Part shown: one piece after another, positions 1 to 64,000 of the stretch
How positions within the stretch are numbered: the stretch's first letter is position 1
Layout: every line of letters starts with the position of its first letter
NCBI RefSeq assembly: GCF_003334305.1
Contig: NZ_QOWS01000002.1
Length of the DNA stretch: 64,000 bases
Reading direction: 5' to 3' (one strand)
Source: Escherichia coli
Lineage (GTDB): Bacteria > Pseudomonadota > Gammaproteobacteria > Enterobacterales > Enterobacteriaceae
Position numbers and translations under genes: made by a program
The notes under the pieces: generated by a model
The model's input: only the letters and a program-made list of their open reading frames with translations
What the model was told of the DNA's origin: nothing
Database searches by the model: none

Positions 1-9876: not shown

Positions 9877-12800
9877 TTAATCGGTGTTGCTTTTTTCCGC
9901 TTTTCCGGCCATTTGTGCCAGGAAGTCATAGCGTTTTTGCAAATCAGCTGCAGCATCTTTCCATAACTGTTCTGCCACTTCTGGCTGCTGCGAATTCAGC
10001 CGACGGAAACGTTGCTCGTGAAGTAACGTTTCTTCCAGTGCTACTGACGGCGGGCGTGAATCCAGCGCCAGCGGCAGTTTGCCTTCATCGGCACGACGCG
10101 GATCGAAGCGATATAGCGGCCAGAAGCCGGTAGCTGTGAGTTGGCGCATCTGGTCGTGGCTGAGTGCCAGATCGTAACCATGCTCTTCACATGGGCTATA
10201 AGCGATGATCAGCGATGGCCCCGGATACGCTTCCGCTTCCTGAATCGCTTTCACCGTCTGGTTGAGCTGCGCGCCGAGAGAAATCTGCGCCACATAAACA
10301 TGACCGTACATCATCATACTGACGCCAAGATCTTTACGCGCTTTACGTTTGCCGTGCTCGCCAAATTTAGTTACTGCACCCAGCGGTGTCGCTTTCGACG
10401 CCTGACCACCGGTGTTGGAATAGCATTGCGTATCCAGCACCAGAATGTTGACGTTTTCCGTCAAACTCAATACATGATCCAGACCGCCAAAGCCGATATC
10501 GTAAGCCCAGCCGTCGCCACCAATCAGCCAGATTGATTTTTCCACCAGTGCATCTGCGTCACGCAGCAGTTCATGTGCTTCGGCAACATCGTTGAGTTGC
10601 TGGCGTAAAGCTGCGACCTGTTCTCGACGAACCTCTGGCGTAGCGTCTGATTTCAACGCTGTCAGTAATTCCGCCGGGATTTTATCGGCAAATTGATCCA
10701 GCAGACGCAGCACGCGGACACGGTGTTGATCGACCGTCAGGCGGAAACCAAGGCCAAATTCGGCATTATCTTCAAACAGAGAGTTCGCCCATGCCGGCCC
10801 ACGACCGTTGGCATCGGTGGTATACGGTGTAGAGGGCAGGTTACCGCCATAAATTGAAGAACAGCCGGTGGCGTTAGCGATCAACATCCGGTCGCCATAG
10901 AGCTGAGTCAGCAATTTAATATACGGCGTCTCGCCACAACCGGAGCAAGCACCTGAATATTCAAACAGCGGTGTAATCAGCTGCGATGTACGAATATCAA
11001 TACGTTCCAGTTTGCTACGGTCGATTTCTGGCAGGTTGAGGAAGAAATCGTAATTGATTTTCTCTTCTTCGACATGTTCCAGGCGCGACATCATATTGAT
11101 GGCTTTAATCTCTGGATTCTGACGGTCTTTCGCCGGGCAAACTTCGACGCACAGGTTACAACCGGTGCAATCTTCCGGAGCCACCTGCAAGACATATTTC
11201 TGCCCGCGCATATCACGCGATTTCACATCCAGCGAATGCAGGCTGGCAGGGGCGTTTTCCATCGCTTCAGGCGGCACCACTTTTGCGCGAATAGCTGAGT
11301 GTGGGCAAGCGGCAACGCAGTGGTTACATTGGGTACAGAGTTCCTCTTTCCAGATGGGGATCTCTTCGGCGATATTGCGTTTTTCCCAGCGAGTGGTGCC
11401 CATCGGCCAGGTGCCGTCTGGCGGCAGCGCCGAAACGGGGAGGGCATCACCAAGCCCTGCGAGCATCGCTGCGGTTACGGTTTTCACGAAATCAGGGGCG
11501 GCATCGGAAACCACTGGCGGTCGATTGGCGCTGTGCGGATTTACCGGTTGCAACGGAACTTCTTCTACGGATTCACGCGCCAGCGCCAGAGCCTGCCAGT
11601 TGCGTTCCACCAGATCCTGGCCTTTGCTACTGTAACTTTTGGCAATCGCACCCTGCAATTCTGCGAGGGCGCTATCGCCAGGCAGAATTTGCGTCAGATG
11701 GAAAAAAGCCATCTGCATGACGGTATTAATACGGGCCGCCAGGCCACATTCGCGGGCGATTTTCGCCGCGTTAATCACATAGAAGCGCGCTTTTTTCTGA
11801 TTTAGCACGGCCTGAACTTCCTGCGGCAAGCGCGACCACACTTCATCTGCGCTGTACGGCGTGTTGAGCAGGAAAATGCCGCCAGGTTTTAAACGCTCAG
11901 CCATCTGATATTTATCGATAAACTGCAACTGGTGGCAGCCAACAAAATCAGCCTGGGAAATGAGATAAGCGGAACGAATCGGCTGTTCGCTCACGCGAAG
12001 GTGAGAAACCGTCAGGCCGCCCGCCTTTTTGGAGTCGTAAACAAAATAGCCCTGTGCGTACCACGGCGTGGAATTACCGATAATCTTGATATTGTTTTTG
12101 GTCGCGGAAACGCTGCCATCACTACCAAGGCCATAAAACAAGGCTTCCAGTTTCGCCGAGTTTGGCAGGGTGTTTTCCGGCAACGGCAGTGACAGATTGG
12201 TCACATCATCGTAAATACCAACCGTAAAGCGCGCTTTCGGTTTAGCCGCGTTGAGCTCGGCAAATACCGCCAGTACACAGTCCGGGCCAAATTCTTTGGA
12301 TGAAAGACCATAGCGCCCACCAATGACACGGGGCAGAGTTTCGCGCTCGCCATTATTAAAGGCTTCTGCCAGTGCGGTCATTACATCCAGATAGAGCGGT
12401 TCTGCCTGGGCACCGGGTTCTTTGGTTCTGTCCAGTACCGCCACGCTGCGTACGGATCCCGGCAGAGCTTGCAGCAAGTGTTTGGCGGAGAAGGGACGGT
12501 ACAGGCGAACTTTCAGCACGCCAACTTTTTCGCCACGGGTTAGCAATTCATCAACCACTTCTTCACAGGTGCCAATGGCAGAGCCCATCAGGATAATCAC
12601 CCGTTCCGCTTGCGGATGCCCGTAATATTCAAACGGCTGATACTGACGACCTGTCGCGGCAGAGAAATCATTCATCGCCTGTTCAACATGGTCATAGACC
12701 GCGTCGTACCATGGGTTGGTGGCTTCGCGAGACTGGAAATAAGTGTCAGGATTGGCGGACGTACCGCGGATCACCGGATGTTCCGGGTTGAGCGCCCGGG

Positions 12801-13401
12801 CGCGATGAGCATCAATTTCGGCCTGCGGCATGAGATCAAGAATAGTGTCATCGGCCAGCGGGACAATTTTATTGATTTCGTGGGACGTGCGGAAACCATC
12901 AAAGAAATGAATAAATGGCACGCGGCTCTTCAGCGTTGCGATGTGCGAAATGAGAGCAAAATCTTGCGCTTCCTGGACGTTAGCCGCACACAACATCGCG
13001 CAACCCGTCTGGCGCACCGCCATAACGTCGGAATGATCGCCAAAAATAGAAAGTGCATGTGTGGCAACGGTACGTGCCGCTACATGCAGGACAAATGGCG
13101 TCAGTTCGCCTGCCAGTTTGTACAGCGTCGGGATCATCAGCAGCAAACCCTGCGATGACGTAAACGATGTTGAAAGGGCACCCGTCTGCAAAGCGCCATG
13201 CACGGTAGCGATAGCACCCGCTTCCGACTGCATTTCAACTACGCGTGGTGTGTCTCCCCAAACGTTCTTTAAGCCGTTTCCGGCCCAGGCATCAGCCTGT
13301 TCTGCCATCGTGGAACTGGGGGTAATAGGGTAGATGGCGATAACTTCACTGGTGCGAAATGCGACCGAAGCAACCGCGCCATTACCGTCAATAGTAATCA
13401 T
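9877..13401 (-). CDS. ydbK: pyruvate:flavodoxin/ferredoxin oxidoreductase
   Basis: 1174 aa; two 4Fe-4S motifs (CTQCNHCVAACP, CTGCNLCVEVCP) and TPP-binding GDGWAYDIG. Confidence 0.95.
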   Translation of the reverse strand: MITIDGNGAVASVAFRTSEVIAIYPITPSSTMAEQADAWAGNGLKNVWGDTPRVVEMQSEAGAIATVHGALQTGALSTSFTSSQGLLLMIPTLYKLAGELTPFVLHVAARTVATHALSIFGDHSDVMAVRQTGCAMLCAANVQEAQDFALISHIATLKSRVPFIHFFDGFRTSHEINKIVPLADDTILDLMPQAEIDAHRARALNPEHPVIRGTSANPDTYFQSREATNPWYDAVYDHVEQAMNDFSAATGRQYQPFEYYGHPQAERVIILMGSAIGTCEEVVDELLTRGEKVGVLKVRLYRPFSAKHLLQALPGSVRSVAVLDRTKEPGAQAEPLYLDVMTALAEAFNNGERETLPRVIGGRYGLSSKEFGPDCVLAVFAELNAAKPKARFTVGIYDDVTNLSLPLPENTLPNSAKLEALFYGLGSDGSVSATKNNIKIIGNSTPWYAQGYFVYDSKKAGGLTVSHLRVSEQPIRSAYLISQADFVGCHQLQFIDKYQMAERLKPGGIFLLNTPYSADEVWSRLPQEVQAVLNQKKARFYVINAAKIARECGLAARINTVMQMAFFHLTQILPGDSALAELQGAIAKSYSSKGQDLVERNWQALALARESVEEVPLQPVNPHSANRPPVVSDAAPDFVKTVTAAMLAGLGDALPVSALPPDGTWPMGTTRWEKRNIAEEIPIWKEELCTQCNHCVAACPHSAIRAKVVPPEAMENAPASLHSLDVKSRDMRGQKYVLQVAPEDCTGCNLCVEVCPAKDRQNPEIKAINMMSRLEHVEEEKINYDFFLNLPEIDRSKLERIDIRTSQLITPLFEYSGACSGCGETPYIKLLTQLYGDRMLIANATGCSSIYGGNLPSTPYTTDANGRGPAWANSLFEDNAEFGLGFRLTVDQHRVRVLRLLDQFADKIPAELLTALKSDATPEVRREQVAALRQQLNDVAEAHELLRDADALVEKSIWLIGGDGWAYDIGFGGLDHVLSLTENVNILVLDTQCYSNTGGQASKATPLGAVTKFGEHGKRKARKDLGVSMMMYGHVYVAQISLGAQLNQTVKAIQEAEAYPGPSLIIAYSPCEEHGYDLALSHDQMRQLTATGFWPLYRFDPRRADEGKLPLALDSRPPSVALEETLLHEQRFRRLNSQQPEVAEQLWKDAAADLQKRYDFLAQMAGKAEKSNTD

Positions 13402-13674
13402 ATGACACCCTTACATTGCGCAAATGAGGGGCGCACGAAATTGCTGCGCGCCCAGTAGTAATCTTTCAATTTTAGCAAATGGCTTTCTTCTGCATTTTCG
13501 CTTTTGTGTCCCCCACATCAGCGTAATGAATGTTTTGATCAAACAGAGGGCAAAAAAATAGCCATAAAAAAGTAAAAATGCGGGGCAACGCGCAGGACAG
13601 CTCTCGACGCCGCCCTCTGTGCTGCCTATTATTTATGGCGGTGTCGTTTGGCTTGAAGATCAGAGGAAGAAAAG

Positions 13675-13941
13675 ATGCGAGCAGCGTTTTGGGTAGGGTG
13701 TGCCGCTTTATTGTTGTCGGCGTGTAGTAGTGAGCCTGTTCAGCAGGCGACTGCGGCGCACGTAGCGCCAGGTTTAAAAGCGTCGATGTCCAGTAGTGGA
13801 GAAGCAAATTGTGCAATGATCGGCGGTTCGCTTTCTGTTGCCCGTCAACTGGATGGTACGGCGATTGGGATGTGTGCATTACCCAACGGCAAACGCTGTA
13901 GTGAACAGTCACTTGCCGCCGGGAGCTGTGGCAGCTATTAA
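13675..13941 (+). CDS. ydbJ: DUF333 lipoprotein
   Basis: 88 aa with lipobox LLSAC; SD GAGGAAG upstream. Confidence 0.8.
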   Translation: MRAAFWVGCAALLLSACSSEPVQQATAAHVAPGLKASMSSSGEANCAMIGGSLSVARQLDGTAIGMCALPNGKRCSEQSLAAGSCGSY

Positions 13942-14360
13942 TTCATTAAATCCGCCAGCTTATAAGTTAATGTCTGTTTCGCGGTCGCCAGCGTTAACTG
14001 GTTCGCGGTCAGATCCACTTGTGCACCTTCTTTCAGCATTTCGCTAATGGTGTTATCGAGTTCATTAAGCTGCGGGTTAGCGCACATCATACGGGTCATT
14101 GCCAGCCCTTTGGCTGTCAGTTCACCATTAGACAGTTTGCCTTCACCGCTAAAGCGGTTACACATGCTGCCGGAAATCATCATTTTTTCACCAAAGCTGA
14201 TTTCTGGCGGATTTTTATCGCTGGTCACGGGCTTACCGTTTACGCTTTCCAGCACAAAGCGATGATGCTGTAACTGTTCTGGCGTTACAGCAATTTTGTC
14301 ACTACTTACACATCCCGCCATCAGCAGGCTTAGCGCAACAAGCGCGGCTACTTTCTTCAT
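13938..14360 (-). CDS. hslJ: heat-shock lipoprotein HslJ
   Basis: Lipoprotein signal MKKVAALVALSLLMAGC; META domain protein. Confidence 0.85.
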   Translation of the reverse strand: MKKVAALVALSLLMAGCVSSDKIAVTPEQLQHHRFVLESVNGKPVTSDKNPPEISFGEKMMISGSMCNRFSGEGKLSNGELTAKGLAMTRMMCANPQLNELDNTISEMLKEGAQVDLTANQLTLATAKQTLTYKLADLMN

Positions 14361-14470
14361 TGTGGTTCTCAATTACAGTTTCTGACTCAGGGCTATTTTA
14401 AGAATAGAGGATGAAAGGTCTTTGGGGATTATCTGAATAAGCTCCCCTGGAATGCAGGGGAGCGGCAAGA

Positions 14471-15460
14471 TTAAACCAGTTCGTTCGGGCAGGTTTCGCC
14501 TTTTTCCAGATTGCTTAAGTTTTGCAGCGTAGTCTGAGAAATACTGGTCAGAGCTTCTGCTGTCAGGAATGCCTGATGCCCGGTAAACAGCACGTTGTGG
14601 CAGGCAGACAGGCGACGGAATACGTCATCCTGAATTACGTCGTTGGATTTATCTTCAAAGAACAGATCGCGTTCGTTCTCATATACGTCCATACCCAACG
14701 AACCAATTTTCTGATTTTTCAGCGCTTCAATTGCCGCCTGAGAATCAATCAATGCACCGCGACTGGTATTGACGATCATCACGCCATTTTTCATCTGATC
14801 GAAGGCGGCTTCGTTCAACAGATGGTAGTTTTCCGGTGTCAGCGGGCAGTGCAGAGAGATAACGTCTGATTCAGAGAACAGGGTTGGCAGATCGACATAC
14901 TCCACACCGAGTTCCAGCGCCGCCGCACTTGGATACGGATCGAACGCCAGCAGACGCATACCAAAACCTTTCAGAATGCGCAGCATCGCCACACCGATTT
15001 TACCGGTACCGATAACGCCTGCCGTTTTGCCATACATAGTAAAGCCGGTCAGACCTTCCAGAGAGAAGTTAGCGTCACGGGTACGCTGATACGCGCGGTG
15101 AATACGGCGGTTCAGCGTCATCATCATACCGATGGCGTGTTCAGCAACGGCCTCTGGATCATAGGCTGGAACACGGACTACTTTCAGCCCCAGTTCTTTT
15201 GCCGCGTCAAGGTCGACGTTATTGAAACCGGCACAGCGCAGGGCGATATATTTAACGCCGTGCTTTTTCAGCTCTTCCAGCACCGGGCGGCTGCCGTCAT
15301 CGTTTACGAAAATACATACCGCTTCGCAGCCATTGGCAGTTTTAGCGGTTTTTTCCGTCAGCAGAAAGTCAAAAAATTCCAGCTCAAAGCCAAAGGACTC
15401 GTTCACCTGTTGCAGGTACTTCTTGTCGTACTGTTTTGTGCTATAAACGGCGAGTTTCAT
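14471..15460 (-). CDS. ldhA: fermentative D-lactate dehydrogenase
   Basis: 329 aa; D-2-hydroxyacid dehydrogenase NAD-binding GVIGTGKIGVAM. Confidence 0.95.
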   Translation of the reverse strand: MKLAVYSTKQYDKKYLQQVNESFGFELEFFDFLLTEKTAKTANGCEAVCIFVNDDGSRPVLEELKKHGVKYIALRCAGFNNVDLDAAKELGLKVVRVPAYDPEAVAEHAIGMMMTLNRRIHRAYQRTRDANFSLEGLTGFTMYGKTAGVIGTGKIGVAMLRILKGFGMRLLAFDPYPSAAALELGVEYVDLPTLFSESDVISLHCPLTPENYHLLNEAAFDQMKNGVMIVNTSRGALIDSQAAIEALKNQKIGSLGMDVYENERDLFFEDKSNDVIQDDVFRRLSACHNVLFTGHQAFLTAEALTSISQTTLQNLSNLEKGETCPNELV

Positions 15461-15667
15461 AAGACTTTCTCCAGTGATGTTGAATCACATTTAAGCTACT
15501 AAAAATATTTTACAAAATTTCAAATATAATTGAAAGCTATGGCGATATTGAAAAATTCATCAACAACTATGCTTAGTGTAGGCGCAACCTTCAACTGAAC
15601 GGTTAAACATGCCACAATACCCGTATTGAATGCTTAATTTTTCGCTAAATCAGGATATTAACTACCC

Positions 15668-18307
15668 ATGCTGGGTAAATATAAAGCCGTTCTCGCGCTG
15701 TTATTACTGATTATTCTTGTGCCGTTGACGCTGCTGATGACGCTCGGGCTGTGGGTTCCCACGCTGGCGGGCATCTGGCTACCGCTCGGGACACGTATTG
15801 CATTAGATGAAAGCCCACGCATTACGCGTAAAGGTTTAATCATTCCCGATCTCCGTTATCTGGTGGGAGATTGTCAGCTTGCGCATATCACCAACGCCAG
15901 CCTTTCACATCCCAGCCGCTGGTTATTGAACGTCGGCATGGTAGAACTTGATTCTGCTTGTCTGGCGAAATTGCCGCAGACGGAGCAATCGCCAGCTGCT
16001 CCAAAAACCCTCGCGCAGTGGCAGTCCATGCTGCCTAACACCTGGATCAATATCGATAAACTGATTTTTTCTCCCTGGCAGGAATGGCAGGGAAAACTCT
16101 CTCTCGCATTAACCTCTGATATCCAGCAACTGCGTTATCAGGGCGAAAAAGTTAAATTTCAAGGCCAGCTGAAAGGGCAACAACTTACAGTCAGCGAACT
16201 GGATGTCGTCGCGTTTGAAAATCAGCCGCCGGTTAAACTGGTGGGGGAATTTACTATGCCGCTCGTGCCGGATGGACTTCCTGTAAGTGGGCATGCTACT
16301 GCGACGTTAAACTTGCCGCAGGAACCGTCACTGGTGGATGCAGAGCTGGACTGGCAGGAAAATAGCGGGCAATTGATTGTGCTGGCACGGGATAACGGCG
16401 ATCCGTTGCTCGATTTGCCGTGGCAAATTACTCGTCAACAATTGACCGTAAGCGATGGTCGCTGGAGCTGGCCGTATGCAGGTTTTCCTTTGAGTGGCCG
16501 ACTGGGTGTCAAAGTCGACAACTGGCAGGCAGGGCTCGAGAACGCTCTGGTCAGCGGGCGACTGAGTGTGCTGACCCAGGGGCAAGCGGGTAAAGGCAAC
16601 GCGGTGCTTAATTTTGGTCCAGGAAAATTAAGCATGGAAAAAAGTCAGATGCCACTGCAACTGACCGGTGAAGCGAAACAGGCGGACCTCATTTTATATG
16701 CCCGCTTACCCGCGCAGCTAAGTGGAAGTCTGACTGACCCAACGCTGGCCTTTGAGCCCGGCGCGTTATTACGTTCGAAGGGAAGAGTCATCGATTCGCT
16801 GGACATCGATGAAATCCGCTGGCCTTTAGCGGGTGTAAAAGTCACCCAACGTGGTGTTGACGGACGTTTGCAGGCCATTTTGCAGGCGCATGAAAATGAA
16901 CTGGGCGATTTCGTGCTGCATATGGATGGGCTGGCGAATGATTTTCTCCCTGACGCTGGCCGCTGGCAGTGGCGCTACTGGGGAAAAGGCAGTTTTACAC
17001 CGATGAATGCCACCTGGGATGTTGCAGGAAAAGGTGAGTGGCATGACAGCACGATTACGCTGACCGATCTCTCCACCGGTTTCGACCAGTTACAATACGG
17101 TACGATGACGGTAGAAAAGCCGCGATTAATTCTCGACAAGCCCGTCGTCTGGGTACGTGACGCACAGCATCCCTCCTTCAGCGGCGCGCTGTCACTGGAC
17201 GCCGGGCAAACGCTGTTCACTGGCGGCAGTGTGTTACCGCCATCAACCTTAAAATTTAGCGTCGATGGGCGCGATCCGACGTATTTCCTCTTTAAAGGCG
17301 ATTTACATGCTGGTGAGATTGGCCCGGTTCGGGTAAATGGTCGCTGGGACGGTATTCGTCTGCGCGGTAACGCCTGGTGGCCAAAACAATCACTGACTGT
17401 ATTCCAGCCGCTGGTGCCACCCGACTGGAAGATGAACTTACGCGATGGTGAACTGTATGCTCAGGTTGCATTTTCTGCTGCGCCTGAACAAGGATTCCGC
17501 GCGGGAGGACACGGCGTGTTGAAAGGCGGTAGTGCCTGGATGCCAGATAATCAGGTTAACGGTGTCGATTTTGTCCTGCCTTTCCGTTTTGCCGATGGAG
17601 CCTGGCATCTGGGGACTCGCGGCCCCGTTACGTTGCGAATTGCCGAAGTGATTAATCTGGTGACAGCGAAAAATATTACGGCTGATTTGCAAGGGCGTTA
17701 TCCGTGGACTGAAGAAGAACCCTTGCTGTTGACTGATGTTAGCGTCGATGTGTTAGGCGGTAACGTACTGATGAAACAATTACGTATGCCGCAACATGAC
17801 CCGGCGCTGTTGCGGCTGAATAATCTCTCATCCAGCGAACTGGTTAGCGCCGTCAATCCGAAACAATTCGCCATGTCCGGGGCATTTAGTGGTGCATTGC
17901 CGTTATGGCTAAACAACGAAAAATGGATAGTGAAAGATGGTTGGCTGGCAAATAGCGGGCCAATGACCTTGCGGCTGGATAAAGACACCGCAGATGCGGT
18001 GGTGAAAGACAATATGACTGCGGGTTCAGCAATTAACTGGTTGCGCTATATGGAAATTAGCCGGTCATCGACAAAAATTAACTTAGATAATCTCGGTTTA
18101 TTAACCATGCAGGCCAACATTACAGGTACCAGTCGCGTTGATGGTAAAAGCGGTACGGTAAACCTTAATTACTATCATGAAGAGAATATTTTTACGCTGT
18201 GGCGCAGTTTACGCTTTGGCGATAATCTCCAGGCATGGTTGGAGCAGAACGCACGTCTGCCGGGAAATGACTGTCCGCAAGGAAAAGAGTGTGAGGAAAA
18301 ACAATGA
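15668..18307 (+). CDS. ydbH: AsmA-like inner-membrane-anchored periplasm-spanning protein
   Basis: 879 aa; N-terminal TM helix then long beta-rich region; stop overlaps ynbE start (ATGA). Confidence 0.9.
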   Translation: MLGKYKAVLALLLLIILVPLTLLMTLGLWVPTLAGIWLPLGTRIALDESPRITRKGLIIPDLRYLVGDCQLAHITNASLSHPSRWLLNVGMVELDSACLAKLPQTEQSPAAPKTLAQWQSMLPNTWINIDKLIFSPWQEWQGKLSLALTSDIQQLRYQGEKVKFQGQLKGQQLTVSELDVVAFENQPPVKLVGEFTMPLVPDGLPVSGHATATLNLPQEPSLVDAELDWQENSGQLIVLARDNGDPLLDLPWQITRQQLTVSDGRWSWPYAGFPLSGRLGVKVDNWQAGLENALVSGRLSVLTQGQAGKGNAVLNFGPGKLSMEKSQMPLQLTGEAKQADLILYARLPAQLSGSLTDPTLAFEPGALLRSKGRVIDSLDIDEIRWPLAGVKVTQRGVDGRLQAILQAHENELGDFVLHMDGLANDFLPDAGRWQWRYWGKGSFTPMNATWDVAGKGEWHDSTITLTDLSTGFDQLQYGTMTVEKPRLILDKPVVWVRDAQHPSFSGALSLDAGQTLFTGGSVLPPSTLKFSVDGRDPTYFLFKGDLHAGEIGPVRVNGRWDGIRLRGNAWWPKQSLTVFQPLVPPDWKMNLRDGELYAQVAFSAAPEQGFRAGGHGVLKGGSAWMPDNQVNGVDFVLPFRFADGAWHLGTRGPVTLRIAEVINLVTAKNITADLQGRYPWTEEEPLLLTDVSVDVLGGNVLMKQLRMPQHDPALLRLNNLSSSELVSAVNPKQFAMSGAFSGALPLWLNNEKWIVKDGWLANSGPMTLRLDKDTADAVVKDNMTAGSAINWLRYMEISRSSTKINLDNLGLLTMQANITGTSRVDGKSGTVNLNYYHEENIFTLWRSLRFGDNLQAWLEQNARLPGNDCPQGKECEEKQ

Positions 18308-18489
18308 AAATTTTACTGGCTGCGTTGACGTCATCTTTTATGCTGGCTGCCTGTACGCCGCGTATTGAAGTCGCTGCGCCCAAGGAACCGATCACTATCA
18401 ATATGAACGTTAAAATTGAGCATGAGATCATCATCAAGGCAGACAAAGATGTCGAAGAGCTGCTTGAAACTCGTAGCGATCTTTTCTGA
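18304..18489 (+). CDS. ynbE: small lipoprotein
   Basis: 61 aa with lipobox LAAC; translationally coupled to ydbH. Confidence 0.8.
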   Translation: MKILLAALTSSFMLAACTPRIEVAAPKEPITINMNVKIEHEIIIKADKDVEELLETRSDLF

Positions 18490-18493
18490 GGCG

Positions 18494-18823
18494 ATGATGA
18501 AGAAAACATTACTTCTTTGTGCGTTTCTTGTTGGGCTGGTAAGCAGCAATGTAATGGCATTGACTCTGGATGAAGCCAGAACTCAGGGGCGGGTAGGTGA
18601 AACATTTTATGGTTATCTGGTTGCGCTGAAAACGGATGCTGAAACAGAGAAATTAGTAACCGACATTAATGCCGAACGTAAAGCGAGTTACCAACAACTG
18701 GCAAAGCAAAATAATGTGTCTGTAGATGATATCGCGAAACTCGCCGGGCAAAAGCTCGTAGCTCGGGCCAAACCGGGGGAATATGTACAAGGGATAAACG
18801 GTAAATGGGTGCGAAAATTTTAA
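18494..18823 (+). CDS. ydbL: DUF1318 periplasmic protein
   Basis: Signal peptide MMKKTLLLCAFLVGLVSSNVMA; starts 4 nt after ynbE stop. Confidence 0.8.
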   Translation: MMKKTLLLCAFLVGLVSSNVMALTLDEARTQGRVGETFYGYLVALKTDAETEKLVTDINAERKASYQQLAKQNNVSVDDIAKLAGQKLVARAKPGEYVQGINGKWVRKF

Positions 18824-18959
18824 TAGCAAAACCGCAATATCGGGATAACGCTACAGGAGAAAGCGATTGATCTATTTTCCTGAAACAAGGTGAATATTCA
18901 AAAACTCCTGTCAAATTGCCTTTCGCCCTGAAAAATGCATAGTCAAATATCTGTTTTAA

Positions 18960-18994
18960 CTAATTGGCGTTGCAGTACACACAACGCCAATTAG
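18960..18994. terminator. perfect 13-bp-stem hairpin abutting feaR stop
   Basis: CTAATTGGCGTTG-cagtacaca-CAACGCCAATTAG; no strong U-tract, so may be a stabiliser/terminator or protein site. Confidence 0.4.
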
Positions 18995-19900
18995 TTAGCG
19001 GAATTTACGTCGATACTCGCCTGGCGTCATCCCAAAGCGTTGCTTAAATACCGTTGAAAAATGACTCTGGTCAGAAAATCCCCAATGAAAGCCGATGCCT
19101 GCCAGTTTTTCATCATCTGCGGCATGGCGAATCGCATCTGCACAAAAATCGAGACGACGGTTACGAATATATTGCGCGACTACCAAACCTTTATCGGCAA
19201 ACATTCGGTACAAACTACGTACTGACATACCTGTCTCTCCGGCTATCCACTCCGGGCGTAATATCTCTTCGCGAATATTATCGTCTATCAACGTAACCAC
19301 TTTTTGAAACTGACGTTCACGACGAGGTTGAACAGATTCCCGCTGATGAAGTACCGGGCGCAGCAGACACACCATCGCCTGTAGCGCAGCTTCACTTTCT
19401 GTTTCAGAAAGTGCCGGATTATTCATGCTCTCCTGTAACAGGCGATGACTGAGTTGCACCATGGGTAAGTCAGCGTCCAGTCTTTCTGCGCAGACAGGTT
19501 TTTGATGGGGAAAATATTGTTCCAGCAGAGTGCGTGGCAAAAGTAATGAAATCTGTTTAGAAGACTCCTGCCAGTAAAGCGAACAGGGGCGTGAGGCATC
19601 GAGTAACGTAATATCGCCAGCGCCAATCTGCACCTGACGCTCATCCTGCTCCATTATTGCCTGACCACTAAGCTGAAAAACGGTGTAAAACCAGGCATCG
19701 TCGCTGCCTTTTACCTCCTGCCAGGTGCGGGATAAATTCACCCCGCTGGTTGTCACGGTACTCAGCTTTAGTCCTTTGGCAAAATGCGTGTCCAGTACAC
19801 CCGTGTAACGCTCAGTCAGCAGGCGTCCGGTAAAATTTCCGCATACCTGATTGATTTGGGAAAGCCATTGCTGAAACTCATTATCCATTGCGGGGTTCAT
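18995..19900 (-). CDS. feaR: AraC-family activator of tynA/feaB
   Basis: 301 aa; C-terminal AraC HTH (IAGETGMSVRSLYRMF...). Confidence 0.9.
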   Translation of the reverse strand: MNPAMDNEFQQWLSQINQVCGNFTGRLLTERYTGVLDTHFAKGLKLSTVTTSGVNLSRTWQEVKGSDDAWFYTVFQLSGQAIMEQDERQVQIGAGDITLLDASRPCSLYWQESSKQISLLLPRTLLEQYFPHQKPVCAERLDADLPMVQLSHRLLQESMNNPALSETESEAALQAMVCLLRPVLHQRESVQPRRERQFQKVVTLIDDNIREEILRPEWIAGETGMSVRSLYRMFADKGLVVAQYIRNRRLDFCADAIRHAADDEKLAGIGFHWGFSDQSHFSTVFKQRFGMTPGEYRRKFR

Positions 19901-20019
19901 GGCACGTTTTCGCTCTGTGAAATGTATTTTTATTGTTGCATTTGTGTTGCAATAAACGAAGCTAATGAGCCTGACTATAGGAAATAAGTCTTGTCAGGCA
20001 TAGAGACATAAGCGGTTAT

Positions 20020-20092
20020 TGTCACGATTTGCGGAGCTTGTCACAGCTGACAAAGCGAATGTCACAGCGAAAAAAGTGACTTTTCTTGTCGC
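20020..20092 (+). promoter_or_regulatory. phased TGTCAC repeats in feaB promoter (putative FeaR site)
   Basis: TGTCAC at 20020, 20040, 20060 (exact 20-bp phasing), inverted GTGAC at 20076 and TGTCGC at 20087, upstream of feaB. Confidence 0.4.
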
Positions 20093-20135
20093 TGCGTACA
20101 CTGAAATCACACTGGGTAAATAATAAGGAAAAGTG

Positions 20136-21635
20136 ATGACAGAGCCGCATGTAGCAGTATTAAGCCAGGTCCAACAGTTTCTCGATCGTCAACACGGTCT
20201 TTATATTGATGGTCGTCCTGGCCCCGCACAAAGTGAAAAACGGTTGGCGATCTTTGATCCGGCCACCGGGCAAGAAATTGCGTCTACTGCTGATGCCAAC
20301 GAAGCGGATGTAGATAACGCAGTCATGTCTGCCTGGCGGGCCTTTGTCTCGCGTCGCTGGGCCGGGCGATTACCCGCAGAGCGTGAACGTATTCTGCTAC
20401 GTTTTGCCGATCTGGTGGAACAGCACAGTGAGGAGCTGGCGCAACTGGAAACCCTGGAGCAAGGCAAGTCAATTGCCATTTCCCGTGCTTTTGAAGTGGG
20501 CTGTACGCTGAACTGGATGCGTTATACCGCCGGGTTAACGACCAAAATCGCGGGTAAAACGCTGGACTTGTCGATTCTCTTACCCCAGGGGGCGCGTTAT
20601 CAGGCCTGGACGCGTAAAGAGCCGGTTGGCGTAGTGGCGGGAATTGTGCCATGGAACTTTCCGTTGATGATTGGTATGTGGAAGGTGATGCCAGCACTGG
20701 CAGCAGGCTGTTCAATCGTGATTAAGCCTTCGGAAACCACGCCACTGACGATGTTGCGCGTGGCGGAACTGGCCAGCGAGGCTGGTATCCCTGATGGCGT
20801 TTTTAATGTCGTCACCGGGTCAGGTGCTGTATGCGGCGCGGCCCTGACGTCACATCCTCATGTTGCGAAAATCAGTTTTACCGGTTCAACCGCGACGGGA
20901 AAAGGTATTGCCAGAACTGCTGCTGATCACTTAACGCGTGTAACGCTGGAACTGGGCGGTAAAAACCCGGCAATTGTATTAAAAGATGCTGATCCGCAAT
21001 GGGTTATTGAAGGCTTGATGACCGGAAGCTTCCTGAATCAAGGGCAAGTATGCGCCGCCAGTTCGCGAATTTATATTGAAGCGCCGTTGTTTGACACGCT
21101 GGTTAGTGGATTTGAGCAGGCGGTAAAATCGTTGCAAGTGGGACCGGGGATGTCACCTGTTGCACAGATTAACCCTTTGGTTTCTCGTGCGCACTGCGAC
21201 AAAGTGTGTTCATTCCTCGACGATGCGCAGGCACAGCAAGCAGAGCTGATTCGCGGGTCGAATGGACCAGCCGGAGAGGGGTATTATGTTGCGCCAACGC
21301 TGGTGGTAAATCCCGATGCTAAATTGCGCTTAACTCGTGAAGAGGTGTTTGGTCCGGTGGTAAACCTGGTGCGAGTAGCGGATGGAGAAGAGGCGTTACA
21401 ACTGGCAAACGACACGGAATATGGCTTAACTGCCAGTGTCTGGACGCAAAATCTCTCCCAGGCTCTGGAATATAGCGATCGCTTACAGGCAGGGACGGTG
21501 TGGGTAAACAGCCATACCTTAATTGACGCTAACTTACCGTTTGGTGGGATGAAGCAGTCAGGAACGGGCCGTGATTTTGGCCCCGACTGGCTGGACGGTT
21601 GGTGTGAAACTAAGTCGGTGTGTGTACGGTATTAA
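20136..21635 (+). CDS. feaB: phenylacetaldehyde dehydrogenase
   Basis: ALDH motifs VPWNFP, ELGGKNP, catalytic Cys in [10 protein letters not shown]. Confidence 0.9.
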
Positions 21636-21653
21636 TCTGGTTCGCTCATAAGT

Positions 21654-21681
21654 AAAAAACGGCACCTGGTGCCGTTTTTTT
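21654..21681. terminator. bidirectional intrinsic terminator between feaB and tynA
   Basis: AAAAAA-CGGCA-cctgg-TGCCG-TTTTTTT. Confidence 0.6.
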
Positions 21682-21692
21682 GTCTGAAACAA

Positions 21693-23966
21693 TCACTTAT
21701 CTTTCTTCAGCGCCCCTAGCGTTGGCGTTTCGTCAAAGAAGTTCCATGGTTTAAGCAGAGTATGTACCCATTCGGTCGGCATAATCGGCCACTCTTCGGC
21801 GCGGGCCACATGTGTGGTGCCGGTGGTCATCCAGACAACGGCGTCGGTGTTGTCCAGCGACTCGTTATCTTTACTGTATTGTCCAAGACCGGTGTCATGA
21901 GTAGAACGGTTCGGATATTTGCCTTCCGGGAAACGCTCGCCAGGATGATAACGCGTTACCCAAAGCTGCTTGTCCATAAAGCTTAAACGATGATAGATCC
22001 ACTCGTCCGGCGCGAACTGGGCACCTTTTGCTACCGGGTGAGTACCACCTGCATAAGGAATAATTTGATAGGAAACTGGATTGCCCATGCGGTTCTCTTT
22101 GTTCGGGTTACTCAACAGACGAATCGTGCCCGGATCAAACTTCTGCGCGGCATCCTGTTCATTGCCGATGTTGTACTGATTAACTTGCATGGTACTGGTG
22201 CGTGGGCCACCGGCAGTATTCGGTTTTACCACTGGGTCCATCGCCACCAGGCTGTTATTCTCGCCATCTACATCCAGATCGAGGCGGAAATTATAAATAT
22301 GTTGGTGTGTAGTACCCACGATATTGTGATCGATAAGCGTGCCGTAGCGCGTGTCATCTTTCGCCGTCTCATCGTGCATGGTTTTCGCTTTAACACCTTT
22401 CACCGCTTCGATGCCCGTAGCACCGGCATCAATGCCAATAGTGCCGTTTTCATGGAAGATCCAGTCAAAAATGTAGTCATAGTTACCCACTGTACTGATC
22501 CAGCGCACCACTAACTCCCGGCGTTCGGTACTGACGTTGGGCTGGCCCATTTCCTGATGCTTATACTCCGGCCCGGCATAACGTTCAAATACCGCGATAG
22601 CGCGAGGGATCTCCATCGGCACGCCAGTGTAGTCGGCGATGGTTTCATTAAGGAGCACTGCGTTAGACGGGGCATCTTTACCACGAGCAATTGGTGAGGT
22701 TAGCGTGCCCATACCGTAGTCACCAGAGTCCAGATACGCTTTAAAGTACCAGCCAATATCAGGATCACCGTAAGGCACAATCATGCCGCCGAGAGAACCT
22801 TCGTACATGACTTTGCGTTTGGTGCCATTGTCGTTATAAGTCACGGTGGAGATCATCGGCCCGACGCGAGAGTTCATGCTGAGGTGAAAATCCCAGTTCC
22901 GCCAGTGAATCATATCGCCAGTAATGGTGTAATTTTTACCTTCAGGCTCAATGATTTGCATAGGCTTAACTGCCGGAGCAACGCGGTCACGGCTATCAAA
23001 TGGGCGTGCGGTCATTGGCACCGGAACTACCGGACCTTCTTCAATCTTAACGATTTTTTTCTGTTCTAAATCAACGACCGCCACCAGGTTTTCGATGGGA
23101 TGTGCCCAGTAGTTGCCATCACCGACATCAAGATAGCTGATGACTTTGAGCAACCGGGCATCTTGTTTCAGGCCATCTTTACCATCGAAATAACCTACGG
23201 TCAGCGGCGTGGTAATCACTTTTTTCGCATCAGTAATACCGCGTTTCTTCACGGCAGCGGCAAATTCTTCACTGTTGTTAATAATGTTCTGCACACTGGC
23301 GAAATCATCCAGCAACACCATACCGTGGGCGTCTTTAATGGGTTGCCAGGAGAGCAGTTTGTTGTTTTGCAGATCCACCACCGCTTCGATGATATGTTTG
23401 CCGTCGAGCATAATGACGTCGGCTTTGCGCGGCTGGTCAACCGGTTTGTTTTCCAGCGCAAACGCCCAGACAGCTTCTTTATCTGGCGGTAGCAGGGAGA
23501 TCTCAGTAAAACGGGTATTGGGTTTGAAGTCCGCGGAAGCTTTAACAATTTCAACGGCCTGTTTAATTTCGTCCGCAGTTAGCGCATTAAGTGGGTGAGG
23601 GCGCTTTTCTACCTGAAAGGTTTGATCCAGACCGGACTGGAAAACATCGTTAATAAAGGTGTCAGAAACCCAGGCCTTATTGTCTTTCATCACTACCGGC
23701 ACTTGCAGTGCCAGAGGTTGACCATTAACAATTGCTGTTTGCGCACCAGGCTTCACTTTCACGTACGCGCCATCTTTAATCAGGGTAAAGATCTGGGCGT
23801 AGTCGTCCCACTGCACATCGGCACCAAATTCTTTAAGCGTTTCATCCATTGGCACCATATGCGCTTCACCACCGTGGGCAAATACCGGCGCTTGCCAGGC
23901 GAAACTTAAGGCGACTGCCAACGCCAGGGTTGTTTTACGGGCAGAATACAGAGAGGGGCTTCCCAT
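21693..23966 (-). CDS. tynA: periplasmic copper/topaquinone amine oxidase
   Basis: Signal peptide; TPQ precursor motif NYDY (TVGNYDYIFDW); His ligands. Confidence 0.9.
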   Translation of the reverse strand: MGSPSLYSARKTTLALAVALSFAWQAPVFAHGGEAHMVPMDETLKEFGADVQWDDYAQIFTLIKDGAYVKVKPGAQTAIVNGQPLALQVPVVMKDNKAWVSDTFINDVFQSGLDQTFQVEKRPHPLNALTADEIKQAVEIVKASADFKPNTRFTEISLLPPDKEAVWAFALENKPVDQPRKADVIMLDGKHIIEAVVDLQNNKLLSWQPIKDAHGMVLLDDFASVQNIINNSEEFAAAVKKRGITDAKKVITTPLTVGYFDGKDGLKQDARLLKVISYLDVGDGNYWAHPIENLVAVVDLEQKKIVKIEEGPVVPVPMTARPFDSRDRVAPAVKPMQIIEPEGKNYTITGDMIHWRNWDFHLSMNSRVGPMISTVTYNDNGTKRKVMYEGSLGGMIVPYGDPDIGWYFKAYLDSGDYGMGTLTSPIARGKDAPSNAVLLNETIADYTGVPMEIPRAIAVFERYAGPEYKHQEMGQPNVSTERRELVVRWISTVGNYDYIFDWIFHENGTIGIDAGATGIEAVKGVKAKTMHDETAKDDTRYGTLIDHNIVGTTHQHIYNFRLDLDVDGENNSLVAMDPVVKPNTAGGPRTSTMQVNQYNIGNEQDAAQKFDPGTIRLLSNPNKENRMGNPVSYQIIPYAGGTHPVAKGAQFAPDEWIYHRLSFMDKQLWVTRYHPGERFPEGKYPNRSTHDTGLGQYSKDNESLDNTDAVVWMTTGTTHVARAEEWPIMPTEWVHTLLKPWNFFDETPTLGALKKDK

Positions 23967-24213
23967 TATTAACCTCGTCAGATGTTGTGTTCTTGTTAGC
24001 AACCGCGCTCTGTGGGCGGTTTAGTCAGGTTCACATTATCAGTACTGATGCAAAGGGGATTGCCTGCACCTGCCAGGTTGTTTGGCAGGTGTGCCAGCTT
24101 TTCATACAGTGGGTGCCCTGAAAATAGATGTACACATCATGCATAATGTGACAACGTCACAAAACTTAGTGAAATAAAAGGGCAACTATTGGCCGTTGCC
24201 CTTCATTCACCGA

Positions 24214-25857
24214 TTAATCGACAAAATCACCGTGCTGCCTGGCCACCAGCGTCAGAATTGAATACAGCGCCACCGGGGTTTGATGCTGATTGAATACCTC
24301 TACCGCCCATTCCACCACACCTGTTGGTTTTTCTTCTGCGCTACGCTGTTTTTTCAGCGTCTTGCGCTTACAGGTGAGACGCACCTGGATGGTATCGCCT
24401 GGCTTTACGGGTTCGATAAAGCGCAAGTTTTCCAGCCCATAATTAGCAATGACCGGACCGACACCGGCATCGACAAACAGACCCGCAGCCGCAGAAAGCA
24501 CAAAATACCCATGCACCACACGCTCACCGAAAATAGATTCGGCAGCAGCAATCTTATCCATATGCGCATAGAAATGATCGCCGCTGAGGCAAGCAAAGTT
24601 AACAATATCGGCCTCTGTCATTGTGCGGCGGGGAGTCAGCAGGCTGTCGCCTGGTTGTAGCTCCTCAAAATATTTGCGGAACGGATGAATACGATCTTCT
24701 TCGACTTTCGCACCACGCACCCACTGTTTACTGATAGCTGCAAGCATCGTCGGACTACCCTGAACAGCGGTTCGCTGCATGTAATGTTTCACCGCTCGTA
24801 AACCACCTAATTCTTCACCGCCTCCTGCGCGACCAGGCCCACCATGTAACAGTTGTGGCAGTGGGGAGCCATGCCCGGTGGATTCTTTTGCCGATTCCTC
24901 ATTGAGGATCTGAATTCGCCCATGCGTACGTGCCGCGTCGGTAATAAACTGACGCGCAATTTGCGGATCAGCCGTCACCAGCGTTCCCGCAAGGCTACCG
25001 CCGCCTGCACAAGCCAGTTGCAGAGCATGTCGCTGGTTTTGTGCTGGCATCAGCGTTGCGACAGGGCCAAAGGCTTCTGTTGCATGTACCGCCGGTGTTT
25101 CATCCGGCTGCGGACAGTACAATAAGGTTGGCGGGAAGAAGGCACCCGCAGCAGATAAATCCGCCTGACCACCGAGGCGAATCTCGCATCCTGCAGCCAG
25201 CAATATGTTCACTTTTTCCTGCACATCGGCACGCTGCTCAGCATTTACCAGTGCGCCCATTTTCACGCCTTCCTGAGCAGGATCACCGACCACGACTTTC
25301 TGTAATCGCGCAACCAGAGCATCACTGACAGCATTAACCAATGCCTGCGGCACAATAATCCGCCGGATTGCCGTACATTTTTGCCCGGCTTTTGTGGTCA
25401 TCTCACGCACAACTTCACGAATAAACAGCGCAAACTCCGGTTGATCCGGGGTGACATCTTCGCCCAGTACGCAGCAGTTCAGGGAATCAGCTTCCATAGT
25501 GAAGGGGATAGATTTGGCGACGATATTTGGCTGAACTCGCAGCATCTGTCCGGTCGCCGCTGACCCCGTGAAAGTCACCACATCCTGGCTGTCCAGATGA
25601 TCCAAAAGGTCGCCCGCACTACCGCAGATCAGACTAATTGCGCCTTCGGGAACAAGACCACTATCGACAATTGATTTCACCATCGCCTGAGTCAGTTGGG
25701 CCGTCGCGGTAGCTGGTTTGATGATGGCTGGCATTCCGCCCAGCCACGTTGGTGCCAGCTTTTCCAGCATTCCCCAGCAGGGGAAGTTAAAGGCGTTAAT
25801 ATGCACTGCCACGCCTGACTTTGAGGTCAGTACATGGCGCGCGGCAAATCCACCTTC
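24214..25857 (-). pseudogene. paaZ: paaZ remnant lacking about 135 N-terminal codons
   Basis: Minus-strand reading frame begins inside ALDH domain ([28 protein letters not shown]...); the VHINAFNFP element normally sits about 150 residues into ALDH proteins; C-terminal MaoC hydratase domain intact; no start codon or promoter upstream because the frame runs straight into paaE sequence. Confidence 0.8.
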
Positions 25858-25858
25858 T

Positions 25859-26809
25859 CATTTGACCTTAAAAGCCAGTCTTGATGGTGAAGAATTACGC
25901 CGTTGTTACTCCATTTGCCGCAGCTACCTGCCTGGCGAAATTAGTGTGGCGGTGAAAGCCATTGAAGGCGGACGTTTCTCCCGCTATGCCCGCGAACACA
26001 TCCGCCAGGGTATGACGCTGGAGGTCATGGTGCCGCAGGGGCATTTCGGCTATCAGCCACAGGCCGAACGCCAGGGCCGCTATCTGGCTATTGCAGCAGG
26101 ATCAGGTATTACGCCAATGCTGGCGATTATCGCCACCACTTTACAAACCGAGCCTGAAAGTCAGTTCACCCTGATCTACGGTAACCGTACCAGCCAGAGC
26201 ATGATGTTTCGCCAGGCACTGGCAGACCTGAAAGACAAATATCCTCAGCGTTTACAGTTGTTGTGCATTTTCAGTCAGGAAACCCTCGACAGCGATCTGC
26301 TTCACGGGCGTATTGACGGTGAAAAATTACAGTCACTTGGGGCCTCGCTCATTAATTTTCGTCTTTATGATGAGGCATTTATTTGTGGTCCGGCGGCGAT
26401 GATGGATGAGACGGAAGCCGCCTTAAAAGCACTGGGAATGCCAGATAAAACCATTCATCTGGAGCGGTTTAATACGCCTGGCACGCGCGTCAAACGTAGC
26501 GTTAACGTGCAAAGTGACGGACAAAAAGTGACTGTACGTCAGGATGGGCGGGATCGGGAAATCGTGCTTAATGCCGACGATGAAAGCATTCTCGATGCGG
26601 CATTGCGCCAGGGGGCTGATCTGCCCTATGCCTGCAAAGGCGGCGTCTGTGCGACCTGCAAATGCAAAGTGCTGCGTGGCAAAGTGGCGATGGAAACCAA
26701 TTACAGTCTGGAACCGGATGAACTGGCCGCAGGTTATGTGTTGAGTTGCCAGGCACTGCCGCTGACCAGCGATGTGGTGGTTGACTTTGACGCGAAGGGG
26801 ATGGCATGA
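25859..26809 (+). pseudogene. paaE: paaE remnant lacking about 40 N-terminal codons
   Basis: PaaE homology begins at HLTLKASLDGEELRRCYSICRS; upstream in-frame codons ([12 protein letters not shown]...) are antisense paaZ sequence; C-terminal 2Fe-2S ferredoxin CxxxxCxxC...C retained. Confidence 0.75.
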
Positions 26810-27573
26810 GCGAACTGATCGTCAGCCGTCAGCAACAAGTATTGTTGCTGACCCTTAACCGTCCCGCCGCACGTAATGCGCTAAATAATGCCCTTCTGAC
26901 GCAACTGGTAAATGAACTGGAAGCTGCGGCTACCGATAGCAGCATTTCGGTCTGTGTGATTACCGGTAATGCACGCTTTTTTGCCGCTGGGGCCGATCTC
27001 AACGAAATGGCAGAAAAAGATCTCGCGGCCACCTTAAACGATACACGTCCGCAGCTATGGGCGCGATTGCAGGCCTTTAATAAACCACTTATCGCAGCCG
27101 TCAATGGTTACGCGCTTGGGGCGGGTTGCGAACTGGCATTGTTGTGCGATGTGGTGGTTGCCGGAGAGAACGCGCGTTTTGGGTTGCCGGAAATCACTCT
27201 CGGCATCATGCCAGGCGCAGGAGGAACGCAACGTTTAATCCGTAGTGTCGGTAAATCGTTAGCCAGCAAAATGGTGCTGAGCGGAGAAAGTATCACCGCT
27301 CAGCAAGCACAGCAGGCCGGGCTGGTTAGCGACGTCTTCCCCAGCGATTTAACCCTCGAATACGCCTTACAGCTGGCATCGAAAATGGCACGTCACTCGC
27401 CGCTGGCCTTACAAGCGGCAAAGCAAGCGCTGCGCCAGTCGCAGGAAGTGGCTTTGCAAGCCGGACTTGCCCAGGAGCGACAGTTATTCACCTTGCTGGC
27501 GGCAACAGAAGATCGTCATGAAGGCATCTCCGCTTTCTTACAAAAACGCACGCCCGACTTTAAAGGACGCTAA
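26806..27573 (+). CDS. paaF: 2,3-dehydroadipyl-CoA hydratase (crotonase family)
   Basis: 255 aa enoyl-CoA hydratase fold; gene order. Confidence 0.9.
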   Translation: MSELIVSRQQQVLLLTLNRPAARNALNNALLTQLVNELEAAATDSSISVCVITGNARFFAAGADLNEMAEKDLAATLNDTRPQLWARLQAFNKPLIAAVNGYALGAGCELALLCDVVVAGENARFGLPEITLGIMPGAGGTQRLIRSVGKSLASKMVLSGESITAQQAQQAGLVSDVFPSDLTLEYALQLASKMARHSPLALQAAKQALRQSQEVALQAGLAQERQLFTLLAATEDRHEGISAFLQKRTPDFKGR

Positions 27574-28361
27574 TGATGGAATTCATCCTCAGTCATGTAG
27601 AAAAGGGCGTGATGACACTAACGCTCAACCGCCCGGAACGCCTGAACAGTTTTAATGATGAGATGCACGCACAACTGGCAGAGTGCCTGAAACAGGTCGA
27701 GCGCGACGACACTATCCGTTGCCTGTTACTTACAGGTGCCGGGCGCGGATTTTGTGCTGGTCAGGATCTTAACGATCGTAACGTTGATCCCACAGGCCCC
27801 GCACCGGATTTAGGGATGTCAGTTGAACGTTTCTATAACCCACTGGTACGTCGCCTGGCAAAACTGCCAAAACCGGTGATCTGTGCAGTCAATGGCGTGG
27901 CGGCAGGGGCAGGCGCAACACTGGCACTGGGGTGCGACATCGTTATTGCTGCCCGTTCAGCAAAATTCGTCATGGCGTTTAGTAAGTTAGGCTTAATACC
28001 CGATTGCGGTGGAACCTGGTTACTGCCACGCGTTGCTGGGCGAGCGCGCGCCATGGGGCTGGCACTGCTGGGGAATCAACTGAGTGCTGAACAGGCGCAC
28101 GAATGGGGGATGATCTGGCAGGTTGTTGATGATGAAACGCTGGCAGATACCGCGCAACAGCTGGCACGGCATCTGGCGACACAACCGACATTTGGTCTTG
28201 GACTTATCAAGCAAGCGATAAATAGCGCTGAAACCAATACGCTCGATACGCAACTGGATCTGGAACGTGACTATCAGCGACTTGCCGGACGGAGCGCAGA
28301 TTATCGTGAAGGTGTCAGTGCGTTCCTGGCTAAACGCTCACCGCAGTTCACGGGGAAATAG
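27573..28361 (+). CDS. paaG: 1,2-epoxyphenylacetyl-CoA isomerase (crotonase family)
   Basis: 262 aa; start overlaps paaF stop (TAATG). Confidence 0.9.
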   Translation: MMEFILSHVEKGVMTLTLNRPERLNSFNDEMHAQLAECLKQVERDDTIRCLLLTGAGRGFCAGQDLNDRNVDPTGPAPDLGMSVERFYNPLVRRLAKLPKPVICAVNGVAAGAGATLALGCDIVIAARSAKFVMAFSKLGLIPDCGGTWLLPRVAGRARAMGLALLGNQLSAEQAHEWGMIWQVVDDETLADTAQQLARHLATQPTFGLGLIKQAINSAETNTLDTQLDLERDYQRLAGRSADYREGVSAFLAKRSPQFTGK

Positions 28362-28362
28362 C

Positions 28363-29790
28363 ATGATGATAAATGTGCAAACTGTGGCAGTGATTGGGAG
28401 CGGCACCATGGGGGCAGGCATTGCTGAAGTTGCCGCCAGTCATGGACATCAGGTTTTACTGTATGACATTTCTGCTGAAGCGCTGACCCGCGCAATCGAC
28501 GGGATACACGCGCGGCTAAATTCACGCGTGACGCGGGGAAAACTGACCGCTGAAACCTGTGAACGCACATTGAAACGCCTGATCCCGGTGACCGATATTC
28601 ACGCGCTGGCAGCAGCGAATCTGGTTATTGAAGCGGCGTCTGAACGTCTGGAAGTTAAAAAAGCGCTCTTTGCACAACTGGCGGAAGTTTGCCCGCCACA
28701 AACGCTATTGACCACTAACACTTCGTCAATCTCTATAACCGCGATTGCTGCGGAGGTAAAAAATCCTGAACGTGTTGCGGGGCTGCATTTTTTTAACCCG
28801 GCACCGGTGATGAAGTTGGTGGAGGTGGTCAGTGGGCTGGCAACGGCAGCGGAAGTTGTCGAGCAGTTGTGTGAACTGACATTGAGTTGGGGTAAGCAGC
28901 CAGTGCGCTGTCATTCGACCCCCGGATTTATCGTTAACCGTGTTGCGCGTCCTTATTATTCCGAGGCCTGGCGGGCACTGGAAGAGCAGGTTGCTGCACC
29001 AGAAGTGATTGACGCTGCACTTCGCGATGGCGCTGGTTTCCCGATGGGGCCGCTGGAATTAACCGATCTGATTGGTCAGGACGTCAATTTTGCTGTCACC
29101 TGTTCGGTGTTTAACGCTTTCTGGCAGGAGCGTCGTTTTTTACCTTCGCTGGTGCAACAGGAACTGGTGATTGGTGGACGGTTGGGCAAGAAAAGTGGGC
29201 TGGGCGTGTACGACTGGCGCGCGGAACGTGAGGCAGTTGTTGGCCTGGAAGCGGTAAGCGACAGTTTTAGCCCAATGAAAGTAGAAAAGAAAAGTGACGG
29301 TGTCACGGAAATTGACGATGTTTTATTGATTGAGACACAAGGCGAGACGGCACAGGCGCTGGCAACACGACTGGCGCGCCCGGTGGTAGTTATCGACAAA
29401 ATGGCGGGCAAGGTGGTGACCATTGCTGCGGCAGCGGTGAACCCGGACTCAGCGACCCACAAGGCCATTTATTACCTGCAACAGCAGGGCAAAACAGTGC
29501 TGCAAATTGCAGATTACCCAGGAATGCTGATTTGGCGAACGGTAGCAATGATCATCAATGAAGCCCTTGATGCGCTGCAAAAAGGCGTGGCCTCTGAACA
29601 GGATATCGATACCGCCATGCGTCTTGGGGTGAATTATCCATATGGCCCGCTTGCCTGGGGAGCGCAACTTGGCTGGCAGCGAATATTAAGGCTCCTGGAA
29701 AATCTACAACATCACTATGGCGAAGAACGCTATCGCCCATGTTCATTGCTGCGCCAACGGGCGCTTCTGGAGAGCGGTTATGAGTCATAA
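28363..29790 (+). CDS. paaH: 3-hydroxyadipyl-CoA dehydrogenase
   Basis: Rossmann motif VAVIGSGTMGAGIA; start MMINVQ just after paaG stop. Confidence 0.9.
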   Translation: MMINVQTVAVIGSGTMGAGIAEVAASHGHQVLLYDISAEALTRAIDGIHARLNSRVTRGKLTAETCERTLKRLIPVTDIHALAAANLVIEAASERLEVKKALFAQLAEVCPPQTLLTTNTSSISITAIAAEVKNPERVAGLHFFNPAPVMKLVEVVSGLATAAEVVEQLCELTLSWGKQPVRCHSTPGFIVNRVARPYYSEAWRALEEQVAAPEVIDAALRDGAGFPMGPLELTDLIGQDVNFAVTCSVFNAFWQERRFLPSLVQQELVIGGRLGKKSGLGVYDWRAEREAVVGLEAVSDSFSPMKVEKKSDGVTEIDDVLLIETQGETAQALATRLARPVVVIDKMAGKVVTIAAAAVNPDSATHKAIYYLQQQGKTVLQIADYPGMLIWRTVAMIINEALDALQKGVASEQDIDTAMRLGVNYPYGPLAWGAQLGWQRILRLLENLQHHYGEERYRPCSLLRQRALLESGYES

Positions 29791-30202
29791 GGCCTGGCAA
29801 AATGCCCATGCAATGTATGAGAACGATGCCTGCGCGAAAGCGCTTGGCATCGACATTATCTCAATGGATGAAGGCTTTGCTGTAGTGACCATGACCGTCA
29901 CTGTACAAATGCTTAATGGTCATCAAAGTTGCCACGGCGGGCAGCTATTTTCACTGGCTGATACTGCCTTTGCCTACGCCTGCAATAGCCAGGGGTTGGC
30001 AGCTGTCGCTTCTGCCTGCACGATTGATTTTTTACGTCCAGGCTTTGCCGGAGACACCTTAACTGCGACTGCGCAGGTTCGTCATCAGGGCAAGCAAACC
30101 GGTGTTTACGACATCGAAATTGTTAACCAACAACAAAAAACGGTTGCGCTGTTTCGCGGTAAATCTCACCGCATCGGCGGCACCATTATAGGAGAAGCCT
30201 GA
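29780..30202 (+). CDS. paaI: hotdog-fold acyl-CoA thioesterase
   Basis: 140 aa from MSHKAWQNAHAMYEND; overlaps paaH 3' end. Confidence 0.85.
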   Translation: MSHKAWQNAHAMYENDACAKALGIDIISMDEGFAVVTMTVTVQMLNGHQSCHGGQLFSLADTAFAYACNSQGLAAVASACTIDFLRPGFAGDTLTATAQVRHQGKQTGVYDIEIVNQQQKTVALFRGKSHRIGGTIIGEA

Positions 30203-31407
30203 TGCGTGAAGCCTTTATTTGTGACGGAATTCGTACGCCAATTGGTCGCTACGGCGGGGCATTATCAGGTGTTCGGGCTGATGATCTGGCTGCTATCCCT
30301 TTGCGGGAACTGCTGGTGCGAAACCCGCGTCTCGATGCGGAGTGTATCGATGATGTGATCCTCGGCTGTGCTAATCAGGCGGGAGAAGATAACCGTAACG
30401 TAGCCCGGATGGCGACTTTACTGGCGGGGCTGCCGCAGAGTGTTTCCGGCACAACCATTAACCGCTTGTGTGGTTCCGGGCTGGACGCACTGGGGTTCGC
30501 CGCACGGGCGATTAAAGCGGGCGATGGCGATTTGCTGATCGCTGGTGGCGTGGAGTCAATGTCTCGGGCACCGTTTGTTATGGGCAAGGCAACCAGTGCA
30601 TTTTCTCGTCAGGCTGAGATGTTTGATACCACTATTGGCTGGCGATTTGTGAACCCGCTCATGGCTCAACAATTTGGAACTGACAGCATGCCGGAAACGG
30701 CAGAGAATGTAGCTGAACTGTTAAAAATCTCGCGAGAAGATCAAGATAGTTTTGCGCTACGCAGTCAGCAACGTACGGCAAAAGCGCAATCCTCAGGCAT
30801 TCTGGCTGAGGAGATTGTTCCGGTTGTGTTGAAAAACAAGAAAGGCGTTGTAACAGAAATACAACATGATGAGCATCTGCGCCCGGAAACGACGCTGGAA
30901 CAGTTACGTGGGTTAAAAGCACCGTTTCGTGCCAATGGGGTGATTACCGCAGGCAATGCCTCCGGGGTGAATGACGGAGCCGCTGCGTTGATTATTGCCA
31001 GTGAACAGATGGCAGCAGCGCAAGGACTGACGCCGCGGGCGCGTATCGTAGCCATGGCAACCGCCGGGGTGGAACCGCGTCTGATGGGGCTTGGTCCGGT
31101 GCCTGCAACTCGCCGGGTGCTGGAACGCGCGGGGCTGAGTATTCACGATATGGACGTGATTGAATTGAACGAAGCGTTCGCGGCCCAGGCGTTGGGTGTA
31201 CTACGCGAATTGGGGCTGCCTGATGATGCCCCACATGTTAACCCCAACGGAGGCGCTATCGCCTTAGGCCATCCGTTGGGAATGAGTGGTGCCCGCCTGG
31301 CACTGGCTGCCAGCCATGAGCTGCATCGGCGTAACGGTCGTTACGCATTATGCACCATGTGCATCGGTGTCGGTCAGGGCATCGCCATGATTCTGGAGCG
31401 TGTTTGA
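30202..31407 (+). CDS. paaJ: 3-oxoadipyl-CoA thiolase
   Basis: Thiolase motifs ([17 protein letters not shown]). Confidence 0.9.
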
Positions 31408-31433
31408 GCATATCAACCTGCGAGTACCCTACA

Positions 31434-43437: not shown

Positions 43438-46400
43438 ATGACAGAACAACAAAAATTGACCTTTACGGCCTTGCAGCAGCGGCTGGATTCGCTGATGCTG
43501 CGCGACAGACTGCGTTTTTCTCGGCGTCTGCACGGTGTTAAGAAGGTTAAAAATCCTGATGCACAACAGGCCATTTTCCAGGAGATGGCGAAAGAGATTG
43601 ACCAGGCGGCAGGGAAAGTCCTGCTGCGTGAAGCGGCACGACCGGAAATTACTTATCCTGACAATTTACCTGTTAGTCAGAAAAAACAGGACATTCTCGA
43701 AGCGATTCGTGATCACCAGGTGGTGATCGTCGCCGGGGAAACGGGTTCTGGTAAAACGACTCAGTTACCGAAAATCTGTATGGAGCTGGGGCGCGGGATT
43801 AAAGGGCTGATCGGCCATACCCAGCCGCGTCGCCTGGCGGCAAGAACGGTGGCGAACCGTATTGCGGAAGAGCTGAAAACGGAGCCGGGCGGTTGCATCG
43901 GTTACAAAGTGCGTTTCAGCGATCACGTTAGTGATAACACGATGGTCAAGCTGATGACCGACGGTATCCTGCTGGCGGAGATCCAGCAAGACCGCCTGCT
44001 GATGCAGTACGACACCATCATTATTGACGAAGCACACGAACGCAGCCTGAATATCGATTTTCTGCTCGGCTATTTGAAAGAGTTGCTGCCGCGGCGTCCT
44101 GACCTAAAAATCATTATCACTTCCGCGACTATCGACCCGGAACGCTTTTCGCGCCACTTTAATAATGCGCCGATTATCGAAGTCTCCGGTCGGACCTATC
44201 CGGTGGAAGTGCGCTATCGACCGATTGTTGAAGAAGCCGACGACACCGAGCGCGATCAGTTGCAGGCGATTTTTGACGCCGTAGACGAACTGAGTCAGGA
44301 AAGCCCTGGCGACATTCTGATCTTTATGAGTGGTGAGCGGGAAATTCGCGATACCGCCGATGCGCTGAACAAGCTAAATCTGCGTCATACCGAAATCTTG
44401 CCGCTTTATGCGCGGCTTTCGAACAGCGAACAGAACCGCGTGTTCCAGTCGCACAGCGGACGGCGCATTGTGCTGGCGACCAACGTCGCGGAAACCTCGC
44501 TGACCGTACCGGGGATTAAATACGTTATCGACCCCGGTACAGCACGTATCAGCCGCTACAGCTATCGCACCAAAGTGCAGCGTTTGCCGATTGAACCCAT
44601 TTCGCAGGCGTCTGCCAATCAGCGTAAAGGCCGCTGTGGGCGTGTGTCCGAAGGGATCTGTATTCGTCTCTATTCCGAAGACGATTTCCTTTCGCGCCCG
44701 GAGTTTACCGATCCGGAGATTCTGCGTACCAACCTGGCCTCGGTTATTTTGCAGATGACCGCGCTGGGGCTGGGCGATATCGCTGCGTTCCCGTTTGTCG
44801 AAGCACCGGATAAACGCAATATCCAGGATGGCGTGCGTCTGCTCGAAGAACTGGGCGCGATCACCACGGATGAACAGGCCAGCGCCTATAAACTGACGCC
44901 GCTCGGTCGCCAGCTCTCGCAGTTGCCTGTCGACCCACGTCTGGCGCGTATGGTGCTGGAAGCGCAGAAACATGGCTGCGTGCGTGAGGCGATGATTATC
45001 ACGTCCGCGCTCTCCATTCAGGACCCGCGTGAGCGGCCGATGGACAAACAGCAGGCATCGGACGAAAAACATCGTCGCTTCCACGACAAAGAATCCGACT
45101 TCCTCGCGTTTGTAAATCTGTGGAATTATCTTGGCGAGCAGCAAAAGGCGCTTTCTTCCAACGCCTTCCGTCGCCTGTGTCGTACCGATTACCTCAACTA
45201 TCTGCGCGTGCGCGAATGGCAGGATATCTACACCCAGTTGCGTCAGGTGGTGAAAGAACTTGGCATTCCGGTTAACAGCGAACCGGCGGAGTATCGCGAA
45301 ATTCACATTGCGTTGCTGACGGGTTTACTTTCCCATATCGGCATGAAAGATGCCGATAAACAAGAATATACCGGCGCACGTAACGCGCGTTTCTCCATCT
45401 TCCCCGGTTCTGGTTTATTCAAAAAACCGCCGAAATGGGTAATGGTGGCGGAACTGGTAGAAACCAGCCGCCTGTGGGGGCGCATTGCTGCGCGTATCGA
45501 CCCGGAATGGGTGGAGCCTGTCGCTCAGCATTTGATTAAACGTACCTACAGCGAACCGCACTGGGAACGGGCGCAGGGCGCGGTGATGGCAACGGAAAAA
45601 GTCACTGTTTATGGTTTGCCGATTGTTGCCGCGCGCAAGGTCAACTACAGCCAGATCGATCCGGCGTTATGTCGTGAACTCTTTATTCGCCATGCGCTGG
45701 TGGAAGGTGACTGGCAGACGCGTCACGCATTCTTCCGTGAAAACCTGAAACTGCGGGCCGAAGTGGAAGAGCTGGAACACAAATCACGTCGCCGCGATAT
45801 TCTGGTTGATGACGAAACGTTGTTTGAGTTCTACGACCAGCGCATCAGCCACGATGTGATCTCTGCGCGCCACTTCGATAGCTGGTGGAAAAAAGTCAGC
45901 CGCGAAACGCCTGATTTGCTCAACTTTGAAAAAAGCATGTTGATCAAAGAGGGCGCAGAAAAAATCAGCAAGCTGGATTACCCGAACTTCTGGCATCAGG
46001 GCAATCTCAAGCTGCGTTTGAGCTATCAGTTTGAGCCCGGCGCGGATGCTGACGGTGTGACCGTACATATTCCGCTGCCGTTACTTAACCAGGTTGAGGA
46101 AAGCGGGTTTGAATGGCAGATCCCCGGTCTGCGCCGCGAACTGGTGATTGCTCTGATTAAATCGTTGCCGAAACCGGTACGCCGTAATTTTGTACCCGCG
46201 CCAAACTATGCCGAAGCGTTTTTAGGCCGCGTCAAACCGCTGGAGTTACCGTTGCTCGACAGCCTTGAGCGCGAGTTACGGCGGATGACCGGCGTTACCG
46301 TTGACCGCGAAGACTGGCACTGGGATCAGGTGCCCGATCACCTGAAAATCACCTTCCGCGTGGTGGACGACAAAAATAAGAAGCTAAAAGAAGGGCGCTC

Positions 46401-47340
46401 ATTACAGGATCTGAAAGATGCGCTGAAAGGCAAAGTGCAGGAAACGCTGTCCGCGGTGGCGGATGACGGTATCGAGCAGAGCGGCTTACATATCTGGAGT
46501 TTTGGTCAGCTGCCGGAAAGCTACGAACAGAAGCGTGGCAACTACAAAGTGAAGGCGTGGCCGGCGCTGGTGGATGAGCGCGACAGTGTGGCGATCAAAC
46601 TGTTTGATAACCCGCTGGAGCAAAAGCAGGCAATGTGGAACGGTCTTCGCCGTCTACTGCTGCTGAATATTCCATCGCCAATCAAATATTTACATGAAAA
46701 GTTACCGAACAAAGCCAAGCTGGGACTGTACTTTAACCCGTATGGCAAAGTGCTGGAGCTGATCGACGACTGTATCTCCTGCGGTGTGGATAAATTGATC
46801 GACGCCAATGGTGGCCCTGTCTGGACGGAAGAAGGCTTTGCTGCGCTGCATGAAAAAGTGCGTGCCGAACTGAACGACACGGTGGTGGATATTGCGAAGC
46901 AGGTCGAGCAAATCCTTACGGCAGTGTTCAATATCAACAAACGTCTGAAAGGGCGGGTGGATATGACCATGGCGCTGGGGCTTTCTGACATTAAAGCGCA
47001 GATGGGCGGGTTGGTATATCGCGGTTTTGTCACTGGTAACGGCTTCAAACGGCTGGGCGACACGCTGCGATATTTGCAGGCGATTGAAAAACGGCTGGAA
47101 AAACTGGCGGTTGATCCACATCGCGACCGTGCGCAGATGCTGAAAGTCGAAAACGTCCAGCAGGCGTGGCAGCAATGGATCAACAAACTGCCGCCCGCAC
47201 GTCGTGAGGATGAAGACGTGAAAGAGATCCGTTGGATGATAGAAGAGTTGCGCGTTAGTTACTTCGCTCAACAACTTGGTACGCCTTATCCTATTTCGGA
47301 TAAGCGTATTTTGCAGGCGATGGAGCAGATTAGCGGTTAA
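43438..47340 (+). CDS. hrpA: DEAH-box ATP-dependent RNA helicase
   Basis: 1300 aa; Walker A GETGSGKTTQ, DEAH box IIIDEAHERS. Confidence 0.95.
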   Translation: MTEQQKLTFTALQQRLDSLMLRDRLRFSRRLHGVKKVKNPDAQQAIFQEMAKEIDQAAGKVLLREAARPEITYPDNLPVSQKKQDILEAIRDHQVVIVAGETGSGKTTQLPKICMELGRGIKGLIGHTQPRRLAARTVANRIAEELKTEPGGCIGYKVRFSDHVSDNTMVKLMTDGILLAEIQQDRLLMQYDTIIIDEAHERSLNIDFLLGYLKELLPRRPDLKIIITSATIDPERFSRHFNNAPIIEVSGRTYPVEVRYRPIVEEADDTERDQLQAIFDAVDELSQESPGDILIFMSGEREIRDTADALNKLNLRHTEILPLYARLSNSEQNRVFQSHSGRRIVLATNVAETSLTVPGIKYVIDPGTARISRYSYRTKVQRLPIEPISQASANQRKGRCGRVSEGICIRLYSEDDFLSRPEFTDPEILRTNLASVILQMTALGLGDIAAFPFVEAPDKRNIQDGVRLLEELGAITTDEQASAYKLTPLGRQLSQLPVDPRLARMVLEAQKHGCVREAMIITSALSIQDPRERPMDKQQASDEKHRRFHDKESDFLAFVNLWNYLGEQQKALSSNAFRRLCRTDYLNYLRVREWQDIYTQLRQVVKELGIPVNSEPAEYREIHIALLTGLLSHIGMKDADKQEYTGARNARFSIFPGSGLFKKPPKWVMVAELVETSRLWGRIAARIDPEWVEPVAQHLIKRTYSEPHWERAQGAVMATEKVTVYGLPIVAARKVNYSQIDPALCRELFIRHALVEGDWQTRHAFFRENLKLRAEVEELEHKSRRRDILVDDETLFEFYDQRISHDVISARHFDSWWKKVSRETPDLLNFEKSMLIKEGAEKISKLDYPNFWHQGNLKLRLSYQFEPGADADGVTVHIPLPLLNQVEESGFEWQIPGLRRELVIALIKSLPKPVRRNFVPAPNYAEAFLGRVKPLELPLLDSLERELRRMTGVTVDREDWHWDQVPDHLKITFRVVDDKNKKLKEGRSLQDLKDALKGKVQETLSAVADDGIEQSGLHIWSFGQLPESYEQKRGNYKVKAWPALVDERDSVAIKLFDNPLEQKQAMWNGLRRLLLLNIPSPIKYLHEKLPNKAKLGLYFNPYGKVLELIDDCISCGVDKLIDANGGPVWTEEGFAALHEKVRAELNDTVVDIAKQVEQILTAVFNINKRLKGRVDMTMALGLSDIKAQMGGLVYRGFVTGNGFKRLGDTLRYLQAIEKRLEKLAVDPHRDRAQMLKVENVQQAWQQWINKLPPARREDEDVKEIRWMIEELRVSYFAQQLGTPYPISDKRILQAMEQISG

Positions 47341-47362
47341 CACTGCTATTTGCCTGATAAAG

Positions 47363-47397
47363 AAAAAACCCGGTAAGCATTTAGCGCCGGGTTTTTT
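47363..47397 (+). terminator. intrinsic terminator after hrpA
   Basis: AACCCGG-loop-CCGGGTT followed by TTTTTATT. Confidence 0.6.
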
Positions 47398-47611
47398 ATT
47401 AATTCTAAAACGGTAAGGGTAAAAATTCAGGAATTCAGAAAAATACAATTCTCTGCTGCAAGATGAATAATGTTTATCTACAGCATTTCCTTAAAAGATA
47501 TGTCAGGATTGCGGAGTGGCGGTTAAGGAAATACGACTTCCTCCTTTCAGAGTGCTCCGCTTCTCACTATTATCTCACGCAGTATTCTTAAGGGAACGAT
47601 AAGGAGGAACC

Positions 47612-48412
47612 ATGAACATTACCCCGTTTCCGACGCTTTCGCCGGCAACTATAGATGCCATAAATGTTATCGGACAGTGGCTGGCGCAGGATGATTTCTC
47701 CGGTGAGGTGCCGTATCAGGCCGATTGCGTGATCCTTGCAGGCAATGCGGTTATGCCGACTATCGACGCGGCATGTAAGATTGCTCGCGATCAGCAAATT
47801 CCTTTACTGATTAGTGGTGGTATCGGTCACTCGACAACTTTTTTGTATAGCGCCATCGCACAGCATCCGCACTACAACACTATCCGCACCACTGGCAGAG
47901 CAGAAGCGACCATCCTGGCGGATATCGCTCATCAGTTCTGGCACATTCCGCATGAAAAAATCTGGATTGAAGACCAGTCAACAAACTGCGGTGAAAACGC
48001 ACGCTTTAGCATCGCGCTATTGAATCAGGCCGTAGAACGAGTTCATACGGCTATCGTTGTTCAGGACCCCACCATGCAGCGGCGCACGATGGCGACGTTC
48101 CGCCGTATGACTGGGGACAATCCCGATGCACCACGCTGGTTAAGTTATCCCGGATTCGTTCCTCAGTTAGGAAATAACGCAGACAGTGTAATCTTTATTA
48201 ATCAGTTACAAGGATTATGGCCAGTTGAGCGTTATCTCTCACTACTCACTGGCGAGCTGCCGCGTTTACGCGATGATAGCGATGGCTACGGTCCCCGCGG
48301 GCGAGATTTTATCGTTCACGTTGATTTTCCGGCAGAAGTCATCCATGCATGGCAAACGCTGAAACATGATGCGGTGCTCATCGAGGCGATGGAAAGTCGC
48401 TCGTTACGTTAA
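47612..48412 (+). CDS. ydcF: DUF218 (YdcF) family protein
   Basis: 266-aa ORF; gene order hrpA-ydcF-aldA. Confidence 0.85.
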
Positions 48413-48608
48413 AAATTGCCCGTTTGTGAACCACTTGTTTGCAAACGGGCATGACTCCTGACTTTTATTTCTGCCTTTTATTCCTTTTACACTTGTTTTT
48501 ATGAAGCCCTTCACAGAATTGTCCTTTCACGATGCCGTCTCTCTGATGATTGATGTTAATTAACAATGCATTCACCGAAAACAAACATATAAATCACAGG
48601 AGTCGCCC

Positions 48609-50048
48609 ATGTCAGTACCCGTTCAACATCCTATGTATATCGATGGACAGTTTGTTACCTGGCGTGGAGACGCATGGATTGATGTGGTAAACCCTGCTAC
48701 AGAGGCTGTCATTTCCCGCATACCCGATGGTCAGGCCGAGGATGCCCGTAAGGCAATCGATGCAGCAGAACGTGCACAACCAGAATGGGAAGCGTTGCCT
48801 GCTATTGAACGCGCCAGTTGGTTGCGCAAAATCTCCGCCGGGATCCGCGAACGCGCCAGTGAAATCAGTGCGCTGATTGTTGAAGAAGGGGGCAAGATCC
48901 AGCAGCTGGCTGAAGTCGAAGTGGCTTTTACTGCCGACTATATCGATTACATGGCGGAGTGGGCACGGCGTTACGAGGGCGAGATTATTCAAAGCGATCG
49001 TCCAGGAGAAAATATTCTTTTGTTTAAACGTGCGCTTGGTGTGACTACCGGCATTCTGCCGTGGAACTTCCCGTTCTTCCTCATTGCCCGCAAAATGGCT
49101 CCCGCTCTTTTGACCGGTAATACCATCGTCATTAAACCTAGTGAATTTACGCCAAACAATGCGATTGCATTCGCCAAAATCGTCGATGAAATAGGCCTTC
49201 CGCGCGGCGTGTTTAACCTTGTACTGGGGCGTGGTGAAACCGTTGGGCAAGAACTGGCGGGTAACCCAAAGGTCGCAATGGTCAGTATGACAGGCAGCGT
49301 CTCTGCAGGTGAGAAGATCATGGCGACTGCGGCGAAAAACATCACCAAAGTGTGTCTGGAATTGGGGGGTAAAGCACCAGCTATCGTAATGGACGATGCC
49401 GATCTTGAACTGGCAGTCAAAGCCATCGTTGATTCACGCGTCATTAATAGTGGGCAAGTGTGTAACTGTGCAGAACGTGTTTATGTACAGAAAGGCATTT
49501 ATGATCAGTTCGTCAATCGGCTGGGTGAAGCGATGCAGGCGGTTCAATTTGGTAACCCCGCTGAACGCAACGACATTGCGATGGGGCCGTTGATTAACGC
49601 CGCGGCGCTGGAAAGGGTTGAGCAAAAAGTGGCGCGCGCAGTAGAAGAAGGGGCGAGAGTGGCGTTGGGTGGCAAAGCGGTAGAGGGGAAAGGATATTAT
49701 TATCCGCCGACATTGCTGCTGGATGTTCGCCAGGAAATGTCGATTATGCATGAGGAAACCTTTGGCCCGGTTCTGCCGGTGGTCGCATTTGACACGCTGG
49801 AAGATGCTATCTCAATGGCTAATGACAGTGATTACGGCCTGACCTCATCAATCTATACCCAAAATCTGAACGTCGCGATGAAAGCCATTAAAGGGCTGAA
49901 GTTTGGTGAAACTTACATCAACCGTGAAAACTTCGAAGCTATGCAAGGCTTCCACGCCGGATGGCGTAAATCCGGTATTGGCGGCGCAGATGGTAAACAT
50001 GGCCTGCATGAATATCTGCAGACCCAGGTGGTTTATTTACAGTCGTAA
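48609..50048 (+). CDS. aldA: lactaldehyde/glycolaldehyde dehydrogenase
   Basis: ALDH motifs LPWNFP, ELGGKAP, catalytic Cys in SGQVCNCAERVYV. Confidence 0.9.
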   Translation: MSVPVQHPMYIDGQFVTWRGDAWIDVVNPATEAVISRIPDGQAEDARKAIDAAERAQPEWEALPAIERASWLRKISAGIRERASEISALIVEEGGKIQQLAEVEVAFTADYIDYMAEWARRYEGEIIQSDRPGENILLFKRALGVTTGILPWNFPFFLIARKMAPALLTGNTIVIKPSEFTPNNAIAFAKIVDEIGLPRGVFNLVLGRGETVGQELAGNPKVAMVSMTGSVSAGEKIMATAAKNITKVCLELGGKAPAIVMDDADLELAVKAIVDSRVINSGQVCNCAERVYVQKGIYDQFVNRLGEAMQAVQFGNPAERNDIAMGPLINAAALERVEQKVARAVEEGARVALGGKAVEGKGYYYPPTLLLDVRQEMSIMHEETFGPVLPVVAFDTLEDAISMANDSDYGLTSSIYTQNLNVAMKAIKGLKFGETYINRENFEAMQGFHAGWRKSGIGGADGKHGLHEYLQTQVVYLQS

Positions 50049-50055
50049 TGAGTAA

Positions 50056-50085
50056 AAGAGGCGGAGGTTTTTTCCTCCGCCTGTG
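50056..50085. terminator. hairpin between convergent aldA and gapC
   Basis: GGCGGAGG-TTTTTT-CCTCCGCC. Confidence 0.45.
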
Positions 50086-50089
50086 CGCG

Positions 50090-51091
50090 TCAGAGTTTAG
50101 CGAATTTTTCGAGGGTGCGAATAAGCTGCGTGACGAAGCCATATTCGTTATCGTACCAGGCGACCGTTTTCACCAGTTGTAAATCGCCCACGGCGGTAAT
50201 TTCCGTTTGCGTGGCATCAAACACCGAACCGAAATGGCTGCCAATGATATCGGAAGAGACTATTTCTTCATCGGTATAACCAAATGACTCGTTATTGGTG
50301 GTTGCTTGTTTAAGTGCGTTATTCACCTCTTCGGCAGTCACTTTTTTTCCGAGAATGGACACCAGCTCAGTGACCGAACCTGTTTTCACCGGCACGCGTT
50401 GCGCATGACCTTTCAGTTTGCCGCTCAGTTCCGGGATCACCAGACCAATGGCTTTTGCCGCCCCCGTAGTGTGGGGAATGATATTTTCTGCCGCTGCGCG
50501 TGAAGCACGTAAATCTTTACCACGTGGGCCATCCACCAGTGACTGGGTGCCAGTATAGGCATGAATGGTCGTCATCGTGCCGACTTCTATCCCGAAACTG
50601 TCATGCAAGGCTTTGGCCATCGGCGCAAGACAGTTAGTGGTGCATGACGCCACGGAAACAATGGTGTCGTTGCCATCCAGAGTGTCGTCATTGACGTTAT
50701 AAACGATAGTTTTCATTTCACCGGCAGGGGCGGAAATCAACACCTTCTTCGCACCAGCATCAAGATGCGCCTGCGATTTCTCGGCGGAGGTATAAAAGCC
50801 AGTACATTCGACAATGATTTCTGCACCTTTCGCTTTCCACGGAATATTTTTAGCCTCTTTTTCGGCGTAAACCGCGATACTTTTCCCATCAACGATAAGT
50901 GAATCTTCCGTAAAATCAACGCTCCAGGGGAATGGTCCGTAGTTTGAATCATGTTTCAGCAGGTAGGCGAGAATTTTTGGGGAAGTGAGATCATTAATAG
51001 CGACAACGTCTATGTTGCTTTTGACTTCAAGTAATCGACGCAACACCAGTCGACCGATACGACCAAAACCGTTAATACCAACTTTACTCAT
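50090..51091 (-). CDS. gapC: glyceraldehyde-3-phosphate dehydrogenase, intact reading frame
   Basis: Uninterrupted 333-aa ORF with NAD-binding [10 protein letters not shown] and active-site [10 protein letters not shown]. Confidence 0.9.
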
Positions 51092-51279
51092 GGTTTTCTC
51101 CTGTCAGGAACATTCGGATGAAAATTGATCCTTTCCAGGCTTAGACCAGGATTGTGGGATGGGCAATCTCCATTCTTACAGTGAAACGTAACGTACTGAA
51201 AACGGGTGAACAATATTTAATGAAATTTTGAGAAAAGCCCGTTATGTTAACGGAAAATTATGTTAAAGCAGGAAATGTT

Positions 51280-51810
51280 ATGGAAAATAAATACTCAAGG
51301 TTACAAATCAGCATTCACTGGCTGGTCTTTTTGCTGGTTATCGCAGCGTATTGCGCAATGGAGTTTCGTGGTTTCTTCCCACGTAGCGATCGGCCACTCA
51401 TCAACATGGTTCATGTTTCCTGTGGTATCTCAATTCTCGTGCTGATGGTGGTTCGTCTTTTGTTAAGACTGAAATACCCAACCCCGCCGATTATACCTAA
51501 GCCAAAACCGATGATGACGGGACTGGCGCATTTGGGACATTTGGTGATTTATCTCCTGTTTATTGCGCTGCCAGTGATTGGTTTGGTGATGATGTATAAC
51601 CGGGGCAACCCGTGGTTTGCGTTTGGTTTGACGATGCCTTACGCTTCAGAGGCCAATTTCGAACGGGTTGATAGCTTAAAGTCGTGGCATGAGACGCTGG
51701 CGAATCTGGGATATTTTGTCATCGGGTTGCACGCTGCGGCTGCACTGGCACACCACTATTTCTGGAAGGACAACACACTTCTACGCATGATGCCGCGTAA
51801 ACGTTCCTGA
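51280..51810 (+). CDS. cybB: cytochrome b561
   Basis: 4-TM b561 fold with conserved His; likely start MENKYSRLQISIHW. Confidence 0.85.
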   Translation: MENKYSRLQISIHWLVFLLVIAAYCAMEFRGFFPRSDRPLINMVHVSCGISILVLMVVRLLLRLKYPTPPIIPKPKPMMTGLAHLGHLVIYLLFIALPVIGLVMMYNRGNPWFAFGLTMPYASEANFERVDSLKSWHETLANLGYFVIGLHAAAALAHHYFWKDNTLLRMMPRKRS

Positions 51811-52054
51811 AGGATATTTAAAGAAAACGCCTGTACTAAAACCGACCCGTGGTACAGGCGAAGAATACGGGTCTACATCGGAAGCGCCTATTATATTTAT
51901 TTGTATGACAAATAAAACCATAATCCTTGCCCATACGTCCATCTGGCTTATTTTTAATCAATTCACCCGATCTTTGATCTCATCAACGGTATCAAAATAA
52001 ACCAGCGTATAACGTTCAAATCGAACATAAGATTCGATAAACCATGGAGGTTAT

Positions 52055-52228
52055 ATGAAAAAACTGGCACTTATTTTGTTTATGGGAACGCTTGTTTCCT
52101 TTTATGCCGATGCCGGGCGCAAACCCTGTTCTGGTTCGAAAGGGGGGATCTCACACTGTACGGCAGGCGGCAAATTTGTCTGTAATGATGGTTCTATTAG
52201 TGCCTCGAAAAAAACATGCACTAACTGA
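52055..52228 (+). CDS. ydcA: small secreted protein YdcA
   Basis: 57 codons MKKLALILFMGTLVSFYADAGRKPCSGSKGGISHCTAGGKFVCNDGSISASKKTCTN; SD GGAGG upstream; below ORF-track cutoff. Confidence 0.75.
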   Translation: MKKLALILFMGTLVSFYADAGRKPCSGSKGGISHCTAGGKFVCNDGSISASKKTCTN

Positions 52229-52300
52229 AGTGTAAAAGGGGTGCCATGAGAAAATGAATCTGCTAGTCAGATGCGCGGGGAAAATCCCCGCGCTTGCCCT

Positions 52301-52508
<208 letters not shown>

Positions 52509-52847
52509 CGTTGGCCTCGGTTGATAGAAATATCGGTCGGGGCCTTCGTCTTTCTGATTCCCGGTTAGCCTGAAAACAGAAAGTCTCAGGCACCCGCAGG
52601 CATCCTATGAGGTTTCCTTAGGGACGAAAATAATCACTTCACGAAATTGCGTGCTGTTTTCCAGAATTTTTCGTCATTCGGGTTAGCCAGTTTAGCCATT
52701 CGTTACTCTCTTCATTCCAATAGCATTAATTTTCTCTGCAATAATTGTTGTAAAAATGTGACGCAAAGAGGTTTTTGGTCATAAGTAATTACCGTCAAGT
52801 GCCGATGACTTTCTATCAGGAGTAAACCTGGACGAGAGACAACGGTA

Positions 52848-54488
52848 ATGAATACAACTCCCTCACATCGATTAGGTTTTTTGCATCACATCAGGCTGGT
52901 TCCGTTATTTGCCTGCATTCTTGGCGGTATCTTAGTTCTATTCGCATTAAGTTCTGCTCTGGCTGGCTATTTCCTCTGGCAGGCCGATCGCGATCAGCGT
53001 GATGTTACTGCGGAGATTGAGATTCGGACCGGGTTAGCGAACAGTTCAGATTTTTTGCGTTCAGCCCGGATCAATATGATTCAGGCCGGGGCTGCAAGTC
53101 GTATTGCGGAAATGGAAGCAATGAAGCGAAATATTGCGCAAGCCGAATCGGAGATTAAACAGTCGCAGCAAGGTTATCGTGCTTATCAGAATCGACCGGT
53201 GAAAACACCTGCTGATGAAGCCCTCGACACTGAATTAAATCAACGCTTTCAGGCTTATATCACGGGTATGCAACCTATGTTGAAATATGCCAAAAATGGC
53301 ATGTTTGAAGCGATTATCAATCATGAAAGTGAGCAGATCCGACCGCTGGATAATGCTTATACCGATATTTTGAACAAAGCCGTTAAGATACGTAGCACCA
53401 GAGCCAACCAACTGGCGGAACTGGCCCATCAGCGCACCCGCCTGGGTGGGATGTTCATGATTGGCGCGTTTGTGCTTGCCCTGGTCATGACGCTGATAAC
53501 ATTTATGGTGCTACGTCGGATCGTCATTCGTCCACTGCAACATGCCGCACAACGGATTGAAAAAATCGCCAGTGGCGATCTGACGATGAATGATGAACCG
53601 GCGGGTCGTAATGAAATCGGTCGCTTAAGTCGTCATTTACAGCAAATGCAGCATTCACTGGGGATGACAGTAGGGACTGTTCGACAGGGTGCGGAAGAGA
53701 TTTATCGTGGCACCAGCGAAATTTCAGCTGGCAATGCGGACCTGTCATCTCGCACCGAAGAACAAGCGGCGGCTATCGAACAAACTGCCGCTAGCATGGA
53801 GCAACTCACTGCGACGGTGAAACAGAATGCGGATAACGCGCATCATGCCAGCAAACTGGCGCAAGAGGCTTCTATTAAAGCCAGCGATGGCGGGCAGACG
53901 GTTTCCGGTGTAGTAAAAACGATGGGCGCTATCTCTACAAGTTCGAAGAAAATTTCCGAGATCACCGCCGTCATCAACAGTATTGCTTTCCAGACGAATA
54001 TTCTGGCACTGAATGCTGCCGTTGAAGCCGCGCGAGCGGGTGAGCAAGGCCGTGGATTTGCCGTTGTTGCCAGCGAAGTACGGACACTCGCAAGCCGCAG
54101 CGCCCAAGCGGCGAAAGAGATTGAAGGCTTGATCAGTGAATCAGTCAGGTTAATTGACCTGGGGTCGGATGAGGTGGCAACGGCAGGGAAAACCATGAGC
54201 ACTATTGTTGATGCCGTCGCGAGTGTCACACATATCATGCAGGAAATCGCCGCCGCCTCGGATGAACAAAGTAGAGGCATAACGCAGGTTAGCCAGGCGA
54301 TTTCTGAAATGGATAAGGTGACGCAACAGAATGCTTCTCTGGTAGAAGAGGCCTCAGCGGCGGCGGTGTCCCTTGAAGAACAGGCGGCACGATTAACTGA
54401 GGCGGTGGATGTATTCCGTCTGCACAAACATTCTGTGTCGGCAGAACCTCGCGGAGCGGGTGAACCAGTTAGTTTCGCTACGGTGTGA
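52848..54488 (+). CDS. trg: methyl-accepting chemotaxis protein III (ribose/galactose)
   Basis: 546 aa; two TM segments, HAMP, conserved MCP signalling hairpin ([34 protein letters not shown]). Confidence 0.95.
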
Positions 54489-54499
54489 AAATGTTCAAG

Positions 54500-54520
54500 G
54501 AGGGATCGACAGATCCCTTC
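54500..54520. terminator. hairpin between trg and ydcI
   Basis: AGGGATC-gaca-GATCCCT. Confidence 0.45.
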
Positions 54521-54525
54521 ACCTT

Positions 54526-55449
54526 TCAGAACGGCATTGATTTTCGAATAGCGTTAATCATCAACTGGCAACCAGAAGAGAACGTCGCATCTACGCGGGT
54601 CAGTATTCCAATCGGTTCGCCTGCACCATGTCCCGGAACAGGCAGGGCCACCAGCGTGGCATGACGCAGGTCGTCTTTTACAGCGCCAGAAGGGACAAAC
54701 CACACGTAATCGTATTCAACCGTAAGTTGACGAGATAGCGAAGCAGACAGCGTTTCGATACAACCCGAAGGAATTTTACAGCCCTGGCTCTGCACTAATG
54801 CATCTGAATGCTGGCGTGGCGCAGTGCCTTCTGGTGATACAACGACCGGCCATTCCAGCACCCGGCTTAGCGTTACGTTCTCCTGAAGTAGCGGGTGATT
54901 AGGGCGGACAACCAGCTTCAACGATTCAAGAAACAGCAGTTCGTAATTAAGCCCGGTCATCAGTTCAGGATCTGACATCCGACCAATGCCGATATCGATT
55001 TCCCCGGTTTTTAAACCCGCCAGAATCATAGGGTTACTCATTGTCGCAACTTGCAAGGTCGTCTCTTTTTGTTGCTGATGAAACTGACCTATAACCGAAG
55101 GTAATATCCCCAGTGCCGCAGTAGGTAGTGCACCAACCCTGACGACATCATTATTAAGACCTTCTTTACGATGAAGCGACTGTCCGGCAGTGTTGATGGC
55201 GTCAAGAACTCTGACTGCATGCGTTAAAAATTGTTCGCCGGGTAAGGTAAGTTGCGCCCCCTGACGACCACGCTCAAACAAGCGAGCGCCAGTCAGCTGC
55301 TCCAGTTCATTCAATGTCTTAGAGAGCGCAGGTTGACTCAAATTAAGGGTTTCAGCCGCGCGCCCCAAAGTTCCTTGTTGTGCGACAGCTACGAATGTAT
55401 GAAGGTGGCGCAAACGGATGCGCTGACTAAACAGACTATTTTTTTCCAT
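54526..55449 (-). CDS. ydcI: LysR-family transcriptional regulator
   Basis: HTH LGRAAETLNLSQPALSKTLNELE; likely start MEKNSLFSQRIRL (ORF track extended to 55590). Confidence 0.85.
   Translation of the reverse strand: MEKNSLFSQRIRLRHLHTFVAVAQQGTLGRAAETLNLSQPALSKTLNELEQLTGARLFERGRQGAQLTLPGEQFLTHAVRVLDAINTAGQSLHRKEGLNNDVVRVGALPTAALGILPSVIGQFHQQQKETTLQVATMSNPMILAGLKTGEIDIGIGRMSDPELMTGLNYELLFLESLKLVVRPNHPLLQENVTLSRVLEWPVVVSPEGTAPRQHSDALVQSQGCKIPSGCIETLSASLSRQLTVEYDYVWFVPSGAVKDDLRHATLVALPVPGHGAGEPIGILTRVDATFSSGCQLMINAIRKSMPF

Positions 55450-64000: not shown

Follow-up and report, generated by a model that had tools for sequence, protein, structure and literature searches.

What ydbH, ynbE and ydbL make together, and what the tight spacing of the three genes serves, was the question raised by this locus, which lies in a window of 64,000 nt of Escherichia coli DNA (NCBI RefSeq assembly GCF_003334305.1, contig NZ_QOWS01000002.1). 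Direct reading revealed the three genes head to tail on the + strand (Table 1). A sequence-only reading had taken them for an operon of a large AsmA-like protein, a lipoprotein and a secreted DUF1318 protein acting together; family and signal-sequence checks bore this out, and a joint role in outer-membrane lipid homeostasis is reported (PMC11126948). This is the standard ydbH-ynbE-ydbL operon of E. coli, already described and tested in papers published from 2019 to 2026. Very probably, it is best explained overall as one transcription unit whose products form an AsmA-like envelope bridge, redundant with two others, TamB and YhdP.

Identity of the operon and of YdbH

The sequence was identical in E. 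coli strain A7 (100% over 3601 nt), the RefSeq annotation of which carries the same three CDSs and places the ydbL start 4 nt past ynbE. Of 5426 complete E. coli genomes, 5410 have the operon. Related Enterobacterales loci were gathered with the YnbE alignment, and the order of the triad was kept in 76 of the 80 species loci; one of the four remaining loci (L042) ends just past the ydbL start, which leaves 79 informative loci. The triad was also kept in distant metagenomic relatives. An Rfam search of positions 15400–19100 returned no matches, and NCBIfam held no YnbE or YdbL model, the weak matches being noise.

Table 1. Features of the ydbH-ynbE-ydbL locus, with positions in the window
Feature	Position	Strand	Basis or remark
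Candidate operon promoter	15590–15619	+	Suggested by conservation; within conserved block AAACATGCCACAATA
ydbH 5' leader and ribosome-binding region AAATCAGGATATTAACTACCC	15647–15667	+	Near-invariant across 12 genera
ydbH	15668–18307	+	879-aa ORF; TGA stop 18305–18307
ynbE Shine-Dalgarno (SD) GAGGA	18293–18297	+	Within the last ydbH codons; 7 nt upstream of the ATGA overlap
ATGA overlap of ynbE start and ydbH stop, termination-reinitiation site	18304–18307	+	Direct reading; coupling experiments PMC6728339, PMC10666635
ynbE	18304–18489	+	61 aa; ATG 18304–18306; TGA stop 18487–18489
YnbE beta-strand I30–I38	18391–18417	+	Paired-alignment fusion model, pLDDT ~80
YnbE C-terminal helix ~K48–T56	18445–18471	+	Model helix residues 44–56, pLDDT 85
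TGAGG, ynbE stop fused to ydbL SD	18487–18491	+	Direct reading
ydbL	18497–18823	+	108-aa precursor; alternative annotated start 18494 gives 109 aa
15-bp perfect hairpin AACTAATTGGCGTTG / CAACGCCAATTAGTT	18958–18996	.	Between convergent ydbL and feaR; overlaps the feaR stop codon

YdbH matched NF007971 over residues 1–878 with 1396.5 bits (cut-off 824) and PF11739 with an E value of 2.4e-289. The AF2 model of the protein (pLDDT 84.8) consisted of a helix at residues 4–37, near-unbroken beta-strands to residue 840 and a helix at residues 841–861. Its best AFDB50 matches all belonged to the YdbH family, with TM-scores of 0.8–0.9 to orthologues, and comparison with solved structures yielded generic beta-sheet matches only. 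YdbH is described as an inner-membrane-anchored AsmA-like, or repeating-beta-groove, protein (function: PMC8593681, PMC11126948).

Many database entries for orthologues are still named 'Dicarboxylate transport', and on that older view ('dicarboxylate transport (DctA-YdbH)') YdbH would act in a non-lipid role, with YnbE and YdbL as unrelated small envelope proteins. Direct lipid-transfer biochemistry is indeed missing, and the source authors themselves state that YdbH-YnbE has yet to be proven biochemically to transport phospholipids (PMC11126948). A non-lipid role is nonetheless barely credible, given that YdbH is redundant with TamB and YhdP, with synthetic lethality and lipid-homeostasis defects in K-12 (PMC8593681), and that cross-links between YnbE and YdbH as well as proline-disruption phenotypes are reported (PMC11126948). 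The Pfam description of PF11739 now reads 'Intermembrane phospholipid transport protein YdbH', and the YdbH model has a single TM helix and no transporter fold.

Roles of YnbE and YdbL

YnbE matched PF13617 (Lipoprotein_19) with an E value of 3.7e-16. A signal peptide with the lipobox L-A-A-C could be read from the sequence (MKILLAALTSSFMLAA-C17), with Cys17 at 18352–18354 and Thr at +2; Thr instead of Asp at this position fits outer-membrane sorting under the Lol avoidance rule. Cys17 and the core PITINMNVKIEHEI were invariant in alignment A3, ITINMNVKI was invariant or nearly so, and the C-terminal end of the protein is SDLF. An AF2 fusion-chain model recovered the published secondary structure of YnbE, next to a confidently modelled YdbL.

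YnbE is an outer-membrane lipoprotein precursor (function: PMC11126948). Kumar, Davis and Ruiz (2024) found that it is required and extends the beta-groove of YdbH, and AlphaFold-Multimer together with in vivo cross-linking backs this beta-augmentation (PMC11126948). Structure prediction of the complex, which had been proposed as a check on the operon reading, is therefore already in print and supports YdbH-YnbE. In P. aeruginosa, YdbH likewise requires the adjacent YnbE (PMC12447247).

YdbL matched PF07027 with an E value of 3.3e-31 and carries the conserved DUF1318 residues G31, G39, N58, R61 and W104. Its signal peptide extends to Ala21, and the mature protein starts at Leu22 (18560). PDB entry 28oj, 'Probable chaperone-like protein YdbL', shared 86 of the 87 residues of the mature protein, and its chain also starts at Leu22; it aligned to residues 23–109 of the 109-aa form of YdbL with an E value of 3e-52. 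ydbL encodes, in precursor form, a chaperone-like DUF1318 protein of the periplasm. A structure of YdbL was reported by De'Ath et al. (2026), who located its binding site on YnbE in the C-terminal helix (bioRxiv 10.64898/2026.03.16.712125). With crystal structure 28oj in the PDB and both proposed checks published, the description of the small subunits as poorly characterised is outdated.

The sequence-only reading implied a fixed 1:1:1 bridge, in which YdbL would be a stoichiometric structural subunit and the tight spacing would provide equal amounts. The best AlphaFold-Multimer 1:1:1 model does place YdbL against the C-terminus of YdbH and against YnbE (PMC11126948), and ydbL lies directly downstream of ynbE in 76 of the 79 informative Enterobacterales loci. 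Against this, the second proposed check, deletion of ynbE or ydbL in a yhdP tamB background, is also published and separated the two small proteins: YnbE was required, but YdbL was dispensable, the ydbL deletion giving no phenotype even in that background, where excess YdbL was lethal (PMC11126948). Moreover, YnbE multimerises and YdbL is undetectable at native levels (both PMC11126948; 10.64898/2026.03.16.712125), and YdbL is a DegP substrate in vitro, degraded unless bound to YnbE (10.64898/2026.03.16.712125). Three Enterobacterales lineages carry ydbH-ynbE without ydbL. A fixed 1:1:1 bridge is, on this evidence, very improbable.

In the preferred reading of a redundant envelope bridge, YdbH is fixed in the inner membrane by its N-terminal helix and its continuous hydrophobic beta-groove would reach into the periplasm; YnbE carries its lipid on Cys17 and is delivered to the outer membrane. 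Phospholipids would move from one membrane to the other along the YdbH-YnbE groove, a presumed flux; the modelled complex, at ~180 Å, is shorter than the periplasm at ~250 Å (PMC11126948). Secreted YdbL, bound to the C-terminal helix of YnbE, would limit runaway YnbE self-association, aiding assembly at low dose and poisoning it at high dose. We infer that the gene layout serves dosage, and any figure for YnbE molecules per bridge would likewise be an inference. The literature is the source for the contact between YdbH and YnbE and the need for it, for binding of YdbL to YnbE, and for coupling of ynbE to ydbH; the gene identities, junction anatomy and conservation come from the present analysis.

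Gene junctions and translational coupling

The overlap of the ydbH stop with the ynbE start through ATGA, as claimed earlier, was exact on direct reading. An overlap of 4 nt was present in 60 of 76 Enterobacterales species and an overlap of any length in 73, while the C-terminal residues of YdbH vary; the 4-nt overlap was also observed in two distant metagenomic loci (L002 and L003). An SD-like motif was located 3–11 nt upstream of ynbE in 72 of the 76 species. Huber et al. (2019) reported that ynbE translation is strongly coupled to ydbH translation at the ATGA overlap; a ynbE reporter was 'extremely low or undetectable' if ribosomes were kept from the overlap, and the SD was essential for reinitiation (PMC6728339). 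The efficiency of reinitiation at ydbH/ynbE is distance-dependent and drops with greater distance (PMC10666635). Ribosomes ending ydbH would reinitiate at the overlapping ynbE ATG via the SD embedded in ydbH, which would confine YnbE synthesis to the place and time of YdbH synthesis. The claim of tight co-translation could thus be upheld for ydbH-ynbE (PMC6728339, PMC10666635), but 'stoichiometric' for all three subunits was too strong.

The tight junctions might instead be mere genome compaction, with ynbE and ydbL translated independently from their own SDs or from internal promoters. Each downstream gene has a good SD of its own, 4-nt overlaps are the commonest overlap class in E. coli (PMC6728339), and among the five pairs that Huber et al. 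assayed, bioBF showed no coupling. The junction RNA was not unusually structured either: folds from −99 to +30 around the ydbH/ynbE and ynbE/ydbL junctions were no more stable than shuffles (z +1.2 and +0.2), and a sequence-intrinsic block to independent initiation was therefore not reproduced. Compaction is nevertheless highly improbable, though less firmly so for ydbL, in view of the reporter result, the SD requirement and the fall of reinitiation with distance, the retention of the overlap in 73 of 76 species despite varying YdbH C-terminal residues, and the consensus scan described below, which found no better-than-chance promoter upstream of ynbE or ydbL. Sequestering of the start site of ynbE or ydbL by RNA structure was likewise considered and rejected, as the folds were no steadier than shuffles.

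Downstream of the ynbE TGA, the sequence reads GGCG and then a double ATG, with its two codons at 18494 and 18497. The SD-like GAGG at 18488–18491 overlaps the ynbE stop and lies 2 nt from the first ATG and 5 nt from the second. Among the 76 species, the commonest gap between ynbE and ydbL was 7 nt (34 species), the gap was 5–14 nt in 65, and an ATG 4 nt past the ynbE stop was present in only 10; GAGG or AGGAG overlapped the ynbE stop in 56. Because of the SD spacing and these gap counts, the start at 18497 is favoured, and it is most likely the conserved ydbL start, giving a 7-nt gap and a protein of 108 aa. Placing ydbL 4 nt past ynbE, as the earlier reading did, agrees with the NCBI automatic annotation and captures the tight junction, but the gap is probably the longer one. 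TGAGG may have a role in ynbE-ydbL coupling, as judged from its sequence; with a ydbL start 7 nt further on and an SD built into the stop codon of ynbE, YdbL synthesis would probably be tied to YnbE synthesis. In the E. coli fold, AUCAUCAUC in ynbE pairs with GAUGAUGA at the double ATG of ydbL. This helix was rejected as a coupling device, since the upstream ATG of its 3' arm is found in only 10 of 76 species.

YnbE of all three ydbL-less lineages is without the C-terminal (S/N)(D/G)LF motif. A YnbE-like gene was present upstream of single-domain DUF1318 genes in 9 of 9 loci for 6 representatives (the upstream Pfam is on record in 8), and in some distant lineages (L088, L091/L092) the ynbE-ydbL pair occurs without an adjacent ydbH-like gene. 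The joint absence of ydbL and motif and the pairs apart from ydbH might be read as an autonomous, co-evolving ynbE-ydbL module, more than a mere appendage of ydbH; the conserved TGAGG-N4-ATG might in addition set a ratio, fixing YdbL synthesis relative to that of YnbE. We regard this two-part reading as rather unlikely; if true, the fixed-ratio junction would explain how a lethal excess of YdbL is avoided. As a separate observation, the gene setting of two-domain DUF1318 proteins differs.

Flanking elements, significance and related systems

The candidate promoter upstream of ydbH is composed of a weak −35 TTCAAC (15590–15595), a 17-nt spacer, TG (15610–15611) and a −10-like CACAAT (15613–15618). 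The conserved block that contains it was near-invariant in 12 Enterobacteriaceae genera, and the intergenic DNA around the block had diverged. A sigma-70 consensus scan did not call this candidate; it returned 4 sites against 4.3 expected, and none beyond chance upstream of ydbH, ynbE or ydbL. Genomic SELEX assigned a site for the RpoD holoenzyme to the spacer between ldhA and ydbH, with the unit given as 'ydbH--ydbL'; the hexamers predicted there differ, being TTGAAA-15-AAAAAT at ~15531–15557 (PMC3946193). The three genes would form one transcription unit read from a putative promoter. The SD-like CAGGA of ydbH is unusually distant from the ATG (~11 nt), and post-transcriptional control might act on the near-invariant 5' leader. 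Past ydbL, the fold of 18824–19000 was more stable than shuffles (z = −4.2), and the hairpin at 18958–18996 carries no canonical U-tract on either strand; it may serve the ydbL transcript, the feaR transcript or both as a terminator or other 3'-end element.

Three redundant routes have been proposed to feed phospholipids to the Gram-negative outer membrane, and this system, as one of them, is relevant to antibiotic permeability. Published work already covers the complex, what each small protein does, and the overlap with its translational coupling. Incremental beyond that work are the ydbL start, probably at 18497, the conserved SD-in-stop junction of ynbE and ydbL, and the loss of ydbL together with the YnbE motif; further minor additions are the conservation of the overlap across Enterobacterales and the conserved promoter-like block and 5' leader upstream of ydbH.

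Compared with the K-12 YdbH-YnbE-YdbL system (PMC11126948; 10.64898/2026.03.16.712125), this is the same operon, and the gene order, lengths of 879/61/108 aa, ATGA overlap, lipobox and signal peptide agree. The differences are confined to strain-level substitutions, such as Thr in place of Ala at a single position of YdbL, and to the ydbL start, which NCBI annotates one codon earlier in strains of this type. At the level of translation, hyfH-hyfI and astD-astB (Huber et al. 2019) likewise have a 4-nt stop/start overlap, an SD inside the upstream gene and downstream translation that depends on the upstream gene; ydbH-ynbE was itself among the pairs tested by these authors and does not differ from that class. 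The ynbE-ydbL junction, in contrast to these ATGA pairs, has a 7-nt gap and an SD fused to the stop codon.

TamB-TamA is also built on an AsmA-like beta-groove protein anchored in the inner membrane, which depends on a partner in the outer membrane for a complete envelope bridge, and it is functionally redundant with YdbH (PMC8593681). It differs in that the partner TamA is an Omp85 beta-barrel, whereas YnbE is a 44-residue strand-adding lipoprotein; TamB is much longer than YdbH, and no YdbL-like chaperone is known for it. YhdP, like YdbH, is a redundant AsmA-like bridge protein, the third of the set, but unlike YdbH it is thought to be able to span the periplasm alone via C-terminal hydrophobic helices; fusion of the YhdP C-terminal region to P. 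aeruginosa YdbH made the latter YnbE-independent (PMC12447247). For YdbL, the source authors' own analogy is the action of CsgC on CsgA in curli, where a small periplasmic protein restrains amyloid-like beta-strand polymerisation; CsgC and YdbL have no sequence or fold relationship, and YdbL engages its client at a C-terminal helix, not at the amyloid core. The eukaryotic bridge-like lipid transfer proteins VPS13, ATG2 and BLTP1 are also counted among the closest known systems.

Layout and surroundings of the ydbH-ynbE-ydbL locus

Direct reading of the window revealed three ORFs arranged head-to-tail on the forward strand and bore out the claim of the sequence-only reading that the ydbH TGA and the ynbE ATG overlap by 4 nt as ATGA. 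Directly after the ynbE stop codon comes GGCG-ATG-ATG. Over 3.6 kb the region matched E. coli strain A7 at 100% identity; on the A7 chromosome, RefSeq places ydbH, ynbE and ydbL at matching coordinates and calls ydbL from the first ATG. The operon is flanked by ldhA and feaR, and among 5426 complete E. coli genomes, 5410 carried at least 80% of the region. The ldhA-ydbH-ynbE-ydbL region gave 5420 matches, five of them on records labelled as plasmids, and two copies occurred in at least one complete genome.

Features of the operon and of the rest of the window (window coordinates)
Feature	Position	Strand	Description
ydbH	15668-18307	+	ORF, 879 aa
ydbH/ynbE overlap	18304-18307	+	ATGA
ynbE	18304-18489	+	ORF, 61 aa; stop 18487-18489
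ydbL	end 18823	+	ORF with two adjacent in-frame ATGs, 18494 and 18497
Conserved block AAACATGCCACAATA	about 15606-15620		Reads as extended -10 (TGcCACAAT) with weak -35
Conserved block AAATCAGGATATTAACTACCC	15647-15667		Whole 21-nt leader directly before ydbH ATG
Perfect 15-bp hairpin	18958-18996		Between ydbL and convergent feaR; overlaps feaR stop codon
McaS	1334-1429	-	Rfam match
FnrS	4807-4924	+	Rfam match
MicC	9735-9855	+	Rfam match
RydC	51821-51884	-	Rfam match
sok antitoxin RNA	52444-52595	-	Rfam match

An alignment of 12 genera of Enterobacteriaceae upstream of ydbH revealed two near-invariant blocks amid otherwise diverged intergenic DNA. Since this conservation exceeds the need of a ribosome-binding site alone, the blocks may represent a regulatory target. 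Genomic SELEX located an RpoD holoenzyme site in the spacer upstream of ydbH and listed the unit as ydbH--ydbL; the hexamer pair predicted there differs from the promoter-like conserved block (PMC3946193). A consensus promoter scan stayed at chance level, with no site directly upstream of ynbE or ydbL. The hairpin region downstream of ydbL folded far better than its shuffles (z -4.2), and no U-tract was found at the hairpin on either strand. The Rfam matches, called at the gathering threshold elsewhere in the window, are all known E. coli sRNAs unrelated to the operon.

Conservation of the operon and its junctions

The YnbE alignment was scanned against one genome per species, and the best 80 of at least 569 loci, all from Enterobacterales, were compared. 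The three genes occurred in order on one strand in 76 of them. Among the exceptions, one locus (L042) ends just past the ydbL start, while L074 (Enterobacter sp. BIGb0383), L079 (Tatumella ptyseos) and L084 (Erwinia sp. UBA8792) carried no DUF1318 gene downstream of ynbE (about 4640-4800); a GC-rich hairpin followed ynbE in L074 and L084, the two that were looked at. In Kluyvera genomosp. 3 (L014; CP022114.1, a complete genome; 3194-4492), only 433 codons of open ydbH frame precede ynbE; either ydbH is frameshifted or a pseudogene there, or the sequence contains an error.

The 4-nt ydbH/ynbE overlap was found in 60 of the 76 species, a 1-nt overlap in six, a longer overlap in seven and a gap of 2-9 nt in three; 72 species had an SD-like tetramer 3-11 nt before the ynbE start codon. 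Coupling from ydbH to ynbE is experimentally established. Huber et al. 2019 included this pair among five native E. coli gene pairs; their ynbE reporter gave 'extremely low or undetectable' translation if ribosomes were kept from the overlap, and the SD was 'strictly essential' to reinitiation (PMC6728339). Lengthening the gap reduced reinitiation in the 2023 follow-up (PMC10666635).

At the second junction, the gap was 7 nt in 34 of 76 species and 5-14 nt in 65. GAGG or AGGAG overlapped the ynbE stop codon in 56 species, and an SD-like motif preceded ydbL in 67. An ATG 4 nt past the ynbE stop, the position of 18494, was present in only 10/76, and the E. coli GAGG lies 2 nt from ATG 18494 and 5 nt from ATG 18497; the conserved ydbL start is therefore probably 18497, giving 108 aa. 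The junction is tight, as the sequence-only reading had proposed, but its 4-nt spacing probably reflects an annotation choice and not the spacing used in the cell. Judged from the conserved placement of the SD within the stop codon, coupling from ynbE to ydbL is plausible. Folds around both junctions gave no evidence of RNA structure masking the ynbE or ydbL start.

Distant relatives reached through diverged YdbL representatives also keep the triad, with ydbH/ynbE and ynbE/ydbL distances of -4/+9 nt (L002/L003), +2/+9 nt (L005/L006) and +9/+9 nt (L089). In some distant metagenomic or MAG lineages (L088:1555-2210, L091:3762-4366, L092:37-641), Lipoprotein_19 (YnbE-like) and DUF1318 genes are adjacent with gaps of 32-83 nt; no YdbH-like gene was found within about 1.5 kb, about 3.8 kb and 36 nt upstream, respectively, and the L091 pair follows amtB-glnK. 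Two DUF1318 domains occur together in proteins of 219-226 aa (P0250, P0256, P0260; L093:1474-2540), each of which follows, with a 4-nt overlap, a small ORF (88-129 aa) having no Pfam match; a recognisable YnbE-like lipoprotein is missing, and this arrangement may be a variant system.

Domain architecture and modelling of the three proteins

YdbH is solidly placed in its family, with an end-to-end match to NCBIfam NF007971 (1396 bits, cut-off 824) and to Pfam PF11739 (E 2e-289). Its AlphaFold2 model, built from a 34-sequence alignment (mean pLDDT 84.8), comprised a helix (4-37), near-unbroken beta-strands to 840, a second helix (841-861) and a disordered tail. Foldseek comparison of the full model with solved structures gave TM of at most 0.21, to ApoB100 and LptD, and solely YdbH orthologues were among the matches listed from AFDB50. 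The structure searches were thus uninformative for the superfamily, and the wider AsmA-like/RBG placement is taken from the literature.

YnbE matched PF13617 (E 4e-16). Its N-terminus, MKILLAALTSSFMLAA-C17-T, is a lipoprotein signal peptide with lipobox and a non-Asp +2 residue, and its core PITINMNVKIEHEI was invariant or almost so, including in relatives at 38-51% identity. YdbL matched PF07027/DUF1318 (E 3e-31), and the mature protein (from Leu after VMA) shared 86 of 87 residues with the entry 'Probable chaperone-like protein YdbL' (PDB 28oj). A species-paired single-chain fusion of YdbH 590-879, mature YnbE and mature YdbL, joined by linkers, was modelled at pLDDT 78, with a YnbE beta-strand at 30-38 (pLDDT about 80), a YnbE helix at 44-56 (pLDDT 85) and YdbL predicted confidently beside YnbE. 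The model agrees with the published multimer model at the level of secondary structure, leaving the strand partner of YnbE unspecified.

YnbE ends in (S/N)(D/G)(L/V/I)F in 69 of the 76 loci with ydbL, and in ...SDLHN, ...LLKNSQ or ...KNGEDAPLRQ in the three lineages without it, which suggests that YdbL and its binding motif on YnbE were lost together (n = 3). A few assemblies carry 155-173-aa 'YnbE-YdbL fusion' calls (P0004-P0007) with both Pfam domains, 97-99% identical to E. coli YdbL; because the window has ynbE and ydbL in separate reading frames, single-base errors of sequencing or assembly are the most likely source of these calls.

Comparison with the published complex

Lipid homeostasis of the outer membrane depends on YhdP, TamB and YdbH, which are redundant with one another but essential as a group (Ruiz et al. 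2021, PMC8593681). In E. coli strain SCPM-O-B-7615 (L087; NZ_CP144926.1, 4269-5746), ydbH is truncated after 726 nt beside an IS1A element; the locus shown contains neither ynbE nor ydbL, and isoaspartyl peptidase and YjbH-domain genes come next. This natural knock-out fits an operon that is dispensable to cells possessing TamB and YhdP.

Both follow-ups proposed in the sequence-only reading, a structure prediction of the complex and deletion phenotypes, are already published. Kumar, Davis and Ruiz 2024 took the operon structure as their starting point, explicitly mentioned the ATGA overlap and translational coupling, and applied AlphaFold-Multimer to YdbH/YnbE/YdbL; in tamB cells with YhdP depleted, deletions revealed ynbE as essential and ydbL as dispensable (PMC11126948). 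In the same study, in vivo photo-cross-linking detected YdbH-YnbE contacts, prolines in the YnbE strand I30-I38 abolished function, YnbE multimerised, and extra YdbL was lethal to tamB yhdP cells. De'Ath et al. 2026 (bioRxiv 10.64898/2026.03.16.712125) determined the YdbL structure at 2.12 A, mapped where YdbL contacts the C-terminal helix of YnbE, relieved the YdbL-dependent lethality with extra YdbH plus YnbE, and reported YdbL as undetectable at native levels and free YdbL as degraded by DegP in vitro. The description of the small subunits as poorly characterised is therefore outdated.

Coupling implies proportional synthesis, not necessarily equimolar amounts. The proposed stoichiometric co-translation was overstated. 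YnbE multimerises, and YdbL is not required, becomes toxic at excess levels, is scarce and undergoes turnover by DegP; these properties speak against a complex of fixed 1:1:1 composition. That three lineages have naturally lost ydbL is in keeping with YdbL as an accessory.

The core of the interpretation stands, and the observation holds, with the ydbL start probably lying 3 nt further downstream. In P. aeruginosa, YdbH function likewise needs the adjacent ynbE (PA5306) (PMC12447247). Given the papers of 2019-2026, every element of the finding is already known.

Follow-up and report, generated by a model that had tools for sequence, protein, structure and literature searches.

The junction between the convergent genes ydbL and feaR of Escherichia coli holds a long perfect palindrome. 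The question that it raises is whether the palindrome terminates transcription, acts in RNA as a stability element, binds a protein as DNA, or has no function in RNA at all. We examined the locus within a window of 64 kb (the whole stretch of DNA that was analysed), using gene names taken from identical or near-identical DNA in RefSeq E. coli genomes, including that of K-12 MG1655.

The palindrome and its gene setting

The original prediction placed the sequence CTAATTGGCGTTG-cagtacaca-CAACGCCAATTAG at 18960-18994, and the sequence is present there exactly as claimed. It had been described as a perfect 13-bp stem; the stem is indeed perfect but is longer than was proposed, complementarity running 3 bp further at either side (TAA/TTA) to give arms of 16 nt (18957-18972 and 18982-18997) that are 100% complementary. 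The inner stem reads GGCGTTG(CA). Because the arms extend to 18957 and 18997, the feaR stop codon forms the outermost three pairs of the stem, so that the palindrome lies at the end of feaR, as had been noted, but contains the stop codon within its right arm and does not merely abut it. No other perfect hairpin in the 64-kb window is as long, the runners-up having 12-nt arms. Sixty shuffles of the whole window with dinucleotide composition preserved gave longest arms of 9-13 nt, none reaching 14 nt; the palindrome is far beyond chance.

Table 1. Features of the ydbL/feaR junction and haplotypes of the hairpin, in window coordinates.
Feature	Position	Strand	Description
ydbL, last gene of ydbH-ynbE-ydbL	18497..18823	+	open reading frame and RefSeq annotation
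ydbL 3' UTR	18824-18997	+	hairpin at its end
Spacer, ydbL stop to hairpin	18824..18956		apparently E. coli-specific
Left arm	18957..18972		TAACTAATTGGCGTTG; AT-rich over the outer 9 nt, GC-rich over the inner 7 nt
Variable stem position	18966		G/C/A; partner 18988 is C/G/T
Loop, 9 nt	18973..18981		CAGTACACA
Right arm	18982..18997		CAACGCCAATTAGTTA; final 3 bases are the feaR stop codon
feaR stop codon TAA	18995..18997	-	base-paired at the stem foot in the feaR transcript
feaR CDS, 301 aa	18995..19900	-	open reading frame and RefSeq annotation of identical DNA
Antisense-feaR stretch	18998..19250	+	transcription stopped by Rho in K-12; RNA with C > G
Haplotype H1 (K-12 type)	18980-18981		TG adds two pairs, giving 18-bp arms and 5-nt loop GTACA; 40 contigs
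Haplotype H2 (this window)	18980-18981		TG>CA, giving 16-bp arms; 38 contigs
Haplotype H3	18966/18988		C-G; 25 contigs
Haplotype H4	18966/18988		G·G mismatch; 14/120 contigs
Haplotype H5	18966/18988		A-T; 3 contigs

The two genes converge, and the hairpin sits at the junction of both 3' ends. RefSeq annotation assigns ydbH-ynbE-ydbL to putative intermembrane phospholipid transport. We found no promoter-like site in the spacer (18824-18956), and a small ORF or sRNA there was rejected, its TTG start at 18867 being TTA in the other E. coli rows of the alignment except W5-6. The ydbL 3' UTR also contains a 7-nt inverted repeat, ACAGGAG...CTCCTGT (18853-18859 and 18905-18911), the pairing of which is not conserved because positions 18905 and 18906 are polymorphic. 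Taken as a whole, the ydbL 3' UTR folds with a z-score of -5.1, largely owing to the terminal hairpin.

Known elements were sought at the junction. An Rfam scan of 18300-19500 (E <= 10) returned only far-sub-threshold eukaryotic miRNA and snoRNA noise, the best matches being to eukaryotic miRNA models (21 bits against a gathering score of 97 bits, E = 0.28). As a candidate Tus-binding Ter site, GTTTTAACTAA at 18953-18963 matches the core GTTGTAACTAA at 10 of 11 positions, which is chance level: the window holds two Ter-core matches against 0.67 expected, and 18 of 100 shuffles reach two. The bases upstream of 18953-18963 also differ from the Ter consensus, with its conserved upstream G6. A sigma-54-like TGGC..TTGCA in the arm was likewise discarded, since on inspection the spacing is wrong for the consensus. 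On the K-12 chromosome the ydbL/feaR locus belongs to the terminus half.

Folding, intrinsic termination and Rho

The stability of the stem was borne out by predicted RNA folding of the 41-mer, which gave -21.3 kcal/mol on the + strand (z-score -7.5) and -23.4 kcal/mol on the - strand (z-score -7.0). Considered together, the window and K-12 forms have predicted energies of -21 to -28 kcal/mol on either strand, the z-scores ranging from -7 to -9. The corresponding single-stranded DNA hairpin is predicted at -16.1 kcal/mol in the window and -20 kcal/mol in K-12.

A stable stem-loop with a GC core, lying where two transcription units have their 3' ends, would be expected of a canonical Rho-independent terminator for one or both genes. 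It had been predicted, on the other hand, that the palindrome lacks a U-tract on either strand and is not a typical intrinsic terminator, and both statements hold. The 8 nt past the full stem contain two T on the + strand (GCGGAATT) and one T on the - strand (AAACAGAT). The stem was also shortened one pair at a time, so that its AT-rich outer part (AAUUAGUUA) took the place of the tail; any trimmed register yields at most 4 T in 8, and A-A adjoins the GC core. We then scored each register with a formula of the d'Aubenton-Carafa type, for which only the comparison between hairpins carries weight. The score is negative in every register of the ydbL/feaR hairpin (best -27.7), compared with +17 to +27 on both strands for the canonical hairpins at 21654-21680 and 47363-47397. 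A consensus terminator scan did not call the ydbL/feaR hairpin. The sole call of that scan at the locus, 19000-18985 on the - strand (6 pairs with G-T), was set aside; it competes with the main stem and falls under the shuffle expectation.

The hairpin at 21654-21680, a perfect 12-bp-arm structure (AAAAAACGGCAC-CTG-GTGCCGTTTTTT) located 19 nt past the feaB stop codon, scores positively on either strand and is a bidirectional intrinsic terminator of the textbook kind. The ydbL/feaR hairpin resembles such terminators in its GC-rich inner stem and in the extension of its helix by AT-rich flanks, but these flanks are of mixed A/T composition (TAACTAATT / AATTAGTTA) and are not an A-run paired with a T-run. 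Two further perfect hairpins of the window have A-run/T-run flanks: AAAAAACCCGG...CCGGGTTTTTT at 47363-47397, which scores as a bidirectional terminator, and ACAAAAGGGAAA...TTTCCCTTTTGT at 35468-35497.

Direct information on transcription past the hairpin comes from K-12, where the hairpin occupies NC_000913.3 1446340-1446380 (window coordinate + 1,427,383). For the + strand, antisense to feaR, Adams et al. 2021 (PMC7815308, Suppl. file 2) report a Rho region that scores highest at 1446501, with a Rho score of 4.03 and p = 1.3e-5. This position corresponds to 19118 of the window, 121 nt past the hairpin. Bicyclomycin changed the coverage upstream/downstream of 1446501 from 54/14 to 87/91 (PMC7815308), the call being based on 800-nt windows and low read counts from growth in LB, and pertaining to K-12 (the 18-bp haplotype) and to the + strand only. 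Rho thus terminates + strand transcription shortly beyond the hairpin in K-12. Because read-through is complete when Rho is inhibited, the hairpin alone does not terminate the + strand in LB, which agrees with the prediction that this is not a typical intrinsic terminator. A canonical Rho-independent terminator is contradicted for the + strand by this read-through and is at odds with the missing U-tract, and we give that explanation almost no credence.

The curated Term-seq list of Adams et al. (PMC7815308) contains no 3' end in 14460xx-14464xx, which at so weakly expressed a locus is uninformative, and no entry naming ydbH, ydbL or feaB; the absence from this list is probably due to low expression. 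TERMITe likewise holds no entry for the ydbL/feaR locus. Downstream of the hairpin, + strand RNA has a C/G ratio of 1.06-2.08 over 0-320 nt, and on the - strand the ratio exceeds 1 only from about 40 nt onward, C>G being a mild and non-specific criterion.

Another explanation is that the palindrome serves as a non-canonical bidirectional terminator or pause site, at which the nascent hairpin would pause RNA polymerase and convergent collisions would be fixed between the genes, or as a weak intrinsic terminator backed by Rho. Collision-driven bidirectional termination is said to have been described by Ju and colleagues in 2019. According to a preprint by Wang et al. 2022, the bidirectional terminators of convergent genes are unlike intrinsic ones, and a stem-loop is needed to position the collisions; U-poor hairpins may also be inefficient intrinsic terminators aided by Rho (Dar & Sorek 2018, PMC6061677). 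The ydbL/feaR locus shares with the collision class its convergent gene pair, placed symmetrically about a hairpin that forms on both strands exactly between them, and an appearance that is not intrinsic-looking. Its GC-rich inner stem with complementary AT-rich outer arms could furthermore be read as the layout of a terminator with degenerate A/U tracts, but the A-A next to the GC core and the negative scores of all registers argue against this. The collision class is stated to be Rho-independent and to work best at highly expressed pairs, whereas here + strand read-through is Rho-sensitive and both genes are expressed weakly, with low coverage and no signal from feaR. Bicyclomycin abolishes the + strand drop, and the coverage of 87/91 leaves no detectable Rho-independent stop, under LB conditions in which feaR is probably silent and collisions are not expected. 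Termination or pausing of this kind is therefore an unlikely role for the palindrome.

Distribution and variation of the hairpin

Of 5,426 complete E. coli genomes, 4,690 match a 237-nt query spanning the junction, each at one locus, and 4,185 of these cover the query in full. With a 71-nt query centred on the hairpin, at least 80% of the length is covered in 4,193 complete E. coli genomes, all with an identity of at least 90%; that this query returns "two places" per genome we infer to reflect the palindrome matching itself on both strands. The hairpin is single-copy, with one locus per E. coli genome. A repeat family, MITE or mobile-element end was rejected as a candidate, the plasmid and phage collections giving only the same chromosomal locus in mislabelled records. 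Like REP/BIME elements, which are known to stabilize upstream mRNA against 3' exonucleases, the palindrome is intergenic and hairpin-forming; it differs from them in having one locus per genome, no REP sequence and no Rfam family.

Conservation across the Enterobacteriaceae had been suggested as a check and did not materialize: a FeaR-based scan of species-representative genomes yielded just four informative loci outside E. coli proper, and the hairpin is in none of the four. The stop codons of feaR and ydbL abut in Pseudocitrobacter faecalis, P. vendiensis and a Pluralibacter MAG, with neither spacer nor hairpin; the abutting stops (TGA, then TTA or TCA) are at L009:3404-3409, L010:3404-3409 and L011:3407-3412 of these Pseudocitrobacter/Pluralibacter loci. 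The fourth locus, from a divergent Escherichia, has an unrelated spacer of about 75 nt after a TGA stop of feaR and lacks the hairpin. Judged by these comparisons, the 171-nt spacer with its hairpin is specific to the E. coli lineage. The Pseudocitrobacter/Pluralibacter junctions without a hairpin also indicate that the hairpin is dispensable for ydbL and feaR.

The divergent Escherichia locus (L008:3404-3806) comes from NZ_JAATUR010000011.1, which is labelled E. coli SCPM-O-B-8794. Its YdbL is 75% identical to that of the window and the flanking YdbH and FeaR are 96% identical, a difference which suggests a recombinational exchange of the ydbL-spacer segment in one of the lineages. Two E. coli genomes are broken within the spacer. 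In SCZE5 (L006; window-equivalent approximately 18938) the spacer carries an IS1A some 20 nt short of the hairpin position, with a ynbC fragment behind it. CREC7837 (L007; window-equivalent approximately 18887) keeps similarity for 64 nt of spacer, beyond which comes a BigA/YdbA-type gene. As read from these two assemblies, the spacer is a rearrangement point.

Variation within E. coli was determined from 120 metagenome contigs that were anchored on the flanks, not on the hairpin. Exactly five hairpin haplotypes were found, with no indels (Table 1), and complete genomes show the same pair states as the contigs. The adjacent double substitution TG>CA at 18980-18981 is confined to the lineage of the window, compared with all other haplotypes; it removes two loop-proximal pairs, shortening the stem from 18 bp to 16 bp at a cost of approximately 6 kcal/mol on the + strand. 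For every haplotype the predicted folding energy nevertheless lies between -20 and -28 kcal/mol on either strand. Within the arms only the pair 18966/18988 varies.

Variable sites are fewer in the arms (2/31) than in the adjoining spacer (30/118; Fisher p = 0.026), but the difference is not significant when singletons are removed (2/31 versus 20/118, p = 0.17). A covariation analysis of the five haplotypes detected one pair changed on both sides, with three Watson-Crick types, and the shuffle control for this analysis was not significant, 52 of 500 shuffles reaching the score with five haplotypes. Few events lie behind the haplotypes, because the flanking SNPs show that these largely follow lineages. 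These data are suggestive of maintained pairing and fall short of proof of selection.

Haplotypes H3 and H5 are found mostly where feaR is truncated by a fea-paa deletion. In E. coli EC17GD31 and R4 (L004, L005), for instance, feaR is cut to its last 70-85 codons or so and fused to paaX/paaY remnants; the truncation (window-equivalent approximately 19200-19250) arose via a tynA-feaB-paa deletion, and the hairpin is kept with C-G or A-T at the variable pair. Where the stem persists beside such a truncated feaR pseudogene, only the ydbL-side transcript can use it. An intact hairpin in these lineages is consistent with use by the ydbL transcript.

The pattern of variation bears upon the other alternative raised in the original prediction, that of a protein-binding palindrome, by which we understand an operator for a dimeric DNA-binding protein at the ydbL/feaR junction. 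Dyad symmetry is the sole feature that favors an operator. Against it, perfect arms of 16-18 bp far exceed typical half-sites, and position 10 of the arm switches identity (G, C, A) symmetrically while complementarity is kept. There is furthermore a single copy per genome with no related site elsewhere, the location is at 3' ends and not at a promoter, and the orthologous junctions of other genera lack the hairpin. The proposal of protein binding consequently fares badly on the length of the arms, the changing identity of the variable pair and the absence of the element from other genera, and we regard it as highly improbable.

More weight attaches to the possibility that the palindrome has no RNA function, being lineage-specific spacer DNA the perfection of which is kept by intrastrand template switching (quasipalindrome correction). 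Non-coding K-12 DNA has an approximately 150-fold excess of perfect inverted repeats with arms of at least 13 nt, and such repeats are conserved as perfect, which has been attributed to preferential template-switch correction (Lavi et al. 2018, PMC5941160); quasipalindrome template-switch mutagenesis has also been documented in E. coli by the Lovett laboratory. The ydbL/feaR palindrome resembles these repeats in being a long, perfect, non-coding inverted repeat for which mismatched and re-perfected haplotypes coexist, whereas theirs reflect a mutational process, not a function. Several observations fit such a process: as single-stranded DNA the palindrome is predicted to form a stable hairpin (-16 kcal/mol in the window, -20 kcal/mol in K-12), all arm variation falls at one pair for which the G·G mismatch intermediate is observed, the hairpin is absent from other genera, and the evidence for selective constraint is weak. 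Template-switch correction would give the same haplotype pattern as selection on RNA structure, so the compensatory changes could equally have arisen at the DNA level. Template switching accounts, however, for the maintenance of the palindrome and not for its position at a convergent junction beside a Rho region, protective stem-loops being expected beside Rho termination regions on the basis of Dar & Sorek 2018 (PMC6061677). The identity of at least 90% that is kept over 71 nt in all 4,193 complete genomes carrying the region also speaks against spacer DNA without a function. Template switching is moreover compatible with an RNA function and not exclusive of it. In its strict form, with no function in RNA, we consider the explanation decidedly unlikely.

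We also considered a more elaborate scenario, in which the palindrome is an insulator, specific to E. coli and of recent acquisition, that is under selection and repairs itself as well. It would have come with the recombined ydbL-spacer segment, given feaR its TAA stop, fixed a pause or collision point separating both units, and been kept perfect by template-switch conversion. Such conversion would explain the repeated re-pairing (G-C, C-G, A-T) at one pair. This scenario we judge very unlikely.

The hairpin as a proposed 3' end of two converging transcripts

The explanation that we favor, with somewhat better than even confidence, is that the palindrome is a stable stem-loop without U residues behind it that sets and protects the 3' ends of both converging, Rho-terminated transcripts. 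The existence of protective 3' stem-loops on Rho-dependent transcripts is a hypothesis that Peters and colleagues reportedly advanced in 2012. The palindrome would encode a stem-loop on both strands, one in the ydbH-ynbE-ydbL transcript (+) and one in the feaR transcript (-). RNA polymerase would pass the hairpin, enter the antisense of the facing gene and there be released by Rho. PNPase and RNase II would next shorten the tail as far as the foot of the stem, where the stem would block them, and the outcome would be an mRNA with a defined 3' end. Under this model the feaR 3' UTR would be essentially the 41-nt hairpin, beginning at the stop codon. The downstream release by Rho corresponds to the + strand termination observed in K-12; trimming to the hairpin, protection from exonucleases and every step on the feaR strand are proposed by extension from the described class of such stem-loops. 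Among the observations that speak against this explanation are the frequent occurrence of a haplotype with a G·G mismatch in the stem (14/120) and the fact that in Pseudocitrobacter and Pluralibacter both genes do without the hairpin.

That class was defined by Dar & Sorek 2018 (PMC6061677), who found that Rho-dependent transcripts of E. coli end directly after stable stem-loops without U-rich tails. The stem-loops are energetically like terminator hairpins and have mild C>G downstream, and the 3' ends come from PNPase/RNase II trimming of a longer primary transcript (PMC6061677). The ydbL/feaR palindrome is likewise a stable, terminator-sized stem-loop with no U-rich tail, followed on the + strand by Rho termination within a few hundred nt and by downstream C>G; it has every sequence-level property of the Dar & Sorek class, together with a downstream Rho region. 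It differs from the class in its unusually long and perfect stem (16-18 bp), in its overlap with a stop codon and in that two converging units would share it. Of the two alternatives put forward in the original prediction, the RNA stability element is the one that fits best, its support being indirect and coming from the Rho region and from features of the sequence. On this best explanation, which we hold to be rather more probable than not, the element is an unannotated, E. coli-specific case of a class already described.

For annotation, these results mean that the hairpin should not carry an intrinsic-terminator label. The locus could also provide a natural test case, comprising five stem haplotypes (perfect at 18, 17 and 16 bp, and one with a mismatch) and sister taxa without the element, and the haplotype series could separate selection on RNA structure from the DNA-level upkeep of palindromes by template switching. 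If our favored explanation is true, the stakes are small: the palindrome would be one more U-less stem-loop giving Rho-terminated E. coli mRNAs exonuclease-resistant 3' ends, with the particular feature that a single palindrome would serve two converging units.

Follow-up and report, generated by a model that had tools for sequence, protein, structure and literature searches.

The intergenic region between the divergent genes feaR and feaB of Escherichia coli contains three copies of the hexamer TGTCAC and several similar words, and the question it raises is how many of them, if any, belong to the binding site of FeaR, the regulator encoded on one side of it. The region lies within a stretch of 64,000 nucleotides, here called the window, to whose first letter all coordinates refer unless K-12 is named. 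An initial annotation had read six hexamers upstream of feaB as one array in helical phase, with TGTCAC recurring at exactly 20 bp, and had taken the array for the site of a multimeric activator of the AraC family.

The three TGTCAC copies do exist on the plus strand, at 20020–20025, 20039–20044 and 20060–20065. Because the middle copy starts at 20039 and not at 20040, as had been claimed, neighbouring copies lie 19 and 21 bp apart and not 20 and 20. Among the accompanying words, GTGAC at 20076 and TGTCGC at 20087 are where they were said to be, and TGTCAG begins at 19992 instead of 19993.

Results

The feaR–feaB locus

The genes on both sides had been named correctly. By annotation, feaR occupies 18995–19900 on the minus strand and feaB, encoding phenylacetaldehyde dehydrogenase, occupies 20136–21635 on the plus strand with its ATG at 20136, so that the intergenic region is 19901–20135. 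The gene order is ydbH-ynbE-ydbL-feaR / feaB / tynA / paaZ, where tynA lies on the minus strand at about 21693–23997 and has its promoter beyond 24000. The placement of FeaR among the AraC-family regulators (AraC_binding_2 plus HTH_18) follows from the annotation and from domain matches to PF12833 (residues 219–299, 2.4e-19), PF00165 (9.4e-12) and PF14525 (residues 12–185, 5e-29). FeaR activates both tynA and feaB (PMC4640556), and its effector is the aromatic aldehydes produced by TynA (PMC11542736; PMC5540944).

Window positions 19867–20167 align without gaps to positions 1447250–1447550 of E. coli K-12 MG1655 (NC_000913.3), K-12 coordinates being window coordinates plus 1,427,383. The single mismatch in this alignment falls within feaR, and therefore the entire feaR–feaB intergenic region is identical to that of K-12 MG1655. 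A 351-bp query around the intergenic region has a match of at least 95% identity in 3,289 of 5,426 complete E. coli genomes, which makes the feaR–feaB locus accessory at the species level. In strain JNEC-KY203 (NZ_AP045179.1) the single-piece match is limited to window 20002–20200 and the record has a second place, which suggests an insertion or rearrangement near 20002 that splits the intergenic region and parts the feaR promoter from the FeaR sites. A Shine-Dalgarno-like block ahead of feaB, TAATAAGGA at 20121–20129 on the plus strand, is conserved in the 12-genus alignment described below. No Rfam match at E ≤ 1 was found in 19700–20400.

Two probable tandem half-sites in the feaB promoter

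Two of the TGTCAC copies, those at 20039 and 20060, are very probably the 5′ boxes of two FeaR half-sites arranged in tandem and in the same orientation, as judged from motif matches and from conservation. The distal half-site, TGTCACAGCTGACAAAGCG, would occupy 20039–20057 and the proximal half-site, TGTCACAGCGAAAAAAGTG, 20060–20078, both on the plus strand. Each is assigned on an exact match to TGNCA-N8-AAA, on conservation and on its score with a position weight matrix (PWM). The exact matches are TGTCACAGCTGACAAA at 20039–20054 and TGTCACAGCGAAAAAA at 20060–20075, and both point at feaB. Together the two units form a 20-nt direct repeat, 80% identical, with a spacing of 21 bp (two helical turns), and the unit consensus in the feaB promoter is TGTCACAG-N4-mAAAG(C/T)G, of 16–19 nt.

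In the abstract of Zeng and Spiro (2013, J Bacteriol 195:5141), TGNCA-N8-AAA is reportedly named as the motif bound by FeaR and as occurring twice in the promoters of tynA and feaB, and we take the units at 20039 and 20060 to be the FeaR operator already described for feaB of E. coli K-12. The two-unit operator is already known, on identical sequence; its attribution to FeaR is correct, and the finding as such is an ordinary one.

Part of the evidence that sets these two units apart from their surroundings comes from related bacteria. We collected the feaR–feaB intergenic regions of 11 genera or lineages beyond E. coli (two Pseudocitrobacter, one lineage at 76% identity, Pluralibacter, Kluyvera, Enterobacter, Raoultella, Trabulsiella, Scandinavium, Klebsiella oxytoca and ‘Enterobacteriaceae bacterium 89’), whose FeaR proteins are 64–81% identical to that of E. 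coli. In the alignment both units are kept alongside feaR in 12 genera, E. coli included. The only long conserved block on the feaB side is 20028–20078, where column identity is 0.85–0.92 compared with 0.52–0.62 in the flanks; the mean column identity is 0.88 in the distal unit and 0.90 in the proximal one. Invariant across the 12 genera are TGTCACAG in the distal unit and CGAATG.CA and GA.AAAA in the proximal unit.

The tandem arrangement is also rare within the window. The composite pattern TGNCA-N8-AAA-N5-TGNCA-N8-MAA, whose last box was relaxed to MAA after the tynA site had been seen, occurs exactly twice in the 64 kb, once in the feaB promoter and once in the tynA promoter, each time directed toward its gene, compared with 0.02 occurrences expected. 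Ten of the 12 genera have the composite in their feaB promoter, and the remaining two carry CAA for AAA. When a 19-nt PWM derived from all non-E. coli sites was applied to 127,964 window positions, 20039 ranked first (25.5 bits), 20060 second (21.7 bits) and the distal tynA site eighth, an order that mostly reflects orthologous conservation and not independent recurrence of the motif.

Counts of repeated words are less telling. TGTCAC is not enriched in the window, with 24 matches compared to 28.9 ± 5.4 expected. Three-copy clusters of a hexamer on the same strand within 46 bp number 11 in the 64-kb window, compared with 2.3 ± 1.6 in first-order Markov simulations; the TGTCAC cluster is unusual but not unique, as genomic sequence is cluster-rich anyway. 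The 9-mer TGTCACAGC, common to both units at a distance of 21 bp, is one of 8 close 9-mer pairs where 6.5 are expected. Since neither the hexamer triplets nor the 9-mer pairs stand out, repeat statistics alone are weak. It is the near-invariance in 12 genera, together with the recurrence of the composite motif, that lifts the copies at 20039 and 20060 above chance.

The tynA promoter

The second occurrence of the composite is a predicted FeaR tandem on the minus strand at 24060–24096, assigned on the motif match. It consists of TGGCACACCTGCCAAA (24096–24081) and TGGCAGGTGCAGGCAA (24075–24060), 21 bp apart, and the second of these units has CAA instead of AAA after the N8 spacer. In the tynA promoters of four genera the alignment is confined to the tandem, CTGGCA..CTG.CAAA.AACCTGGCAG..GCAGGCAA, and a downstream tAnnnT; the tandem is the only conserved block of the promoter in these genera, and it has two units only.

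A PWM built from feaB sites alone ranked the distal tynA site 68th and the proximal one 1618th, and a PWM built from tynA sites alone ranked the feaB sites 59th and 2027th. By sequence comparison, then, the likeness between the feaB and tynA sites is limited to a short degenerate bipartite motif and the 21-bp tandem geometry.

Two further sequences were noted in this part of the window. A near-perfect palindrome, TGTGAC-GTT-GTCACA (TGTGA-N5-TCACA), is found at 24147–24161, upstream of tynA and close to where paaZ ends, with the tynA tandem about 50 bp downstream of it. It resembles a CRP site except that its spacer is 5 bp long and not 6, and it does not align in other genera. In the paa gene cluster, TGGCAAAACTGCCAAA at 27856–27871 is a strong match to a tynA-type unit; it has no tandem partner at 21 bp and is probably a chance match.

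Predicted promoter geometry and a model of activation

A putative -10 element of feaB, TACACT at 20097–20102 on the plus strand (TAsACT in all genera), has a mean column identity of 0.96 amid poorly conserved sequence. At tynA, the candidate -10 is TAATGT at 24033–24038 on the minus strand, with an invariant A at position 2 and an invariant T at position 6. The distance from the first base of the proximal unit to that of the -10-like hexamer is 37 bp in both promoters. A consensus scan of 19800–20250 detected no sigma-70 promoter, and the two -10 hexamers are therefore assigned from their conservation and their common offset. The absence of a consensus sigma-70 promoter is what would be expected of an activator-dependent promoter.

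With these -10 hexamers, the feaB transcript would start near 20109 and the tynA transcript near 24026, and the distal and proximal units of feaB would be centred at about -62.5 and -41.5, respectively. The -35 position, separated from the putative -10 by a 17-bp spacer, would be taken by AAGTGA (20074–20079, plus strand), which has no resemblance to the consensus and is overlapped by the A-tract end of the proximal unit. A proximal half-site that overlaps or abuts the -35 position in this way would correspond to the geometry of AraC-family activators.

These features are consistent with the following model. With the aromatic aldehyde produced by TynA as its ligand, FeaR would bind as a dimer, occupying the two units from the same side of the DNA, with two helix-turn-helix motifs in each monomer, each of which would read one box. 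The proximal unit would end at the would-be -35 hexamer and, as feaB itself has no -35 element, FeaR would bring RNA polymerase to the -10 hexamer TACACT at 20097–20102. Activation of feaB would thereby follow the class II mode of AraC and XylS. In this model the transcription start, the overlap with the -35 position, the stoichiometry of the dimer and the contact with polymerase are all deduced from the arrangement of the sequence.

A conserved TTGCGR element and the possible role of CRP

The conserved block of the feaB promoter begins some 11 bp ahead of the distal unit, an extension that the model of two half-sites leaves unexplained. It contains an (A/T)TTGCGR element at 20028–20034, between the TGTCAC copy at 20020 and the distal half-site. 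TTGC (20029–20032) is invariant in the 12 genera, and the block 20026–20038 has an identity of 0.82. No counterpart of TTGCGR was found in the tynA promoters in the four-genus alignment.

We tentatively suggest that TTGCGR could function as a third contact, sharing with the distal unit its palindromic TGNCA core, either as the left half of a CRP site or as an inverted second box (B-box) of FeaR, although we regard this as a possibility rather than the probable outcome. If it is true, TGTCACAG in the distal unit would be a dual-purpose switch linking the expression of feaR and feaB. In the form with an inverted B-box, FeaR may bind the distal core facing feaR. The minus strand at TTGCGR completes TGACA-N7-CAAA, a FeaR-like unit that shares the distal core, and the PWM score of this inverted site is among the top 0.02–0.5% of positions in all 12 genera, mostly owing to the shared core.

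In the other form, TTGCGR (20029–20034) and the TCACA within TGTCACAG would make up a CRP site, TGCGG-N6-TCACA at 20030–20045, which would add to the FeaR operator and not replace it. We consider this doubtful. The site matches 8 of 10 core positions and is the sole match of this quality in the intergenic region, but matches of equal quality occur in the window at chance frequency (24 compared with 28.7 expected). Its register and sequence are conserved in the 12 genera, two of which have TGCGA and thus 9 of 10 positions, and TGTCACAG in the distal unit is more strictly invariant than the core of the proximal unit, as a dual constraint would predict. On the other hand, a C is invariant in 12 of 12 genera at a position where CRP prefers T, which therefore suggests a different reader. 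The centre of the site, 20037.5, would lie at about -71.5 from the feaB start and about -70.5 from the feaR start, a class I spacing to both, but both starts are themselves predictions. Zeng and Spiro are said to have proposed CRP control of feaR in 2013; no CRP binding data for the region were found in the literature searched. If the CRP site is real, carbon limitation would control the divergent promoters through a site that overlaps the distal FeaR unit.

Other readings of the TGTCAC cluster

Whatever the role of TTGCGR, the tandem of two FeaR half-sites has to be weighed against other readings of the repeats. The reading closest to the initial annotation takes all three TGTCAC copies and the three related hexamers as an array phased at about 20 bp, to which at least three FeaR protomers would bind as a multimer. 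Three exact copies on the same strand within 46 bp invite this interpretation, and a 14-nt repeat, GCGGnnnnTGTCAC, joins 20012–20025 to 20031–20044 in E. coli. Some AraC-family promoters, for example melAB, have more than two sites. We nevertheless consider the array improbable, given spacings of 19 and 21 bp instead of 20 and 20, and given that the tynA promoters manage with just two units.

The copy at 20020–20025 is kept as TGTCAC, TGTCGC or TATCAC in 8 of 12 genera including E. coli. Of the 11 other genera, 4 have the exact TGTCAC; TGTCGC stands in its place in 3 and TATCAC in 1, and the sequence is unrelated in 4 (Kluyvera, Raoultella, Trabulsiella and K. oxytoca), in which both core units are intact. 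In E. coli it reads TGTCA-N8-GGA without an AAA box and lies 19 bp from the distal unit, out of the 21-bp register. Its PWM score as a full site is -5.1 in E. coli, ranges from -3.7 to -32 in the 12 genera and is negative in every one of them. It is probably not a FeaR half-site.

The remaining three words, all recorded on the plus strand, are not conserved. TGTCAG at 19992–19997 is found in 0 of 11 other genera and is replaced by TGCAAG in a divergent E. coli lineage. In the alignment, GTGAC at 20076–20080 appears as an E. coli-specific variant of GCGCG, and TGTCGC at 20087–20092 lies in the promoter spacer, the least conserved part, with a mean column identity of 0.46. All three look like chance hexamers, and we place them outside the FeaR operator, as we do, with less certainty, the copy at 20020. 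Several other candidates also failed to show conservation. These are a hairpin formed by GTCAC (20061) and GTGAC (20076) and a palindrome TTGTCA-CAGC-TGACAA (20038–20053), both specific to E. coli and attributed to chance, and a weak match of 9.0 bits, AGGCATAGAGACATAAGCG at 19996, which lies 43 bp ahead of the distal unit.

As four hexamers fail these tests, the six phased hexamers shrink to two half-site cores and chance look-alikes. What survives of the initial annotation is the attribution to an AraC-family protein and to FeaR, which the copies at 20039 and 20060 bear out as half-site cores. The multimer on six hexamers is not supported, the evidence being in better agreement with a dimer on two half-sites. 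The unit of recognition would be the bipartite TGNCA-N8-AAA of 16–19 nt rather than the hexamer, and the functional periodicity would be the 21 bp between two units rather than 20 bp between three.

A second alternative is that the TGTCAC hexamers are half-sites of PhoB, i.e., a Pho box. The repeat unit of PhoB is indeed TGTCAC or TGTCAT, and both are frequent in its published sites (PMC10294691). PhoB ChIP-seq has a peak at feaR/feaB, with PhoB-dependent repression of feaR (PMC10294691). A Pho box, however, needs a pair of repeats spaced at 11 bp, and all three hexamers lack a partner at that distance; the shared hexamer goes with a periodicity of 11 bp in the Pho box and of 19 and 21 bp in the cluster. 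With a PWM from 58 other published PhoB sites the cluster scores -8.6 to +0.3, compared with 6.8 for the weakest training site. The centre of the ChIP-seq peak, K-12 position 1,447,326, corresponds to window 19943, 77–117 bp away from the hexamers (PMC10294691). The Pho box reading of the cluster is largely refuted by these data, and we regard it as highly improbable.

Equally hard to credit is the view that the entire cluster is a chance repeat without function. The window does contain a fair number of hexamer triplets and close 9-mer pairs, but 20039–20078 is near-invariant across 12 genera amid diverged flanks and the same architecture recurs at tynA. Chance is refuted for the copies at 20039 and 20060 and is still the best reading for the words at 19992, 20076 and 20087.

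The feaR leader and promoter

The PhoB peak falls on a different repeat. At 19933–19951 there is a direct repeat of TGTTGCA with 11-bp phasing, TGTTGCAtttgTGTTGCA (minus strand TGCAACACAAATGCAACA), which is 92–93% conserved in the 12 genera. It also resembles an NsrR half-site. The repeat is centred at 19942.5, exactly at the published centre of the PhoB ChIP-seq peak at window 19943 (PMC10294691), and no other intergenic sequence scores higher with the PWM built on the 58 other PhoB sites, its 8.4 bits comparing with 6.0 for the site called by MEME, TTTCACAGAGCGAAAACG. The conserved repeat at 19933–19951 may be the true PhoB site. It would lie at about +17 to +34 from the predicted feaR start, and a position downstream of the start fits repression of feaR by PhoB.

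The MEME-called sequence, TTTCACAGAGCGAAAACG on the minus strand at 19905–19923, is itself a near-copy of the proximal FeaR unit (TTTCA-N8-AAA) on the feaR strand, a short way ahead of the feaR start codon. It was picked up as inverted repeats I1–I3 and is the published PhoB site (19922–19905; PMC10294691); its conservation does not extend beyond E. coli and the nearest relatives.

On the feaR side, a -10-like TATAGT is found at 19974–19979 on the minus strand, its complement ACTATA being invariant or nearly so in the 12 genera, and it is accompanied by a conserved GAAAGAAG at 19981–19990. This arrangement suggests a feaR start near 19967. There is no recognisable -35 element for feaR, which suggests an activator-dependent feaR promoter.

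Discussion

The operator proposed here is that of E. coli K-12. The feaR–feaB intergenic region of K-12 is identical to that of the window, the feaB and tynA promoters have two TGNCA-N8-AAA units each, and for the units at 20039 and 20060 there is no difference from the K-12 operator. The abstract of Zeng and Spiro from 2013 reportedly does not include the extra hexamers, the TTGCGR element or the 37-bp offset of the -10 hexamer.

The closest parallels are found among other members of the family. At araI1-araI2 of the araBAD promoter, AraC binds as a dimer to two direct-repeat half-sites about 21 bp apart, centre to centre. The half-sites of AraC are bipartite, with two major-groove contacts, and the proximal one overlaps the -35 element. 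FeaR carries the same double helix-turn-helix domain. The half-site sequence differs, however, and the N-terminal domain of FeaR is AraC_binding_2 (PF14525) and not the arabinose-binding cupin; our analysis gave no sign of a distant looping site of the O2 type. XylS at the Pm promoter (TGCA-N6-GGNTA, twice) provides a further comparison: it recognizes two direct repeats at 21 bp, of which the proximal one overlaps the -35, and responds to an aromatic effector. The TGCA-like first box is similar in the two systems, whereas the second box of FeaR is an A-tract and its effector is an aldehyde made by TynA, an enzyme that FeaR itself regulates.

The FeaR operator of feaB and tynA has already been described, and the result has little importance beyond annotation. 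It corrects the anatomy of the site, which would consist of two bipartite units spaced at 21 bp, not of six phased hexamers, with a conserved -10 hexamer at a fixed offset of 37 bp in both promoters. FeaR and the tynA promoter are already in use as a biosensor for aromatic amines and aldehydes (PMC11542736), and the footprint conserved across genera could guide the design of minimal promoters for FeaR biosensors. The TTGCGR element and the Pho-box-like repeat in the feaR leader would be small additions to a promoter region where carbon, nitrogen, phosphate and NO signals come together.

Follow-up and report, generated by a model that had tools for sequence, protein, structure and literature searches.

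An intact gapC gene outside K-12 is already known, and long established, in Escherichia coli. GapC of E. coli O157:H7 is listed in UniProt (P58072), and a 1998 report, as summarised in PMC2949598, described the gene as intact in environmental isolates. Hidalgo 1996 and Espinosa-Urgel and Kolter 1998, in the form in which they are cited, likewise described truncated gapC as a feature of laboratory strains, natural isolates having the gene intact. The usual statement, in the words of the summary in PMC2949598, is that gapC mutations were accumulated by laboratory strains. Under the name EcGAPDH1, a protein identical to that considered here was purified and crystallised in earlier work, which also included an enzyme assay (PMC8615399). 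Its activity was followed through NADH formation and its KM for glyceraldehyde 3-phosphate (G3P) was 0.73 mM; the assay conditions were pH 10 and 50 C and therefore provide little information on the flux through GapC in vivo. Activity was abolished in the C150A mutant and reduced by 10^3-10^4-fold in C150S and H177A, the loss in H177A being approximately 8000-fold (PMC8615399). Crystal complexes were obtained with NAD, G3P, phosphate, the thioacyl intermediate and 1,3-bisphosphoglycerate (1,3-BPG), and NAD is bound through Arg11, Asp34 and Asn315 (PMC8615399). The authors of that work do not name the gene gapC; the link is one of sequence identity. What is mildly new in the present analysis is a modest refinement of this picture, consisting of gapC allele counts in the population and the order in which the two K-12 lesions arose.

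The window, a stretch of 64,000 nucleotides from E. coli contig NZ_QOWS01000002.1, contains the following features in and around gapC.

48609..50048, plus strand: aldA, an intact 479-codon open reading frame, convergent with gapC.
50059..50082, no strand given: a G+C-rich hairpin located between the stop codons of the converging genes aldA and gapC.
50090..51091, minus strand: the gapC coding sequence, with an ATG start, 333 codons and a TGA stop (from the open reading frame listing).
50342..50348, minus strand: an A7 homopolymer made up of the third base of Gly248 with Lys249 and Lys250, at which K-12 has a -1 frameshift (A6).
50561..50563, minus strand: the codon for the catalytic His177.
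50642..50644, minus strand: the codon for the catalytic Cys150.
50975..50977, minus strand: codon 39, AAA (Lys), which in K-12 has mutated to the nonsense codon TAA (from the MG1655 alignment).
51092..51279, no strand given: the 188-bp divergent gapC-cybB intergenic region, presumed to be the gapC promoter and regulatory region.
51098..51102, minus strand: a Shine-Dalgarno sequence, AGGAG, read off the sequence 6 nt upstream of the gapC ATG.

An earlier note on this DNA had described gapC as an intact frame of 333 codons that retains a NAD-binding motif and a catalytic-cysteine segment, and our findings confirm that description. The open reading frame on the minus strand is uninterrupted, with zero internal stops before codon 334 in both the open reading frame list and the alignment checks, and the two segments correspond to residues 5-14 and 148-157, respectively. 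The window gene is free of the internal stop, frameshift or truncation that would mark a pseudogene, and both the AAA codon of Lys39 and the A7 run are intact. Its product has Cys150, His177, Arg11, Asp34 and Asn315, together with the motif G8-F-G10-R-I-G13. The signals that flank the frame are also in place. The AGGAG sequence is unchanged in 18 of the 18 gapC upstream regions that were aligned, and the hairpin beyond the stop codon has 9 pairs followed by a T-run, with an RNA fold of -18.5 kcal/mol (z = -5.0 against shuffled sequences); it is probably a bidirectional intrinsic terminator that would serve aldA and gapC alike.

The GapC protein scores 447.3 bits against the NCBIfam model for type I GAPDH, TIGR01534 (curated cut-off 367.2), the alignment covering residues 3-325 and model positions 1-330 of 330. 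The Pfam domains Gp_dh_N (residues 3-102, E 2e-35) and Gp_dh_C (residues 155-313, E 1e-57) are both essentially full length, and this, with the passing of the TIGR01534 cut-off, means that the frame is not a chance open reading frame. The model, the two-domain architecture, in which a Rossmann NAD-binding domain at the N-terminus is followed by a catalytic domain, and the catalytic and NAD-binding residues place GapC among the type I phosphorylating NAD-dependent GAPDH enzymes (EC 1.2.1.12). A protein of the GAPDH family might instead act mainly on another substrate or cofactor, such as erythrose-4-phosphate or NADP, or belong to the ArsJ-associated enzymes. For such an identity one can cite Epd, an established E. 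coli precedent for a GAPDH paralogue whose substrate has changed, and the sub-threshold matches that GapC gives to the erythrose-4-phosphate dehydrogenase (E4PD) and ArsJ-associated models. Those matches lie far under the cut-offs: GapC failed both E4PD models, TIGR01532 (276.6 vs 530.55) and NF010058 (280.2 vs 539), and the ArsJ-associated model NF033735 (306.8 vs 450), leaving TIGR01534 as the sole GAPDH-family NCBIfam model whose cut-off it passes. An arsJ gene is not annotated as a neighbour of gapC in identical DNA, the acidic residue Asp34, which favours NAD over NADP, is present, and the protein of identical sequence oxidises G3P with NAD+ and has yielded crystals containing NAD, G3P and BPG (PMC8615399). 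We regard a different main substrate or cofactor as extremely improbable. The Epd-like, ArsJ-associated and type II GAPDH identities were all rejected as being below their cut-offs.

Type I GAPDH thus remains our assignment, and the protein on which it has been examined biochemically is the same one. Window GapC is identical over 333 of 333 residues to the untagged part of PDB entry 7C5F ("EcGAPDH1") and also to 7C5H, 7C5P and 7C7K; it also matches the wild-type sequence from which the C150 and H177 mutants in other structures were made, and the identical protein has more than a dozen PDB entries. An assay of the cloned gene had been called for in the earlier note, and in effect its result is already published for the identical sequence (PMC8615399). 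As judged from sequence, the assignment of GapC in this strain as an NAD-dependent type I GAPDH, the second of E. coli, is supported by the activity measured on that protein. The 50090..51091 minus-strand gene is an intact gapC allele specifying a homotetrameric, NAD-dependent, phosphorylating type I GAPDH, in which Cys150 attacks the aldehyde of G3P, His177 assists the transfer of hydride to NAD+, and phosphate cleaves the thioacyl intermediate to release 1,3-bisphosphoglycerate.

Over 25 kb the window matches natural isolates at 100% identity, an example being strain A7 from orangutan faeces, and PGAP annotates identical DNA with an intact 'gap' gene, WP_000048667.1. The gene lies between aldA (convergent) and cybB (divergent) and has at least 95% DNA identity to other E. 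coli, as expected of the gapC orthologue group. The identity to natural isolates and the conserved aldA-cybB context mean that the window gene is the chromosomal gapC of natural E. coli. Of the 5426 complete E. coli genomes searched with a 1261-bp query, 5418 have the locus, in every case flanked by aldA and cybB; 5408 of the 5426 contain 80% or more of the query, nearly all of them with 95-100% identity. A small number of matches (3-5 places) fell on records classed as plasmids, which may reflect replicons wrongly assigned, pieces of chromosome borne on plasmids or errors of assembly. The 90% cluster of GapC includes entries labelled Shigella sonnei and Citrobacter freundii. At the end of the window, the DNA from about 63522 to 64000 carries, in the identical sequence of strain A7, the annotation of a frameshifted IS200/IS605 tnpA pseudogene that contains an internal stop.

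The earlier note gave the K-12 gene as a disrupted pseudogene and proposed an alignment to locate its lesion; that description of K-12 is correct. The orthologous coding sequence of MG1655 is flagged 'frameshifted; internal stop', and the alignment places the damage at codon 39, now a stop, and at the A7 run, which has lost 1 bp. MG1655 and the window gene differ at 8 positions in approximately 1002 bases: the change of AAA to TAA at codon 39 (window 50977), the loss of one A from 50342-50348 (codons 248-250), R18G and five synonymous changes. Queries of 55 nucleotides found the TAA allele in 1155 and the AAA allele in 3882 of the 5426 complete genomes. The exact K-12 A6 haplotype was found in 1046 genomes with a 55-mer query; carriers of A7 were read from the 98.2% and 92.7% identity bands of the same K-12 A6 query. 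A megablast query placed on the A7/T7 run itself (50318..50372) returned no match despite the thousands of genomes that have the sequence, probably through low-complexity masking, which is a reason for care when alleles are counted with short queries.

Strain EC291 from pig faeces (L008, 201-1202) has an intermediate gapC allele, in which the stop at codon 39 is accompanied by an intact A7 run. The nonsense mutation therefore most likely preceded the frameshift, and the sequences suggest that K39* arose first and A7 to A6 second within a natural lineage. Besides laboratory strains, carriers of the TAA allele include isolates from pigs, chickens, dogs, humans, flies, sea water and sediments, so that the stop seen in K-12 is not a product of laboratory culture. 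This distribution refines the usual view, found in PMC2949598, of mutations accumulated by laboratory strains: the allele of K-12 is derived and belongs to one natural lineage, and the intact allele is the common state of the species.

From an evenly spaced ranking of the 5418 genomes with a match, alternate rows were taken, and the reading frames of the resulting 20 genomes were checked. Intact gapC was present in 15, the K-12-type stop in 4 (two of these being K-12 derivatives, counted from identical match statistics), and in 1 the gene was mostly deleted. In this last strain, SCPM-O-B-7615 from raw milk (L020, 529-2706), IS1A replaces the 3' end of aldA and approximately 800 bp of gapC, leaving a 198-bp N-terminal fragment; the IS1-associated deletion is an independent route to the loss of gapC. 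A separate case is that of E2863 (NZ_AP018802.1; L002, 257-1559), whose gapC region is 100% identical to the window and whose aldA is annotated as frameshifted. From strain to strain, aldA and gapC decay independently of each other. In nature gapC is dispensable, given the K39* allele in about 21% of complete genomes, a value that overstates the natural frequency as the genome collection is rich in K-12 derivatives, and given the deletion in one sampled strain.

Repeated natural loss, by K39* in 1155 of 5426 genomes, by the later frameshift in 1046 and by the IS1-associated deletion in SCPM-O-B-7615, is what might be expected of a cryptic gene that is drifting towards loss, and gapC in the window could on that account be intact yet effectively silent, its lineage not yet having acquired a lesion. 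The pattern of substitution does not fit such neutral drift. Among fifteen distinct intact alleles, 69 synonymous sites are segregating, and the 12 codons with amino acid polymorphism contain 14 segregating sites; none of the polymorphism among these alleles affects a catalytic residue. Pairwise dN/dS ratios are 0.03-0.06 at dS values up to 0.21, with a mean of 0.041, and therefore indicate strong purifying selection on the GapC protein across the species. The sequence ahead of the gene points the same way: the Shine-Dalgarno site is invariant, and the upstream region, with 21 of 188 columns variable in 18 strains, is less variable than the synonymous sites of the gene, of which 69 among approximately 238 are segregating. 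A consensus scan did not detect a strong sigma-70 promoter for gapC, and this would favour a silent gene; transcription from the gapC promoter is, however, documented both in K-12, where the gapC fragments are transcribed in an RpoS-dependent manner and induced by carbon limitation (PMC2759082; PMC4512719) and where ChIP-seq places a peak of sigma-S RNA polymerase between gapC_1 and cybB (PMC4447067), and in EPEC, in which gapC mRNA has been reported (PMC6333774). With this evidence in hand we think it very unlikely that the window gene is silent.

The consensus scan yielded a single sigma-70-like match on the minus strand, at 51286..51257, and this was dropped as a candidate gapC promoter: shuffled sequences gave more matches, so that the count is no better than chance. 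The divergent cybB gene upstream of gapC is started by PGAP at the equivalent of window position 51280 (51280..51810, 531 bp, 176 amino acids), 36 nt later than the ATG at 51244 in the mechanical open reading frame list (51244..51810, 188 amino acids), and the length of the intergenic region hinges on which start is correct. Just downstream of cybB is the small RNA RydC (51821..51884, minus), one of the matches in the window at the Rfam gathering threshold. The others are sok, the antitoxin RNA that belongs to hokB (52444..52595, minus), FnrS (4807..4924, plus), MicC (9735..9855, plus) and McaS (1334..1429, minus), all five RNAs being expected for this region of E. coli.

The K-12 transcript data, together with summaries of earlier work, suggest that GapC is expressed conditionally. 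Espinosa-Urgel and Kolter found gapC to be expressed preferentially in fresh water, as their work is summarised in PMC2949598 and PMC1796617, and GapC would accordingly be a conditional isoenzyme, RpoS-dependent and associated with starvation and fresh water, and not the main glycolytic enzyme. We hold with high confidence to the explanation as a whole, that gapC in this strain is intact and encodes an active second GAPDH serving as a conditional isoenzyme, its expression, regulation and role in the strain being what we infer. The earlier note had proposed a second functional GAPDH adjoining aldA, and that proposal gains support from the intact gene, from the 333/333 identity to the active EcGAPDH1 (PMC8615399) and from the dN/dS ratio of approximately 0.04. 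More tentatively, the K-12 pseudogene may be an old natural loss-of-function polymorphism, K39* followed by A7 to A6, held by about one-fifth of complete genomes while the remainder are under strong purifying selection, a situation that niche-dependent selection would fit. It is speculation that gapC brings a benefit away from the host or during starvation, and that it was not needed, and may even have been a burden, in the lineage that lost it.

The finding itself has little import beyond correct annotation. It does serve as a reminder that most natural E. coli encode a second, catalytically competent GAPDH and that metabolic models with one GAPDH, or expectations from gapA knockouts, do not transfer automatically from K-12 to most of them. 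In non-K-12 hosts and pathogens, in gene-essentiality screens and in studies of 'secreted GAPDH', GapA and GapC must be told apart. The population data also illustrate neatly, on a small scale, how a gene is turned into a pseudogene step by step in a single species, first by nonsense mutation and then by homopolymer frameshift, with an independent IS1-associated deletion in addition.

Among known systems the closest is GapC of O157:H7 (P58072; WP_000048667.1; 7C5F), and the window represents another strain with this common allele. Carriers of WP_000048667.1 with the identical protein include E2863, O104:H4 FDAARGOS_349, D6, Bongo, JSWP021 and A7, all with the same aldA-gapC-cybB context. The K-12 pseudogene (gapC_1/gapC_2, b1417/b1416) is orthologous, with approximately 99% identity across the gene and 98.7% over the 1261-base query, and has the same neighbours and a near-identical upstream region; it differs in carrying the K39 stop, a -1 frameshift at the A7 homopolymer and R18G, all three of which are missing from the window. 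The housekeeping enzyme GapA (PDB 1S7C/1DC4/1GAD) is encoded at a different locus and is approximately 46% identical to GapC. The GapA sequence used for the comparison was confirmed against PDB, its length and score being identical to those of the chains named 'GAPDH A'. Against PRK15425, which we take to be the GapA-type model, GapC scores 300.6 (cut-off 662). The two enzymes share the fold family, the chemistry, the catalytic Cys and His, the SCTTNCLAP segment, the phosphate-site arginines and the NAD-binding GxGxxG motif, and differ in regulation according to the literature. Epd (GapB), the erythrose-4-phosphate dehydrogenase, is a paralogue of the GAPDH superfamily in the same genome; GapC, unlike Epd, falls widely short of both E4PD models, and its activity with G3P and NAD has been measured on the identical protein (PMC8615399).
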